From Promethearchaeota archaeon (lineage in GTDB: Archaea > Asgardarchaeota > Lokiarchaeia > Sigyniarchaeales > SOKP01): a DNA stretch of 64,000 nucleotides. A model generated the notes under the pieces. The model saw nothing but the letters and a program-made list of their open reading frames with translations, was not told where the DNA came from and did no database searches. The position numbers and the translations under genes were made by a program. Numbering within the stretch: the first letter of the stretch is position 1; every line of letters begins with the position of its first letter. Location of the stretch: NCBI GenBank assembly GCA_029838195.1, contig JALGVJ010000013.1:1-64000 (forward strand). The letters run 5' to 3'. This document shows positions 1 through 64,000 of this stretch, piece by piece.

Positions 1-288
1 AAGATGATATTTTACGGCTAATTAGGACAAGTAAAATAATGTCGGTTTGAATATCAAGACTAATCCATGCTAAATTTTAAAAAAAATAATATCTTATAAA
101 GTCAAGAAATTATTAACGAGGCTTAGGTTTAAGTTATATAAATCGAATATTTACGTTATCTAAACGGTTTAAAATTACCTATACAAGAAGATATTCCCTC
201 TCTACAAAAGAAATTAATTACTTATTTGGAAATACTTTTAATTCTACGTATTTTATTGTTAATACAAAAAAATAAGAAAATTTATTTA

Positions 289-972
289 ATGATGAAACGT
301 TCAGAAATCGATAGTTTAATCCTAAAATCCATTGATATTCTCCATGAAAATAAATTTTTTCTTCCTGAATTCGCCTATTGGACCTTAAATACTTGGAAAA
401 AACAGAATAAAGAAGAAATTCATGAGATTTTAGATAGAAAATTAGGATGGGATATTACGGACTATGGTTCAGGAGATTTTCATCGTTGTGGACTCATTCA
501 TTTCACCCTTCGTAATGGAAAGTCCAATAGCGGGAGAAATTATTGCGAAAAAATTATGATTGGTTTTCCAGGCCAAAAATTACCGTGGCATTATCACTTT
601 AATAAGTACGAGGATATAATTAATAGGGGGGGAGGAAATTTAATCGTTCAAGTCTATCAAAAAACTAAGAATAATGATTTTTCTATTGAAAAGATACCTA
701 TTTTAATAGATGGTATCAAAAAAGTTAAGAATCCGGGTGAAAAAATCATTTTGAAACCCGGACAATCCATCTATCTAAATGCCGGTATCTTTCATAGATT
801 TTGGGCAGATTCTTCCGCTTCGGTGGTATTAATTGGAGAGGTATCCAGCGTGAATGATGATAAATCGGATAATTTTTATAAGGGTGTGGTTCAACGCTTC
901 ATGGAAATTGAAGAAGATGAAAACCCTATTTATTTATTATACTCGGATTATGAAAAATATCTTTTTTCTTAA
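289..972 (+). CDS. D-lyxose/D-mannose family sugar isomerase (cupin)
   Basis: MKRSEI N-terminus, LGWDITDYGSGDF, FTLRNG, YCEKIM, PWHYH..KYEDIINRGGG, FHRFW, GEVSSVNDD..DN motifs. ATG at 289/292 preferred over the TTG at 226. Confidence 0.88.
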   Translation: MMKRSEIDSLILKSIDILHENKFFLPEFAYWTLNTWKKQNKEEIHEILDRKLGWDITDYGSGDFHRCGLIHFTLRNGKSNSGRNYCEKIMIGFPGQKLPWHYHFNKYEDIINRGGGNLIVQVYQKTKNNDFSIEKIPILIDGIKKVKNPGEKIILKPGQSIYLNAGIFHRFWADSSASVVLIGEVSSVNDDKSDNFYKGVVQRFMEIEEDENPIYLLYSDYEKYLFS

Positions 973-1782
973 TTTTATTGACCCATGATTTCAATCTAAA
1001 AGATCAAAAAATTCTAAGGAAGAATACCGAATGAAAATAAATCGAAAAGAAAGAAACCTTTTTACTATTAAATTAGATCGCATCTAGACCTCGTCATACA
1101 TGATAAATCGTGATGTAAGTTTTGGAATAAAAGGCAAGAAACGCTAAAATGGTATGAAAAAACCCCCGCCCGCTCCTTTTAAACATGTTTTAAGAACTAT
1201 TCAAATTTGCCTGGGAAGGGTATGAAATTCATGTTATCTCCTAATCTCACTTGGATGCCGCCCAGAAATAGACAAAAATATACACGGTTCGACACGCTAT
1301 CATTACTTTTGAAAGAATTTTTACTTATATAGAAAAATATCCTCATTTTACCCAATGGCAAACATCTCCTTAAGATTTTGAATGGATAAAAAATCTACCC
1401 CCAATCTATTTGAAAAAATTAAATAGATTAGCGGAAATAACTTTAAGAAATTGTGAGATTTTATATTATACTTCCTTACCCTTTTTTTTAAATCGTCCTT
1501 ATCCGCAAAAATAACTGAACAAATCATGGAAAACCCTATCATTCAATCAATATCACGATAGATTATCCGGTTCGAGTATTCATGCCTCTCCAATAATGAC
1601 TTAATACTCCTAAAAAATTTAAATGGCCGCTTGATGGTTGAGCCATTTGAAATTCAGACTCTAAAACTTCAATCTTTATAATTTTAATACTTGTTTTTTT
1701 AAGGCATTTTTTGATTTCGCATTTGAAAAATGAGAACATCTCATGAAATAAGCAAAAATAAAAAAATAAGTAGAATATAGTT

Positions 1783-2868
1783 TTAGATTTTAATCTTGAT
1801 GTTGTATTTATCTAATAAAAGCCCAATTGCAATTTCAAACAAAATCGGCAAAATCCCTACGAGTATAAGCGTGAGAGGTGGAAACGTCATCAAGAAATCT
1901 CTATAATTATCTGCCAAAATTCCCACGTATAAATCTACCAGAAATGCGAGAATAAACAAGACCAACATATTCTTTCCCATCGCTGTCAGAACCGGAAATT
2001 TAAAATCAATTCGATCAAAAAGATAAAAGATGGAAATCATAAACCCAGAAACCGCAATGGCAAAAATTGCTAAGGAGGTCGTGCAATCATGATGTTCTGC
2101 GGGCTGGATCCAATCAAAACAATAAAATGCTATCATTGCAATGGTTGATGCGGGAAGTACTTTTTTTTTAAAACCCGTTAAAATATCACCTGCCTCCTTT
2201 ATCCACTGCGAAAATGATGTCGCAATGATGGCAATTGCCGCATGATTAAAAGCATTAAATGGGAATATCAACACGCCTTCTGGATATCCCGTATCAATAT
2301 ATCTATCAAAAAGGGGCAAAGCGTACAAAATGGAATGAATGATCAACATCGCAATTCCCAAATATATCCGTTTATCTGCATTTTTGATTAAATATATGCC
2401 CATATAAGCAGCAAACGTACCTATCGCTAAATTTGCCAAAGTACCATTGTAAAGCACGTTTTTAATCCAGCTTGTTCCTCCTTCTAAGAGATCTCCTCCA
2501 ATCAATCCATCATCTAAAAAAGCTAAGAAATATAATACGGCTACTCGGATGATTCCATGTTTCCAAGCTTCTTTTACTCCTGCCTTCTCCACTCTTCCGG
2601 AAAATGCTAAGTATCCAACAAAACCCAAGATAAACATGAAGATTTGCTGCCCAATATCAATAATCGTGATTAAAGGTGGATAATAATTAGCATACCTGAA
2701 TCCATGATTCAATAAAGGTGGGCCAATGATTCCCGTGCCATTTTTTCCTGATAGTGGCCACGTGATCACTGATATAATTAAAAATATTATAACCAACCCT
2801 CGGAATTGATCCAACCATTCATATCGCACGTGATACTTTTCTTGGGGTTGTTCACGTTCTTCTGACAT
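1783..2868 (-). CDS. Multi-pass membrane acyltransferase, HGSNAT/DUF5009-like
   Basis: N-terminal LDQFRGL motif, LNHG, TIIDIGQQIFMFILG; about 10 hydrophobic segments. Confidence 0.65.
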   Translation of the reverse strand: MSEEREQPQEKYHVRYEWLDQFRGLVIIFLIISVITWPLSGKNGTGIIGPPLLNHGFRYANYYPPLITIIDIGQQIFMFILGFVGYLAFSGRVEKAGVKEAWKHGIIRVAVLYFLAFLDDGLIGGDLLEGGTSWIKNVLYNGTLANLAIGTFAAYMGIYLIKNADKRIYLGIAMLIIHSILYALPLFDRYIDTGYPEGVLIFPFNAFNHAAIAIIATSFSQWIKEAGDILTGFKKKVLPASTIAMIAFYCFDWIQPAEHHDCTTSLAIFAIAVSGFMISIFYLFDRIDFKFPVLTAMGKNMLVLFILAFLVDLYVGILADNYRDFLMTFPPLTLILVGILPILFEIAIGLLLDKYNIKIKI

Positions 2869-3694
2869 GATAATACACTTTTTTAACTAAGTAGTTCATG
2901 TATTTTTATTTAGATTTAAATATAAATCTACCTCCTATCCTATTTAAAGTCTTTTATTAATACCTTTCTAAATGCTTTAAGAAATTCATAAGATCTCATG
3001 GTTTCCTCTAAAAAATAAAAAATGCGATTGCTCACACTTGCGAGATAAGGAGGTGTAATTAGAAAATCTGATGATTTTTTCAAATAAATAGAATGAGAAA
3101 TACACGTGCTCATTTTTATAACACCACATGCTCTCCCTCCCTTTAATTCGCCATGAAATGAATCTTTTACGAGTAATCTTTAAAATAATTCGGAATCTCT
3201 GCGAATAATTCATTTTTATCTGATTATTATTTAAATTTTAAGTTTCAATGGATTAATAATGAAGGCTCATTTCATGTCCATGTTGTATCTCCTATAGAGA
3301 ATGGACGGAAAGAGCATTCATTCCTCAAAAAAATCGTTGGAATTGATTGAATAATGTTTATACATGTTCCTCCTCCGTGGTATATAAAAATAAATTCCTT
3401 ATAAATACCCGACATCTATTTCTCTCCCCTTCTATCCCTCTTTCATTTATTTTCACCCCATTATATTTCTAATTATGAATGATCCCCCTCTCTATCCCTC
3501 ATGTTCCTCCCGTCCTTCTCTAATTCGCATGTTCTTGATCACGTAATGAAATAACTCACTTTCTACATTTTTTTAAAAGGAAAAAAACCTACTTTGATTA
3601 AAATCGGATAAAGAAAATTTAAAATTAAACACTTCATTTACCAAAATATTACTACAAATTCATGAAAAACTACATTTTATGGAATGTTAAAAAC

Positions 3695-5182
3695 ATGTCA
3701 TATAAAAAACCAGATGAAAAAGACCTAGAAGCCATGATTGGCATCGTAGGTAAGCAGTACGCCACCAATAATAAAGCTATTACTGCTTCCTACCTCGCTA
3801 AATCAGTCATGGGCCTCGAAAGCCAGATCCCTGATATCGTCGTCCGCCCAAAATACGTGGAAGAAGTCAGAAAAATCTTGCTCTATTGCTCCGAAGAAAA
3901 AATCGCCGTATCGCCCATCTCTGCTGGCCTCTCTGGAGGATTCGCTTGCCCTACCCTCAAACCCGCTGGTGTACTCCTCGACCTCGGCCGCATGAATCGC
4001 ATCATTAACATTGACGAGAAAAATCGATTCGCAATCATCGAACCGGGAGTAACCAACGGCCAATTATGGGCTTACATGCACAAACATCATCCTGATTGGG
4101 CTCCTCCCATCGCTGATGGAGCCCCCCCCGCAGCAACAGTCATGGGTGATGCCATCGACCGTGGCTTTTCTCTTTACACGTCAAGCGTGGGACCTCAAGG
4201 CGATAATTTCATGTGCGCAGAAATCGTGTTTCCTAACGGTGATATCGTAAAAACGGGTTCATGGGCATTACCCGGCGCTAAACCCTTCTACAAGTATGGT
4301 CTTGGCCCGGACATGTGGTCCTTCCTCATGGGAAGCCAAGGTGCTCTCGGCGTGGTCACGAAAGCCGCCGTTAAAATTTATCCTCATCCCGACGCTAAAA
4401 CTGTCATCGCATGGGGCATGTCCAATCCATACGACATGCAAGATGTCACGTTGGAACTTGGCATGAAGGAGTTCGGAATTGCCCATAATACGGTGATGGT
4501 CCAAGGCGGAAATTATCCTTTGGTCATGACTCGCTGGCCCAAAGACAAGATTCCTCACGATTATGAGTTTTACAAGCAGCTTGGAATTCCGGAATGGTGG
4601 ATGAATTGGGAGTGCTGGGCACAAAGCCAAAGAGAATTAGATTTCGTGGTAGAAACTATTAATGAGCATTGCAAGGATTTCGCTAAAAACCGTGCCCGAG
4701 ATGGAGAAGCAATGAAACCTTGGGAGTTACATCCAAAACAAATTGCAAGTCGATTGAAAAAGCCGAATAAAATTGCTATCCCATATTCTTTTTGGGAGGC
4801 TGGATTTTTGTTCATTACATGGTATACGCCTTGGAATGAGTGTGCCCATTTTGCGGAAATGTATTGCGCAGCAATGGAAAAATACGGATTCCCTCCTGTC
4901 ATGTGGATTGCGAGCATCGAGCGTTGTAGACAAGCAATTTGTATGCCTATCGTGTGTTTTGATTCTACCAAGCCTGAAGACTTTGAAAAGGTACAAGATC
5001 TTAATAGGGAAACCACAGAATACGGGCTTGAGCAGGGCTGGTTAAATTATCGTCCAGATCCCTTCGTACACGCTCCTCTTACGTACAGCAGGGCAGCGAT
5101 GTACTGGAAATATTTGCGGGCGTTCAAAAAGCTTGTAGATCCGAATATGATCATGCATCCTGGACGATTAGCTTTGCCATAA
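3695..5182 (+). CDS. FAD-binding oxidoreductase (GlcD/VAO-PCMH family)
   Basis: PDIVVRP, GLSGG, LDLGRMNRI, IEPGVT, GSQGALGVVTK and the C-terminal DPNMIMHPG motif. Start at 3695 or 3662. Confidence 0.88.
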   Translation: MSYKKPDEKDLEAMIGIVGKQYATNNKAITASYLAKSVMGLESQIPDIVVRPKYVEEVRKILLYCSEEKIAVSPISAGLSGGFACPTLKPAGVLLDLGRMNRIINIDEKNRFAIIEPGVTNGQLWAYMHKHHPDWAPPIADGAPPAATVMGDAIDRGFSLYTSSVGPQGDNFMCAEIVFPNGDIVKTGSWALPGAKPFYKYGLGPDMWSFLMGSQGALGVVTKAAVKIYPHPDAKTVIAWGMSNPYDMQDVTLELGMKEFGIAHNTVMVQGGNYPLVMTRWPKDKIPHDYEFYKQLGIPEWWMNWECWAQSQRELDFVVETINEHCKDFAKNRARDGEAMKPWELHPKQIASRLKKPNKIAIPYSFWEAGFLFITWYTPWNECAHFAEMYCAAMEKYGFPPVMWIASIERCRQAICMPIVCFDSTKPEDFEKVQDLNRETTEYGLEQGWLNYRPDPFVHAPLTYSRAAMYWKYLRAFKKLVDPNMIMHPGRLALP

Positions 5183-5222
5183 GGCTAATATAAATTAAAA
5201 ACTAAGAGAGGTTGAAAATAAA

Positions 5223-6653
5223 ATGGCAAATAAAACTGGAATGGAAAGATTAGAAGAACTGAAAGGCCAAATCTTCAAATGTATTCACTGTAAGGCCTGC
5301 AGATTCGCTTATTCAGGAGAACCAAGCCGAAAAGGCATTGGTGAGTATAAGGGTAAACAGAAAACGGTTTTGTATGAAGGAATGGTAGATTCCTGTCCGG
5401 CTGGCATAGAATACGGCTGGGAAGCATTCTGGAATGCTGGAAAAGTCTGGATTGCACGCTCCATATTGAATGGAGATTTGGAGTTCTCTGAAGAGGTTCG
5501 TGATGTAATCATGCCATGCATTACATGCGGGATGTGTTCTGCTCAATGTGAAAACAAGATTCCTACTGTTGATATCATTGAATCACTTCGAGCCGCATGT
5601 ATTGAAGCAGGTGTTCCAATGATTGAAAAACATGAATTAGTAAATAGACTTGTTAAGGAATTGAATAATCCCTATGGTGGCAAGGCAGAGGAACGATTTA
5701 AGTGGGCTAAAGACGCAGGTTTGGAAAAATACATTAACAATAAAGGTGCGAAAATAGGCTATTTTGTGGGTTGTACTGCTTCTTATCGACAAATTGAAGT
5801 GGCTGTAGCAACAGCAAAACTTTTTGAACAATTAGGCATAAATTTCACTTTAATTGAGGAAGAAGTATGCTGTGGAAGTCCTTTTTTTAGAATAGGAGCA
5901 GTAAATACAGCTCAAGAACTGATGAACAAGAATCTTGAATTATTTAAGGGGTTAGATATGGTATATTTTTCGTGTGCTGGGTGTTACAGGACCATAACTA
6001 TTGATTATCCTAAATGGATGCCTGAAGGTGAAAAGCTTCCTTTTAAGACTCAACACGCCTTCGAGCTAATAGCCCGATTAATTCAACAAGAAAAAATAAA
6101 ATTCAAACCTAACAAAGAATTAAAGGGTAAAGTTGTGACTTATCATGATCCGTGCCACACAGGGCGACACTTCGGCATTGATTTTGAACAAGAGCTTATA
6201 AAACAGAGTAAAAATTTAATGTTCGATATGAGAAAAATTACTCAAAAAATTGATGAGTGGTTCGAAATTCCACGAGTTATTCTCAGAAAACTTCAAGAAG
6301 ATGTTGGTATTGTGTTCAAAGAAATGTATCGAATCAAGCTGAATTCCATGTGTTGCGGTGCAGGAGGTGGAGTTCGGGCGGGCTATCCTGATTTCTCCTT
6401 ACGCACGGCAAGCCTTAGATGTGATGAAGCGAATGCAATTGGAGCTGACATTCTCACGACGGAGTGCCCGTTCTGTTGGAGGAATCTTACTGATGCTAAT
6501 GAATTATATGGACATGGCATGAAAGTCATGGGGGTGCTTCAGATGATTACTGAATATGGTTTATTGGATATAGTGGCTTCGCCTTCCGAACAAGATTTCT
6601 TGACACCTTCTATTCGCGAGTTAGAAGAGGAGGGGTCAAAGAAAAAAAAGTGA
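5223..6653 (+). CDS. Fe-S oxidoreductase, GlcF/HdrD-like, with two CCG domains
   Basis: CIHCKAC...CP, CITCGMCSAQC, YFVGC, VCCGSP, YHDPCHTGR, CCGAGGG, ECPFC. Lies 40 nt after the FAD oxidoreductase with a GAGG SD, so probably one operon. Confidence 0.88.
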   Translation: MANKTGMERLEELKGQIFKCIHCKACRFAYSGEPSRKGIGEYKGKQKTVLYEGMVDSCPAGIEYGWEAFWNAGKVWIARSILNGDLEFSEEVRDVIMPCITCGMCSAQCENKIPTVDIIESLRAACIEAGVPMIEKHELVNRLVKELNNPYGGKAEERFKWAKDAGLEKYINNKGAKIGYFVGCTASYRQIEVAVATAKLFEQLGINFTLIEEEVCCGSPFFRIGAVNTAQELMNKNLELFKGLDMVYFSCAGCYRTITIDYPKWMPEGEKLPFKTQHAFELIARLIQQEKIKFKPNKELKGKVVTYHDPCHTGRHFGIDFEQELIKQSKNLMFDMRKITQKIDEWFEIPRVILRKLQEDVGIVFKEMYRIKLNSMCCGAGGGVRAGYPDFSLRTASLRCDEANAIGADILTTECPFCWRNLTDANELYGHGMKVMGVLQMITEYGLLDIVASPSEQDFLTPSIRELEEEGSKKKK

Positions 6654-6860
6654 AAGGGGAAGGCACTTACTAAATCTTTTTTTTTCCTCATTTTTGTTTA
6701 GATATTTTTTCATTTAATCCCGTATTATATTTTTGGTTCAATTGTAAAATAAATTTTCTAATTTAAGAAAACGATTGATTAAAGGTTTTTAGATAATAAT
6801 TAAAACTCGAGGATTCGCATTTCATGAGAAGAAAAGGGATGGGAAGGGGAGAGAGAGAAG

Positions 6861-6878
6861 AAAACAAAATTTTTAAAA
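6861..6878 (+). promoter_or_regulatory. Candidate BRE/TATA box for the leader-leuA transcript
   Basis: A-rich AAAACAAAA followed by TTTTTAAAA (6870-6878), about 55 nt upstream of the leader ATG. The AT-rich background weakens the call. Confidence 0.35.
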
Positions 6879-6931
6879 GGCATGATATTTTATTTAACAC
6901 TAAAGCAATTGTTTTAAAATTGTGGAGAACC

Positions 6932-7051
6932 ATGCCTCAGAGAATAACAATTTTTAAGAGAAGCCTTGTTCTGAGGAAGGATTCTTCGATAAAACGATTG
7001 CTTGGGTCTTTAATCTTATTAAACTCTTTATTATTATTATTATTATTATAA
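6932..7051 (+). CDS. Putative leucine-rich leader peptide of leuA (39 aa)
   Basis: MPQRITIFKRSLVLRKDSSIKRLLGSLILLNSLLLLLLL*; 14/39 Leu; seven tandem TTA codons (7028-7048) then TAA; GGAG at 6924-6927 before the ATG; ends 86 nt before leuA. Confidence 0.7.
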   Translation: MPQRITIFKRSLVLRKDSSIKRLLGSLILLNSLLLLLLL

Positions 7052-7115
7052 CCCCCTCCTTTCGAATTGAGGGCAATATATCTTGTTTGCATGATTCAAG
7101 GGGGGGATTCTTTTT
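7052..7115 (+). promoter_or_regulatory. Putative attenuator: alternative stem-loops plus T-tract
   Basis: CCCTC 7054-7058 can pair with GAGGG 7069-7073, or 7053-7067 can pair with ATTCAAGGGGGGG 7094-7106; followed by TTCTTTTT 7108-7115. Confidence 0.55.
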
Positions 7116-7137
7116 ACACTAAGTGAAATTAAAATAG

Positions 7138-8763
7138 GTGGAAATAGAGGTGGAAGGAAAAAAAGAAATAAATGTTTCGAAAATGATGGAAGTAATCAGG
7201 GAAGAGTTGCTCCTGCCTGAGAAAGCTTACTTTTTCGATACTACGCTTCGGGATGGAGAGCAAACCCCCGGAATAAGTTTTACATTGGAGGAGAAAATTT
7301 CCATTGCCCGTGCGTTGAATGAACTGGGCATTGACGTGATAGAGGCTGGATTTCCGGTGGTTTCTCAAGGAGATTTTGATGCTTGTCGGGAAATTGCCCA
7401 TTTGGGTTTAGATTCCGAGGTCATTGGATTGGCAAGATGCAATATGGTGGATATAGATAAGGTCATTGAAGCCGATATGGATAGCATTCACGTGTTCATT
7501 GCGACCTCGGATTTGCATTTAAAGGAGAAACTTCAGATGACGCGTGAGGAGGTCTTGGAACAGATTGAAAAGACGGTGTCATATGCTAAAGAGCATTACT
7601 CAACCGTGTTATTTTCTGCGGAGGATGCGACTCGTTCCAATTTAGACTTTCTATTAAAAGCCAACAAGCTAGCGGTGAAATGCGGGGCCACGCGCATTAA
7701 TATTCCGGATACTGTTGGAACTATCACGCCGAAAGCGTTCGGATACATCGTTCGCAAGCACCATGAATTCTTGCCAAAAAACGTGCGAATTGCGGTTCAT
7801 TGTCATAATGATTTTGGATTGGCCGTGGCAAATACAATTGCGGGGTTTGAAAATGGAGCATCAGAAGCTCAAACGACCATAATGGGTTTAGGAGAGCGGG
7901 CCGGTAATGCTTCTTTTGAGGAAACAGCCATGTCCTTGTATGCGCTTTATGGCATTCCCATGAACATCAATACTCGAAGAATTTTTCCCACGGCAAAATT
8001 AGTGGAGAGTTATTGTGGTGGAAAGATTAAAATCGGAAGGCTTCAGCCTTTAATTGGGCAAAATGCCTTTGCTCATGAGTCGGGAATTCATGCCCATGCA
8101 ATGATTAAGAATGCTCGCACGTATGAACCCTTATCCCCCGAGTTAATTGGCATCAAGAGATCGGACTCCATGGAGGAGATTGTTCGGCAGTCGATTAAAT
8201 TGGGGAAACATACGGGAGGGCATGCGCTTAAAGCCAAATTAAAGGAATTGGGCGTGAATACTACTGAAGAGCAGTTTAATAAGATAATGACAAACGTCAA
8301 ACGATTTGGCGATAAAGGACATGAAGTATCAGAGGAGGATTTCTTGGCAATCGTGAAAGACGTGTTGGGACAAATACCAGAACAAGAGCAATTTGTTCAT
8401 TTGGAGGAATTAACCGTATTGACGGGTTCGGTGACACCTACAGCGACCGTGAAGTTACAAATTAAAAATAATGGTGAATATATCGAGAAATTGGCTTCTT
8501 CTGTTGGTGTTGGCCCAGTAGATGCGAGCGTCAAAGCAATTGTCAAGTGTTTTGAGCCCATGAGTAAAATCAAACTCTTGGAATATAATATTGAAGCGGT
8601 TACGGGAGGTACGGAGGCTTTAGGACACGTTTCCATTGAATTAATGGACTTAGAAAGCAATCATATCGTGAAATCAAGCGCAACTCATGAAGATATTGTC
8701 ATGTCGTCGGTTTTAGCTCTCTTGAAAGGATTAAACCGGCTTTTAAAAGCAAAAAACAGTTAA
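7138..8763 (+). CDS. leuA: 2-isopropylmalate synthase (LeuA; citramalate synthase not excluded)
   Basis: DTTLRDGEQTPG, EDATRS, PDTVG, HCHNDFG, GLGERAGNA, HESGIH, and a C-terminal regulatory domain with GVGPVDA. Start GTG 7138 or 7150. Confidence 0.85.
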   Translation: MEIEVEGKKEINVSKMMEVIREELLLPEKAYFFDTTLRDGEQTPGISFTLEEKISIARALNELGIDVIEAGFPVVSQGDFDACREIAHLGLDSEVIGLARCNMVDIDKVIEADMDSIHVFIATSDLHLKEKLQMTREEVLEQIEKTVSYAKEHYSTVLFSAEDATRSNLDFLLKANKLAVKCGATRINIPDTVGTITPKAFGYIVRKHHEFLPKNVRIAVHCHNDFGLAVANTIAGFENGASEAQTTIMGLGERAGNASFEETAMSLYALYGIPMNINTRRIFPTAKLVESYCGGKIKIGRLQPLIGQNAFAHESGIHAHAMIKNARTYEPLSPELIGIKRSDSMEEIVRQSIKLGKHTGGHALKAKLKELGVNTTEEQFNKIMTNVKRFGDKGHEVSEEDFLAIVKDVLGQIPEQEQFVHLEELTVLTGSVTPTATVKLQIKNNGEYIEKLASSVGVGPVDASVKAIVKCFEPMSKIKLLEYNIEAVTGGTEALGHVSIELMDLESNHIVKSSATHEDIVMSSVLALLKGLNRLLKAKNS

Positions 8764-9953
8764 ATTGATTTTTTTAAAAAATCTTCTAAATAATTATACG
8801 CCGTTTCTAAGGTTGGTAAATCGGGTAAAAACGTAAAACGCACGTGTTTTTTACCGTAAAATCCAAATCCAGAACCATATACGGCGCAAACGCCCGTATA
8901 TTTTAAAAGATCAATTACAAATTCTTTATCATTTTTCCATTTTTTAAATTCTTCGAGCTCGATTCGAGGAAATAAATAAAACGTGCCCTCAGCATTAATG
9001 CAATGAAATCCCTCCATTTGTCGTAATCGTTTGTATGAATAATCCCTGCGTTCCTTCAACTTACGAACCATACTCTTAGTATGGGGTCCAGGATTCTTCA
9101 AGGCTTCGATAGCGGCGAATTGAGCATTAGAATTTGCACACAAACGAGAGCGGGCGATTTTTTCAATCCCTTCTTTTAATTCTTTTAATTTCCCATAGGG
9201 GTCATGAAAGTACATGTAGCCTAATCTCCAGCCCGTAGCCATGTGGGCTTTGGAAAAACCATTTAATCCGATGAGGGGAATATCTTTAGATAAAGTAGCA
9301 GGGCACGTATATTCTTTTTCAAAAACGATTTGGTCGTAGATTTCGTCCGATAACACGATTAAGTCATGCTCTCCCGCAAGATCTAAAATCTCTCGAATGC
9401 TTTTTTTATCATATATCACGCCCGTGGGATTGTTAGGAGAGCTGATTAATATGGCTTGGGTTTTTGGAGTAATTTTTTTTCTTAAATCTTCAATATTGGG
9501 AGACCAATCGTTTTCTTCTTCTAATTGGTATTCTACAGGCACGCCGTCAAAAAACCGAGAATAATTTATGTAAAGAGGATAACTCGGTCCGGGAATGAGA
9601 AGTTCGTTTCCATTTTCCAGCAAGCTAGCAAGAATGAAAAAAATCCCTTCTGTCACTCCGGCTGTTATTAAAATATCATCGGGTTCCAAGTTAATGGAAT
9701 TTTTCTCATTTTCATGCTTGCATACTTCTTCTCTAAGTTCTCTCACGCCCAAGCTATCGACATAATAATTTTGTCCGGAAAACGTGGAATCTGATAAAGC
9801 CTGGGAAATATATTTTGGCGTGTCAAAATCATACCTGGCAGGGTCTCCAATATTCATGTGAATGATTTTTTTTCCACTTTTTTCCACTTGCTCCGCGACC
9901 ACGGCGATGTCTCTAATAGCATATTCTAAATCTTTAACTCTTCTTGAAACCAT
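8760..9953 (-). CDS. Class I/II PLP aminotransferase (alanine aminotransferase-like)
   Basis: EYAIRD, NIGDP, PNNPTG, SDEIYD, GFSKAHMATGWRLG. Shares the TTAA stop region with convergent leuA. Confidence 0.9.
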   Translation of the reverse strand: MVSRRVKDLEYAIRDIAVVAEQVEKSGKKIIHMNIGDPARYDFDTPKYISQALSDSTFSGQNYYVDSLGVRELREEVCKHENEKNSINLEPDDILITAGVTEGIFFILASLLENGNELLIPGPSYPLYINYSRFFDGVPVEYQLEEENDWSPNIEDLRKKITPKTQAILISSPNNPTGVIYDKKSIREILDLAGEHDLIVLSDEIYDQIVFEKEYTCPATLSKDIPLIGLNGFSKAHMATGWRLGYMYFHDPYGKLKELKEGIEKIARSRLCANSNAQFAAIEALKNPGPHTKSMVRKLKERRDYSYKRLRQMEGFHCINAEGTFYLFPRIELEEFKKWKNDKEFVIDLLKYTGVCAVYGSGFGFYGKKHVRFTFLPDLPTLETAYNYLEDFLKKSI

Positions 9954-10124
9954 TTTCCTTTAATGAGATCTGGTGCTAAAAAAGTTGGTCTATTTATTGA
10001 AAAAGTATTATAAGATTAAATAAGGTTATCATTTACTTTTATTCCAAAAAAATATATTGCCTTTTCATTATTAAGTTCATAATAAGTTAAATCTCGTAAT
10101 GATCTTGGGGAGTTTCATACATCC

Positions 10125-13100
10125 ATGACGATTATTGAAGGTAAGACTGCGTATCCCTATTTGACAGTTTTTAAAAAGGAGCCATTTGAATCGTTCACGT
10201 TAATCAAGCAAAGAAATATTAATGATTTTTATACCAGTAATAAAGAAAAAATTTTTAAAATTCATGACCATTTCCAAGAGAATCTGTTCAAGTATCAAAA
10301 TCTTAACTTGGAAAATATTTATTGGTTTTTATTATTGAATAAATACTTGAAACAACCCGATCCCTTTAATGCAGAACAGATCTACGAGTTTATAAAGAAA
10401 TGTGAGCGAATAAAAGAAAATAAATTAGGGTTTAAATTCACTCCTACCGCAGATTGTGAACCCGATATTTGGTCCACGTATTATGCGCTCATGAGCCTTC
10501 ATTTTTTGGGAAAGTTAGAGGAGTATTTGTTTTCACGTGGATTAGAACAATCCATTACCTTCATTAAAGATTTTATTTTTTCTCATTCGAAAGGCACCCG
10601 ATTTCTTCATTGTTTGGATGCCCGCTGTGAGATTGAAAATAATATTTCTCCCGCAAGAACGTTATATTTTATTTTAGAAATATTTTCCTTATTAGAATTC
10701 GATATACGAGGAAATAGGGAAAAATTTCGTCCTTTTATTGGCGTTCGGAGAAAGGATCCTTCTCTGGTTTTTAAACTTTCATGTTTATTATATTTAGATT
10801 TGGCATCCAACGTAAAAGAGAAAGAGATTCTGTATCTTTATCAATTTCAGAGAAAAAATGGGGGGTTTAATTTCAAGGAGGGAATAGGAAATTCGAGGGC
10901 TACATTTTGGATAACTTGGGTATTATATAATTATAGTTGGCTTGTAGATTATGATCCTTCACGTATTTATTCATTTATCATTAATCGATTAAATAATCTC
11001 ATGAAAAAAGAGGAAGAATGGAATTTAACTATATTAGCGGAAGTTTCGAAATTAATTATTACCTTATCTCTGATTTGGAAAAAATTTATTGATGAAATAG
11101 AAAGAGTGGTATTTGATGAGTTAGAAAAAAACAAATTCATTGATTTAAATCGGGTCGAGGCGATATTTGGGTTAGATACCACGACAATCCAAGAAATTTT
11201 TTCCTACATTAACGAAAGCTATAATTTTAATCTTCGAATTTTAACCATGAAGAGTGAATTCTCCAAGTTCGTGAATGACCTCAGCAGTACCAACTTGAAC
11301 TTATTGGCCACAACCCTCTATGAGGAGATTTCTAAAAATAGCGTGATATATATTTCTGATATTTTAAAAAAATACAACACTAAATTTCGCTCTGAACAAT
11401 TAAAAATCAAGGATGTCGATGTTCTCCTCAAAAAAATGATTTCTCACCATTTCTTTAATGGAACACTAAGGAAAAAAAGAACCTTATTAAAAAGGGTAAA
11501 ATATTTTTTCTATGTGAGTCAAGTTCCCGAACACGTGATTGTATCGGACATGGATATAAATGCTGAGAAAATCTTTGAAGAAAAACTGAAATTAAAAGAG
11601 ATTAAAAATGACATCTACAATATCATCTTGAATCTTAAAAATGCAACCTCCCAAATTAAGGAGGAAATTGAAAGTTATTTAATGATGGATGAAGTTGAAT
11701 ATGCTAAAAAAAGATTAAGCTTAATTACTCGTAGCAAGTTAATGGACGCTGACTTTCTTAATGAAAACATCGAAAATTCTTTTAATGAAGAATTGTATTA
11801 CATGAACATTCAATCTGTATTAGCGGCAGAAATATCTCGTTGGAAAGAATTATATTCCGTGTTAAGTTTAAGATTAAATGAAACCGAAAAATACCTAAAA
11901 GAAAAAATTAAAGAGAAGGAAGAGCTAAAAAATTATGAACTTCTTTTGGATAAATTAGAAGAAAAAATATTCGCTGCGGCTGAAGCATTTAATAAATATA
12001 TTAAGGCGTTTCGAATTTTTCTTAGAACGATTTTAGAACAACAGCAAGCGGAAAACGTTTATGATACTATAATGAAAGAATTTAACACGTTAAAAGAAAA
12101 GGTTGAGATGTTTGATGAAAAAATTCAACGGTTTTCTCAAAAAATAATAACTAAAGAAGATATGGTACGGAAAAAACATAAAAATATTATTGAAAAGTGG
12201 TTGGGAATAAAAGAAGAATTAGATATGATCTTAAATTATTATTCAGAAGGGTTTTCCTTCTTTAACCAAGTTATGGTAGAGTTAGCCCATCTCGAGCGAG
12301 AATTAGAAGATCGTCTGTCCGAAATTCATGACCAAGCGAGTCAAAAAATTTATGGTAGCGAGTTTAAAATAGCGTACGAGATTATTCAAAATCAATCAGA
12401 TTTAATCTTACAAGAACTTTCCGTAAAATTAAAATCTTTAAAAACTACCGTGGAAGGGGAGATTAAGAAAAAACAAAAACTATATCTCCTTTATCGGTAT
12501 CTTAATGAGAATATAGATAAAATGGAAGAAAGATACATTAAAAAAGTCGGTGATCGAGTTCAAGCTCTGCGGGATAAAATTATAGAAGAACAAAATCGTT
12601 CTAAGATCGAAGATTTTGAAAGTTTTACTTCAGAAAAGATTATAGATCTCAAGAATGATTTGCAAGAGTTCAGGAAGAAGTTAAAAGATCATGAGGTTTT
12701 ACAAAACCTTGAACTGAAACAAGTTACTAAAGAAATAGAGAAAATTCAGGATAAATTTGAAGCGTACAATAAAAAATATCTTTTAAAATTAGAAAATTGT
12801 AGAAAAACCATCTCGAGTTTTGATGAAAAATTAAAGGTAACGCTTATTCAATGGGATAAATTTTCGATGTTTTTTAAGAATGAGCTTTCCATATTAAAGG
12901 AAGAATTGATAGACACGCTTCTTCTGTTAAAGATTGACCACCTCTCTAATAAATATAATTCAGATAGCATTAATCTAAAAGAACTAAAAAAAGAAACTAA
13001 TCTTTCTTGCAAATTTTTAATAGAAAAAATTAAAAATTTAATCGAATCATCAAAGGTGGAGGGCCAATTACATGAAGATAAAAAATGCTTATTGATTTTC

Positions 13101-14555
13101 TCGGAGCATTATTACAAAAACAGGGAATTGAGGTATTTCATTGATAATAAATTAATCAAAGATAGCCAAGAAAAAATGGGTAAAATCTTAGCATTATTCG
13201 ATTCTGCCGTGAAAAAAATGACGTTAAGCGTGAACTTCTTAGAAATTCAAAACCGAATTAATGATATAGAAAATTTTGAGCTTCCCCTTAAAAAGCAATT
13301 TGAACAAAAAATAAGATTTTTAGATATTGATCTAAATAGCCGAACTGAATACCTCGAAACAAGAGAACATTTTTTTTCTCTTATACAGCGTATCAAGCAT
13401 GCTTTAAATCAAATCAAGACGAATCTCAAACTCTTTAAAGAGGCTCAAACCTTAATAATTACTCGTTTTGAAGCCCTTAAACTGAAGTTACAGAAAATCT
13501 TTTCTAAATTAATGGAAGAAAGTGACAATGTAAGGTCCTATCTGAGAGTTAAAAAAGCATTTGAAGAATTTAAAATAGATTTTGAGCGATCCTTAACAGA
13601 AGTTGATAAAGCTATTGAAGAAAATATTAGCCGAATCTTGAATCAAACCGAAGAGGCAAAAAAATTCACTCCAGAACTCCAAGCCTTGCGAGTGAAGGCT
13701 AAAAACCAGCTCATTGAGGAATACAAAAATAAAAAAGATAAGCTAGAAAAAATGCTCGAATTACTAAAAAACAAGCTCTTTCAAGGGAATCTCTTAACCT
13801 TAATAAACGATTCCAAAATTCGTTTATCTCAATTATTAGGGACGCTTCAGAGAAAAGTAGAAGATACCATTGAAATAAAAGAATTCAAGCGTGCCCAAGC
13901 TACTGTTCAAAAAAGAGTGAAAAACATTAACATGGAAATAAAAAACATTCATCGCGAAATCAGAAATCTCGTAAAAACTTATAATAAACAAGCAATAGGA
14001 TTTGAAACACAGAGCAAATATATTTTGGACGATTTTGAACACTTTCTCAATGAATATGGTGCAGCCCTCTTGGAAAAAGAAAAAACTCTCGAGCGAACCA
14101 TTTTAAAAGAATACGTTTCCATGACGATTAAGGCCGTCACGAATCAATACCTCACGATTGGATTTCTCAACCATGAATTAGGAATTAAAAAGCAAAACAT
14201 TCAAGATCATTTGCTTTTTTTAATCAGTTCTGGGCAATTACAAGGCAAGTATGACCCTCGCATGGGATTATATTATGAAAATCCCCAAGTATTAAAAGAT
14301 TTAGACGAGAATGAATTAGAGGTAATAAAAACTATGAATTTCAGAGTCTACATGTTCTTAAATCGACTTAAAAATTTTACTTCACAATATTATTCCATTA
14401 TCGCCTTTTTCGCAAGTTTTCTCACTATTTCTTATTATTTATTCACATTATCGGGAGGAAATCCTTTAGCTCTCATCATTCCTGCCATTGTTCTAATCAT
14501 GCTATTGAGCTTCATGTTTTTAAAGAAAAGAAAAGAAGAAAAAATAAAAATCTAA
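10125..14555 (+). CDS. Giant protein: N-terminal prenyltransferase/squalene-oxidase-like repeats, long coiled coil, winged-helix/PCI-like segments, two C-terminal TM helices
   Basis: GFKF..DIWSTYYALMSL and FQRKNGGF...ATFWITWVL repeats; E/K/L heptad-rich core; LIESSKVEGQLH and LISSGQLQGKYD segments; hydrophobic hairpin plus KKRKEEK tail. Confidence 0.6.
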   Translation: MTIIEGKTAYPYLTVFKKEPFESFTLIKQRNINDFYTSNKEKIFKIHDHFQENLFKYQNLNLENIYWFLLLNKYLKQPDPFNAEQIYEFIKKCERIKENKLGFKFTPTADCEPDIWSTYYALMSLHFLGKLEEYLFSRGLEQSITFIKDFIFSHSKGTRFLHCLDARCEIENNISPARTLYFILEIFSLLEFDIRGNREKFRPFIGVRRKDPSLVFKLSCLLYLDLASNVKEKEILYLYQFQRKNGGFNFKEGIGNSRATFWITWVLYNYSWLVDYDPSRIYSFIINRLNNLMKKEEEWNLTILAEVSKLIITLSLIWKKFIDEIERVVFDELEKNKFIDLNRVEAIFGLDTTTIQEIFSYINESYNFNLRILTMKSEFSKFVNDLSSTNLNLLATTLYEEISKNSVIYISDILKKYNTKFRSEQLKIKDVDVLLKKMISHHFFNGTLRKKRTLLKRVKYFFYVSQVPEHVIVSDMDINAEKIFEEKLKLKEIKNDIYNIILNLKNATSQIKEEIESYLMMDEVEYAKKRLSLITRSKLMDADFLNENIENSFNEELYYMNIQSVLAAEISRWKELYSVLSLRLNETEKYLKEKIKEKEELKNYELLLDKLEEKIFAAAEAFNKYIKAFRIFLRTILEQQQAENVYDTIMKEFNTLKEKVEMFDEKIQRFSQKIITKEDMVRKKHKNIIEKWLGIKEELDMILNYYSEGFSFFNQVMVELAHLERELEDRLSEIHDQASQKIYGSEFKIAYEIIQNQSDLILQELSVKLKSLKTTVEGEIKKKQKLYLLYRYLNENIDKMEERYIKKVGDRVQALRDKIIEEQNRSKIEDFESFTSEKIIDLKNDLQEFRKKLKDHEVLQNLELKQVTKEIEKIQDKFEAYNKKYLLKLENCRKTISSFDEKLKVTLIQWDKFSMFFKNELSILKEELIDTLLLLKIDHLSNKYNSDSINLKELKKETNLSCKFLIEKIKNLIESSKVEGQLHEDKKCLLIFSEHYYKNRELRYFIDNKLIKDSQEKMGKILALFDSAVKKMTLSVNFLEIQNRINDIENFELPLKKQFEQKIRFLDIDLNSRTEYLETREHFFSLIQRIKHALNQIKTNLKLFKEAQTLIITRFEALKLKLQKIFSKLMEESDNVRSYLRVKKAFEEFKIDFERSLTEVDKAIEENISRILNQTEEAKKFTPELQALRVKAKNQLIEEYKNKKDKLEKMLELLKNKLFQGNLLTLINDSKIRLSQLLGTLQRKVEDTIEIKEFKRAQATVQKRVKNINMEIKNIHREIRNLVKTYNKQAIGFETQSKYILDDFEHFLNEYGAALLEKEKTLERTILKEYVSMTIKAVTNQYLTIGFLNHELGIKKQNIQDHLLFLISSGQLQGKYDPRMGLYYENPQVLKDLDENELEVIKTMNFRVYMFLNRLKNFTSQYYSIIAFFASFLTISYYLFTLSGGNPLALIIPAIVLIMLLSFMFLKKRKEEKIKI

Positions 14556-14615
14556 AAAGCAATAGTTCGGAAAATAAGAGTTATAATTAATTATTGTCTT
14601 TTTTTTTCTCAAGTA

Positions 14616-15413
14616 ATGAACCGAAAAAAATTTAATTCTAAAGTGGACAGACTTCTTCAAAGAATCCCGGCACTTGGTAAATTGCTCACTACTCTTTTTA
14701 GTGCTCAAGAAGTATTAATGCTGGAGATCTTTAGATTTTTAGATCAAAAATTTCACGTGAATTCCTTGATTTTCCTTGATAAATATTTATTTAAAGGAAG
14801 ATGGGGAGGAAAAATCGTTCCTTTAAACATTAATCTACAACCAGACATGAGCTTTTTACCTTCGCAAGAAATATTAGAACTTCTCAGTAGATCAAGTGTC
14901 ACGGGCATTTCATATTGTTATTGTAGGAATGTCCAACGCAAGCACGGAAAACCCAATTGCGATCATCCCATCAATACATGCATTCATCTTGGTTTTGGCA
15001 AGGATTTAAAAGAAATACCTTTCAAATCTGAAAATTTAAAAAAGGTATCTAAAGAAGAAATAAGAAAAATTTTAATCGAATCTGACGAGCGGGGATTAAT
15101 TCATCAATTAATTTATTATCCAAGTCCAGACTTCTATTATGTTGCCTGTAATTGTTGCCCTTGTTGTTGTGTTGTTTTAAGCAAGTTTCTAAAAATGGGA
15201 GCACCTCAAGTAATTAAAAGTGATTTCATTGCGGAAACGGATTTATCTAAATGCGCGAATTGCGGAAATTGCGTGCAATGGTGCTATTTTGGAGCAAGAA
15301 AAATGAACAACGGGCGATTGGCCCTCACCCCATCCCTCTGTTTCGGTTGTGGAATCTGTATTTCGAAATGTCCAAATAGAGCAATTTCCTTAAAGAAGAA
15401 ATTAAAAAATTAA
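14616..15413 (+). CDS. 4Fe-4S binding protein
   Basis: CYCR, CDHP..TC, CNCCPCCC, CANCGNCVQWCYF, CFGCGICISKCP. Confidence 0.85.
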   Translation: MNRKKFNSKVDRLLQRIPALGKLLTTLFSAQEVLMLEIFRFLDQKFHVNSLIFLDKYLFKGRWGGKIVPLNINLQPDMSFLPSQEILELLSRSSVTGISYCYCRNVQRKHGKPNCDHPINTCIHLGFGKDLKEIPFKSENLKKVSKEEIRKILIESDERGLIHQLIYYPSPDFYYVACNCCPCCCVVLSKFLKMGAPQVIKSDFIAETDLSKCANCGNCVQWCYFGARKMNNGRLALTPSLCFGCGICISKCPNRAISLKKKLKN

Positions 15414-15499
15414 TGCTTTACATGTATTTTCTAAAAGAAATATCTTTTTATAAAAAATGATGATAATAATAATATTGATATAACGGTGTTAATTTTTTT

Positions 15500-16489
15500 T
15501 TATCCTTGTTCGCCAGGCGTTTTTATCAAAAGATCTTCAATTTCTTTCTTAAATTTAGTTCTAGAACCCACGAGATTTAAGAATTTGTGAGGTGGATCAT
15601 TCGCTTTATCTTCTACCCAATAATTTTTTCCTGGTTCTTCATCTAAAACTAATCGATAACCCGACACCTCTTCAAAATATTTATCACACCCTCGAATAGC
15701 ATAATATACCGTGAGCAAATCCCAAGTAAAATTTCCTTTATGATTGGTTCCCAAGTAAAATTCATAACACTTACGGACGGGATTTTCCTCAGGTGTTTTA
15801 GTAGGGAGCATTTTACCATTTAAAAATTCACTTCCATGAGTCTGGACGACGAGTTCCGTGGGCCAATGATTAAGGGCGGTTCGGGCGGCAGGCCAATCCA
15901 TCCTCCAATTGAGGCGTTCAATATCCTTGGGAAAGCGACCCCATCCCATGGTAACCAGTTTTTTAACTTTTTTCCTTACCAAATCCATTCCGGAGAGCTC
16001 ACTGAACTCATCAGGACCTGATTTTAAAAGATCACCAAGAGCAGAGAGTAAGCCTACGGCTATTATAACCACAGAAGAGTCTTCAGCTTCTGAGAGTAAA
16101 TGGCGGTATAACGGGACTGCGTCCCACGTGTTAGGAATTTTAATTTCATCTAAATTAAAAAATTGAACCACTTTTTTTGGATAATAATTTCGCCCAGAAG
16201 CAATTACTTCTTGTTGATGTTCTCTATATTCCTTAAACCTACTTCCATTTTCGAAATCTTCATTTTTTAAATAACCTATGGGAAGATTTCCTCTATCATA
16301 ATAGGTATTAATGGTATGAGCAATTTTCACGGAAGAATCCAAGGGCACATCGCAAATAACGCCAAGGATGGTTGCTTCTTGGAGATCTGCTAGTGCATGG
16401 AGAATTGCCAAAGCACCACAATCATCACAGTCGAGATCCATGTCCGTATCGTAAATGACGGGGACGGATTTATTGTTTGAGCTTGACAT
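15500..16489 (-). CDS. Nucleoside hydrolase family protein
   Basis: VIYDTDMDLDCDDCGAL (DxDxxxDD), IAVGLLS, TWDLLT. Confidence 0.8.
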   Translation of the reverse strand: MSSSNNKSVPVIYDTDMDLDCDDCGALAILHALADLQEATILGVICDVPLDSSVKIAHTINTYYDRGNLPIGYLKNEDFENGSRFKEYREHQQEVIASGRNYYPKKVVQFFNLDEIKIPNTWDAVPLYRHLLSEAEDSSVVIIAVGLLSALGDLLKSGPDEFSELSGMDLVRKKVKKLVTMGWGRFPKDIERLNWRMDWPAARTALNHWPTELVVQTHGSEFLNGKMLPTKTPEENPVRKCYEFYLGTNHKGNFTWDLLTVYYAIRGCDKYFEEVSGYRLVLDEEPGKNYWVEDKANDPPHKFLNLVGSRTKFKKEIEDLLIKTPGEQG

Positions 16490-16574
16490 TTTCTAGTAAA
16501 ATTTAATTAATTAATCTCTCTAATTTATAAAATTCATAAAATATAGGTATTAATAAGATAATTAAAGATTTAAT

Positions 16575-18737
16575 TTATTCATGATCTATGAGGATGTGAA
16601 GTTCATTTTCATTTCTTTTTTCTAAATAACCTAAATAACAAGCTTGATTGAGATGAATAAAAAAAGTGTTTTCTAAAATATCTTCTTGCTCAGCTAATTT
16701 TTTTAATTTGGAAACTTCGATTTTACCTTCAATTGCATAGATTCGTGCTAAATTAATGAGCGTTTTTAACTTCTTGTTGTAAGAGGGTTTTCGGGCGTCC
16801 GTCTTTTTAACAGATTTTTTTTTAATTCCTTTTATTGTCATCATTCTTTTTTTTAATCGGCTCTTGGAAAGATCAGCTACATCAGAAAAAAAAGTTATTC
16901 CATATTTTCTAAATTTTTTAAATTCCAAGCTATTTGAGAATTTCTCCATTTCTTCCAAAATTTCTTCGATGGATTTATTAGATAGAATTTCTCTTTCTCG
17001 TTCTTTTCGTTCCTGGAACTCTTTAATGAAGTCCCATTCCGAGAAAGGTTTCTTTTTCTGTGTGAAATTAATTGCGGAGCGAGGAATTTTTGTTTTTAAA
17101 TCCAAGCATTCTTCATTAGAAAGAATGGTTTTCATGCTATTTTTTTTTTTACATGCAACTTTAAAGTAGGGTACATCCACGGTATTTTTAGTAATTAATA
17201 TATAACAACGACCCGGAGAATGTCTTCCAGTTCGCCCTCGCCTCTGAATGTAGCGAATTTCGGAAGGGATGGGTTCATAAAAAATGATAGCATCTACATT
17301 AGGAATGTCCAAACCTTCTTCCGCAACACAAGTAGCACATAAAATATTAATTTCGTTTTCTCTAAACTTTCTGATTATTTCACTTTGTTCTGACTGAGAA
17401 AATCCTTTATCTTCGTGTTTAGTTGCTTGTCCTATAAACTTCTCTATTTTTATTTCCTCGGGTAATAGTAATTGCAATCTTTTTCTCAAAACCGTTGCCA
17501 TTTGGCGATATTGAGTGAAAATAATAATTTTTTCATTCTTATAATGATTTAATTCTTTATTTATGATTGAAAGAGTCAAATCGATTTTAGGATGATGTAA
17601 ATTCATAAACTCGTTTTTTTCCAATAGGGAATAAATGTAGTTAAAATGTTCCGAATTCGATATGCGTATAGCGGCACTATTATTGTTTCTTGCTTTAAAC
17701 GCAATGGTCTCTAAAAATGTTTTAAAAAGACGAATATCTTGGGTTTCCAACAAATCTTTACCATGTAATATAGAAATACAACTAGAACAATAAGAGAAGA
17801 TGGAATGGATGTTTAAGTTTTTTTCTCTCACGATATCAATTATTTTAGGATTGGTGTAATAAAGGTTATTTAATAGTATCTCTGTTTCTACTGCCTTATC
17901 TAATAAATCCTCAAATTTTAAGGAAAGGGTCAGATCTTCCGCTATACGTAAAAAATCTATTTTCGAATAATATTTTTTATGAGGATTTATTAAACCTCGT
18001 TGGATGAAAAATCTCAAGAATTTTTTAAATAAAGCGTCCCAAATAACGCTTATTTTAATGAATTCCAATGGTAAAACAGTATATTTTAAATAAAGTTCAA
18101 TATCATGTAGATATCGTTCCACGTCCGGATCTTCTCTCGATTTAAATATTACTTTTTCAATACTTAAATTATCGCAAATTTGCTGGATTCTCTCTAGATC
18201 TTTACCAGGAGATGCTGTTAAGCCTAATATGAGCGGATCATTACACGTTTTCAGGTATTCCTTAGCAATTCCTGTATAAGCATAGTTTCCCCTCGTTCTA
18301 TGAGCTTCATCAATGATTAGCAAGCAAATAAAAGATAAATCATAGCGTTTTCTCATGACGTCATTTTTTATTACTTGAGGGGTAGAAATAATGATCTGGG
18401 ATTTTTCGAATAAAACAAATCTTTCCTCGGGTTTAATTTTTCCCGTTAAAGATACTATTTTCTCTTCAGGAATTGTAAGAAATCTTTTACAAGAGCGCTC
18501 GTGTTGAGCGACTAGTGGTCTCGTTGGAGCAAGAATTAATATTTTTCCTTCAGGATATTTTTTAAGCGCTTCTGCCATGAGAAGCACGCCGATGACCGTT
18601 TTACCTAAACCCGTGGGCAATACTACGAGGGAATTTTTATCCTTTATTTCCTTTAAAATATTAGCTTGATATTCTCTAAAATCAATGGTATTTTCTTTTA
18701 AAAACTCTCCATTAAAATAGACAAAATTACATTTCAT
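16575..18737 (-). CDS. hef: Hef/FANCM(Mph1)-type SF2 helicase; no ERCC4 nuclease motif recognised
   Basis: REYQ, PTGLGKT, APTRPLVAQH, DEAHR, GLTASPG, FTQYR, FIGQA, EEGLDIP, QRRGRTGR. Confidence 0.88.
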   Translation of the reverse strand: MKCNFVYFNGEFLKENTIDFREYQANILKEIKDKNSLVVLPTGLGKTVIGVLLMAEALKKYPEGKILILAPTRPLVAQHERSCKRFLTIPEEKIVSLTGKIKPEERFVLFEKSQIIISTPQVIKNDVMRKRYDLSFICLLIIDEAHRTRGNYAYTGIAKEYLKTCNDPLILGLTASPGKDLERIQQICDNLSIEKVIFKSREDPDVERYLHDIELYLKYTVLPLEFIKISVIWDALFKKFLRFFIQRGLINPHKKYYSKIDFLRIAEDLTLSLKFEDLLDKAVETEILLNNLYYTNPKIIDIVREKNLNIHSIFSYCSSCISILHGKDLLETQDIRLFKTFLETIAFKARNNNSAAIRISNSEHFNYIYSLLEKNEFMNLHHPKIDLTLSIINKELNHYKNEKIIIFTQYRQMATVLRKRLQLLLPEEIKIEKFIGQATKHEDKGFSQSEQSEIIRKFRENEINILCATCVAEEGLDIPNVDAIIFYEPIPSEIRYIQRRGRTGRHSPGRCYILITKNTVDVPYFKVACKKKNSMKTILSNEECLDLKTKIPRSAINFTQKKKPFSEWDFIKEFQERKEREREILSNKSIEEILEEMEKFSNSLEFKKFRKYGITFFSDVADLSKSRLKKRMMTIKGIKKKSVKKTDARKPSYNKKLKTLINLARIYAIEGKIEVSKLKKLAEQEDILENTFFIHLNQACYLGYLEKRNENELHILIDHE

Positions 18738-19034
18738 CGTTCATGGTTTAAAAACAAGTTTCGGATTATAAAAAACCAGAGAGTAGTGAATTATTAAATA
18801 TTAATTATAGATTATTAATGCGTCCCTCTTTTTTTACCTTGAGAAAAAAATTATTAATCCATCGATAAGCTCACCAAGAGAATTATCATCATTACTTAAT
18901 GATTGAACCTTAGTAAAAAAATAGCTTAGTAGTAGCAGGAAAAAGGGAAAAAATCACTTAAAATCGAATTAACCTCAAAATTATAAATTCTTTCCCCAAA
19001 AAAATAATAGCTTCTAATTTAATATTAAAACATG

Positions 19035-20045
19035 CTAAATTTCATTCGGCATGAATTTGAACTCATTTTTTCCTAATGTTCTCTTTATCAAGCCTTCTTG
19101 TTCTAATTTTTTAAGGGTTAAACAAACATATCCCCGTGCCATGTTTCGTATTCTGCTCGTTCCATTAGGATATAATGCTTTTACGATTTCTGAGGCTGCA
19201 ACGCCGTTTTTAGAATTATTTCGCACTAACCTTAAAATCTCTTCGGTTCGTTTCCGCCGATGAGCTAATAACTCTTTAATCCTTTCCCTTGGAGCTTCAA
19301 TGGGACTTCCGTGAGAGGGTAAAATTAAATTTAAATTAGGTAAGTCTAATAGTTGTTGTAAGCTATTTATATAATCATCTAAATTAGAATCGGGAGGGCC
19401 TAACCACGTCGTTATGGATTTGAGCACGTTATCTCCGGAAAACAAGATCCCTTTATTTTCACTATAGAGAGAAATATGACCAAAACAATGCCCGGGTGAT
19501 GGAAATACTTTCCATTCCTCGTTATTTATTATTAAAATGCTTTCTTCCTCAATAATCTCATCGGCTTTGTCAATAAAATGAACTCCGAAAACCTTGCGGT
19601 ATAAATATCGCGAAATTTTTTTTATGAACCATAATTTAATTCGATTTTTAAGAGTTGGAACGTTCAAATAATCTTCAAAATAATCCATTTCATGCATTTT
19701 ATCAAACATTTGCTTGTTTTTAAGTGCTTTAGCCATAGTCTCCGTTAATACGATTTTGACTCCTAAATATTTTTTAATTAAATATAAACCGCCTACGTGA
19801 TCACCATGCGGATGAGAGGGAAGAATACGTGTTAAATTAAATTCCTTTCCTTCAATTTTATATTGTTCCTCAATTTTTTTAACGTGTTCCACGAAATATT
19901 CCACGGTTTTTTTATCTCCATATCCTCCATCAAAGATCAAGCCATCTTTTCCGGCGATCACGTACAAGTTTTCAGGAGGTCGACGAATACCCAAAAATTT
20001 CCCTCGCTCTTCAATGCAAAAAATTCCCGGGAAAATTTCATTCAT
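19035..20045 (-). CDS. MBL-fold metallo-hydrolase with C-terminal winged helix
   Basis: SHPHGDHVGG, PGHCFGH, FSGDN, PSHG. Confidence 0.88.
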   Translation of the reverse strand: MNEIFPGIFCIEERGKFLGIRRPPENLYVIAGKDGLIFDGGYGDKKTVEYFVEHVKKIEEQYKIEGKEFNLTRILPSHPHGDHVGGLYLIKKYLGVKIVLTETMAKALKNKQMFDKMHEMDYFEDYLNVPTLKNRIKLWFIKKISRYLYRKVFGVHFIDKADEIIEEESILIINNEEWKVFPSPGHCFGHISLYSENKGILFSGDNVLKSITTWLGPPDSNLDDYINSLQQLLDLPNLNLILPSHGSPIEAPRERIKELLAHRRKRTEEILRLVRNNSKNGVAASEIVKALYPNGTSRIRNMARGYVCLTLKKLEQEGLIKRTLGKNEFKFMPNEI

Positions 20046-20119
20046 TTTTATTGGTATAATTTAATTTCCTTTTTTTAATTAATATGGAAAAGGATTAAAA
20101 GTTTAAGATTCCTTTAGTT

Positions 20120-20905
20120 TCAACCATTATCTTTTTCTAACTTTGTATAGGTAAGTTTCCCTATCACCCATGCTAAACTCACGCCTGTAATTTCATCTAT
20201 AATATAATGCTGTTTCACGAAAAGCGTCGATAATACAACTCCAATCGCAATAATGATATTAATTATAGCCCATATTTTAAACTTCTTTGAATTATCTATT
20301 TTATAATTTTGATACCAAGCGAAAGCTAAAATTACAGAAACGGCAGCGTGAAGACTGGGAAAACAATTAAAAGAAGTATCGGTTCTATAATATCCATACA
20401 TTATTTTGGCCCAAAAATTTTCTTTATAAACATCCTCAATGGCAAACAGCTCAATTCTCCACCAATACGTTGATACCGGAAAAAAGATATAAACTATTAA
20501 TGAAATTGCACCAATGAAAATTAAAGACCATGCTAACGGGTATCCTTTCTTTGGAGCTATAAAAACAAAATAAATAAAAGAATAACCAATCATGGTAAAA
20601 AATAAAAAGACGTAAAAAATCGCCATTTCAGGAACAAAAGGGATGAGATTATCTAAGGGTCCAAAAACATGATCTAACCGATATCCCTCTCCTTCTGAAT
20701 AGAGGGCCCCCGTCCAAACATATCCGACCCTCATGATCAAACCAATAAAAATTAAAAGAGATAAAATTAGATTCAACGTCATGTACGCTAACTTTTCGGA
20801 AATTGGAGATGTTTTTCCCTTAAAAAAAACTTTCTCTAAGAAGGTTTGGAATTTTTTAACCAAAGAAATAAATAGCACCATTTTTTTGATTTTTCTACGG
20901 ATCAA
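20120..20905 (-). CDS. PAP2-superfamily membrane protein (AUR1/IPC-synthase-like motifs)
   Basis: NCFPSLHAA and KQHYIIDEITG motifs; about 6 TM segments. Confidence 0.75.
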   Translation of the reverse strand: MIRRKIKKMVLFISLVKKFQTFLEKVFFKGKTSPISEKLAYMTLNLILSLLIFIGLIMRVGYVWTGALYSEGEGYRLDHVFGPLDNLIPFVPEMAIFYVFLFFTMIGYSFIYFVFIAPKKGYPLAWSLIFIGAISLIVYIFFPVSTYWWRIELFAIEDVYKENFWAKIMYGYYRTDTSFNCFPSLHAAVSVILAFAWYQNYKIDNSKKFKIWAIINIIIAIGVVLSTLFVKQHYIIDEITGVSLAWVIGKLTYTKLEKDNG

Positions 20906-21030
20906 AAATATTATAAAACATGTATCAAGACAGAAAAAGTTTCCTTTACATTATCAAAACTTTTTTTATATTTTCTTATGATTTCTTAACGTTATTCGCT
21001 TCATTTTCTTAAGACTAAAAAGAATGGAGA

Positions 21031-21279
21031 TTAATCTTGTTTAAATTCTTTCTGAATTTTGGTCCAAAGTTCTCTTTCGGTCATGGGGTGTAATTTTTCT
21101 TGTTTAAATCGTTCTTTACACGCTTTATAAAGGGCACGATTATAAGGCACTTTAAGGGAATGAGTGTCTGCTAATTCTAATAAGTATCCATTTAAATATT
21201 CTAATTCATCTTTTTCTCTTTTGATCGTGATGACATCTTGAGCCATGCTATTTAAATTCATGTTATTGAGGAAGTTCAT
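21031..21279 (-). pseudogene. C-terminal fragment of ketopantoate reductase (PanE/ApbA)
   Basis: NSMAQDV...ELEYLNGYLLELA....KVPYNRALY matches ApbA_C; no N-terminal Rossmann domain upstream. Confidence 0.75.
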
Positions 21280-21300
21280 GAAAATTTTATTAGTAATAAC

Positions 21301-21338
21301 CTTCTTTTAATTCATTTGCCTTCTTTTAATTCATTTGC
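21301..21338. repeat. 19-bp perfect tandem duplication CTTCTTTTAATTCATTTGC x2
   Basis: Copies at 21301-21319 and 21320-21338. Confidence 0.95.
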
Positions 21339-21586
21339 ATTAAATGAATATTCAATTTTTCCTTGATGAGAATTAATTATGTATTTATTAATATCCAATT
21401 CCAAATTATAAAAATAGCTAACATATCTGATAAAATTGAGGGTTCTTCTTCTTTTATCTGATCAATCAATCTTTGCATAAAAATTATCCAAAATTCTAAA
21501 ACGAAAAACTCCTTCAAAAACTATATAAATGAATGTTTTCTATTTTTCTAAATGCTAAATTAATTTAATAGAGGAATAATAATAAA

Positions 21587-22390
21587 ATGAATGTCAAAGA
21601 TGAATATTTAGAATTTAAGAATCAAAATAATCTAAAAATTCATAAATTTAAAGATAGAGTTATTTTGCAAAACTTTATACGAGATAGACTCGATGATATT
21701 TGGAAGAATCCACCAAATTTTAGATATGGTGGTTTGATGTCAAATTATATGACTAAGTTCGCATTAGGATTTGCTTACTATGATTGTAGACCTACTTCAT
21801 TTTGTAAAAAATATTGTTATGGCCTTCACATTAACGGACTACATGATTTTTATATGTTCAGATTAGGAGTAATTACATCAGAAGCGCTGAAAACGAATGA
21901 TAGAAGATTTTTAAATGGCTTAACTAAAAAGATCAAAAATTTAAAATATCTTAAAATAGGCCATTGGGGCGATGCTGTTCTTGAACAAATACCAATTATT
22001 ATTAATCTGGTAAGAGAATGTAAAAATACTAAATTTTGGTGGTATACAAAAAAGCAAGAAATCGCATTTGAAGCGAATAATTATAATCTTAAAAATTTAA
22101 GAGTGTATCTCAGCCTTGATCCCAATACTGATTACCCCTCTAAAGAGGATTATCCTTATGGGATAACATATTTCTTCGGAGAAAACGAATTACATCCAAA
22201 TCATTCGGACATTATAAATGATAAGAGATTGGTGGCAATCTTTCCACAGAAAAAAGGTCGAAAAGTAATAGATCCCGCTAACTATGGATTGGCGCATCAT
22301 CCTAAGATTTGTTTAGAGAAAGAATTATTATCTCAAGGATTCAAGGGAAATGAAATGTGCTTATCTTGCGAAGGGCGCTGTAGATATTGA
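21587..22390 (+). CDS. Gp88-like (phage-associated, radical-SAM-like) Cys-rich protein
   Basis: CRPTSFCKKYCY (Cx5Cx3CY), KIGHWGD, WWYTK, NLRVYLSLD, terminal C..CLSCEGRC; GAGG SD upstream. Confidence 0.55.
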   Translation: MNVKDEYLEFKNQNNLKIHKFKDRVILQNFIRDRLDDIWKNPPNFRYGGLMSNYMTKFALGFAYYDCRPTSFCKKYCYGLHINGLHDFYMFRLGVITSEALKTNDRRFLNGLTKKIKNLKYLKIGHWGDAVLEQIPIIINLVRECKNTKFWWYTKKQEIAFEANNYNLKNLRVYLSLDPNTDYPSKEDYPYGITYFFGENELHPNHSDIINDKRLVAIFPQKKGRKVIDPANYGLAHHPKICLEKELLSQGFKGNEMCLSCEGRCRY

Positions 22391-22439
22391 GAAATTCCAA
22401 TAAAAATATGAATAAATGGGCGAATTACCAATATTAATT

Positions 22440-22552
22440 CTTATATACTTTAATAAATGAATTTTAACTTGTTCAGCTATAGCTTTTGCCATTAATGGGG
22501 GTACACCATTTCCTATTTGTTTTAAAATTGAGCTTTTCGTTCCTTTAAAATT
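22440..22552 (-). pseudogene. C-terminal remnant of a DNA (cytosine-5) methyltransferase
   Basis: Not in the ORF track. Minus strand reads NFKGTKSSILKQIGNGVPPLMAKAIAEQVKIHLL, matching motif X (QIGNAVPP) of C5 MTases; in-frame stop just upstream. Confidence 0.8.
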
Positions 22553-22620
22553 CGTTCATATACGTAAAACACGGAATTCATTTAATTATAAGGTAAATCT
22601 GAAGACGATCGAATTTTAAA
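22544..22620. repeat. 11-bp perfect (13/14) inverted repeat
   Basis: TTTAAAATTCG 22544-22554 and CGAATTTTAAA 22610-22620, overlapping the MTase truncation point. Confidence 0.6.
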
Positions 22621-22752
22621 TCACTGAACAATCCGTCTTTTTAATATTCAAAAATATGAACATGAAAAGAAAAATTTTTTCAAATAAAAAAAAAAAATTA
22701 TAAAAATTATTATTGCATTCGGGTAAAGAAATAATTTGATGAATTATCTCCC

Positions 22753-22965
22753 TTATTTGAAGTATTTAATAGCTAAGATAATGTCATCTCTCGTTACTTT
22801 CTTTCTTTTAGAGTGCTTAGTTAAACTGAGAGCATTTTTTGTAATTTTTTCTGCCGATCGAGTTAACCAATCAATTAGCTCATCCACTGCATCACGAGCT
22901 ACTATTATAGCTCCATTGTGCTTCATTAACCTTCTAATGGGAGACCAGCTAATATATTCAGACAT
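22753..22965 (-). CDS. Archaeal histone (HMf-like, no tail)
   Basis: SPIRRLMK..GA..VARDAV...A..LTKHSKRKKVTRDDIILA histone fold; GGAGG SD. Confidence 0.93.
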   Translation of the reverse strand: MSEYISWSPIRRLMKHNGAIIVARDAVDELIDWLTRSAEKITKNALSLTKHSKRKKVTRDDIILAIKYFK

Positions 22966-23713
22966 TTTAATTCCTCCACTAATTTTTTATTTTAATGAAT
23001 ATTGTAATTTAGAATTTTTTATTAAAGATATTCTTATAATATGAATTGTATTCCATGTATTTAAAGATTTTGGTTGATATAAGAAAAGTAGAAAAAAAAA
23101 ATTAAAAAAAATTAACGACAAAAATCCATTTAATAAAAGGATCAATATCGTGTAAGTTCAGTCTTTTTTTTCAAAATTGTTATCCTACTGAATATTGACC
23201 CCAAGTTTGCCATAAGCATGAACCTAAAAAACCAATTTTTATAATAAGCAAGTAATTTTGGAAAAAAATGAAATTTTGTAAAATTTTGAAAAGGAAAAAT
23301 ATTCATGCTTTCAGCGATTCTTCATATGATAAAAAATTATTTTTAGCAAATTCTTGAGTGCATGATGGTTATCGGGCGAGAGATTGTCCCAATTACGAAT
23401 TTTTCTCAAATTTAAATCTAAATTTCCATTAATTTATTTAATATATTTAAAATTAGTACTTCATCATTGAGGATTTAAGTGGTTACTTGTAGTACGTTCT
23501 TTAACCACGAAAAAAAATGTAAATTAAAAGAAAAATATTCAAGAATATCGTGTTAGATTCAGTATATTCAGTTAGAAATGAAAATAAAACATGAAAATAC
23601 TCAAGATCTATCATTCAAAAAAGATATTTAAGGAAATAGATAATAAATAAATGGAATAACAAATTTATCTTGTTGAAGTTTATATTTATAGATCCCATTT
23701 AACCTCGTTTTAA

Positions 23714-24400
23714 TTGGAAGAGATGTTGCATGAATTAAATAGCCTGTTTGAAAGTGATACCATAAAACCTTCATACTTGCATGCTCATATTATCTTAGCC
23801 CTTTATATCTTCAATGATCACAAAGAAGGTTTAGGTAGATATAAACTAAAAAATGAATTAATTCTCGGAGCAGGTACGGTGAGAACCTTAATCACGAGGT
23901 TAAATGAGAAGACTAATTTCATTCAAGTTAAAAGTGATAAAAACAAGCGCAAGGGACACGTTTTAACAGGAGAAGGAAAGAAGTTCATAAAAAGGTTAAA
24001 AGAAAAAATTCCTATATTAGAGAAAGGGGATACAGAAATATTACAAAAAATTCTCATAGATTCAGAAGAAAATGAAAGTTTTTTTTGTTTAGTTAAAAAC
24101 GTGGCTAAAAAAATTGTGACGGGAATAGAACAAAGAGATGCAGCAATAAAGATTGGAGGATTAGGAGCTACGTGTTTAATATATAATGGAAACACTCTCG
24201 TTTTTCCCCCTGAATCAGCAGAATCTTCTAATAATCAACAACTTCATGTGGATGAGGAAATCGTACAATATTTTCAATCAAAATTGCATTCTCATGGAAT
24301 TTCGTTAGAAAAAAATGATGTCATAGTAGTAGGAGTCGCATCTGGAGATTTTAAAAAAGCACGATTGGCAACCTTAAATGCAGCGCTTACATTGATATAA
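23714..24400 (+). CDS. DUF4443/DUF2111-type winged-helix protein
   Basis: GLGRYKLKNELILGAGTVRTLI wHTH; GIEQRDAAIKIGGLGAT. Confidence 0.7.
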   Translation: MEEMLHELNSLFESDTIKPSYLHAHIILALYIFNDHKEGLGRYKLKNELILGAGTVRTLITRLNEKTNFIQVKSDKNKRKGHVLTGEGKKFIKRLKEKIPILEKGDTEILQKILIDSEENESFFCLVKNVAKKIVTGIEQRDAAIKIGGLGATCLIYNGNTLVFPPESAESSNNQQLHVDEEIVQYFQSKLHSHGISLEKNDVIVVGVASGDFKKARLATLNAALTLI

Positions 24401-24413
24401 AATAATTAAAAAG

Positions 24414-24908
24414 ATGCATGATGGTATCATGAAACAAGAAAAAGACATAAAATTAATTATTTCTCAAAAACTAAAAGATAAATTAAAGGAATGTGTTAAT
24501 AAAGCTCGCCCTAATGAAGCGTGCGGGTTTATTTTCGGTACCATAGAGGAAATTAAAAAAAATGGAGAATTTGAATATCATTATTTAGCTCAAAAATTTT
24601 ATTGCATGGAATCGAGCGAAAAATCTACCGTCTCTTTTTTAATTTCAGATTTCGAACGATTTAATGAAGTCTTCATGGAAGCATCACAGCAATTTAAGCT
24701 TCAATTAATAAGCATCTTTCATTCTCATCCCGGTGGGGCATATCCTAGTGGTGTGGACCATGATAACATGAAATTTTTAGATCGCTGTGGAATTAACGCA
24801 TTTAAATCTCAAATTTGGACTATCATGGATGCTTCAAATTTTGAATTGAAGGGATTTATCTATTTAAATAATGAATTGCTTCAAATTGACATTTTAATGG
24901 TTTCTTGA
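24414..24908 (+). CDS. JAB/MPN+ (JAMM) metalloprotease
   Basis: PNEACG plus FHSHPGGAYPSGVD (E...HxH..S..D). Confidence 0.88.
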   Translation: MHDGIMKQEKDIKLIISQKLKDKLKECVNKARPNEACGFIFGTIEEIKKNGEFEYHYLAQKFYCMESSEKSTVSFLISDFERFNEVFMEASQQFKLQLISIFHSHPGGAYPSGVDHDNMKFLDRCGINAFKSQIWTIMDASNFELKGFIYLNNELLQIDILMVS

Positions 24909-25061
24909 GCATTAATGAGACCCCAACGAGAAAAATATAACTAAGTATTAACCAAGATTAAAAATCTGAATTTTATATATAAGATTCTTTTATTCTCTCA
25001 CAAATTTTACGTGCTAAAAAAGAAGCAATACTTTAAAAAGGAAATAGGAGGTGTTTAGCAT

Positions 25062-25709
25062 TTAAAGAACTTTTTTATAGCCCTCTTTATCGACCGAGCA
25101 TGCTTGTATTTTAAAACCGGAAGCAGCATCTCTTTCTCTTGCTGCGGTTATTGCCGTTTTCACGAGTTCAATTCCTTCCTCCTTACTCATGTCAGAATGC
25201 CAATCCGCTTCTAATACGCCTAAAACAAAAGGCGAGCCAGAACCAAACGATATAAATTTATCCTCTTCATAAAAAGTCCCTAATAAATCAACCCCATATA
25301 GCTTGCCTTGATTCTCAGATAAAGAGTAGCCTCCAACAATCATCATGGCAAGATAATATGATCGTCCACTAAACAGAATATTTCTTAAAATAGTTGCGAT
25401 GTATTTAGGTTCTGGAATCTTTTCTTTCTCTACTTCCCTTAATTTAGATATGGCTCTCAATTGATTGATAATGTATTGACAATCCGCAACCCCTCCCGAA
25501 ATGGTTGCTGCCGTATATTTGTTTATCTCAAAAAGCTTCTGAGCCGTTTTTGTCGCCACGGTATAGCCTGCTGTAGCTTGAGATTCCGTTCCCATTACCA
25601 CGCCTTCTTTAACTTTAATCCCTACTGTTGTCGTGCTTGATTGAATGATGTGCTTCAAGGAATCCTTATCCATGTTCAACATCCTTTCTATATTTTCCAT
25701 CCCTATCAT
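25062..25709 (-). CDS. psmB: Proteasome beta subunit
   Basis: Propeptide then TTTVG, SGGVADCQ, GSGS, ERDAASG. Confidence 0.93.
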   Translation of the reverse strand: MIGMENIERMLNMDKDSLKHIIQSSTTTVGIKVKEGVVMGTESQATAGYTVATKTAQKLFEINKYTAATISGGVADCQYIINQLRAISKLREVEKEKIPEPKYIATILRNILFSGRSYYLAMMIVGGYSLSENQGKLYGVDLLGTFYEEDKFISFGSGSPFVLGVLEADWHSDMSKEEGIELVKTAITAARERDAASGFKIQACSVDKEGYKKVL

Positions 25710-25862
25710 CTCTTACATGTCAGAATATTTTTCTAAATTTCTTTAATTTCATTAATGAAAATTGTTATTTTTATTTTTCTTTAATAAATCATAATTTTTA
25801 GAGAGCATTAAAAAAATTTTAAAGAAATCCTTTCTTATTTATTTTATCTATTAAATATCAAT

Positions 25863-26255
25863 TTGGCGTATAATAAAGTGGCACGCAGTCAAGGAAGAAG
25901 CCAAAGGAAATATACGGGAAAAAAATACAAGCATTTTAGGAAGAAAAGAAAACGAGAACTCGCACGTCCTCCCATTGATACGACCATTGGTGAAGAAAAG
26001 AAGAAAAAACAAAGAGTCATGGGAGGAAATTACAAGATCAAATTATTCTCTACCAGTTATATAAATGTCACGGATCCCCAAACTAATAAAACTCAAAAAG
26101 TTAAAATCACGGGTTTCGAAGAAAATAAGGCTTCAAAAGATTTAAATAGACGCCACGTGATCACCAAGGGAGCCATCGTGAATACTGAATTAGGAAAAGC
26201 ACGAGTCCTCTCAAGACCAGGACAGGATGGCCAATTAAATGGCATTCTAATTTAA
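25863..26255 (+). CDS. rps8e: Ribosomal protein S8e
   Basis: RKKRKRELARP, RVMGGN.K, ITKGAIV.T.LG.ARV.SRPGQDG; TTG start. Confidence 0.96.
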   Translation: MAYNKVARSQGRSQRKYTGKKYKHFRKKRKRELARPPIDTTIGEEKKKKQRVMGGNYKIKLFSTSYINVTDPQTNKTQKVKITGFEENKASKDLNRRHVITKGAIVNTELGKARVLSRPGQDGQLNGILI

Positions 26256-26362
26256 ATTCACTTTTTTGAACAAAAACATTGATTTTCTAAGCTTTAAAGT
26301 TAATTACCATTATCCTAATTTTAAAAACTATTAAAATTACAACTAATAAAAGATAAATTATT

Positions 26363-27043
26363 ATGATTTTCTCAATTACTTGGTTAGGCATTTTGCCTTT
26401 TTCGCTTTTTTATATTTATAAATATTATCAAGCAAGAAAAAATGAAGATCATGCTGCCATAAAGCTCTATCAACCCTTAACCACGATTTTATCCTTATTA
26501 ATTTGCTTTCTTTCCTTTCTCTCTCCTTATTCCAATCCCGTGTTTACTACGTGGATCATTATCGCCATGTCAATAGCGCTTATTGGCGATGTCCTAAACA
26601 TTGATATGACCGACATGAAGGTCGTAATTCGGGGATTATTAATTTTTTTTGTAGCCTATTTCATCTATACCATCCTCACATTCATGCTTGCTGATTTTAC
26701 TTTAATAATGGTTATTCCTATCATGCTAATGATGATCATTTTAACCGTTGTTTGTTTTCTCATCTGGAACAACTTGCCTTCATATTTAGAAAAAATAGCA
26801 ATGGTGCTTTATGGAGCATTATTATCTCTAATGGTAGCTGCCGGTATGGCGACCTTTTACTCCCCGACTTTTTCTTTACTGACTTCTATAATACTTACTC
26901 TGGGATTTTTGTTCCTTTATCTCGGAGATATTGAATTTGCTTTATCAAGTTATTGGAAACCCTTGAATTTTCCATATGGACCCATGCTTTATTCTGGAGG
27001 ACAATTACTCGTGGCTATAAGCCTTTTCTTTTGTTCTCTCTAA
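26363..27043 (+). CDS. YhhN/lysoplasmalogenase family membrane protein
   Basis: IGDVL, GL..FFVAY, LYG.LL..M, G.LF...GD, LY..GQLL; about 8 TM segments. Confidence 0.7.
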   Translation: MIFSITWLGILPFSLFYIYKYYQARKNEDHAAIKLYQPLTTILSLLICFLSFLSPYSNPVFTTWIIIAMSIALIGDVLNIDMTDMKVVIRGLLIFFVAYFIYTILTFMLADFTLIMVIPIMLMMIILTVVCFLIWNNLPSYLEKIAMVLYGALLSLMVAAGMATFYSPTFSLLTSIILTLGFLFLYLGDIEFALSSYWKPLNFPYGPMLYSGGQLLVAISLFFCSL

Positions 27044-27221
27044 TATTTTAATATCTAAATCTTTTTTTTCATTTCCCATTTAATAACTTCCTAAAGAAGA
27101 TTCTCTCAGTAAACTAATTCTTAAATCTGTTGATCCTTTCCCTCCAGTTTAAGTAATTAAAAAATTAGAAAAATTTCCTGAAAAATATTGCCTATTACGA
27201 AATCATTATATTACTTTTAAA

Positions 27222-27593
27222 TCACTCTTGAATTTTTATATTTTTTACTGTAGCATTCTTTCCACTAATGATTTCCGTATTTTTACTCTCACAATGGCGA
27301 CATTGAAATAATTGAAGCCCCGTTAGCTGCGCTTCTTCACTTAAACTAACCGTTGATTCTTTCCCACAGTCCCTACACCTAATTTTACCGGGAACGATCT
27401 CGATTTTTAACTCTGCTCCTTCCGCAATGGAACCCGTCGTTGCCATCTTAAAAGATTGTTGCAATAAATGAGGCACGATTAGTGTTAACTCCCCTATTTC
27501 GATATAAACCTGCGTGATCTTTTTCGCATTATATTTCATCGCAGTAGCTTCAGCAACTTTAAATATGTTATAAGCAAAAGAAAATTCATGCAT
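27222..27593 (-). CDS. hypA: Hydrogenase maturation Ni metallochaperone HypA
   Basis: MHE start, IGEL, CRDC and CRHC, terminal SG..V..I. Confidence 0.95.
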   Translation of the reverse strand: MHEFSFAYNIFKVAEATAMKYNAKKITQVYIEIGELTLIVPHLLQQSFKMATTGSIAEGAELKIEIVPGKIRCRDCGKESTVSLSEEAQLTGLQLFQCRHCESKNTEIISGKNATVKNIKIQE

Positions 27594-27633
27594 ATTTTTT
27601 ATCTTCCTTTTTCAATCCCGAAATAATTCTATT

Positions 27634-27921
27634 CTAACTTGTCTTTCTTAATTCCTTAGCAATTTCTTTAATAACCCTGGATTTTTTCTTGCCCTTCGGA
27701 TCAATTAGTACTCTGCCCGGAGCATCCCACCAAGTTCGAGGGTATCGGCTCACGTTATCCATTTCCACCTTATACCCTAATCGCTTTGCTGCTTTGGCTA
27801 TATCAGCTAAAGAAACTTTATCTAGTGCTAAATTCTGAGGAAGACGCCTACCCTCTTTTCTTGTCCTCCTTTTCTCAAAATATTGTGGCCAAAAAATGAG
27901 AAATGGCTTCCTTGTTCTCAT
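27634..27921 (-). CDS. srp19: Signal recognition particle protein SRP19
   Basis: IFWPQYF..RTRKEGRRLP..LA, RYPRTWW..GRV, KK...IK.IA. Confidence 0.93.
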   Translation of the reverse strand: MRTRKPFLIFWPQYFEKRRTRKEGRRLPQNLALDKVSLADIAKAAKRLGYKVEMDNVSRYPRTWWDAPGRVLIDPKGKKKSRVIKEIAKELRKTS

Positions 27922-28277
27922 GAAAATCCCAAAGTTATGTTATTTATAAAAACGTTCTAACTCTTTTAAAAATTTTGAGTATAATTCATAAAAATTCTAT
28001 TTAAAATTTATCTCTCACGTTCATGAGATGCTACAAGAAAATTACGAGTACTTCTCTTAAAAGTAAGAACTTGCGGGTTTGACTAAAAAAACTTTATTTT
28101 CAATCTTTCATTATCTTTTTCATTAAAATTAACATGATTTACCACTCTAATTAAAATAAAAAATTTTTGATTTCTTCAAGCATTTTATTAGAGTACAAGC
28201 ATTTCATGAATTTTATTGACGCAAGATAAAAAAATAAGGCTGCTTTAAAAAAGAATTAAAGGGTTAATTTTAAAGAT

Positions 28278-28411
28278 GGGAGGGTGGTCTAGCTTGGTAT
28301 GATACTCGGCTGGGGTTATTCTGCAAACGCCGCAGAAAGACAGATGCCGAGTGGTCGGGGGTTCAATTTTCTTGAAGATTCTTCGAGAAAGAACAATTCC
28401 CCCCTCTCCCA
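28278..28411 (+). tRNA. tRNA-Pro(GGG) with two 30-nt introns (37/38: 28316-28345; 58/59: 28367-28396)
   Basis: Acceptor GGGAGGG/CTCTCCC+A, D arm GTCT..TGAT, anticodon stem CTCGG/CCGAG with GGG at 28312-28314, T stem GGGGG/CCCCC. Splicing gives a 74-nt cloverleaf with T loop TTCAATT. CCA not encoded. Confidence 0.9.
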
Positions 28412-28752
28412 TCTTCAAAAAAAGTCTTAAAATTGCCAAAAATATCTTACTATTTTTCATTAAAGGAATTAATTCTATTTGAACTCTAGAAATCATTTTA
28501 AACTAGAGAAAAATCAGTAATAAAATTAAGACATTTCTCTAAGTTTTTTTCAATTTACAATTATTTTAAAGATAATTTAATTTAAGGGGGCAGAGTAAAA
28601 TGACTTTTACTCCCTATTTTTTAATAAAGGAAAGATGTTAGATTTTATAAAATAATATTGAATCTTTAAAATAGAAGCACAACAAATTTTCCCTTTTATG
28701 AATTAAAAATGAAAAAATTGACATGAAAGATTAAAAAAGGCAGGGATTTGGC

Positions 28753-29713
28753 ATGATAAGACCACGGTTCACTTTCAAGCATTTCATTTTTTTCGTGGCT
28801 TTAAATATTATCATTAATACGGATGCTGGATTTTTAGCGCCTTTAATTTCGAAGATCATGAATGTTTTTGGAGTTTCTTTGGTGGAAGTTTCTTTTTTTT
28901 TTATCATGAATGACATTAATTCCTGTTTTATTGATTCCCGTGTTTGGATTGATGGCGGATAAATTCAAGAGAAATTTACTTGTATTTTTTATAGTATTAG
29001 GAGGTGCAATTGTAAACTTGATGATGGCGTTTATTAGTGCCTATTTAAAAAATTTTATATTATTCTCAATTTTTGGAATAGGGGCGGCGTTAATGAATGC
29101 AGCCATTGGGCCAACATTATTTTTACTTTTAATAGATTTTGTCCCTCCAAAAAATAGAGCGAGCATTATTGCATGGTTAGGAATATCCGGAACGGCAGCG
29201 ATTGGATTTGGCTGCATCATATCCAGCATTATCCCTACTATTATATATGGCTCACAATTTCCCTTATGGTTTCCTTGTTTCGTTGATGCAATTGTTGGTT
29301 TCATCTTTTCTCTTTTGATTTTGTTGATAAAGGACCCTCTACGTGGCATTCAGGAAGAAGGCTTGCAAGAATTATATGAATCTGGAGGATCATATAATTA
29401 TACGCTAACTTTTATGGGAGCAAGAAGATTATTGAAAGATCCCGTGAATAAGCGGCTTATCTTATTTGATTTTTTCATTGGAATTAGATATGCTCTATTA
29501 GGAACATATTTCATAACATTTTTAATCGAAAATCACGGATTAAATGAATTTACCGCTACTCAACTCATGTTTGGGTTATTAAGTATTCAATTAATTGGTC
29601 AGATTTATTTTGGAAGAAAATTCTTTGAAGTAGGAGCCATTCCTTCTTCAGGAGCAATGTTAGCAGAAGTTCTACTATTGGTCGCTCACGTTTTTCATTT
29701 TTCTTCTTTTTAA
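28753..29713 (+). pseudogene. Frameshifted and 3'-truncated MFS transporter
   Basis: ORFs 28753-28962 and 28910-29713 join if one A at about 28909 is removed. MFS motifs FGLMADKFKR and DFVPPKNRAS; similarity ends near GQIYFGRK, well short of 12 TM helices. Confidence 0.7.
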
Positions 29714-29991
29714 TATTCCCGCCTTTATCATCCTTCTTACAATGCGAACTGGAATAATTCCATCTATTGATAATGTCCAACAACGCTTAAAAGAACGAGT
29801 TAAATTTACTTGAAGTATTTTATTCAATAAAAATAAGAAATGAAGGATGTCATGCGATTTTCTCTTCATTTGGCATGACTTTTTAAAAATGTTCAAGATC
29901 ATGAGGAGGTGCACTCCCATCCGAGCTCATCTATGATTTTCATGAGCTCATCATCTAAATCTTGAAAAAACGACTCCTTCTCTTAACCCGG

Positions 29992-30138
29992 TCAAGAATT
30001 GCTTCCGGTTAATTCAGGGGCAAGAATTGAAGGATTAATGAGAATCATGGCGATTATAATGATTATAAGAATAACTACTAAGGTGATGATGATGGTATGG
30101 CTCGCTCTTTTAGGTTTATCTGAATTTTTAAATAGCAT
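29992..30138 (-). CDS. Small single-pass membrane protein (48 aa)
   Basis: Below the ORF-track cutoff. MLFKNSDKPKRASHTIIITLVVILIIIIIAMILINPSILAPELTGSNS*; GAGGGA SD; basic N-terminus then one TM helix. Confidence 0.55.
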   Translation of the reverse strand: MLFKNSDKPKRASHTIIITLVVILIIIIIAMILINPSILAPELTGSNS

Positions 30139-30452
30139 ATTCCCTCGTTATTATAATTTGAATCTCCACTTATCATGGTAAAATATTGTTATAAATTCAT
30201 TTTTGATTTAATATATTTATTTTCTAGGAAAAGATATCATTATCAATATCTTTAAAAATATGAGGATTTAACTCATTCAAACAATCCTTGAATATTTCAT
30301 TTATTATCTATCATCATTTGCCTATTATAAATTATAACGAGTCGATTCTTCTTTAAATTTAATTATTATTACTAGGAGTAGTAGGATTAAAAATCTCTTT
30401 TTAAAATATATTCCAGTAAAGAAGTTTGTTTAAAGAAAAAGAATCATTCGCA

Positions 30453-30827
30453 TTACTCACAAGAAGATTGAATTTCTCTTATTCTATCAATTAATTTATT
30501 GATTCCAAAAGGTTTTTCCAAAAAACCATGGATTCCCATTGCTATAACTTCCTCTTTAACCGTTTTATCTGCGCTGGTAAATATGATTTTAGATTTTGAA
30601 CTAATAGACAAGATTTCTCTAGATGCATCTATTCCATTTTTCACCGGCATTCTATAATCCATCAAAACGATGTCTGGTTTTTCATTAAATTCCTTGAACA
30701 TCTCAACAGCTTCTTGGCCATTATTAGACACCCCTATAATGTAAAATCCCACCAATGTCAATACTTTTTCATAAAGAACTTGAATCGACTTATCATCTTC
30801 TACTATGAATATTGATGTTTGTACCAC
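30453..30827 (-). CDS. Stand-alone response regulator receiver (CheY-like)
   Basis: IVEDD, NGQEA, PDIVLMDYRMP..NG, TSA, KPF. Confidence 0.92.
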   Translation of the reverse strand: MVQTSIFIVEDDKSIQVLYEKVLTLVGFYIIGVSNNGQEAVEMFKEFNEKPDIVLMDYRMPVKNGIDASREILSISSKSKIIFTSADKTVKEEVIAMGIHGFLEKPFGINKLIDRIREIQSSCE

Positions 30828-31392
30828 TTTAAAAATCCCCTAATAAATGAACAATTTTAATACCTAATATGTTTATTATAAATAGGCTGTTATTTGTTTT
30901 TTTCCTTTTTAAAAAATAACATGATCTTTATATCATAAAAGCTTCATCAAATTTAGAAGAAAATTTTAATAGAATTAAAATGAATTTTAAAAAATTAGTT
31001 GGAAATGTAATTTCTCTTTCTCTTTTTAATTTTCCTAAGGGAGCGATCTTTCATCAGATGATTATTCGATAATGATTTTATTATGTATTCTCGTTTTGAT
31101 TTTAAAATCATATTGATAGTTTAAATGAAAGCAGATTTGCTAATTTCATAAAATTATTCTGCTTAAATTTGTAAATCCTTAATTTTTCATCCAAAGTTTA
31201 TTTATTACAAATTAAATAATCATCAACCATCTCTCATTTCATTTCTTTATTTCCACTAAGTTATGCATAAACAATCTTGCTCATTGTATAACGTTTACAC
31301 TAAACATAAAATCGATAAATCAAACCTTAAAGGATTTACTACTTTTAACACAATTATTAAAAATAGGAAATAAATATAGTAAGGTTAAAAAG

Positions 31393-32430
31393 TTGGTGTT
31401 AAAGACAGAAATAACCGAGATGTTTGGAATTAAACATCCCGTGTTTGCGGCACCCATGGGACCGTTCTATACGAAAGAATTAACGGTAGCCGTTTCAGAA
31501 GCTGGAGGAATGGGTGTCATAAGCCACACGAACTTGTTAGGAAGGGATAGTTTTACCCAAATGAAAGAAGACATGATGTATGTCGTTGAACTCACGGATA
31601 AGCCATTTGGGTTCAATATTAGGACAGGCAGAATGCAATTTGATGCAAAAAAATTATGCCGACAGATTCCCAAATTTATATTAGAAAATCAGAGAGTTCG
31701 AGAGCAGTGTGTCTATGCATTAACGAGTGCGGGCTCGGCCCGAATGCTTCCTGGGAGCAAGTCATTTCAAAAATTACGTCAAGAAAGTAATATTAAGCAT
31801 TTTCACGTGGCTCCAGCAGCATGGTTGGCAGATAAATGTGTGGCTGCTGGTGTCGATGGAATGGTGGTAACTGGCTCCGAAGGTGGAGGACACCAGTCAT
31901 ATGAGAAAACTGGAACCTTAGTGCTCCTTCAAATGGTTAAAGAAAAATATCCTGATGTCCCCATCATAGCATGTGGCGCATTTGGAAATGGCTATGGCCT
32001 TGCCGCTGCGTTAGCCTTGGGTGCAGGTGCTATAGCAATGGGTACACGATTTATAGCTTCAAAAGAAAGTGAGTTTCATCCAAAATACAAGGAAATTATT
32101 CCCCCAGCGATGCCTAAAGATACAATTCTTGTTACTGGCTTTTTAGGTCCTATTAGGCTTTGGAAAAATGAATATGCGATTCATCATGGCTTAGTAGAGG
32201 ATAAATCACAAAAGATTGCTTTAGAACAACAGTTTACCATGCAAATGTTAATTGAGGATGGGAAACATTATGAGTCGGTATATTTAGAAGGAGATTTGGT
32301 ATCAGGGGCGATTCCTTTAGGTCAGAGTTGTGGTTTAGTTCGAGATATCAAGAGCGTGTCTGAAATAATTGAATCAATCGTGAAAGTAGCAGAGGAGCAA
32401 TTGAAAAAAGTATCAAAAATCATACAATGA
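31393..32430 (+). CDS. Nitronate monooxygenase/FabK-like flavoprotein
   Basis: APMG, AVSEAGGMG, KPFGFN, G.EGGGH, GAGAIAMGTRF, GQS.GL. Confidence 0.88.
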   Translation: MVLKTEITEMFGIKHPVFAAPMGPFYTKELTVAVSEAGGMGVISHTNLLGRDSFTQMKEDMMYVVELTDKPFGFNIRTGRMQFDAKKLCRQIPKFILENQRVREQCVYALTSAGSARMLPGSKSFQKLRQESNIKHFHVAPAAWLADKCVAAGVDGMVVTGSEGGGHQSYEKTGTLVLLQMVKEKYPDVPIIACGAFGNGYGLAAALALGAGAIAMGTRFIASKESEFHPKYKEIIPPAMPKDTILVTGFLGPIRLWKNEYAIHHGLVEDKSQKIALEQQFTMQMLIEDGKHYESVYLEGDLVSGAIPLGQSCGLVRDIKSVSEIIESIVKVAEEQLKKVSKIIQ

Positions 32431-32488
32431 GATTCATGTAATAAAGGCAAGTTTTTATTTTATATTTTTTAGAAGGAGAAATATTTTT

Positions 32489-33217
32489 TCATTTTTTAGC
32501 AATAATTGCTAAAAATTGATTTTTTTTTTTCAAATAAAGAGTAGCATTCCTAAATCCTGCTTTTTTAAGCAATATGGGAAAATCTTCTATTTCTCGAATT
32601 ATCGTCCTCGTGATTTTATTTTTTTTTAATCGTTGGGGAAATATTTCTTGATCAAAAGTGGTTTCTAAAACTAAAAAATTTCCATTTTTTTTAAGAACGC
32701 GGAAAATTTCTTTTAATGCTTGCGCAAGATCTGACCAAAAATTAACGGAATTTACCGTAATGCATGTGTCGAACATTTCATTTGGGAAGGGTAACTTGTT
32801 AACGCTTGCAAAATGAATTTTAACAATACCTTCCTTGATAAAAGTCTCATTTCTCTTTTCAGCAACCTCAACCATGGTAATAGAATGATCAATTCCATGA
32901 ATTTTCCCAGAAGCATTAAGATCTTTTATGGTTTTAGCAAGAGTATGAATGAGATATCCCGCACCGAAACCAATTTCTAAAAAAACGCCGTTAATATTGG
33001 GGTTAAGGAGATTTAATCCCCACTTACACAATTCTGGGCATATACCTGTGAGATCGGGCACTAATTTACCCATTTTCCCGTTGGGTTTGGCACAATGTTT
33101 ATAGATATTAAGAGAAATGGCTTCCAGTAACTTAACGGTTTTTTTTAATTCCTTATTTTCTATCATGGAATTTTCGATGTTTTCCATTAAATATTTAATG
33201 GTTTCTTTATTATTCAT
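32489..33217 (-). CDS. Class I SAM-dependent methyltransferase
   Basis: LEIGFGAG, GIDHS..MV, LPFPNEMFD, EIFRVLK..G. Confidence 0.88.
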   Translation of the reverse strand: MNNKETIKYLMENIENSMIENKELKKTVKLLEAISLNIYKHCAKPNGKMGKLVPDLTGICPELCKWGLNLLNPNINGVFLEIGFGAGYLIHTLAKTIKDLNASGKIHGIDHSITMVEVAEKRNETFIKEGIVKIHFASVNKLPFPNEMFDTCITVNSVNFWSDLAQALKEIFRVLKKNGNFLVLETTFDQEIFPQRLKKNKITRTIIREIEDFPILLKKAGFRNATLYLKKKNQFLAIIAKK

Positions 33218-33388
33218 GAGGTCAAGAGGATTTTTACATCGCGTATAAATTTTTATGTTTTTAATTACTAAAATCTTCCTTTAGAAAAAAATAAATTATG
33301 AATATAAAAATAAAAATTGTGAACAAAGATACCAATCATTGAATATATTATTTAAAAATCGAAATATTTTAGTTAATAAAAAAGAGGG

Positions 33389-33847
33389 TCAAATCTCCAC
33401 GTGGGGTGAAGATTTATATTCTTTTAATACTAAATTAGAAACCGTTCTCGAAACGTGAGGATGTTCATTTAATTCCCGAATGAACGCGTGTACATCATCT
33501 GATTCCTTGAATCGGCAAATTAAAGCGGCAGATTGATCTCCAGTAGTATGGAAGACAGAACATACTTCCGGCATTTTAGAAAGCTCTAAAAGCACCTCTT
33601 CCGTATGCTTTCCATCTATTTGAATCCGAATTAAAAACGTTAATTTGTACCCCAATTTGGTATTATTTAATTTAAGGGTATATCCTTCGATGATTTGATT
33701 TTCTTTTAATTTGGTAATTCGGTTATGGATGGTACCGATACTGATTCCTAATTTTTCTTGGATTTCTCTATAGGAGGTGCGAGCATTTTCTTGGAGTATT
33801 CTAATGATATCCTTGTCAATTTCATCTAATTCCTTCCCTTTTTTCAT
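33389..33847 (-). CDS. Lrp/AsnC family transcriptional regulator
   Basis: LDEIDKDIIRILQENARTSY HTH; RAM domain with TTGD. Confidence 0.93.
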   Translation of the reverse strand: MKKGKELDEIDKDIIRILQENARTSYREIQEKLGISIGTIHNRITKLKENQIIEGYTLKLNNTKLGYKLTFLIRIQIDGKHTEEVLLELSKMPEVCSVFHTTGDQSAALICRFKESDDVHAFIRELNEHPHVSRTVSNLVLKEYKSSPHVEI

Positions 33848-34204
33848 GAGATAACCTTTTGAAGGTCGATTTTATTCTAACAATAATTGATTATTTGAAC
33901 AATATTTAAAATTTTTCTATTATTCCAAAAAAATTTAAAATATTTGAAAAAAAAAATATCTCTTTATTAAAGAAATTTTAATAATAGTGAAATTGTTTTT
34001 TAAATAATTAAATAGTATCCAAACGATAATAAATTGCTTTAAATAAAACCATTAACGCGATAAATTTCTCATGATAATTATCATGATTATTAAAATAGTA
34101 ATTGATGATTCAATAAGACTAGTTGAGTGTGTTTCAACCAAGTTGTTCTTAAAAGCGGGGTTGTTGATTTTTATAGAATTTTTAAACTAATGAGAGAATA
34201 TTCG

Positions 34205-34357
34205 TCATATTTCGTATTTTTCCTTCCATTCTCGCTGTTTTTTTATGGGGTCATCTCTCATTTTACATTTATGATGGATCTCATTTTGTCGTGAAAATTC
34301 TTGATCTAATAACTCTTCTAACTTTTCGTCAATAGGTTCTTCTTTATTATTTACCAT
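34205..34357 (-). CDS. Small hypothetical protein (50 aa)
   Basis: Not in the ORF track. MVNNKEEPIDEKLEELLDQEFSRQNEIHHKCKMRDDPIKKQREWKEKYEI*; AGGTGG SD upstream. Confidence 0.6.
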   Translation of the reverse strand: MVNNKEEPIDEKLEELLDQEFSRQNEIHHKCKMRDDPIKKQREWKEKYEI

Positions 34358-34778
34358 TCTTTCATCCCACCTTTAGAAACTAAGATTTCGTTAAATAATT
34401 CATCATATATTTCTTATGGTTTCGAAAAATTAAAAATATAATGGAAATAAATTATAATTCCTAAATAATAAAAAAATCCCACCCTTTGTTGAATTTGTAA
34501 TGCAACGAGGAAAAAAAGAATATTTTGATAAATTTCCTGCTTAGACAATTCCATATCACTTTATCTTGATTGAAACATCAGCTCTCATTTTTCATTGTTT
34601 TTCTCTTTCTTTTTCCCGAAGTAATTGTATTTAAAATGGTAAATTTTTAAAAATTGCTTCCGTCTTGTTTAATTTAAGCTTTTAATACAAAAAATTTAAC
34701 CATCATTAATTTTTTTATGAATAAAGATTTTGTGTACCAAGGTCTAAATCATACTCGGTGAAAAAACTCTTTTTTATT

Positions 34779-35183
34779 CTAAGAACTTTCTTTTGGCTTA
34801 AATTTTAATGCGTCAGAATTCATGCAATATCGCATATTAGTAGGTGGAGGGCCATCATCAAATATATGTCCTAAATGCCCTTTACATTTACTGCATGAGG
34901 CTTCCGTACGAATTATGCCGTGGCTATAATCCGTCTTGGTTTCTATGCTTGAGTTTTCAATAGGAGCAAAAAAACTTGGCCATCCTGTGCCCGAATCGAA
35001 TTTCGTTTCAGAATCAAATAAAGGATTTCCGCATCCTGCGCAATAATATGTTCCTTTCTGGTGATTATCCCAATATTTACCGGTAAAAGGACGTTCTGTT
35101 CCTTTTTTTCTGAGAATGTAGAATTGTTCTTTGGTGAGGATTTTTTTCCAATCTTCTTCCGTTTTTTTTATAGAAGATTTCAT
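34779..35183 (-). CDS. msrB: Peptide-methionine (R)-S-oxide reductase
   Basis: GTERPFTG, CAGC, SGTGWPSF, CSKC.GHLGHIFDDGP, RYCMNS. Confidence 0.97.
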   Translation of the reverse strand: MKSSIKKTEEDWKKILTKEQFYILRKKGTERPFTGKYWDNHQKGTYYCAGCGNPLFDSETKFDSGTGWPSFFAPIENSSIETKTDYSHGIIRTEASCSKCKGHLGHIFDDGPPPTNMRYCMNSDALKFKPKESS

Positions 35184-35286
35184 GAGAAATATAAATTCAA
35201 AAATAAATTTTAACTAAATGGTTCTAAATTATTTGAAATTACACGGGAGACCGAATAGAAGAAAAATTGAAATCTCTTTTTAATTA

Positions 35287-35697
35287 TTATCCATAAACCT
35301 TTTTTGGATCAAATAATTGCGTACTAATTTCGACGAGCTCTCCCTCCTTGAATTCTCTATAAAAACAAGAATAGTACCCCTCATGACAAGCAGCACCTTC
35401 CTGTTTTATCTTAAATAACAAGCAATCCATGTCGCAATCTATTAAAACCTTTTCTATTATTTGAATGTGTCCTGATGTTTCCCCTTTTTTCCATAAAGTG
35501 TTTCTAGAACGCGAGTAGTAATGCGCATAGCCTGTTTGAAGAGATTTTTTCACGGCTTCCTTATTTGCAAAGGCAAGCATTAAAACTTCTCCAGAAATAT
35601 TGTCCTGGGCGATGATGGGAATTAATCCTCCTTCCAATTTAGAAAAATCTAATTTTTCTATTAACGTTTCAATTTGTTGGTCTGTATATTTAATCAT
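35287..35697 (-). CDS. hisI: Phosphoribosyl-AMP cyclohydrolase
   Basis: VLMLA, YYSRSR..LW.KGETSGH, DCD.D, ACHEG..SCF. Confidence 0.96.
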   Translation of the reverse strand: MIKYTDQQIETLIEKLDFSKLEGGLIPIIAQDNISGEVLMLAFANKEAVKKSLQTGYAHYYSRSRNTLWKKGETSGHIQIIEKVLIDCDMDCLLFKIKQEGAACHEGYYSCFYREFKEGELVEISTQLFDPKKVYG

Positions 35698-35758
35698 ATT
35701 TTAGTAAATTTTTTTGACAATATTTAATTTATCATGCAAAAAAGAAGTGAAGTTAAGA

Positions 35759-36859
35759 ATGACAGACGAGTTCAAAATTGATCCCTGGAGTTCCACTAAT
35801 ATCATGGAAGAAGATTACAAAAGATTGATAAAGGAATTCGGAATTGAAGAAATGTCGGATTCTTTAAGGGAAATTTTTAAAAAAAATCGGTTTATTCGGA
35901 GAAAAATTATTTTTGGCCATCGTTCGTTAGATACTATCTACAGAGCTATTGAAAAAGGTAAGAATTGGGCAGTAATGAGCGGAATTAAACCTTCGGGACC
36001 ATTTCATTTAGGGACCATGACAACTGCTTTAGAAATCGTTGAATTCCAAAAGATGGGAGGGAAAGCCTATTATTGCATCGCAGATATTGAATCATGGGAG
36101 GATAATGGGATCCCTTATGAAGAAGCAGAAGAGATAGCAGTGGATAATTTGGCAGATATTTTAGCCTTAGGATTGGATCCCTCTCCGAAAAAAGCTTATA
36201 TTTGGAGACAATCCCAAGAACCAATCGTAAAAGATGCTTGTTTCAAGGTTAGCCGGCTGGTAACAAATAACATGTTACATGCGATATATGGAGAAAAAAC
36301 GTTTGGATTATATTTGGCCGCACTCATTCAAGTTGGTGATATTCTCCTGCCCCAAATCCTTGATGGCGCTCAACCGACAATTGTACCCGTCGGAATTGAT
36401 CAAGATCCTCACATTCGATTAACACGTGATTTAACCCGCCGATATTATAAGAAGTTCTTCCTACCCGGCTCTACGTATCATTATTTATTGACAGGGCTCG
36501 ATGGCTCGGAAAAAATGTCTAAACGAAATCCAAATAGTTATTTCACGTTTAATGAAGATCTCAAATCCATTGAAAAAAAAATCATGGGGACTCTGACGGG
36601 AGGCCGTAGAAATAAAAAAGAGCAGAAAGAATTAGGTGGTGAGCCCCAAAATTGCATGATATATAAAATTTTGATGTATCATTTCGAAGAAAGCGATGAA
36701 AAACTGAATGAGGATTTCTTAGCATGTATTCATGGAGAATTAATGTGTGGACCTCACAAGAGAGAATGCGTGGAGAAAGTAATAGAGTTCATTAAAAAAC
36801 ATAGGGAAAAAAAGGAAAAGCTAATAGATAAAGCAAGAGAATTACTCAATATCATTTAA
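35759..36859 (+). CDS. trpS: Tryptophan--tRNA ligase (archaeal type)
   Basis: IDPW, FGHR, SGIKPSGPFHLG, PVGIDQDPHIRLTRD, KMSK. ATG 35759 preferred. Confidence 0.95.
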   Translation: MTDEFKIDPWSSTNIMEEDYKRLIKEFGIEEMSDSLREIFKKNRFIRRKIIFGHRSLDTIYRAIEKGKNWAVMSGIKPSGPFHLGTMTTALEIVEFQKMGGKAYYCIADIESWEDNGIPYEEAEEIAVDNLADILALGLDPSPKKAYIWRQSQEPIVKDACFKVSRLVTNNMLHAIYGEKTFGLYLAALIQVGDILLPQILDGAQPTIVPVGIDQDPHIRLTRDLTRRYYKKFFLPGSTYHYLLTGLDGSEKMSKRNPNSYFTFNEDLKSIEKKIMGTLTGGRRNKKEQKELGGEPQNCMIYKILMYHFEESDEKLNEDFLACIHGELMCGPHKRECVEKVIEFIKKHREKKEKLIDKARELLNII

Positions 36860-37037
36860 ATATTTTACCTTTTTTCTCATAAATTACTTATTTTCTGAAC
36901 TTTATCCTCTCCCTCTCTCATTATTTTTAAAGGATGGAGGAAAATAAAAAACTTTCATGTTTTATCCCTATTATTAAATGTTTATTCTTTCTAAAAATGT
37001 AAAAATATAAAGAATTTAATTTTTTATTTATCGACGA

Positions 37038-37982
37038 TTACGGGATTAAGTCGTTTAAAATTTCGCTACTATTTTTAATTAAATCCGGAATGTGATCTAA
37101 TATCTTGAATTTTAAATCTTCCTCAAAAATTATCGATAAATAAAATTTTTGTCCCTTGCATTGAAATTGGTGTAAATAGGAAACATGTGGGTTTTTTTCA
37201 TTAAGGTAATTATAATAATCGCTATAAGACTCCTCTTCAATGCGCTTTAAAATAAAAAGATGCTCCTTAATAGCTTCTAATAATTTAACGTGTGATTCCG
37301 CCTCTACTTGATTATTATAAAATTCACTCACGATTATCCCTCTTTCATCAAATAACACCAGAGAAACGCAATCAAACTCCACTAAAAATTTCTCTATCAC
37401 TAAAGATAATTCTAAAAATTTATCATTAAACATAGAAAGTCCATAAGAGATAAGATGCACGATAGAAACAATATCATAAATTGAGGTCTGTTGGAATACT
37501 ATTTTGAATGAGGTGTATTTTTCTTTAATTATATTGGTTAATTCATTGACATCTTCATTTATTTCCTCGTAATCGCGTACAATGGGGTCATATTTATGAA
37601 ATGTCACGATGACATGCACGCTTGGATTTTCTTCTTGAAAATATGATAAAATATTATCTAAATAATCCAAGGATGTTTGAAACTTTTCCCGGTCTTGAAT
37701 GTCAATTACATAAATTAGTAAATCTGTTTCGCCAAAATATAGATCTTTATGCGAAACATAAAGGTTGCGGTAGACCTCCTGACCACCCATATCCCAAAAT
37801 GAAATTAACATTCCTAAAAAGATAGTTCTGGAATATTGTACTTTTATGGTAGGTTTTAACTCTTGAATTTCTTCTTCAAAATCATATTTCTTATTAAGAG
37901 CAGTCAATATAGAGGTTTTTCCGGCGTTATCGAGCCCAGAAATGATGACTTTCCTTGCAATTAATTTATATTTTTTCTCCAC
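37038..37982 (-). CDS. Small GTPase (Arf/Rag-like) fused to a C-terminal roadblock/longin-like domain
   Basis: G1 GLDNAGKTS, G2 PT, G3 WDMGGQ, G4 HKYD, G5 TSIYD; about 130-aa tail with LFDERGIIVSE. Confidence 0.85.
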   Translation of the reverse strand: MEKKYKLIARKVIISGLDNAGKTSILTALNKKYDFEEEIQELKPTIKVQYSRTIFLGMLISFWDMGGQEVYRNLYVSHKDLYFGETDLLIYVIDIQDREKFQTSLDYLDNILSYFQEENPSVHVIVTFHKYDPIVRDYEEINEDVNELTNIIKEKYTSFKIVFQQTSIYDIVSIVHLISYGLSMFNDKFLELSLVIEKFLVEFDCVSLVLFDERGIIVSEFYNNQVEAESHVKLLEAIKEHLFILKRIEEESYSDYYNYLNEKNPHVSYLHQFQCKGQKFYLSIIFEEDLKFKILDHIPDLIKNSSEILNDLIP

Positions 37983-38134
37983 AGTAAATGTAGCTCCTTT
38001 TTTTATTCAAAACCTTCCTCTTATAGGATAAAAAGTAAAGATCTTGATCTTAATTTTTAAATAAAACAAAAAAAAACTTGTTTTTAACTTTTTATATTTT
38101 TTATTTAAAAGGCGTGTCCGCTTTTTAACTTTTT

Positions 38135-38495
38135 TTGAGCTTGAAAATAGTTCCTTTATTAATTGCTCCAAAAATTTATTGTAGAAAACAAGAAAAAACT
38201 TCGAAATCTGATGATATCCACATGACATTCATTTTTAAGAATGAAAATGACGAGCTATTCTTCAAGAAAATTACTAAAATTAAGGATAATATTGATCGAA
38301 GAACAAGATGTATTTTTAGGAAATTTATTGTATCAAGTGAAATATGAATTTTTTAATAAAATTTCGGATTATAAAGCCAAATTAAACGAATGTATTCAAA
38401 ATATCGAAGAAAAATTAAAATCCACGATATATAAGGAGCTATACCGGGAAGTAATGGCGGAATTGATGAAATATTTTGAGGAAGATAAATTTTAA
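38135..38495 (+). CDS. Hypothetical protein, probably one ~119-aa gene split by a +1 frameshift
   Basis: ORFs 38135-38347 and 38241-38495 join as ...SSE-YEFFNK... if one A at 38340-38342 is removed. Confidence 0.4.
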
Positions 38496-38660
38496 GAGCC
38501 TTTAGCAATATGAGCTTATCCGATAATTGGCTTTCCCTTTTCAAGATATACTCCAAGGTTAAAAAACGAATTTATATAAGAAGAAAAGAGGTTTAGAGTA
38601 AAATTTAGAATAGAAGGCGGTTTATTGACACGTGTAAAAGAGTTAAAAGAAATAAAAAAA

Positions 38661-39083
38661 TTATTCTCCTATAATAGTACAAAAAATAGTTCTCGTGCGG
38701 GATTTTTCATCAAATTCGCAAAATATAATTTGTTCCCAAGTTCCAAGTAATGCTCTCCCTCTTTGAACCGGAAACGTCTGAGAAGTTTTAATTAGAAAAC
38801 TCCGCACGTGGCCTGCTCCGTTATGATCTCCCCAAGTATCGTGATGCTTATATCGACGATCATACGGAATAATTTTTTCTAAGAATTCTTCTATATCGTT
38901 GTTTACTAAGCCAGGTTCATATTCTGTAGTAGAAATTGCACCTGTGGAGCCAGGTACGTGTATATTGACAATACCGTTTTGAATCTCGCTTTCTTTTATG
39001 ATGTCTTGAACTTGAGATGTTATATTAACGATATAGCAATAGGGTTTTGTTTTAATTTGAAATGCTTTTTGAAAGACCGTCAT
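38661..39083 (-). CDS. YjbQ/UPF0047 family protein
   Basis: NITSQV, GSTG..TTEYEP, HNGAGHVRS, LGTWEQI.F.EFD..R.R. Confidence 0.92.
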   Translation of the reverse strand: MTVFQKAFQIKTKPYCYIVNITSQVQDIIKESEIQNGIVNIHVPGSTGAISTTEYEPGLVNNDIEEFLEKIIPYDRRYKHHDTWGDHNGAGHVRSFLIKTSQTFPVQRGRALLGTWEQIIFCEFDEKSRTRTIFCTIIGE

Positions 39084-39236
39084 TTTTAAGTGGTCATGAT
39101 TGCTTTTATTTTTAATAAATAACGTGAGATTTTACATTTATTTGTTGTTTTAAAAAATTTAATAGACATGCATTTTTAAGTAAAATAACGATTTGAATGT
39201 TTAGCTTTTTTTGAAAAACTTGAGTCATGTGCTACA

Positions 39237-39662
39237 ATGAGTGAACGGCTAAAAGAATTTTACAATAAAATTCATGATAAGAAAAACAATATTCCATTAT
39301 ACGTATCTATTTTAATAAGGGAACCCAAAGGAAGTTTGATTGACTTCAAGATTAAAAAAGAGGAAAGCAATATTCTAAAAATCATTGCACATGATGATGA
39401 TCAAAAGGGCTGGTATCCTCACTCTGTTCATATCCCTTTAAAGAATTTAGGATTAGATGACAGCGCTAAAAACAAGGAAATATTAAAATACCTTTCTAAT
39501 CCCGCATTAATCACGAGCGATAAGGCAACAAGAGAATATGTAGAAGATCTCTTGAGGAGATACGTGGAAATCTTACCAGAAAAGAAAAAGCATTTTTTCA
39601 AAACAAAAAGGTTCAAGAAAAAGAAAGAATTTCAAATGGGCATGAAAATGAAAGGATTTTAA
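39237..39662 (+). CDS. Hypothetical protein
   Basis: 141-aa ORF filling the space between genes; no recognised motif. Confidence 0.6.
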   Translation: MSERLKEFYNKIHDKKNNIPLYVSILIREPKGSLIDFKIKKEESNILKIIAHDDDQKGWYPHSVHIPLKNLGLDDSAKNKEILKYLSNPALITSDKATREYVEDLLRRYVEILPEKKKHFFKTKRFKKKKEFQMGMKMKGF

Positions 39663-39665
39663 ATG

Positions 39666-40010
39666 TCATTTAACTTGGCTTCCGGGAGGGATGTTTTTAC
39701 CACGCTCATCTACTTTTAACAAGAAGGGTTCCCCATTAACATCCACGGCAAGGAGCATTCCTTGGCTTTCATATCCCATGAATTTTTTTGGTTTCAAATT
39801 TGTAAGGACGATAATTTTTTGTCCAATCAAGGCATTTTGCTCATAGAATGGTGCTATTCCTGTAATGATCTGCCTTAAAGAACGTTCTCCTAAATCTACC
39901 ATTAATTTATATAACCTTCGAGAATTTGGTATTTTCTCACAATTTTTTACCATTCCTACCCGTAAATCTACTTTTTTAAAATCTTCTAACTCAATGATCA
40001 TTATTTTCAC
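39666..40010 (-). CDS. tRNA-binding OB-fold protein (Trbp111/CsaA/MetRS C-terminal-like)
   Basis: FKKVDLRVG, VDLG..RQIITGI, NLKPKKFMG.ESQGMLLA. Confidence 0.92.
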   Translation of the reverse strand: MKIMIIELEDFKKVDLRVGMVKNCEKIPNSRRLYKLMVDLGERSLRQIITGIAPFYEQNALIGQKIIVLTNLKPKKFMGYESQGMLLAVDVNGEPFLLKVDERGKNIPPGSQVK

Positions 40011-40893
40011 CTCTTAGGGGCATTCCTGTCATGTCTATTATTTCCTTCTTTTTTGGTTTTTTTTCTCTATATGGATTTTCTTTAAATGGTTCCACTTTTC
40101 TCCCAAAAGTTAAGTATCCCGTGTGACCAATCATGCGCGTTTCAGGGCGAGTGGCATTTTCTTTTACTTGTAATCTCCTTTCTAGCAATTCTATCGTTAT
40201 TACTTCAATGAAATCGTTATTTTTTAAGGAAAACGTATTTTTTTTTACTTGTTCCATGGTAGGCGAAAAACAACAAATACTACCGCTAAGTCTCAAATAC
40301 TTTTTAATTTTAGGAATGGCGTCCCATGGTGTGGGCATGTCTAAAACAACGCAGTCGACATCTCGAAGTTCCAGATCTTTTTTTAAGATATCTCCTTCTT
40401 GAATGGTCACGACTTCTTGCAGTCCGGCTCTTTTCACATTTTTAAGGGCACGATTTAAGGATTTTTCTCGCACGTCATAGGAATACACGTGTCCATTTGG
40501 CCGAACATAATTTCCTAAAATACACGTTAAGGCACCTGATCCGCATCCTGCTTCAATTATAATGCTTCCTGGACCAATACCCGTATATAAGAGTATTAAA
40601 CCGGCATCTTTCGGATAAATAATTTGAGTTTTTCTTTTCATGTGGAGGATGTAATCTGAGGGAAGGGGTTTCATGACGTAGAATTTATAGCCTTGTGTTT
40701 CTAAAGGCTTGGAGAAAATACACGATCCAAAAGGTTTCTTGTTAATAAGCTCATCAAACTCGATAAACCCATGATGCGTGTGGAAAGTTTCCCCCGCTCG
40801 TGCTTGAACAAGCCATCTTTTTCGATCCTCTAGGATCAAATAAATTAAATCATTTTCTTGAATAATGTTCTCATTCTCTTTTTGCACTGTCAT
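39991..40893 (-). CDS. trmI: tRNA (adenine-N1)-methyltransferase TrmI/GCD14
   Basis: RKTQIIYPKD, EAGCGSGALT, LDMPTPW, FSPT.EQV, RPETRMIGHTGYL. Confidence 0.95.
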   Translation of the reverse strand: MTVQKENENIIQENDLIYLILEDRKRWLVQARAGETFHTHHGFIEFDELINKKPFGSCIFSKPLETQGYKFYVMKPLPSDYILHMKRKTQIIYPKDAGLILLYTGIGPGSIIIEAGCGSGALTCILGNYVRPNGHVYSYDVREKSLNRALKNVKRAGLQEVVTIQEGDILKKDLELRDVDCVVLDMPTPWDAIPKIKKYLRLSGSICCFSPTMEQVKKNTFSLKNNDFIEVITIELLERRLQVKENATRPETRMIGHTGYLTFGRKVEPFKENPYREKKPKKKEIIDMTGMPLRGENNDH

Positions 40894-41060
40894 GGCATGA
40901 AGGTTGTATCTTACTTAATTTTAATGCATTCAAGTTATTCTACTTTATTCTAAATTAAATTTTATTTTTTAAAATCTGGAATAAAAAGATATAAAAAAAA
41001 TAAATTCTTTTTTCACTTAAACCTAATAATGTTTGGTTCTTTTTTATATAAATAACTTTC

Positions 41061-41984
41061 ATGAGTTCATCTATGAGCAAGGATAAATCCCGTAGAAATC
41101 CCCCTTCTTATAGAGATCTTCAACGTAAAATAGAAATTTCTCGAACGAAAAGAGACAATTTAAATAAGAAAACTAAAGAATATATCAACCAACTTCAAGA
41201 GATCGAAGATGATATTAACGAATCTCTTAAAATTGCCAGGGAAGAATATAAAAAGAAAAGAGATTACTGGAATGACAAGGTTAAAAAATTAAAAATAAAA
41301 AAGAATGAATATAAAAATCTATTAGAAACGCTCACCGAAGAGAGAAAAAAAATACTTAAAAAAAAAGGAGATCCAGCTTCCAAAAACAACTTTCTTACCA
41401 TTAAACAAATTGAACGTAAAATAGAAAACTTGGAAAGAAGAATAGAAACAGAAAATTTAGAAATTGCTGAAGAAAACGCTATCATTGATAAGATAAAAGA
41501 ATTGGCGAACAAGAAACAAGAAATCTTGAGTGAGCAATTAAATGATAATTTATACAAGATAGAACGTAAAATTGAAATCGTGAAAATCAATTTAAATAAA
41601 ATCTATGAACAACTAACCAAGTGGTCCAATAAATCTCAAGAATATCATAATAAAATGCTGGGACTGTATGATAAAGTCGACACTCTGAAAAAAGATAAAA
41701 AGCGTATCGAAGAAGAATTAATAGAGAACAAAAAAATGGCAGATCGATACCATGAAGAATTCATTACGCTAATGAATCAATTAAAAACCGTGTATAAGGG
41801 ACAACGGTTTAAAAGAACTACCCAGAGAAAAAGACCATTGAAAAAAGATAAAAGAAAAGATTTAAAGAAGGAATTAGAGAAAATAAAACAAGACAAATTG
41901 GCAGAAGCATTAGAAAAGCAGAAAGCTGGAAAGAAATTAAATATTTATGAAGTTCGACTCATTTTAGAGAAATCAAAAGGATAA
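41061..41984 (+). CDS. Archaeal coiled-coil protein (COG1340-like)
   Basis: Continuous K/E heptads; LE..IET..L...EE..II; C-terminal K.GKKL...E..L. Confidence 0.7.
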   Translation: MSSSMSKDKSRRNPPSYRDLQRKIEISRTKRDNLNKKTKEYINQLQEIEDDINESLKIAREEYKKKRDYWNDKVKKLKIKKNEYKNLLETLTEERKKILKKKGDPASKNNFLTIKQIERKIENLERRIETENLEIAEENAIIDKIKELANKKQEILSEQLNDNLYKIERKIEIVKINLNKIYEQLTKWSNKSQEYHNKMLGLYDKVDTLKKDKKRIEEELIENKKMADRYHEEFITLMNQLKTVYKGQRFKRTTQRKRPLKKDKRKDLKKELEKIKQDKLAEALEKQKAGKKLNIYEVRLILEKSKG

Positions 41985-42104
41985 ATTCGTTTTTCTCTTC
42001 AAGGGGAAGGGTCTGATAAATTAACTAAGGGGGGGATAAAATTTAAATAAATTTCCTTTATACTTTTTTTAATACTTAATTAAAAGTTATAGGTTTTTAT
42101 TAAA

Positions 42105-42839
42105 ATGCCAATTGAAGGCTTGACACTCTTAGACCTATTATTTGGGAGTTTTGGATTAATTTTCATGATTGTTTCCATAATAATTGGCTTGAAAATCGTT
42201 TCGAAATATTTTACATATAAACTTAAAGCTACCATTCCAGTTGGACTAACTTGGTTATTATTAAGCACGGCATGGTGGGGTGCTGCCATATCTTTCGTGT
42301 TATATCTAATTGCTGGCACGACGCTAAGTCTTTTTTATTATTTATTAGTGGATAATATTTTTCTTCCCATTGCTCTTCTGTGCTGGATCTATTCATTTGC
42401 CACCATAATGTATCCTCAAGTAAAACGAAAATTATTGATAATATATTCCGTAATTTGCCTTCCTTATGAGGTTCTCCTCCTCTCATTTTTAATTATCGAT
42501 CCAGAACTCGTGGGTACGAAAGAAGGCATTTTTAATTCTTCGAATGACCTATTTGTCTTAGTGTTCTTATTGTTCAGCATCGCAACTGCTCTGATTACCG
42601 GAATATTATTTGCTAGGAAATCCATGCAATCTGAAGATCCCAATATTCGATGGAAGGGGAGATTTCTATTAATAGCATTTATCTTTTTTACAATAGCGGG
42701 ATTATTAGACGCTGGAATTCCAACAACTCCCGTGACCTTGATCATTGCTAGATCAATTCTGATTTCTAGCGCATTTCTTTTCTATTTAGGATTTTTCTTA
42801 CCCGAAAAATTAGCCAATAAACTAGGGAAGAGGGAGTAA
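42105..42839 (+). CDS. Hypothetical membrane protein, about 7 TM helices
   Basis: Seven hydrophobic stretches; S.DP.IRWKGRFL motif. Confidence 0.7.
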   Translation: MPIEGLTLLDLLFGSFGLIFMIVSIIIGLKIVSKYFTYKLKATIPVGLTWLLLSTAWWGAAISFVLYLIAGTTLSLFYYLLVDNIFLPIALLCWIYSFATIMYPQVKRKLLIIYSVICLPYEVLLLSFLIIDPELVGTKEGIFNSSNDLFVLVFLLFSIATALITGILFARKSMQSEDPNIRWKGRFLLIAFIFFTIAGLLDAGIPTTPVTLIIARSILISSAFLFYLGFFLPEKLANKLGKRE

Positions 42840-43145
42840 TGATAAAAATTATTTTTTTTTCCATAATTTTATTTTAATCTGAATTCTCATTATAATTAAT
42901 GAAGTATGCGATCCGCGTGAATTTCTCAAAAATTTCCTTGTTTTCCATGGTTCTTTATGAGTTGTTCTTAAAAAAGCGTGAAAATAAAAGTAGAAATTTT
43001 TTTCCTGTTGAATTAAAACGATTTTGGAGGTTTTTCTATTGAAAATTAAATTTTTAAGGTTAAGGGATAAATATAAATGAATTAAATTTTAATTTCACTA
43101 TTTCTTTTTTATTTCCATCAATAATCATTAAAGAAATGACCAACA

Positions 43146-44474
43146 TTGAGTGAAAAATTAGAAAAAATACGATCGATTTTAATGAATCATCATGAGACCT
43201 TTAACCAATCCATTCCATTAATAGCATCGGAAAATATTACCAGTCCTGCTGTCCGAGAAGCTTGTAATTGCGATTTCTCTCATCGTTATGCAGAAGGCTG
43301 GGTAGGGCAAAGAGTTTATGCTGGTTGCAAATATATTGATGAGATTGAACAAATTTGTATCGATTTAGCAAAACAATATTTTAGATGCGTTCATGCGGAC
43401 GTGCGTCCGATATCCGGAGTAGTGGCGAATTTAGCATTATACAATGCTTTTACTTCAGAAAATGGTGGAAGGATGTGTGCCATGCCCATTCCGAAAGGAG
43501 GACATATCTCTCATGCTCCAAAAATCGCGAGTTCAGGACGTCCCATTTATGGAACGGCAGGCACGGTAAGGGGATTGGACGTGCGGTATTTAGCTTTTGA
43601 TGAAAAAAACATGAACATTGATGTAGATGGCTCAATAAAAATCATTCGTGAATTCAAACCAGAATTAATTTTATTTGGAGGATCCGTGTTTCTCTTTCCT
43701 CATCCCGTTAAAGAGTTAAGAAACGTAGCAAATGAAGTAGGAGCAAGCATCGGATATGATGCAGCACATGTTGCCGGACTCATAGGGTCAGGCTATTTCC
43801 AAGATCCATTGAGAGAAGGTGCAGATGCCATAGCCATCAGTACTCATAAGACTTTACCTGGACCTCAACACGGAGCAGTGCTCACGGATAGAGAAGATCT
43901 CATTGATGAGTTGAAAAATGCGGTATTTCCCGCATTAATGTCAAATCATCACCTTCATAATGTAGCGGGGTTAGCCATTGCGTTATTAGAAATGCTAGAG
44001 TTTGGAAAAGAATATCATAAAAAAGTAATTGAAAATGCTCAAACATTCGGAGAAGCTCTAGCTGAAGCAGGATTTAATGTACTCTGTGAACATTTGGGAT
44101 TCACGAAATCCCATCAAATAGTAGTGGACGTGTCCAACTTTCAAAAAGACGTGGGCTTGGGAGGAGATATTGAGAAACTCCTAGAAAAAGCAAATATCAT
44201 CATCAATAGAAATCTCTTACCCTGGGATATCCGAGAAGGCAGACATTACATGAATCCTGGTGGATTACGACTTGGAACTAGCGAAGTGACTCGCTTAGGA
44301 ATGGGAAAAAGCGAAATGAAGCAAATCGCCGAATTTTTTAAATCTTTAATCATTGATAAAAAAGACCCCAATAAAGTAAAAAAAGAAGTGGCAAAATTTA
44401 GAAGAGAATTTCAATCAGTAAAATATTGTTTTCAATCCACCAATTCTGCCTATGGATACTTAAAATTCTATTAA
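43146..44474 (+). CDS. glyA: Serine hydroxymethyltransferase (archaeal type)
   Basis: LIASEN, RYAEG, GGHISH, YDAAHVAGL, STHKTLPGPQ, GLRLGT.E.TR.G. Confidence 0.96.
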   Translation: MSEKLEKIRSILMNHHETFNQSIPLIASENITSPAVREACNCDFSHRYAEGWVGQRVYAGCKYIDEIEQICIDLAKQYFRCVHADVRPISGVVANLALYNAFTSENGGRMCAMPIPKGGHISHAPKIASSGRPIYGTAGTVRGLDVRYLAFDEKNMNIDVDGSIKIIREFKPELILFGGSVFLFPHPVKELRNVANEVGASIGYDAAHVAGLIGSGYFQDPLREGADAIAISTHKTLPGPQHGAVLTDREDLIDELKNAVFPALMSNHHLHNVAGLAIALLEMLEFGKEYHKKVIENAQTFGEALAEAGFNVLCEHLGFTKSHQIVVDVSNFQKDVGLGGDIEKLLEKANIIINRNLLPWDIREGRHYMNPGGLRLGTSEVTRLGMGKSEMKQIAEFFKSLIIDKKDPNKVKKEVAKFRREFQSVKYCFQSTNSAYGYLKFY

Positions 44475-44578
44475 ATTTTTTTCCTTTCTTTTTCCAATCG
44501 AGGCATAAAATTTAACTAGAATAAAGTATTTTATACCTCATCAACGTTTTTTATTACAATTATAACACGATTACGAAA

Positions 44579-45412
44579 ATGAATATCGAAATTCTCGAAA
44601 GAGATGAGCATTCTTTAACCTTCTTAGTGGAAGGAATTTCCATAGAAATGGCAAATGCCATAAGAAGAATCATCTTATCAGAAATTCCCGTAATGGCTAT
44701 AGATGAAGTTATCATTTTAAAAAATGACTCTGTCCTTTATGACGAAATCTTAGCGCATCGATTAGGTTTAATCCCTCTCACTACGGATTTGGAAACCTAT
44801 AAACTTCCTCAAGAATGTGAGTGTGGAGGGTATGGATGTCCTCTTTGCCAAGTTTCATTAACATGCGAAATCACGAATACTACTAACAGTCCTCTCATGA
44901 TCTATTCTCGGGATTTAAAATCCAATGATCCTAAAATTGTACCTGTAAGTCCTGATATTCCCATCATCAAGATTGATAAGAATGACAGCATCATTTTCGA
45001 AGCTTATGCCGTACTTGGAACTGCAAAGGAGCATGTAAAATGGCAAGCAGTATCTAACATTTTTTACAGATATTTACCGGACGTTTCCATCGATAGTGAG
45101 AGATGTAAAGATTGTTCTGATAAATGCGAAGGAGGAAAAATGTGTCCGGAGAGGCTTTTTCGATATTCCGAAAAGAATGCTCCTTCTTTAATCGAGGATT
45201 ACTGGAGATATTGCACGCTATGCGAGGCGTGTGCAAAAAACTGTCCGAATAAAGCTATTAATGTGAATTGGAAAGAGAACTCCTATATTTTTTCCATTGA
45301 AAGTGATGGTGTTTTACCATTCAATGTTTTAATCAAAAAAACTTTTGAAATTTTTTTAGAGAAACTAGATGAATTTGAAAACAAGCTCATGAACCTTCAA
45401 ATAGAGACATGA
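44579..45412 (+). CDS. rpoD: RNA polymerase subunit Rpo3 (D) with Zn and Fe-S motifs
   Basis: ANAIRR, NDSVLYDEILAHRLGLIP, CECGGYGCPLC, G.AKEH.KW, CTLCEACAKNCP, IESDG. Confidence 0.96.
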   Translation: MNIEILERDEHSLTFLVEGISIEMANAIRRIILSEIPVMAIDEVIILKNDSVLYDEILAHRLGLIPLTTDLETYKLPQECECGGYGCPLCQVSLTCEITNTTNSPLMIYSRDLKSNDPKIVPVSPDIPIIKIDKNDSIIFEAYAVLGTAKEHVKWQAVSNIFYRYLPDVSIDSERCKDCSDKCEGGKMCPERLFRYSEKNAPSLIEDYWRYCTLCEACAKNCPNKAINVNWKENSYIFSIESDGVLPFNVLIKKTFEIFLEKLDEFENKLMNLQIET

Positions 45413-45486
45413 AGCATCAAAAATTTATTAAAATATCCATGATTTAAACTATTAAACGATAATATTAACTGTGAATGTATTAAAAA

Positions 45487-45843
45487 ATGAGCCATCGAAT
45501 AACCGGGCCATCCAACTATTATCAGCGTAAACTGATAAGGGACTTATGGAAAACTAAAAAAAGAATCTGGAAAACCGTGTCAAAAAAGCTTAGTGGTCCC
45601 AGAAAAAATCGTGTTGAAGTCAATCTTTATAGAATAAACAAGAAGACGAAGGAAGGCGATGTTATAGTCGTTCCGGGAAAAGTTTTAGGCGTAGGAGAAT
45701 TGGATCATGAAATTACTATTGCGTGTTTAAATTGCTCGGAATCTGCTAGAACAAAAATATTATCTTCAGGAAGCAAGCTCTTGTCGATAGAAGAATTATT
45801 AGAACAAAATCCGAAAGGAAGTAATGTTAAAATCTTTTGTTGA
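45487..45843 (+). CDS. rpl18e: Ribosomal protein L18e
   Basis: IW..V...L..PR..R.EVNL, VVPGKVLG.G. Confidence 0.96.
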   Translation: MSHRITGPSNYYQRKLIRDLWKTKKRIWKTVSKKLSGPRKNRVEVNLYRINKKTKEGDVIVVPGKVLGVGELDHEITIACLNCSESARTKILSSGSKLLSIEELLEQNPKGSNVKIFC

Positions 45844-45869
45844 TAAAATTTGGTTAAGAGAGGTTTTAC

Positions 45870-46340
45870 ATGCCTGAATACATACTATTAGATGCTAAGG
45901 ATAAGATATTAGGTAGGTTTTGTAGCCAAGTGGCAAAAAAACTATTGTTAGGTCAGCATGTTGTGGTAATCAATGCAAAAGACGCCATTATTAGTGGAAA
46001 TAAGAGAGCCATTCATGAGAAATATTTAGCACGCTTGAAAATTCGAACAGCAACGAACCCACGGCGAGGTCCCTTTCATAAAAGGCGTCCTGATACGTTC
46101 ATGAGAAGGGTGATCAAACAAATGCTACCCCGCAAGAAACTTAGAGGAAAAGAAGCTCTTACTCGTGTTCACGTGTATATTGGAGATATTCCTGAGAGAT
46201 TTAAAAAAAGATATAATAAATTAATACATGGCGAAATAAAAAATGCAGATAAAAGGCGCCTTTCCTATTACAATAAATACATTACATTAGATAATTTATG
46301 TTCGAGAATTGGATGGAATAAGGAGAACATTGAGGTGTAA
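45870..46340 (+). CDS. rpl13: Ribosomal protein uL13
   Basis: DA...ILGR..S.VAK.LL.G, NP.RGPFH..RP, MLP.K..RG..AL. Confidence 0.96.
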   Translation: MPEYILLDAKDKILGRFCSQVAKKLLLGQHVVVINAKDAIISGNKRAIHEKYLARLKIRTATNPRRGPFHKRRPDTFMRRVIKQMLPRKKLRGKEALTRVHVYIGDIPERFKKRYNKLIHGEIKNADKRRLSYYNKYITLDNLCSRIGWNKENIEV

Positions 46341-46345
46341 AAATC

Positions 46346-46762
46346 ATGTCTGAAAAAGTTAAAATTATTCAAAGTTCAGGTAAACGAAAAACTGCCATTG
46401 CAAGAGCTACGTTAAGACATCCTGCAAAGGGCCAAATTAAGATTAACAATGTCCCTCTTCATTTATATGAACCCGAACTCGCCCGATTAAGAATTCAAGA
46501 AGTATTAGAGATAGGATATCATCCCAAATTAGATAAGTGTGATATTTCAATAAAAGTAAAAGGTGGAGGAATAATGGGACAGACAGATGCCGTCCGAATT
46601 GCCTTGGCAAGAATCATTACTAAATTTATAGGGACTAAAACCGTTGAACAGGCGTTTCGAGAATATCAAGACACCCTTTTATCAGGAGATTCAAGAAGAA
46701 CCGAACCGAAGAAATTTGGAGGCAAGAAAGCCAGAGCTCGCCGTCAAAAATCTTTTCGGTAA
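46346..46762 (+). CDS. rps9: Ribosomal protein uS9
   Basis: GKRKTAIARA, GGG..GQ, D.RR.EPKKFGG..ARAR.QKS.R. Confidence 0.97.
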   Translation: MSEKVKIIQSSGKRKTAIARATLRHPAKGQIKINNVPLHLYEPELARLRIQEVLEIGYHPKLDKCDISIKVKGGGIMGQTDAVRIALARIITKFIGTKTVEQAFREYQDTLLSGDSRRTEPKKFGGKKARARRQKSFR

Positions 46763-46786
46763 ACGTTTACTTTCCATCTCTTAACC

Positions 46787-48109
46787 TCATTTAAATTCTA
46801 TTTTTGCATTTAGTTTTTTTAAGTGTTCCGTGAAATTAGGATAAGAATCGTTTATTATTTCAATATTTTTTATTATCGTGCTAGTAGATGCACGAAGGGC
46901 GGCAATGGTACACGCCATGGCGATTCGATGATCATTATTATGATTAATCTCTGTTCCATTTAACTCCTTACATTGATGTATTATCATTTTATCCTCAAAT
47001 TCTTCTACTTTTACTCCCATTTTTCTTAATTCCCTTGCCATTACGGAAATACGATCGGATTCTTTTAATCGTAAACTTGTTGCATTGTATAGCGTAGTGT
47101 TCCCTCTTGCTTGTGTTCCCAAGACGCAAAGAATGGGGAATAAATCTGGAATGTCCTTACAATCGATATCGATTCCTTCTAAAGGATGCGTATCAATGTT
47201 TCCATTAATGAGGACGCGGTGGTTTTTTGAATCTACTTCAATTTCAGCTCCCATTTCTTTTAAAATTTCAATGATTTGCTTATCGCCTTGAGGTGTTTCA
47301 ATATCTAGATTGGAAATGACGACTTGTTCTTTTGAACTTAATACAGCCGCACATATTAAAAAGGCTGCGGAAGAAAAGTCGCCGGGAATTTCATATTCTC
47401 TCCCTTCTAATTCTTGATTCACGGGAATCCGAAAATAACCGGTTCTATCCTTTTTTAACACCTCCTGAACCTCACCTCCAAATGCGCTTAATACATCTTC
47501 AGTAATTTTAATATAAGGATAAGAAATGAGAGGAGAGATGATATTTATAATAATAGAATCTTTCTGAGCGCATTTAATCATGGGACACGTAATTAATAGA
47601 GCGGTAATGAACTGTGAGCTAATATCTCCTGGAATTGAAATGGACTTACATGATTCTTTTACTCGCTCAACATGTAAGATATCATCCGTTAACTTGTATG
47701 TAGCTCCTAAAGAATCAAGAGATTCCAAAAGAGGTCGAATGGGACGATTTTTCGCAAGAAATTCTCCGGTCAAAGTTAAGCCTCCTTCTACGAACAAGCT
47801 TATCGCACTAAACATCCTGATGGAGGTCCCGGAATTCTTACAATCCAATATTTTTTTACATGCTTTAAAAGGAAAGTCCTTTTTTTTTATTCGGTATCGA
47901 TAAGATGATAGTTCTTTTATTTCAACTCCCAGTTCCTTTAATATATTTATTGTTACTCCCACATCTCCGCTCGTTAAAGGGTTGATTAGGGTAGATGGAT
48001 CATTTGCGAGACTTGCAACTACAAAAGCTCGATGAGAATAGCTTTTAGAAGGAGGAGCTCTCACTTCGCCTCGCAAACAGTGAGAACCACCATTAATCTT
48101 TAAATCCAT
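46787..48109 (-). CDS. aroA: EPSP synthase
   Basis: PPSKSYSHR, NSGT..R, SSQF, PGDFSSAAF, IPDL, KESDR, DHRIAMA, SYPNF. Start probably at MDLKI. Confidence 0.95.
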   Translation of the reverse strand: MDLKINGGSHCLRGEVRAPPSKSYSHRAFVVASLANDPSTLINPLTSGDVGVTINILKELGVEIKELSSYRYRIKKKDFPFKACKKILDCKNSGTSIRMFSAISLFVEGGLTLTGEFLAKNRPIRPLLESLDSLGATYKLTDDILHVERVKESCKSISIPGDISSQFITALLITCPMIKCAQKDSIIINIISPLISYPYIKITEDVLSAFGGEVQEVLKKDRTGYFRIPVNQELEGREYEIPGDFSSAAFLICAAVLSSKEQVVISNLDIETPQGDKQIIEILKEMGAEIEVDSKNHRVLINGNIDTHPLEGIDIDCKDIPDLFPILCVLGTQARGNTTLYNATSLRLKESDRISVMARELRKMGVKVEEFEDKMIIHQCKELNGTEINHNNDHRIAMACTIAALRASTSTIIKNIEIINDSYPNFTEHLKKLNAKIEFK

Positions 48110-48195
48110 TAAATAATTTAAAATTGTATTGAATAAAATATTAATCACGAAGGATTAAAATAGAACGGAACGTAAAGGAAAAATAGTGAGTTAAA

Positions 48196-49299
48196 ATGGG
48201 TGATAATGTCCTCGGAACGCGTTTAAAAATAACGTCATTTGGTGAAAGTCATGGAGATGTTATTGGTATCGTATTAGATAGTATTCCCGCGGGATTAGAA
48301 ATAGATATGGACTACGTGCGCACGCAACTTCGGTATCGAAGGCCAGGACAATCTCGTTTGACTACAAACCGCACGGAACATGATGAACCCGTGATACTTT
48401 CAGGTGTTTTTAAAGGGAAAACCACGGGGGCTCCTCTCTGCATAATAATAAAAAACAAGGATGTAGATTCTTCTTCTTATGAAAAAAATAAATTTCGCCT
48501 AAGGCCTTCCCATTGCGATTTTTCCGCATGGAAACGATATGGAGGCCATGCGGATTATCGGGGCTCGGGAAGATTTTCCGGAAGAATAACGGCAGGATTT
48601 GTAATGGCGGGGTCAATTGCAAAACAAGTCTTAAAAAAATATAGCATCTTTATCTTCGCATATACGAAAAGCATAGGTGCCGTGACAGATGATAAAACTT
48701 ATATCATTGATGATTTAAGTAAATATCTCGAAAAAAGAGAACAATCACCAGTGAGAGCTCTAAATGATGAAAAATCAAAATTAATGGAAGAATTAATTGA
48801 GCATGTCAAAAAGGAGAATGATTCAATAGGGGGTACCATAAAATGCATGATATATAACGTACCCCCCGGCATCGGCAGTCCTGTATTTAACAACCTTGAA
48901 TCTAACATCAGTAAGGCAATCTTCTCGATTCCAGCTATTAAGGGTGTAGAATTTGGTGCCGGATTTAAAGCTTCTCTAATGAGAGGCTCCCAACATAATG
49001 ACCCTTGGATCATAAAAGATGGGGTAATTAAAACATCAAAAAATGATGCTGGAGGTATAATCGGGGGAATTTCCACGGGAATGCCCATTGAATTTACAGT
49101 TGCCGTGAAGCCTACTTCTACTATCGGAATCCCGCAAAATACAGTAGATATTGAAACCATGCAAGAAATTCAAGTAAAATTTGAGGGCCGTCATGACCCT
49201 TGCATCGTGCCGCGAGCGGTTGTCGTGGTGGAATCAATGGCCGCCATCGCTTTACTCGACCAAATGCTCATGGAAGGAAAAATACCTCTAGTTTTATGA
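48196..49299 (+). CDS. aroC: Chorismate synthase
   Basis: FGESHG, RRPGQS, TTG.P, RPSH.D, G.GRFSGR, GGI.GGISTG, GRHDPC..PRA. Confidence 0.97.
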   Translation: MGDNVLGTRLKITSFGESHGDVIGIVLDSIPAGLEIDMDYVRTQLRYRRPGQSRLTTNRTEHDEPVILSGVFKGKTTGAPLCIIIKNKDVDSSSYEKNKFRLRPSHCDFSAWKRYGGHADYRGSGRFSGRITAGFVMAGSIAKQVLKKYSIFIFAYTKSIGAVTDDKTYIIDDLSKYLEKREQSPVRALNDEKSKLMEELIEHVKKENDSIGGTIKCMIYNVPPGIGSPVFNNLESNISKAIFSIPAIKGVEFGAGFKASLMRGSQHNDPWIIKDGVIKTSKNDAGGIIGGISTGMPIEFTVAVKPTSTIGIPQNTVDIETMQEIQVKFEGRHDPCIVPRAVVVVESMAAIALLDQMLMEGKIPLVL

Positions 49300-49535
49300 A
49301 AAACATTAATCCTTAATAGAATCAAGTTTGCATTAGACGTCCTTGTATTTTTAGCAAGAGTGAAGGTAAAAACCTCTTGTTAAGAAAATTACTTAAGATT
49401 CCTTGAGGAGCTGCTTAAAGGAAAAAAATAAGAATTTTTAAAAGGTTCAAAGGATTAAAAAGCATGTGAATCAATTTATAAAAATTGCACTCCATGTGAA
49501 ATGAATATAAGGTGAAAATATAAAAGGCTAAAAAA

Positions 49536-49769
49536 ATGAACGAGAAAATTGATACATCCGGCCAATTTATTGAATTCTACAAAAAAAAAGGAGATTATTT
49601 GTATGAGCTTTCTCAGAATCACTTCATGAACAGAGAATATAAAAAGACTTTAGAATTATTGAATCAGGCTTATAGCATGTACGTGAAAGCGGGCGCAAAA
49701 GAAGATGCTGAAAGAATCAAGCAACGATTTAATCAAATTAAGGAAAAGTATTTAAAAAAAAAAAAATAA
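49536..49769 (+). CDS. Small TPR-like helical protein
   Basis: 77 aa with a helical pattern (Y.K..ELL.QA...Y.KAG); AGGTGA upstream. Confidence 0.55.
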   Translation: MNEKIDTSGQFIEFYKKKGDYLYELSQNHFMNREYKKTLELLNQAYSMYVKAGAKEDAERIKQRFNQIKEKYLKKKK

Positions 49770-49920
49770 AATCTTGAATCATGGTTTAAATGTTTATTTC
49801 CTCTATTTTTTGAATTTCGGATGTATTGTAATTGTTCTAACGAGAATCTCCTTGAGAATTTTCCCGTTAGTAATCATTAATGAAAGAAAAAGATAGCACC
49901 ACGAAAAATACCTTTAAAAC

Positions 49921-50415
49921 CTAAGAAATTAACCCCGCATTTTTCATGCCTTCCAAGATATTCTTTATATGGGTTCCCCTCCAAAAAATTTTACGACAAG
50001 CGGGATTTCGACATCGGTAAAAGATGTCATGATAATTAAAAGTAGCTTCTTCCACCTCTTTTTTAATACTCTCTTTATTTGTTATTAATTGTAATTTAGA
50101 ATTACATTTTGAGCATCTTGCTTTATCCATGGTAAAATCAAATTCTAAATTCAATTTTTCTTTTAATTGCTTTAAATAATTGTATACGCCTTCTCCTTTT
50201 ACGTAAATCGATATGGGGCGAGCTTTTTTGTAAAAGGAATAATCTCTTGTAATAAGGATTCTATTCTCTCTCAAGGCATGTTCTAATAACTTCTTGTCAG
50301 AAATGGGATTCATTCCATAATATTTCTCTAAATCATTCGCATAAAGGGTATCATGACCAAAAATTCTCAAAAATCGCGCGAGTCGACCTAACATCGCATC
50401 CACTAAAAACTTCAT
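49921..50415 (-). CDS. Mut7-C RNase (PIN-like) domain protein
   Basis: KFLVDAMLGRLARFLRI.G.DT, RILITRD, RC..CN, C..C.KIFW.GTH. Confidence 0.92.
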   Translation of the reverse strand: MKFLVDAMLGRLARFLRIFGHDTLYANDLEKYYGMNPISDKKLLEHALRENRILITRDYSFYKKARPISIYVKGEGVYNYLKQLKEKLNLEFDFTMDKARCSKCNSKLQLITNKESIKKEVEEATFNYHDIFYRCRNPACRKIFWRGTHIKNILEGMKNAGLIS

Positions 50416-50741
50416 GGAGTTTCTCAAGGATAAGAATGATAAGAGAAATAAATAAATATTTTCTTTTTATGAAATTTTATCGTTCCTTATCTTATAAAAA
50501 TTTAGCTAAATCTAAAAAAATCATCATGTCATTATAACCAATTTCATCTTTAAAACCTTCGGAGAAGAAGGGAAGACAATGGAAACGAATGGGGATTCCT
50601 ATTTAAAATTACGTCTTCCTTATTTTTTTCTCCTTAAATGAACGGCTACATTTCCATGTACGATTCATAAAAATTTATAATGATAAATGTCTTTTTATTC
50701 CACAATTAAAAGAAAAACCGCATGGAAGTGAAAAATAAATT

Positions 50742-51281
50742 TTGGACGCTAAACAACTCATGAAAAAAGCAGTAAAATTTCATGGACATGCATGTCCCGG
50801 TTTAGCTTTAGGTGTCATGGTCGCTAAATATATTCTAGAACACGGTAATGACTTTTCTATAGATGAAGAATTAGTTGCTGTCGTTGAAAATAATAACTGT
50901 TCGGTCGATGCCATTCAAGCATTAATTGGTACTACCTTCGGTAAGGGAAATTTAATTTTTCTCGATTTCGGAAAGAATAATTATACCATTTATAATCGAA
51001 CTCAAAAAAAAGGAATAAGAATTTCCTTAAAATCGAGTGGATTACGAAGCCGTGATATGTCTCGGGAAGAACGCATCGAACAATTGTTAAATTCTGCTCC
51101 GGAAGATGTGTTTGAAATCAAGCCTGTAGAATTTAATCCGCCAAAAGAAGCAGAGATCCATGAATCCATTCGCTGTGATAAATGTGGAGAACCGACCATG
51201 AGCACCCGCATTAAAATACATGAAAATAAAAAGTTATGCATTCCCTGTTATAATCAAATGGTGAACCGTTTAAATGAATGA
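50742..51281 (+). CDS. FmdE/FwdE family protein with C-terminal Zn finger
   Basis: FHGHACPGLA.G, C.VDAIQ...G.T.GKGNL, CDKCGE...CIPC. Confidence 0.92.
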   Translation: MDAKQLMKKAVKFHGHACPGLALGVMVAKYILEHGNDFSIDEELVAVVENNNCSVDAIQALIGTTFGKGNLIFLDFGKNNYTIYNRTQKKGIRISLKSSGLRSRDMSREERIEQLLNSAPEDVFEIKPVEFNPPKEAEIHESIRCDKCGEPTMSTRIKIHENKKLCIPCYNQMVNRLNE

Positions 51282-52035
51282 AACAGATCCACCAATCCTG
51301 CCTGGAGCAGGTCCTTTCTTTTTTGAGGGAAATGAAATTGGAATCTTGTTGCTTCATGGTGGTGGAGGAGGGACCTGCGCTGATTTAGAACCATTAGCTC
51401 GTGAGCTTCATGAATTAGGGGGATTTACGGTTTCTGTCCCCCTATTACCCGGTTACGGTCGCTCTCCCGAAATATTGAGAAAAACAACCGTGATGGAATG
51501 GAAAGAACACATAAAAAAAGAATTAAACCGTTTAAAAAAGAGCTGTAAAAAAATTTTCGTAGGAGGACACTCCATGGGTGGATTATTGACGCTCATTACT
51601 GCCAGCAAATTCGAGTTAAATGGCATCTTTCTTATTGGCACTCCCATTGGATTTGGAAGTAAACTTCCCTTACTTGTCCCTCTTTTGAAAGTGTTTATAA
51701 AGTACTATCCTGTAGGAGTTGAAGAATTAAAAAAAGAAACCCAGGGAAAATGGGTGGGATATGATAAAATTCCTTTAAATCTCGTAGGCAAGGTTAAAAA
51801 ATTAATGAAAGAAATGAAAACCGTGTTACCACGCATTACTATTCCCGTTTTAATAATGCAAGGACGCTTGGATACTGTGATAAAAAAAAACAGCCTGGAG
51901 TACATCTATAATAATATAAGTTCCAAGGAAAAAGAAAAAGTTTGGTTAGAGCATAGTGATCATCCCATTTTAGATTGTCCCGATCATGAGGTAATCGTCC
52001 AAAAGGTATATGACTTCATTAAAAAATATAGCTAG
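51274..52035 (+). CDS. Carboxylesterase (alpha/beta hydrolase)
   Basis: LLHG, LPGYG, GHSMGG, QG.LD, S.H. Confidence 0.9.
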   Translation: MNETDPPILPGAGPFFFEGNEIGILLLHGGGGGTCADLEPLARELHELGGFTVSVPLLPGYGRSPEILRKTTVMEWKEHIKKELNRLKKSCKKIFVGGHSMGGLLTLITASKFELNGIFLIGTPIGFGSKLPLLVPLLKVFIKYYPVGVEELKKETQGKWVGYDKIPLNLVGKVKKLMKEMKTVLPRITIPVLIMQGRLDTVIKKNSLEYIYNNISSKEKEKVWLEHSDHPILDCPDHEVIVQKVYDFIKKYS

Positions 52036-52208
52036 AAGATCTATTTTCTCTAATAAGAAAACCTTATTTCAAAACTCCAAAATATTTAAATAGTATCAGT
52101 AATGTCTTCTTTTTTACATGATATTTAAAAATTAAAAATCATGTCTAAAAGAACCTATTTTAAAAACACCATGAAATATCTTAACCAAAATAAAGGGTTT
52201 GAGTTTTA

Positions 52209-53147
52209 ATGGATTTAGAAGATTTAAAGGTTGTAGTAGTGGGTGCCGGCACGATGGGGCACTCCATTTGCCAAGTGTATGCTCAAGCCGGATATCGAGT
52301 AAGTTTAGTAGATTTAAATTCCGCTATCTTAGATAAGGCATTATCAAAAATAACTTCAAACTTGGATGTCTTAAAGGAATTTAACATGTTGGGAGGCCAA
52401 GAAATACCAAAGATTCTTAACCGAATTCAATTCACGACTGATCTCAAGAAAGTCGCAACAAAAGCGGATCTAATCGTCGAAGCGGTGTTTGAAAGGGCGG
52501 ATATAAAACGAGATTTGTTTGTTAAATTAGATGAGTATTGCTCGAAAGATACCATATTCGCAAGCAATACCTCGGGATTAAACGTGTTTAAAATAGCAAA
52601 AATTAGCCATCCTGAGCGATTGATCATCCATCATTGGTTTGCCCCTCCTCACGTGGTCCCACTAGTAGAAGTAGTTCCGGGGCGTAAAACTTCTGATGAT
52701 GTCATTGAGTTTTCCCTTAGATTGTTAAAACGATTGGGGAAAAAACCAATAACATTGCGAAAATTTTCCGACTATTTTATTGTAAATAGAATTCAAAATG
52801 CCATCTCATCTGCTGTATTCCAATTAATCTTAATGAAAACAGCCACTCCCGAAGATATTGATGTGGCGGTAAAACATACTTTGGGAATTAGATTGCCCAT
52901 TGTTGGAGTCGTTCAGACCTTGGATTTTACTGGTTTAGATTTGGTCTATGATGTGGTTAAAAATCTCGGCACGGAACTTGGATTCATCAAGGAAAAAATT
53001 GATCAAGGGCATCTTGGAGTGAAGACTTCAAAGGGTATATATGATTATGGAAACCGCTCAGAAGAACAAATTCTTAGAAAAAGAGATGAGAAATACTTGA
53101 AATTATTGAATTTTCTTTGGCAAATCAATGCGTTTGAGCCTATTTAA
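52209..53147 (+). CDS. 3-hydroxyacyl-CoA dehydrogenase family protein
   Basis: GAGTMG, EAVFE...K, ASNTS, HWF.PP..PLVE, FIVNR, D.TGLD, G.LG.KT.KG.YDY. Confidence 0.93.
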   Translation: MDLEDLKVVVVGAGTMGHSICQVYAQAGYRVSLVDLNSAILDKALSKITSNLDVLKEFNMLGGQEIPKILNRIQFTTDLKKVATKADLIVEAVFERADIKRDLFVKLDEYCSKDTIFASNTSGLNVFKIAKISHPERLIIHHWFAPPHVVPLVEVVPGRKTSDDVIEFSLRLLKRLGKKPITLRKFSDYFIVNRIQNAISSAVFQLILMKTATPEDIDVAVKHTLGIRLPIVGVVQTLDFTGLDLVYDVVKNLGTELGFIKEKIDQGHLGVKTSKGIYDYGNRSEEQILRKRDEKYLKLLNFLWQINAFEPI

Positions 53148-53285
53148 TCCAAGTTAAGGAATCGCTTTCGTACAATGAACGTAGTGCCGGAAAATTTTTA
53201 AAAAGATTTAATATTATCAAAAGATTTGAATTATTAGAAATGAATTATCTTCCTTAAAAAAAGATGTAATTAAAACCATTTCAGA

Positions 53286-53729
53286 ATGTTAATACGTGAA
53301 TTTTTTGAAAGAGACATTGACGAGATTACACATCTCATGAAAAATCTGTGCACGTTAAAAGGGCAAGAGTTTGATGAAGAAAAATGGAGGGAGAATTTAC
53401 AAAAAAGCATGAAGGAAGATATTAATTCTGAAGTGATTGTAGCGGTCGATGATACATCTCAAGAAGTAGTGGCAATGGGGCATTTTTGTATCAAAAAGAG
53501 TAAAAATGAGATTCCATTTGGATACATTTCAGATTTAATCGTTAAGGAGGAGAATAGAAGATCGGGAATTGGAGAGAAAATCATGCGATACATGATCGAT
53601 CGCTTTAAAAATAATCACGTGCAATCCGTTCGGTTAGTGGTTGATTCTAATGTTAAAGAATCAGCGAGAACGTTATTTAAAAAGTTAGGATTTCAAGAGA
53701 TTGCACGGTTATATGAATTAAAGATTTAA
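53286..53729 (+). CDS. GNAT family N-acetyltransferase
   Basis: ISDLIV....RRSGIG, A..LFKKLGF. Confidence 0.9.
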   Translation: MLIREFFERDIDEITHLMKNLCTLKGQEFDEEKWRENLQKSMKEDINSEVIVAVDDTSQEVVAMGHFCIKKSKNEIPFGYISDLIVKEENRRSGIGEKIMRYMIDRFKNNHVQSVRLVVDSNVKESARTLFKKLGFQEIARLYELKI

Positions 53730-53800
53730 TCCTAACTCATGAAACAAATTACACTTTTTTATAACAACCATGAATAATTTAATTTATTTGAGAGATAGTC

Positions 53801-55051
53801 ATGATAAGAGAAGTAGAAAAAGGGCATACCTTATTAGTTAAAGGGCCCACGAGAGTAACGCTGTTAAATGGAAAATTAGAAATATTTGGAAAATTAATCA
53901 CGCCTCCCAAGGAGCGAACAAAAGAAGGAGAGGAAGAGAGAGAATATCATGAAGAAAAAGGAGTTTTAATCATTCCTGCAGGTACTTCTTATCCCTTATA
54001 TTGTGTTGAAAAATGCAAATTCGAAATTTTTTCTTCGAACTTGGACGAAAATTTAATGGAAGTGGACGAAAATACGATAAGCGATAGCTGGATAGAGATC
54101 AAGGATAAAATCCTTAGCTTTATCAAGAAAAATACAGATAAAAAACCGATAAAAATAATGGTTTTAGGTATCAGTAGTGGAAAGACCACGATTTTAAAAT
54201 ATCTAGCGAATAATTTTTTAAGAGAAGGATTAAAAGGGGGATACCTCGATACGGATCTTGGGCAACAATTCATTTATATTCCAACAACGATAAATATTGG
54301 AGAAATTTCGGAACCGTTAGTTTCAGGGGATAACATCCATCCCGAAGAGACTATTTTTATTGGAGCAACCTTTCCAAAAGGTAATTTCAAGTTTATATTG
54401 CCTAAAGAAAGTAAAAATCTCATCGAGAAGTTTAAACAAAACCATGAAGATGCCGATTTTATCCTAATCGACACGGATGGATGGATTAAAACAGAAAACG
54501 GCATCATTTATAAGAATTTTTTCATTAAAACTGTAGATCCGGATATTATCATTGTATTTTATGATGAAACGGTGGAAGAATTAATAAAAATTGTTGAAGA
54601 AGCGAGCCAAAAAAAGGAGAGAAAGATCTTTAAAATTACCGAATTAAATAAGTATTATTTTGAGAAAAATAAAGATGAGAGGCGGTTTATTAGGCAATCC
54701 CTTTTTTCAAAACATTTTGCATCATTTCGAAAAATCGTGCTTCCCTTAGATGATATTAAATTCGTTAAGAAAGAATATGATAAAGAAAAGGACGAAATCA
54801 TCGAAATCGAATTGGATCTGGAGGAATTAATTAAATTACCTTATCATTATGTCATAACGGCACTATTAACAGAAAATTCAGAGTTAATTAACATGGCTTT
54901 GCTCTTTAACATTAATGCAGAGCCAGAAAAATCGTATATTTTAATTTATAGTGATATCCCCTATAAGGAGCAAGTAAAAATAAAAAAAATTCTAATTGGG
55001 AGCCTCCGCTTGTCAACAAAAGGAAATCATCAGGGATATTTATATCTCTAA
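53801..55051 (+). CDS. Clp1/Grc3-like polynucleotide 5'-kinase
   Basis: N-terminal TLLVKGP..V.LL.G.LEIFG, GISSGKTT, DTDLGQ, IDTDGWI, ERR..RQ. Confidence 0.85.
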   Translation: MIREVEKGHTLLVKGPTRVTLLNGKLEIFGKLITPPKERTKEGEEEREYHEEKGVLIIPAGTSYPLYCVEKCKFEIFSSNLDENLMEVDENTISDSWIEIKDKILSFIKKNTDKKPIKIMVLGISSGKTTILKYLANNFLREGLKGGYLDTDLGQQFIYIPTTINIGEISEPLVSGDNIHPEETIFIGATFPKGNFKFILPKESKNLIEKFKQNHEDADFILIDTDGWIKTENGIIYKNFFIKTVDPDIIIVFYDETVEELIKIVEEASQKKERKIFKITELNKYYFEKNKDERRFIRQSLFSKHFASFRKIVLPLDDIKFVKKEYDKEKDEIIEIELDLEELIKLPYHYVITALLTENSELINMALLFNINAEPEKSYILIYSDIPYKEQVKIKKILIGSLRLSTKGNHQGYLYL

Positions 55052-55246
55052 AAATCGTTTTTTAATTTCCCTCTCCCTTTATTTAAAGGAATATTATTTT
55101 AAATAATTCAATATCTTTTTTTGAAACCCGTAGATTTAATAAGTTATTAATGCTTTATGGATGCTTTAACAATTGGTTCTCATCATGGTACTTCTGAGCG
55201 TTTTCTTCAATAATTGTACTTTAGCGCCGTGACAAATTATATAGGC

Positions 55247-56728
55247 ATGAATGAAAATATATTTATCAAGCGTCCCATGGTAAACGACTTGATATCACAT
55301 TTTGTTAAATTAATGAGGAAAGAGAGTTTTTCTGACTCAGAATTAGATTTATTTCGTTTAGGAAATTCTTTAGGACTGGATTTAACGGGTTTTGCTAGCT
55401 TAAAAGCTTCTCAAGATAATGAATACGTGAACACGATTCGAGCGGCATGCTTGAAATTATTTACATCAAACGAGAATCATCTTTCCCAAAATAACATGTT
55501 CTATATAGGTTCCATCGATTTCATGACTTGTGATGAGCCAAATGGTAAAAAATTCTTTTTATTAGAAACAAACGGGGGCTCTAATAGAGGGCTTTCCATT
55601 CTCACTAATGAACAACAAGGATTAATACATGACGGATATCTCGAAGCAGTTAAACAAGCCTTGAGATTAAATAGGAGAAATGATGATAAATTGCTCGTAT
55701 TGGTGGGGATCCCTCCTGAGGATGGACTAATCCACGAAAAATTACTCCTCATCGAACATTTGAGGAAATGTTTGAGAAAAACGGGAAAAACCATGAGCGT
55801 GTGTGATATACATTCGGTTAAAAAGAATTTAAAATTTGATATCGTGTTTATTATAGCGGATTACCGCCAATTATCCGGAACATTATCATATTCAAATAAC
55901 TGGGTGTTATTGAATGGCGAAAAAATTAGTGTATTAATAGGCGATGGCATTGCCAGGCGATTAGCAAATAAGCAGTTTCAAGATTTATTTCATGAAAATG
56001 TCCAAAAAATTAATACCCTCATTGTGAATCCAATTTTCAAGATCACTGATGATAAATCGCTGACTTACCTCGCTAGTTATCTTTCTAAGGAAGATCTTGA
56101 AAAATTTAATTTGAAAAATCTTATATTTACAAAAGTATGGAATGAACAAAAATTAATTGAAAAATTACAATATTTATTAAAAAAGTATAAAAGACCTTTT
56201 ATCATAAAGCCTCATGGAGGCTCTGGTGGAGCAGGTGTCCTCCCTTTTGGATCAGAAATGTTCCAATCGAAGGAATTTTCCATTGAAAAAGTAATCTCAT
56301 GGAGTAAAAAGGAATATTATGATAAATTCTTGAAAAATCGCAACCCTTTCCCATACACCGTCCAAGAAATGGCTCAGTTTTCACTAATCGACTGGAAAAA
56401 TTCTAAACACGCTTTTGATTTAAGATTATATTTAGCTCAACAGAATTCAAGAATCATTCCAATTGGGGGATTAGCTAGAATTGCAAGAGGTACATTTAAA
56501 GGGACCTTAAATAAACAAGAATTTGTCGTGAATCTATCGGGTTATGATGGTCAAATTGAAGTAGAGAGAGGATTAGGGCTCTCAAGAAAGAATTGTGAAA
56601 TTTTAAACTTAACTCACGATGATTTAGTTAAGTGCTTTTCGATCGGGTGTGTACTGTTTGCCAATATGGCAAAAAATTATTATAAAATCGTTAAATTTTC
56701 TAAATGGGATGAGATTCTCGGAGAATAA
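55247..56728 (+). CDS. Circularly permuted ATP-grasp ligase (TTL/YheCD-like motifs)
   Basis: DDK, FIIKPHGGSGGAGV, YTVQE, FDLRLY, GGLARIA and VVNLS in the C-terminal half; G.IDF...LLETNG metal-binding motif at the N-terminus. ATG 55247 or TTG 55214. Confidence 0.72.
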   Translation: MNENIFIKRPMVNDLISHFVKLMRKESFSDSELDLFRLGNSLGLDLTGFASLKASQDNEYVNTIRAACLKLFTSNENHLSQNNMFYIGSIDFMTCDEPNGKKFFLLETNGGSNRGLSILTNEQQGLIHDGYLEAVKQALRLNRRNDDKLLVLVGIPPEDGLIHEKLLLIEHLRKCLRKTGKTMSVCDIHSVKKNLKFDIVFIIADYRQLSGTLSYSNNWVLLNGEKISVLIGDGIARRLANKQFQDLFHENVQKINTLIVNPIFKITDDKSLTYLASYLSKEDLEKFNLKNLIFTKVWNEQKLIEKLQYLLKKYKRPFIIKPHGGSGGAGVLPFGSEMFQSKEFSIEKVISWSKKEYYDKFLKNRNPFPYTVQEMAQFSLIDWKNSKHAFDLRLYLAQQNSRIIPIGGLARIARGTFKGTLNKQEFVVNLSGYDGQIEVERGLGLSRKNCEILNLTHDDLVKCFSIGCVLFANMAKNYYKIVKFSKWDEILGE

Positions 56729-56733
56729 TCGAT

Positions 56734-57888
56734 ATGAATCTTGAAATCTTAAAAAAAATCCTTTTTCCCGAACAAAGAAAGATTCTTTTTGAGCAAATTT
56801 TAACTGATTTCCAAAGAGCATGTCAACTTCCTTGGTTACGCTTTGAGGTGCATGAAACACCCGAAGGAAAAATTCTTTTCATTAGATTTAGCTCAAATAA
56901 AGGGGAACAAAAAAGTAATTCCTTAAAAATCTTTATTGGGGCTCAACACAATGAATATAATGGATTATTTGGAATTTTAGAATTTTTAAGGATAATTAAT
57001 AGAAATGAAAATCTATTACAAGAATTTCTAAATAAGAATCAGGAAGTATTTTTCTTTCCCTTAATGAATCCCCACGGCTTTTTAAATCCTACTATTACTA
57101 ATAAATCAGGCTATTATCTTAAAGATGGTACTAACTTAAATCGTTATTGGTATCGAACATTCATGGGCGATTTAAGGAGAAATATTACTAATGACTCTCT
57201 ATTTGATGTTCCACCTCAAGCTAAATTATTAAAAAAAAAAATGGTGCCATTCTGGAAAGAGGAGGAGGTATCCATCTTTATTGTGGATTTTCATGAAACG
57301 TCTCTATTAAGAAGATTTCCGTTAGATTTGAAAAATACGCTTACTCCTCATCAAATCATTGACCATTGGCTTAAAAAAGAATTAATTGAAAATATCATGA
57401 CACTTAATCAAATTCCCTTAACCAACGAAGAAGTTTTTAGAGTAGAATCGCTCGATAAAGAACAAAACTGGGTCTTGAATTTAAAAATTGAAGAGGCAGA
57501 ATTAATCAAAAAAGGATTTAAAGAATTTCTAAAATTAAATGAACATAAATTGCCCTTTTATTTTTATTGTAGCAGAAAAAGCAAAAAATTCTGTCAAAGA
57601 GTAGCATTTAATGTATATCAAAAAATGAAAGATAAATTATGGACGATAATTAACCCTGTTATTGGACACTATTTTCACGAGCACGGCTGTTTTATTCACC
57701 TGAATGAGAATGCTCAGCGAAAGAATTTTTATGTGTTTGAATTAGAATCAGATAAACATTTTTTCGATTTATTTGATGAAATTAAAAAGGTCCACTCGAA
57801 TCCCAATTATTTAAATGAGAAACGCGTGTATTTAAATTATTCGATCGAATTAGTAGCGAACGTGATTCAAGAAATCCTGAAAATTTGA
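56734..57888 (+). CDS. M14-family zinc carboxypeptidase/deacylase-like protein
   Basis: IGAQHNE, PLMNPHG, NLNRYW, VDFHE, FELE; 5 nt downstream of the ATP-grasp gene. Confidence 0.72.
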   Translation: MNLEILKKILFPEQRKILFEQILTDFQRACQLPWLRFEVHETPEGKILFIRFSSNKGEQKSNSLKIFIGAQHNEYNGLFGILEFLRIINRNENLLQEFLNKNQEVFFFPLMNPHGFLNPTITNKSGYYLKDGTNLNRYWYRTFMGDLRRNITNDSLFDVPPQAKLLKKKMVPFWKEEEVSIFIVDFHETSLLRRFPLDLKNTLTPHQIIDHWLKKELIENIMTLNQIPLTNEEVFRVESLDKEQNWVLNLKIEEAELIKKGFKEFLKLNEHKLPFYFYCSRKSKKFCQRVAFNVYQKMKDKLWTIINPVIGHYFHEHGCFIHLNENAQRKNFYVFELESDKHFFDLFDEIKKVHSNPNYLNEKRVYLNYSIELVANVIQEILKI

Positions 57889-58070
57889 TCTTTATGAAGG
57901 AAAGGAGGTATTTGATTAAACCCCTTGAAATTTCCCCGGAATGTATTAAAATTCCTTTTTATTTATCCTTTAATATAAAGATCAATTTTCTTCTTTTCTT
58001 AAATGAATTCAAAAATCAAAATTAATAATTTCAATCTCCTTATATTTTCTTTTTCCTTGTTTCTTTTCCG

Positions 58071-59057
58071 TCAATTTTCCGTGCGGTTAAAAAATTCTAT
58101 AATTGAGGCTACTATGAGTAATTCGTTTTTTTTCTGGAGATGCCCTCCTTTTTTAAATAGAATTTGATTGGACGGTGGCACGTCTAAAAATGAGATAAGC
58201 TCCTCAAAATTGAAAAATTTGGTAATTTTATCGTTTTTCGCATGAATTAATAACAATCGCTCAACGAGCTTTTTCCATTCTTGCGGCTTAACTTGTTTTT
58301 TATAGATTTTCAATTTTAAAACGGGAGATAATTCTAAATTTTGCTCCTTTCGGATCTTTAAGATATTACCTCTAATATAATATCTTAATTTAAGGATGGG
58401 ATTTAATCGCTGGAATGTTTTTCTAAAATTAGCAACGGAAGAAATTACTACAATTTTTTTAATTTTCTCATTTGGAAAAGCTTTAATTAAAGCTGGTAAC
58501 GTTCCATGACTTACCCCAATACAATAAATATTCGAATTTTTTAAAAAATCTTGATTCATGACCCATTGTAATATGAAATCAAAATCTTGGATTCGCTGAA
58601 CATGGTCCGTTTTCTTCCCGACTTTTTTTGATTTTCCGAGCCCTCTTGGGTCATGAATTAAAATCTGATACCCGTGAAGTGCAAGCGGATAATAAAGATA
58701 TTGAAGAGATTCTTTAGTATCAGAAAACCCTTGGTTCACGATAATTATTGAATTTCTTGAAATTCTTTTTTGTTCATTTTTGGATCGTATAAGTTCACCT
58801 ATTAACCAAGCTTTTCTGGGTCCTTCAACAGGAATTTTAATTGGTGAGACTTCTAATGAATCGATTTTAAGTAAGGGCCATCGATCATGCCATAAGTCCT
58901 TACAATTCCAATATATTTCAAAAGGGAAGTAGACAATTAAAAAGGTAGTAAAGGATAAAATTAAACATGTTTTGAAATCATTTCCCCATGAAGCATTCAC
59001 GTACCAGATAAAGGCACTAAATATTAAATCGAAAGCAATTAAAACAAATCGTTTCAT
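58071..59057 (-). CDS. Membrane-anchored alpha/beta hydrolase
   Basis: Two N-terminal TM helices; D.RG.G.S, GVSHG, HAKND, GGH. Confidence 0.85.
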   Translation of the reverse strand: MKRFVLIAFDLIFSAFIWYVNASWGNDFKTCLILSFTTFLIVYFPFEIYWNCKDLWHDRWPLLKIDSLEVSPIKIPVEGPRKAWLIGELIRSKNEQKRISRNSIIIVNQGFSDTKESLQYLYYPLALHGYQILIHDPRGLGKSKKVGKKTDHVQRIQDFDFILQWVMNQDFLKNSNIYCIGVSHGTLPALIKAFPNEKIKKIVVISSVANFRKTFQRLNPILKLRYYIRGNILKIRKEQNLELSPVLKLKIYKKQVKPQEWKKLVERLLLIHAKNDKITKFFNFEELISFLDVPPSNQILFKKGGHLQKKNELLIVASIIEFFNRTEN

Positions 59058-59390
59058 TGTTTAATTCTTTAAAGAATAACCCTTTTCATTTTTCATCCTC
59101 AATTATTTTGAATACATGATGCTTATTATTAAAGTTTGAGCCATGGAATTACGCGTGTAAGCTTTTCTGATTCTTGTTTATAGAAACCGTGAGGAGTTGA
59201 GAACCCGAAAGACTTTATAAAATCCTTTATCTTTTTTTTAAAAAAGTTTTTCAAGTTAAAATGAGGTTAAAAAGAAATCCATGAAAATTTCAATTTATTC
59301 TTGACACTCCTCTTTCATTTGATTTAGCACTCTCATATAAAAATAGTCAATTCAGTTATTTTTAAAAATAATTATCCATGATCTAAACCC

Positions 59391-60689
59391 ATGACTGAAA
59401 ATAATACAAATGCTCAAGTTTCAAGGTCATCCAAGTATTTCAAATTAATGCTTATCATCCTCTTATTCGTCCAGATTCTTGATGCTTATACGACTACTTA
59501 CACCGCATCTTTTCCGTCAAAAATTATTGAAGAATTTCTTCCTAATTATTCTCCCAATGAGGCAAATTCCATCATGGCATTAAGTATTGGCATTGCTACA
59601 ATTGGCATGTATTTCGTGTTTATCAATCAATTTTTATCAGATAAGGTAGGAAGAAAAACCATGCTTTTCATCACGACTCTGGGAATGGGAGCTTCGGCAT
59701 TACTATTGGCACTTTCAAGCAATATTATCCAATATACTATTTTCCTATTTCTCACATACTTATTTTTCTCAAGCGACATGTGGATTATTTATATTAATGA
59801 AGAAGCAGAATCAGAGAAAAGAGCGTATTATACAAACCTCCTCTTAGCCGGTGGAGTATTGGGACCTATATTAATGCCCATTTTTCGCTCTATTTTCATA
59901 ACGGAAACTTCTCCGGTAGGGTCTTGGCGGGGAATGACTTATTTCCCCACCTTTTTAGGAATTCCCTTAGCACTTATCATTTTATTTACCATTAAAGAAA
60001 CATCTAAATATGAAGAAATAAAAAGGGGAAATGTACCACGTTCATCCATGGAAAACTCCTCCCTACTAAAAGTAAATTTGAAATATTTATTTACTTCTTC
60101 TCGAAAAGAAGAATATCTTGCTATTTTAGTCATGAGTTTTTTGACGGGCTTGAATTTTATTTTTCTGCAATTGGCAGAAAGCTTTGCAGCCTCCTACACG
60201 ACTCTTTCAGAGAGTTTAATAAATATAGTAATATATATTGTAGCAATTAGCGTAATAATAGCATATTTACTCACGGGAATCTTGGCCGATAAATTTGGAA
60301 GAAAACCATTACTCTACCTCTTTTCTTTATTGATGCCAATCGGGGCGATATTATTATATCTTGGAGGCCAAATGACATCAAATAACTTTATTATCGTGGT
60401 ACTTGGAATTGTTTGTGGTTATGTAGCTTATGATGCGCTTCAAGTATTATTACGAATTGTGGTGTTTGAAGTCGTGCCTACGGATAAACGTGGAACGGGT
60501 AGTGGATTAAGGGCTTTTACTCAATCCCTTGGAATCACTCTGGGTTTCATGATTGGTAGCGTTTTAACCTTATTTTTCGGATTAGGAATGGCCTTCATCC
60601 TATTAAGCCTGCCCTTACTTCTGAACATGATATTCATATTTAAATTTTTAAAAGAAACAAGGGGTACGAATTTGAGCTTGATTAAATAA
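59391..60689 (+). CDS. MFS transporter
   Basis: LSDKVGRK, LADKFGRK, PTDKRGTG.G, KETRG; about 12 TM helices. Confidence 0.92.
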   Translation: MTENNTNAQVSRSSKYFKLMLIILLFVQILDAYTTTYTASFPSKIIEEFLPNYSPNEANSIMALSIGIATIGMYFVFINQFLSDKVGRKTMLFITTLGMGASALLLALSSNIIQYTIFLFLTYLFFSSDMWIIYINEEAESEKRAYYTNLLLAGGVLGPILMPIFRSIFITETSPVGSWRGMTYFPTFLGIPLALIILFTIKETSKYEEIKRGNVPRSSMENSSLLKVNLKYLFTSSRKEEYLAILVMSFLTGLNFIFLQLAESFAASYTTLSESLINIVIYIVAISVIIAYLLTGILADKFGRKPLLYLFSLLMPIGAILLYLGGQMTSNNFIIVVLGIVCGYVAYDALQVLLRIVVFEVVPTDKRGTGSGLRAFTQSLGITLGFMIGSVLTLFFGLGMAFILLSLPLLLNMIFIFKFLKETRGTNLSLIK

Positions 60690-60954
60690 CTCATTTATGA
60701 AACTCTTTTTTATTCCTTCTATTCCATGAAATTGAAAATATTCAAAAGCATAATAAAAACAAGTAGATTAAAAATTCTATGACCTATCTTAAGAAAAATG
60801 TCAAATAATAGAAGCTCTCGATAAAAAAATGTAATTTCTCTCTTGATAAATAGTTCATTTTATTTTTCTTGAAGGCATTCAAATAGTTTCATTCAGTTCC
60901 GTTCTGGCTCTATGAAATCACTCATTCTCGTTTATAGTAATTTTTTTTTTCAAA

Positions 60955-61281
60955 TTATTTTTTTGCCTTATCTGGAGGACATCCGAAATCATTCCGAACT
61001 TTGCAATCAATTTTACTCGAACTCCCCGGGCATGGTTCACATTTAACTTTTCGCAACATTTTCACTACCTCGTCAACCTCCGGTCCGAATTCCTCATCTT
61101 CCGTTTCGTCCGCAAGCATCTCATCGTCAATTTTACTCAAGTCATAATCCAAATCTTCTTCCAAATTATCTTCTACTTCATAGAGATCAATGACTTCATC
61201 CCCATCTTCATCTTTTTTTCCCGTTGGAATTTCATCATCTATTTCTTCAATGAGTGGTTGTTTTTTCTTTTTTTTAGCCAT
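60955..61281 (-). CDS. Acidic protein with basic N-terminus and C-terminal Cys4 motif
   Basis: MAKKKKKQP, D/E-rich core, CEPC...DC......GCP; GAGG SD. Confidence 0.7.
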   Translation of the reverse strand: MAKKKKKQPLIEEIDDEIPTGKKDEDGDEVIDLYEVEDNLEEDLDYDLSKIDDEMLADETEDEEFGPEVDEVVKMLRKVKCEPCPGSSSKIDCKVRNDFGCPPDKAKK

Positions 61282-61418
61282 GATAAACCTCTTTATTATT
61301 TTTTTATATTGAATTTAAATGATCATAAAATGAAATAAAATTTAGATTTTTTGATTGGACTCTCTTGAAAAAATTAACAAAACAAGGAAAAAAAGTAAAA
61401 AGAAAAAATTTATATAAT

Positions 61419-62708
61419 TTATTGTTTTTCCGCGATAATGGCCTGTTCTAATTGTTTTCTTGCTTTCTCCTTTTGTTCTTCGCTCAATGGGCAGTCGGTT
61501 ATTTTCCAGAATCGATATTCTTGGTTTAAATAGGCGGGACATTTCTTCCTACGCTCCTTAGCACAATCCGTTATTTGCCAGCATTGAAAGGTTTTTTCAT
61601 AGAACTTGTGAAACTTACGTGGTAATTTTTTATAATTGAATTCTGTTTCCCTGAGATAATCATCTAAATTATTAGAATTATAAGTATTCCAAAATAATAC
61701 GGTTTTCCCCTTGTTCTCTTCTTCAGTTATATAATCCATGAGAGCAGCCATCGTTTTTCCCGTATACGTAGTATCTAATTTAAATCCTTTTTCTTTTCCT
61801 TCTAATTCATGCACGAGATCAACAGCCTTCTGACTTTTTTCTGTTACAATCCCATATGCAGAGCCTCGATATCCTTCAATGATTTTGAAATCATTTTCGG
61901 TTACTTCCACGTGCGGAATGGAAGGATCACGTTCATGTAAATAGTTTAAAGCCTTATTTGCAACTTTAAGAAAATTAGAGGGATTAATTACAATATCTTC
62001 TGAGACTTTAACAACATGGATCTTCGTTTTCAAGCCCAAGAGCTTACAGCCTGCGCCTATACCAGCAGCAGTTCCAATCGATCCTCCCGCGCAGAATATG
62101 ACATCAGGAATGGACGCAATTCCTTGATCAATTTGTTCTTTTAACTCAAACATGGCATCGATGAATCCTACAGTGCCCAAAGAGGTACCAAATCCGAAGA
62201 GGGGAGTTCCTCCAAACGGCATTAAAAAATATCGAGGATGAATTAATCGAAATACTAAACTTTTTAATAAAGCTCTTTCATTACTCTTAGATAAATGCAA
62301 TTTTGCTCCAAAATAATCATATAATAACAAGGAACGCTGTACATGCCAAGTAACTGGTTGAGGGGCAAGAAATAGGTGACATTTTAATCCCAATTGTTGG
62401 GTCGTTATAGCACAAGCCAAACCTTGATTTGTTCCAATTCCTCCGAGGGTAATTACCCCTTTTTTCTTTTCTTTTAAGATTTTCCCGAAAATGAATTCAA
62501 ATTTTCGGAGTTTATTTCCTCCATAAACATCACTAACTTTATCATCTCGCTTGATAAAAATTTTTTCTTCCTTTAGATTTAAATGTTTTTCCAAATTAGT
62601 CAATCGTTCCACAGGAGTAGGCGCATTAGGAATGAGAGGGATAAAAGGAACTTTTCCCTTTAAATTAGGAAATTTTTTATATAAAATAGGTTCCCTAGTA
62701 GTCTCCAT
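61419..62708 (-). CDS. ACC deaminase/D-cysteine desulfhydrase family PLP enzyme with C-terminal Cys/Trp domain
   Basis: PTP, IKRDD....GGNK.RK.EF, GG.GTN, GS.GT.AG, LD.TYTGK; tail CWQITDC..CPAY..FWKITDCP. Confidence 0.88.
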   Translation of the reverse strand: METTREPILYKKFPNLKGKVPFIPLIPNAPTPVERLTNLEKHLNLKEEKIFIKRDDKVSDVYGGNKLRKFEFIFGKILKEKKKGVITLGGIGTNQGLACAITTQQLGLKCHLFLAPQPVTWHVQRSLLLYDYFGAKLHLSKSNERALLKSLVFRLIHPRYFLMPFGGTPLFGFGTSLGTVGFIDAMFELKEQIDQGIASIPDVIFCAGGSIGTAAGIGAGCKLLGLKTKIHVVKVSEDIVINPSNFLKVANKALNYLHERDPSIPHVEVTENDFKIIEGYRGSAYGIVTEKSQKAVDLVHELEGKEKGFKLDTTYTGKTMAALMDYITEEENKGKTVLFWNTYNSNNLDDYLRETEFNYKKLPRKFHKFYEKTFQCWQITDCAKERRKKCPAYLNQEYRFWKITDCPLSEEQKEKARKQLEQAIIAEKQ

Positions 62709-62846
62709 ATAATTATTAACTTTCGTTCATAAAAAATCTTTATTGGATGATGAAAGAAGGGAGGAAAAAGAACAAGCCATCAAGAACAAAGGGGAAAACT
62801 ATGCATGCTCTTTTTCTAAAAAACAGGGTTTTTAAAAATAAAATCC

Positions 62847-63827
62847 TCATGTCATTCCAATATCTGATTCAATGAGGCGGGTTATTCCGATATCGAAGAA
62901 ATTATCAAAAATACTGAGAAAATAATTAATAATATTTCTAATTCGCAATTCATTTCCATCACCGTCATTAACTTCTATTTTCTCGAATCGTTCATGAAGG
63001 CTAGTTAAATAATCTTGAAATTGCGAAATTAATTCTAAAGAAACTTTTTCATAATTGTGGATGATTTGAATTAAGAGATCGGGAATTCTAGAAAGGAGTG
63101 GAGCATATTTCTGAATGATAGGGGTGGGAAGATTTTGAAGATTTAAGGACGCATTAATAAAATCTCTTGTATATAATAATATTACCCTATTACCTAAAAA
63201 GTGAATCACGGGTAAATTAGAAAATCCTTTAGAATAGGGATATTCGGATAATCCTGTAATAAGAATACGTGTACCTAAAGAATATTTTCTATCAATTTCT
63301 GCTAAAAGTAAGTCATCAAAATTACCTTTTCTTCCCTCTATAATATGGGATATAATAGTGTTAAATACATTAGCAAGATCTATTAAAACTTCGTAAAAGG
63401 TAGTTTTTCTCGTGTCTAATAAAAAATTAACGAAAAACTCATTAGTTTCGGGGAGATTTTTAAAATCTAAACCGATTATTTCTTTCCGGGATTCTATTAG
63501 TAATTCATATAAAAGAGACTCATTTTCTGGATAATATTTAATGAAGATTTTATCGGTGTTTAATTTAAATGCTGATATTAACGCTTGTTTCATTAATTTC
63601 AGGGGCCATTCTTTACTATCGATTCTTAGTACCGTCTCTTCTTCTTCGTCGTCATCTCTTGTTCGAATAATAATTGATTTATTATCGATTGGATAAAGAT
63701 TGACTTCAGATTTCTCTACTAAATGGGCTTGATTCGTCCATTCTTGGGGAAACGTTATTGCTTTAGAATTTCCCAATTTAATTACACTTCTCACGTATCT
63801 CTTTTTTAAATTGTCCTTTCTCGTCAT
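62847..63827 (-). CDS. PhoU-like regulator with N-terminal AbrB/SpoVT domain
   Basis: RSVIKLGNSKAITFPQEW AbrB motif; archaeal PhoU-type middle and helical C-terminus (EIDRKY). Confidence 0.72.
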   Translation of the reverse strand: MTRKDNLKKRYVRSVIKLGNSKAITFPQEWTNQAHLVEKSEVNLYPIDNKSIIIRTRDDDEEEETVLRIDSKEWPLKLMKQALISAFKLNTDKIFIKYYPENESLLYELLIESRKEIIGLDFKNLPETNEFFVNFLLDTRKTTFYEVLIDLANVFNTIISHIIEGRKGNFDDLLLAEIDRKYSLGTRILITGLSEYPYSKGFSNLPVIHFLGNRVILLYTRDFINASLNLQNLPTPIIQKYAPLLSRIPDLLIQIIHNYEKVSLELISQFQDYLTSLHERFEKIEVNDGDGNELRIRNIINYFLSIFDNFFDIGITRLIESDIGMT

Positions 63828-64000
63828 TTTATTTCATAAATAAGTAATTATAATGGTTATATTGATATATAAATAAAACAATTTATTATATGTTTTAAGT
63901 GTTATATAATTTTATTAAGATTTAAGAATCATGCGAAATAAATGAATGAGTAATAAAACGATTTAAATAATGAAAATTTTTCCAAAGATATCCATTTTCT

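Follow-up and report, generated by a model that had tools for sequence, protein, structure and literature searches.

Does the short, Leu-rich ORF that precedes leuA in a Promethearchaeota genome serve as a gauge of the leucine supply, read by the translating ribosome? Leader-peptide attenuation is a textbook bacterial mechanism, which needs both coupled transcription and translation and hairpin-dependent terminators, and a full-text literature search found no description of it in archaea. The locus lies within a 64,000-nt stretch of DNA, analysed at its full length and hereafter called the window. The original prediction, made from the letters of this window, had seen there a Leu-tRNA-sensing uORF in control of leuA, laid out like the bacterial leuL-type attenuators. 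The features of the locus are collected in Table 1.

Table 1. Features of the leuA leader region (positions in the window)
Feature	Position	Strand	Remark
AT-rich box 1, AAAATTTTTAAAAGG, candidate BRE/TATA of the leader transcript	6866-6880	+	putative promoter role
AT-rich box 2, TTTTATTTAAC-like	6886-6901	+	conserved position
Shine-Dalgarno-like GGAG of the leader ORF	6924-6927	+	from the sequence
Leader ORF, 39 codons, 14 Leu	6932-7051	+	ATG 6932, TAA 7049-7051
Terminal Leu run (TTA)7, proposed sensing codons	7028-7048	+	from the sequence
Extended hairpin	7053-7106	+	5' arm pyrimidine-rich, 1 nt past the stop; 3' arm G-rich at 7100-7106
TTCTTTTT tract after the hairpin	7108-7115	+	possible U-tract termination signal, this genome only
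leuA Shine-Dalgarno region, conserved AAAATAGGT	7131-7139	+	from the orthologue alignment
leuA (2-isopropylmalate synthase)	7150-8763	+	GTG 7150, probable start
Alanine aminotransferase gene	8760-9953	minus	next gene after leuA

The leader ORF and the gene that it precedes

The elements on which the original prediction was built, namely the upstream box, the GGAG, the ORF, the folds, the TTCTTTTT tract and the complementary segments inside the leader, were all found at the positions assigned to them. The TATA-like TTTTTAAAA (6870-6878) lies within the first of two AT-rich boxes, and most of the 52 loci compared have a box of the form AAAWTTTTTAA about 60 nt 5' of their leader ATG (44 motif matches in the -60 bin). 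A second conserved box, TTTTATAATTAAC / TTTTATAAAATAC, is located about 35 nt 5' of the ATG (30 matches in the -35 bin) and could be either a second TATA-like box, in which case the leader mRNA would be near-leaderless, or the site of a regulator, both assignments being putative. SD-like 4-mers occur at positions -16 to -4 of the leader ATG in 30 of the 52 loci. The boundaries of the leader transcript and the translation of the ORF are those that the sequence suggests.

Twelve of the 14 Leu codons fall within the last 17 codons of the ORF, which ends in seven consecutive ones, (TTA)7 TAA, this run being the sole perfect period-3 array of the 64-kb window. A scan of the regions upstream of 3,496 ORFs returned eight ATG-uORFs with at least five Leu in their last eight codons. 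The leuA leader is the only case of 7/8 among these genome-wide, and its downstream fold reaches -21.7 kcal/mol versus -7.7 kcal/mol or weaker at the other seven. As for the additional stem that had been noticed inside the leader, CCTCAGA (6935-41) and TCTGAGG (6970-76) are indeed exact complements in the window, but the closest relative has not retained their sequence.

Concerning the gene located 3' of the leader, its product matches the NCBIfam model NF002085 with 591 bits (cut-off 517) and the citramalate synthase model TIGR00977 with 233 bits only (cut-off 450), and contains HMGL-like, HCS_D2 and LeuA_dimer domains, the last of them scoring 103 bits. As judged from the family score and from the C-terminal LeuA allosteric domain, the gene is of the LeuA type, and not a citramalate or homocitrate synthase. 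LeuB-, LeuC- and LeuD-type genes were found in the same genome. The GTG is taken as the probable start since aligned orthologues open with ATG at the equivalent place, and leuA seems to be monocistronic since the neighbouring 3' gene lies on the opposite strand. The gene upstream of the leader ends at 6653 and has its own T-run near 6676-6688, so that the hairpin described below can be discarded as a terminator of that gene.

Since the 16S rRNA gene was not found in the assembly, SD usage was deduced from motif enrichment before gene starts and not from the 16S anti-SD. In this genome, AGGAG, GAGGT and GGTGA are enriched 6- to 10-fold upstream of gene starts, AGGTG is likewise enriched, and SD sequences of the GGAGGTGA type are used. 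Among the leuA orthologues, AAATAGGT-like motifs are positioned 8-10 nt 5' of the start codon.

Conservation of the leader among Promethearchaeota

A leader of 26-42 codons is borne by 51 distinct leuA loci of Promethearchaeota (Asgard archaea) and is present in 19 of the 20 nearest leuA orthologues. It accompanies leuA and not the upstream gene, which is common to only two or three loci. The leaders of the family consist of 36% Leu versus 10.4% in the proteome, with 7-13 Leu per leader within the last 17 codons and 88% Leu in the last six. All six Leu codons occur in this terminal stretch, TTA accounting for 75% of the Leu codons there versus 46% in the genes of the genome. Besides, the alternative frames are open in only 0/51 and 2/51 of the leaders. 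Apart from Leu, the conserved parts of the peptide are an N-terminal M-K-x-L-Q and a mid-peptide S-L-G/E-L motif; the tail varies freely in length and sequence, Leu character aside.

A chance ORF derived from a TTA microsatellite in an AT-rich spacer would account for the perfect (TTA)7 repeat, and possibly for one low-depth metagenome contig which is 6 nt shorter at this place and may reflect variation in repeat number. It would not account for the relatives, which encode the Leu tail by mixed codons without any microsatellite, nor for the conservation of the frame and of the hairpin. With 51 leaders, mixed Leu codons and closed alternative frames, the microsatellite is refuted as a sufficient explanation, and a chance origin has hardly any probability left. 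At the level of the sequence, the ensemble of leader frame, Leu tail and hairpin is beyond chance, given the outlier position of this uORF genome-wide, its recurrence in the 51 leaders and the closure of their other frames.

Ile and Trp leaders in the same genome

It had also been suggested that other amino-acid genes should be scanned for cognate leaders, and two such leaders came to light. First among the single-residue uORFs of the whole genome ranks an Ile leader, which lies 101 nt before the gene of the citramalate synthase paralogue (cimA; TIGR00977, 687 bits) and is conserved before this gene in relatives. In the same line, trpB2 has a Trp leader upstream of it, whose tail reads W-x-W-x-W and which has been kept in about 20 of 30 loci. 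In cimA leaders, the hairpin is not purine-rich and begins, in most cases, 8-11 nt past the stop. In the cimA leader of the present genome, the last codons pair over 9 bp with the 5' arm of the leader's own hairpin, which corresponds to the classical 1:2 / 2:3 arrangement. The second-ranked uORF of the genome scan is Thr/Ala-rich, and the gene downstream of it has no NCBIfam match.

The comparison of the 51 loci, together with the conserved Ile leader before citramalate synthase and the Trp leader before trpB2, favours a Leu sensor that is read by the ribosome and acts in cis on leuA, to which we give a probability of roughly 0.85. The earlier proposal of a Leu-tRNA-sensing uORF tied to leuA is thereby supported, orthologues having Leu-rich uORFs with synonymous variation of the Leu codons and a stem that is maintained.

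The hairpin located after the leader stop

In the window, the long pairing of 7053-7067 with 7094-7106 constitutes the minimum-energy fold, with the energy given above. Taken alone, this hairpin is modestly unusual (z = -2.38, 3 of 200 shuffles being equally stable); z ranges from -2.4 to -5.6 in all 19 orthologues tested first. Over 52 loci, the hairpin begins 0-6 nt past the leader stop (median 2) and is 40-61 nt long, and the distance from its end to the leuA start codon is near-constant, at 34-41 nt. Purines make up 16% of the 5' arm and 84% of the 3' arm, the latter being GGAGG-like. G-U pairs amount to 11% of the hairpin pairs and the sense strand is the more stable one in 44 of the 52 loci, which points to a signal at the RNA level and makes a DNA palindrome recognized by a dimeric regulator unlikely.

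RNAalifold found no consensus fold in plain MAFFT alignments of the post-stop region, because the hairpin arms are out of register in them, and a covariance model derived from such alignments was discarded, its basal stem being partly out of register and reverse-strand matches being returned. Pair counts were taken solely from the alignment of a stricter covariance-model re-search. In this alignment, which is itself fitted to the model, covariation reaches 0.312 versus 0.217 in shuffled alignments (0/500) and also exceeds that of slid controls. When nearest-neighbour hairpins are compared, pairing is kept in 51% of the double changes, and 44% of the single changes keep it versus 26-36% in slid controls, a modest signal to which no weight was given. 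A cmscan of positions 6500-7500 against Rfam, with E up to 10, retrieved matches to unrelated families only, all at chance level and far below their gathering scores, and no Rfam leader, Leu_leader (RF00512) included.

As the most strongly conserved structure of the locus, and with two conserved AT-rich boxes upstream that could be regulator sites, the hairpin might belong to a structured 5' UTR to which a metabolite binds, or a protein such as a regulator of the Lrp type or with an ACT domain, the ORF then being incidental. However, none of the unpaired nucleotides of the hairpin is conserved, hardly any of its positions is invariant, and no Rfam family matches it; moreover, the frame and the Leu content are conserved against the expectation for an incidental ORF, and the cognate-residue pattern over three genes argues for translation-based sensing. 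A bound 5' UTR is therefore regarded as very improbable.

Only slightly better placed is the idea of a small, hydrophobic, Leu-rich protein that is made from the ORF and has a separate function, its mRNA ending at the hairpin and leuA being expressed independently. The conserved non-Leu positions would be in line with such a protein, as would the resemblance of its tail to a membrane helix, although this tail varies freely except for Leu and Pfam gave no match for the leader peptide. In addition, the short distance between the hairpin and the leuA start leaves too few nucleotides for a promoter and an SD leader, the linkage to leuA persists despite changing upstream neighbours, and parallel Ile and Trp mini-ORFs stand before Ile and Trp genes.

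T-runs and alternative folds

An intrinsic terminator for classical kinetic attenuation could exist in this genus at least, made of the long hairpin and the UUCUUUUU behind it, with the small hairpin formed by CCCTC (7054-58) and GAGGG (7069-73) as antiterminator, the latter surviving unless the ribosome strips it. Both folds and the T5 run are indeed present in the window, the genus mate keeps the small hairpin, and similar T-runs follow the hairpins of the cimA and trpB2 leaders of this genome, the 9-bp pairing of the cimA leader being of the same classical kind. Within the family, nevertheless, a T-run of at least 4 within 15 nt past the hairpin is found in 15% of the loci versus 26% of background windows, and one of at least 5 in 4% versus 13%; the genus mate shows only TTT at this site, and a simple terminator scan gave 0 matches. 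The leuL-type layout of the original prediction thus does not extend to the family as a general feature, and a conserved terminator-type U-tract is absent from the leuA leaders.

The two mutually exclusive folds that had been proposed can both form in the window, but the family lends them little weight. A local hairpin between the 5' arm and a nearby purine stretch reaches -4 kcal/mol or lower in 38 of the 52 loci, which would suit the antiterminator, yet with a median z of -1.16; in addition, the long hairpin surpasses the small one in stability by about 15 kcal/mol and should displace it once the upper stem is transcribed. Partners for the 5' arm, searched for in the 5' part of the leader and downstream, and partners for the 3' arm, searched for downstream in the spacer and around the leuA start, were in no case better than shuffles. 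The same holds for pairing of the last 30 nt of the ORF with the 5' half of the hairpin, and a subgroup pairs TTAGATCT of the ORF with AGATCTGA of the hairpin at a z of only about -1.3 to -1.8. In place of mutually exclusive 1:2, 2:3 and 3:4 structures, the folding models indicate one single conserved hairpin. To our knowledge, moreover, hairpin-dependent termination is not established for the archaeal RNA polymerase. An intrinsic terminator is for these reasons considered improbable: arms lacking a significant alternative partner and the lack of a conserved U-tract would exclude a terminator built into the leader and leave a trans-acting step. In the light of these data, the original prediction rightly cautioned that the logic of the switch may depart from the enterobacterial one, neither a conserved U-tract nor a 3:4 terminator having been found.

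Proposed mechanism

The read-out that we propose for the Leu sensor depends on a factor, and the closed hairpin would represent its ON state. When charged tRNA-Leu is scarce, the leading ribosome would lag on the Leu codons, 10-50 nt before the stop, and the hairpin would fold upon transcription; once closed, it would act in an antiterminator-like manner, protecting the gap before leuA, which would then be made. When Leu is plentiful, the ribosome would reach the stop, where its front edge would cover the first ~9 nt beyond, corresponding to the basal 5' arm, and would leave the purine-rich 3' arm unpaired while the RNA polymerase crosses the ~100-nt untranslated gap. The open hairpin would permit a candidate factor-dependent termination or cleavage, of the aCPSF1/FttA type, or decay, and leuA expression would go down.

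This assignment of the closed state stems from the geometry of the hairpin, which is like that of a 2:3 antiterminator, with no 3:4 terminator here. Since Leu is distributed across the final 17 codons, starved ribosomes should halt before touching the hairpin, and since a ribosome that has arrived at the stop can reach the hairpin base, the geometry fits a factor-dependent step. Nevertheless, a terminating ribosome stays only briefly at the stop, so that the kinetic window may be small, and most cimA hairpins, owing to their distance from the stop, are barely within reach of a ribosome standing there. Besides, the Leu run that abuts the stop in nearly all loci is not needed by a closed ON state and fits a stalled ribosome that opens the hairpin, and the strict partition into a pyrimidine 5' arm and a purine 3' arm is left unexplained by it. 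We therefore put this read-out forward as a tentative proposal, with chances a little below even, and the same reserve extends to the statement as a whole, namely a Leu gauge acting in cis before leuA with this particular read-out.

With the same sensor but the opposite sign at the hairpin, translational attenuation of the cat/ermC kind would have a ribosome, halted on the terminal Leu run when Leu is limiting, open the hairpin base, the open state being ON and the control post-transcriptional. The exposed SD-like purine 3' arm, together with the A-rich spacer, would then offer a landing or standby site to the 30S subunit and raise leuA translation. This possibility is in keeping with the Leu-rich last six codons adjoining the stop and the hairpin that follows closely, with a GGAGG-like 3' arm in a genome using the SD type described above, and with the constant spacing between hairpin and leuA start. 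Furthermore, a C-terminal codon run with a translational read-out has a precedent in the mycobacterial poly-Cys sORF (bioRxiv 10.1101/834739). Yet no start codon lies near the 3' arm, and placing a model ribosome on the stop codon, on the last Leu or six codons upstream changed the predicted accessibility of the SD of leuA little and in no consistent direction, so that masking of this SD was rejected. A duplex between the Leu run and the leuA RBS, in the style of the LEU element or of the poly-Cys sORF, was rejected as well, being matched by shuffled sequences (median z of +0.29, with 0/52 below -2). Moreover, a ribosome on the last Leu opens less of the stem than does one that has reached the stop, which implies a small dynamic range, and the cimA hairpins have no purine-rich arm and, for the most part, lack the proximity to the stop. 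Translational attenuation is thus held to be unlikely, without being negligible. Stop-codon readthrough or frameshifting into leuA was discarded, the two ORFs being in different frames here and 218 nt apart, with a spacing that varies among loci.

Returning to the factor-dependent read-out, the Leu, Ile and Trp leaders might together form a class of leader-peptide attenuators proper to the Asgard archaea, terminator-less and with a single hairpin, in which the distance between ribosome and RNA polymerase would set the closure of the hairpin and this closure would decide on abortion by a eukaryote-like factor of the CPSF73 type (aCPSF1/FttA) or on decay; this generalization is speculative, and we consider it rather doubtful. 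If true, archaea would have their first described case of attenuation mediated by the ribosome, and transcription-translation coupling could be addressed directly in the prokaryotes most closely related to eukaryotes. A Leu leader conserved in about 50 Asgard genomes, with its Ile and Trp counterparts, implies that archaea too may gauge amino acids by the speed of translation. As the bacterial terminator is missing from the architecture, the read-out would have to be performed by archaeal machinery, through factor-dependent termination, decay or control of initiation. From a practical point of view, the element offers a compact and mutable reporter for archaeal ribosome-polymerase coupling and termination, a marker of Asgard lineages that make their own Leu, Ile and Trp, and a caution to annotation pipelines that overlook ORFs of 30-40 codons.

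Comparison with known systems

The leuA leader resembles the enterobacterial leuL (RF00512), trpL, hisL, pheL and ilvL in that a short ORF rich in codons for the end product lies between the promoter and the first biosynthetic gene, in that the 5' arm of a stem begins a few nt past the leader stop, where segment 2 begins in the trp leader too, and in that one genome contains cognate leaders for several amino acids. It differs from them by its archaeal host, by the lack of any sequence or structure match in Rfam, by a single conserved hairpin whose arms have no significant alternative partner, with neither a 3:4 terminator nor a conserved U-tract, and by the location of the Leu run, which stands at the very end of the Asgard ORF and not in segment 1.

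Bacteria also possess factor-dependent attenuators controlled by leader translation, such as tnaC-tnaA (Rho) and the mgtA and corA leaders. The likeness is one of logic only: a ribosome near the leader stop sets the exposure of the RNA to a factor, and no intrinsic terminator is needed. We know of no Rho in archaea, and the candidate factor here would be of the CPSF73 type (aCPSF1/FttA). With cat and ermC, the leuA leader has in common a single hairpin beside the leader ORF and a 3' arm resembling an SD, which a stalled ribosome might uncover; however, whereas their start codon follows directly after the unmasked SD, that of leuA is found about 37 nt further on, behind an SD of its own.

The mycobacterial poly-Cys sORF Ms5788A, in which the run of codons is paired to the downstream gene's SD (bioRxiv 10.1101/834739), is similar in several respects, being an sORF of about 30 codons with the sensing codons at its 3' end, a spacer of ~100 nt and no terminator; as Ms5788A is leaderless, the possibly near-leaderless Asgard leader would be a further likeness. 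Unlike in Ms5788A, pairing between the Asgard Leu run and the SD is at chance level, and the accessibility of the leuA SD hardly shifts in the predicted folds. The actinobacterial LEU element also combines a Leu-rich candidate leader peptide with a conserved RNA structure before leuA and no obvious terminator, but it folds into a pseudoknot in which the Leu codons and the SD of leuA together make up the base stem, and those who described it were doubtful of sensing by translation (PMC1262725); the structure described here is a simple post-stop hairpin, and its Leu run is not paired with the SD. Sequestration of the SD or of the start codon, as in Ms5788A, the LEU element and cat/erm, is not a property that the analysis gives to the leuA leader, and what it shares with SD-sequestering translational attenuators is that the sensing codons come last in the sORF, right beside the regulated structure.

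The leuA leader and its locus

All the features that the original prediction had listed around leuA are present in the window sequence where it had placed them (see the table). The leader ORF holds 14 Leu codons, 12 of them within the final 17 and the final seven all TTA, and this TTA run is the sole perfect period-3 array across the 64-kb window. The downstream gene probably starts at GTG 7150, a placement adopted because of the aligned orthologues, and its product is a LeuA-type 2-isopropylmalate synthase (NF002085, 591 bits vs a cut-off of 517; HMGL-like, HCS_D2 and LeuA_dimer domains); LeuB- and LeuC/D-type genes are also present in the genome. leuA stands alone, since the next gene, an aminotransferase, lies on the opposite strand, and the gene upstream of the leader, coding for an Fe-S/CCG protein (5223-6653), ends 280 nt before the leader ATG. 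Shortly past the stop of the latter gene, T9 and T5 runs in succession (6676-6688) probably form its own termination signal, well apart from the leuA leader. Besides, a low-depth metagenome contig over 6994-7250, with a repeat flagged at 7021-7061, has 6 letters fewer and otherwise no differences; this may reflect five TTA units instead of seven in another population, an in-frame change, or, coming from one contig of depth 4, it could be an assembly error.

Two AT-rich boxes 5' of the leader ATG (window 6866-6901) recur at equivalent places in the 52 Asgard leuA upstream regions compared. One of them is presumably the TATA box, and the other could be bound by a regulator or could serve as a second promoter, whose mRNA would be near-leaderless; given the two boxes, the candidate leader mRNA would carry a 30-nt 5' UTR or be nearly leaderless.

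Features of the leuA locus and of the other leaders in the same genome (G000; C38, C53 and C93 are its contigs, L031-L033 extracted loci)
Feature	Position	Strand	Basis or remark
TATA-like AT-rich box	6870-6878	+	sequence
GGAG	6924-6927	+	sequence
Leader ORF, 39 codons	ATG 6932 to TAA 7049-7051	+	sequence
Hairpin, 54 nt	7053-7106	+	begins 1 nt past leader stop; predicted fold
TTCTTTTT	7108-7115	+	3' of hairpin
AAAATAGGT	7131-7139	+	conserved; upstream of leuA
AT-rich box AAAWTTTTTAA	about -60 from leader ATG		conserved among 52 loci
AT-rich box TTTTATAATTAAC or TTTTATAAAATAC	about -35 from leader ATG		conserved among 52 loci
Ile leader, 24 codons	G000 C53 about 20165-20239 (L031:466-540), upstream of C53:20341-21951	+	uORF ranking
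Trp leader	G000 C38 about 2967-3017 (L033), upstream of C38:1380-2792 (-)	-	uORF ranking
Thr/Ala-rich uORF	upstream of G000 C93:14707-15669 (L032)	-	uORF ranking

Rarity and conservation of the leader

Within the genome (4.5 Mb, 33.5% G+C), the regions preceding 3,496 long ORFs were searched for all ATG-uORFs. Just eight of these uORFs have Leu in at least 5 of the final 8 codons, the leuA leader being the sole 7/8 case, and the fold downstream of it reaches -21.7 kcal/mol, compared to -7.7 or weaker for the other seven.

LeuA orthologues were then sought in 40 relatives. Among the 20 closest, which reach down to 65% protein identity and span two families of one order, 19 have a Leu-rich frame ending 115-135 nt before the conserved LeuA Met-Met. 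Further loci, from Asgard genomes titled Promethearchaeota/Promethearchaeia, came from scanning a single genome of each species and bring the count of distinct leaders to 51 (26-42 codons, median 36), although these genomes are related and hence not independent samples. The conserved Leu-rich uORFs with synonymous Leu-codon variation that had been anticipated are thereby recovered: Leu content is 36%, against 10.4% in the genome's proteins, the final six codons are 88% Leu, and all six Leu codons are employed, TTA being over-used in the terminal run (75% vs 46%). The alternative frames across these stretches are open in 0/51 and 2/51, and the leader is linked to leuA even where the upstream neighbour differs; a chance origin of the ORF has a negligible probability. 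Beyond the 51 are two loci whose Leu-rich frame has no ATG in range, another with a weaker version, and another interrupted by an assembly gap. No such leader was seen in another second-family genome, or in four genomes of the order that are more distant and have a higher G+C content.

The leader peptides are also partly conserved at non-Leu positions (N-terminal M-K-x-L-Q; mid-peptide S-L-G/E-L-L/C-L), as read in the leaders of loci L042-L094 (e.g. L054, L058, L069, L074), which hints that something besides Leu content is constrained, by way of the nascent peptide or of the RNA.

Outside Asgard archaea, five leuA loci of the unrelated phylum Altiarchaeota (Altiarchaeales; L103, L107, L112, L114, L117) have uORFs 89-187 nt upstream of leuA, whose tails hold five or six Leu flanked by Arg (like L-L-L-L-L-R-L-R-A/E), preceded by G-N-P; they are apparently an independent family of Leu leaders. 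In three Euryarchaeota RBG-type MAGs (L110, L113, L115), short Leu-tailed frames (e.g. P-L-L-L-T-L-R-L-L) lie 90-105 nt upstream of leuA, and the folds past them are very stable (-24 to -29 kcal/mol).

The hairpin behind the leader stop

A hairpin of 40-61 nt (median 55) starts 0-6 nt (median 2) past the leader stop in 52/52 loci, and in most of them 34-41 nt separate its end from the leuA start. In the predicted fold of the window, the C/U-rich 5' arm of the basal stem pairs with seven G at 7100-7106, and this hairpin is by itself no more than moderately unusual (z = -2.38); each of the 19 first orthologues has a more stable fold than its dinucleotide shuffles (z between -2.4 and -5.6), with no match among 200 shuffles for 13 of them. 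There is little sequence conservation: alignment columns average about 52% identity, and hardly any position is invariant. Since G-U makes up 11% of the pairs and, in 44/52 loci, the fold of the sense strand is superior to that of the antisense strand, the signal is placed at the RNA level. Plain alignments of the hairpin region were out of register and yielded no consensus fold. In a model-fitted alignment of 20 sequences, which is biased towards structure, 81% of cells pair, both partners vary in 9 of the 13 pairs, and the covariation score (0.312) lies above that of every one of 500 shuffles (mean 0.217) and of every slid control (0.12-0.23). No Rfam family, bacterial leaders included, matches the element, and a UTR element bound by a protein or ligand is considered highly improbable.

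In 49/52 loci, the basal stem is asymmetric, with 16% purines in the 5' arm and 84% in the arm paired with it. Both this purine-rich arm and the Leu run abutting the stop would be accounted for by a translational switch of the cat/erm kind, in which a stalled ribosome opens the hairpin and unmasks the SD-like arm; however, no start codon lies near that arm, and such a switch appears unlikely. Folding with and without a ribosome footprint, proposed as a check with the original prediction, hardly alters the predicted accessibility of the leuA SD, whether the modelled ribosome stands at the stop, at the last Leu or six codons upstream, the footprints being assumed from bacterial and general values.

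The leuL-type layout described in the original prediction does not, as regards a terminator, extend to the family: T-runs of at least 4 within 15 nt past the hairpin are rarer than background (15% of loci vs 26% of windows), as are those of at least 5 (4% of loci vs 13% of background windows), and a simple terminator scan of the window found nothing. Judged on these sequences, a bacterial terminator is not a feature of the leuA leader family. As for the two exclusive folds, the smaller one does have counterparts, since in 38/52 loci the 5' arm and a nearby purine stretch pair with an energy of -4 kcal/mol or lower, but the median z is -1.16 and this small hairpin is far less stable than the long one. 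The 7-bp stem described inside the leader is not retained in the genus mate, and a search of leader, spacer and leuA start for a significant partner of either hairpin arm found none. The leaders of one subgroup (L042, L043, L045, L046, L049) contain codons TTAGATCT, to which AGATCTGA in the hairpin 5' half is complementary; an additional pairing may thus exist in this lineage (z about -1.3 to -1.8).

Isoleucine and tryptophan leaders in the same genome

An unbiased ranking of 4,784 uORFs of the genome by enrichment for any single residue answered the question of cognate leaders on other amino-acid genes in the affirmative. Rank 1 is an Ile-rich uORF (12/17 Ile), 101 nt upstream of citramalate synthase (cimA; TIGR00977, 687 bits), which catalyses the first step of isoleucine synthesis by the pyruvate route. 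Directly past its stop comes a hairpin, then TTTTCTTTT, and its final codons (TTAAAATTC) are complementary to the hairpin 5' arm (GAATTTTAA), so that the predicted pairings are those of the classical 1:2 / 2:3 arrangement. An Ile-rich leader with a hairpin past the stop is found in 11/13 same-family relatives, window genome excluded (of the remaining two, one is without leader and one contig is too short), and also in three second-family genomes. Rank 4 is a Trp-rich uORF, 174 nt upstream of a TrpB2-type tryptophan synthase beta chain; four TGG codons stand among its final eight, hairpins and two T5 runs follow, and W-x-W-x-W tails occur in about 20/30 trpB2 loci. The rank 2 uORF is Thr/Ala-rich (24 codons, 7/12 Thr in the best window) and lies 129 nt upstream of a 320-aa gene; this gene has no NCBIfam match and no convincing hairpin was seen past the uORF.

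T-runs past the hairpins of all three leaders (leuA, cimA, trpB2) and the cimA arrangement would suit a classical kinetic attenuator acting via the T-run and limited to the genus of the window, an explanation to which we give only a slim chance. The strongest argument for reading these ORFs as gauges, rather than as ORFs kept for their peptides, is that three amino acids each match a gene of their own pathway; a free-standing small protein encoded by the leader is very improbable. The leuA leader would thus be a Leu sensor, with a probability of about 0.85.

Possible mechanism

From the observed anatomy and conservation of the element, we infer the whole of its response. In the E. coli trp leader, segment 2 sits just behind the leader stop, a position taken here by the hairpin 5' arm. 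When the stop codon occupies its A site, a ribosome would cover about 9 nt beyond, namely the basal arm, and one held on earlier Leu codons, of which each leader has 7-13 within its final 17, would keep clear of it; for this reason, a protective, antiterminator-like fold is favoured. At low Leu, the leading ribosome would lag and the hairpin could close in time. A ribosome keeping pace would leave the purine arm exposed, together with the untranslated gap of roughly 100 nt, and a system acting in trans, for which the termination factor aCPSF1/FttA is the obvious candidate, could then abort or cut the transcript. This read-out is put forward tentatively, at somewhat less than even odds.

Comparison with known systems

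In contrast to the actinobacterial LEU element (PMC1262725) and the mycobacterial poly-Cys attenuator (bioRxiv 10.1101/834739), pairing of the Leu run with the leuA ribosome-binding region is here no better than in shuffles (median z +0.29). A full-text literature search of incomplete coverage returned no archaeal leader-peptide attenuator and nothing tying Asgard archaea to regulatory uORFs. Since alternative structures and an intrinsic terminator, two of the defining features of bacterial leader-peptide attenuators, are lacking here, and since there is no sequence or structure homology, the element should not be classed in the leuL/Leu_leader family. Its likeness to the bacterial attenuators is one of function: the sensing principle is known, whereas the novelty lies in the domain of life and in an architecture that lacks a terminator.
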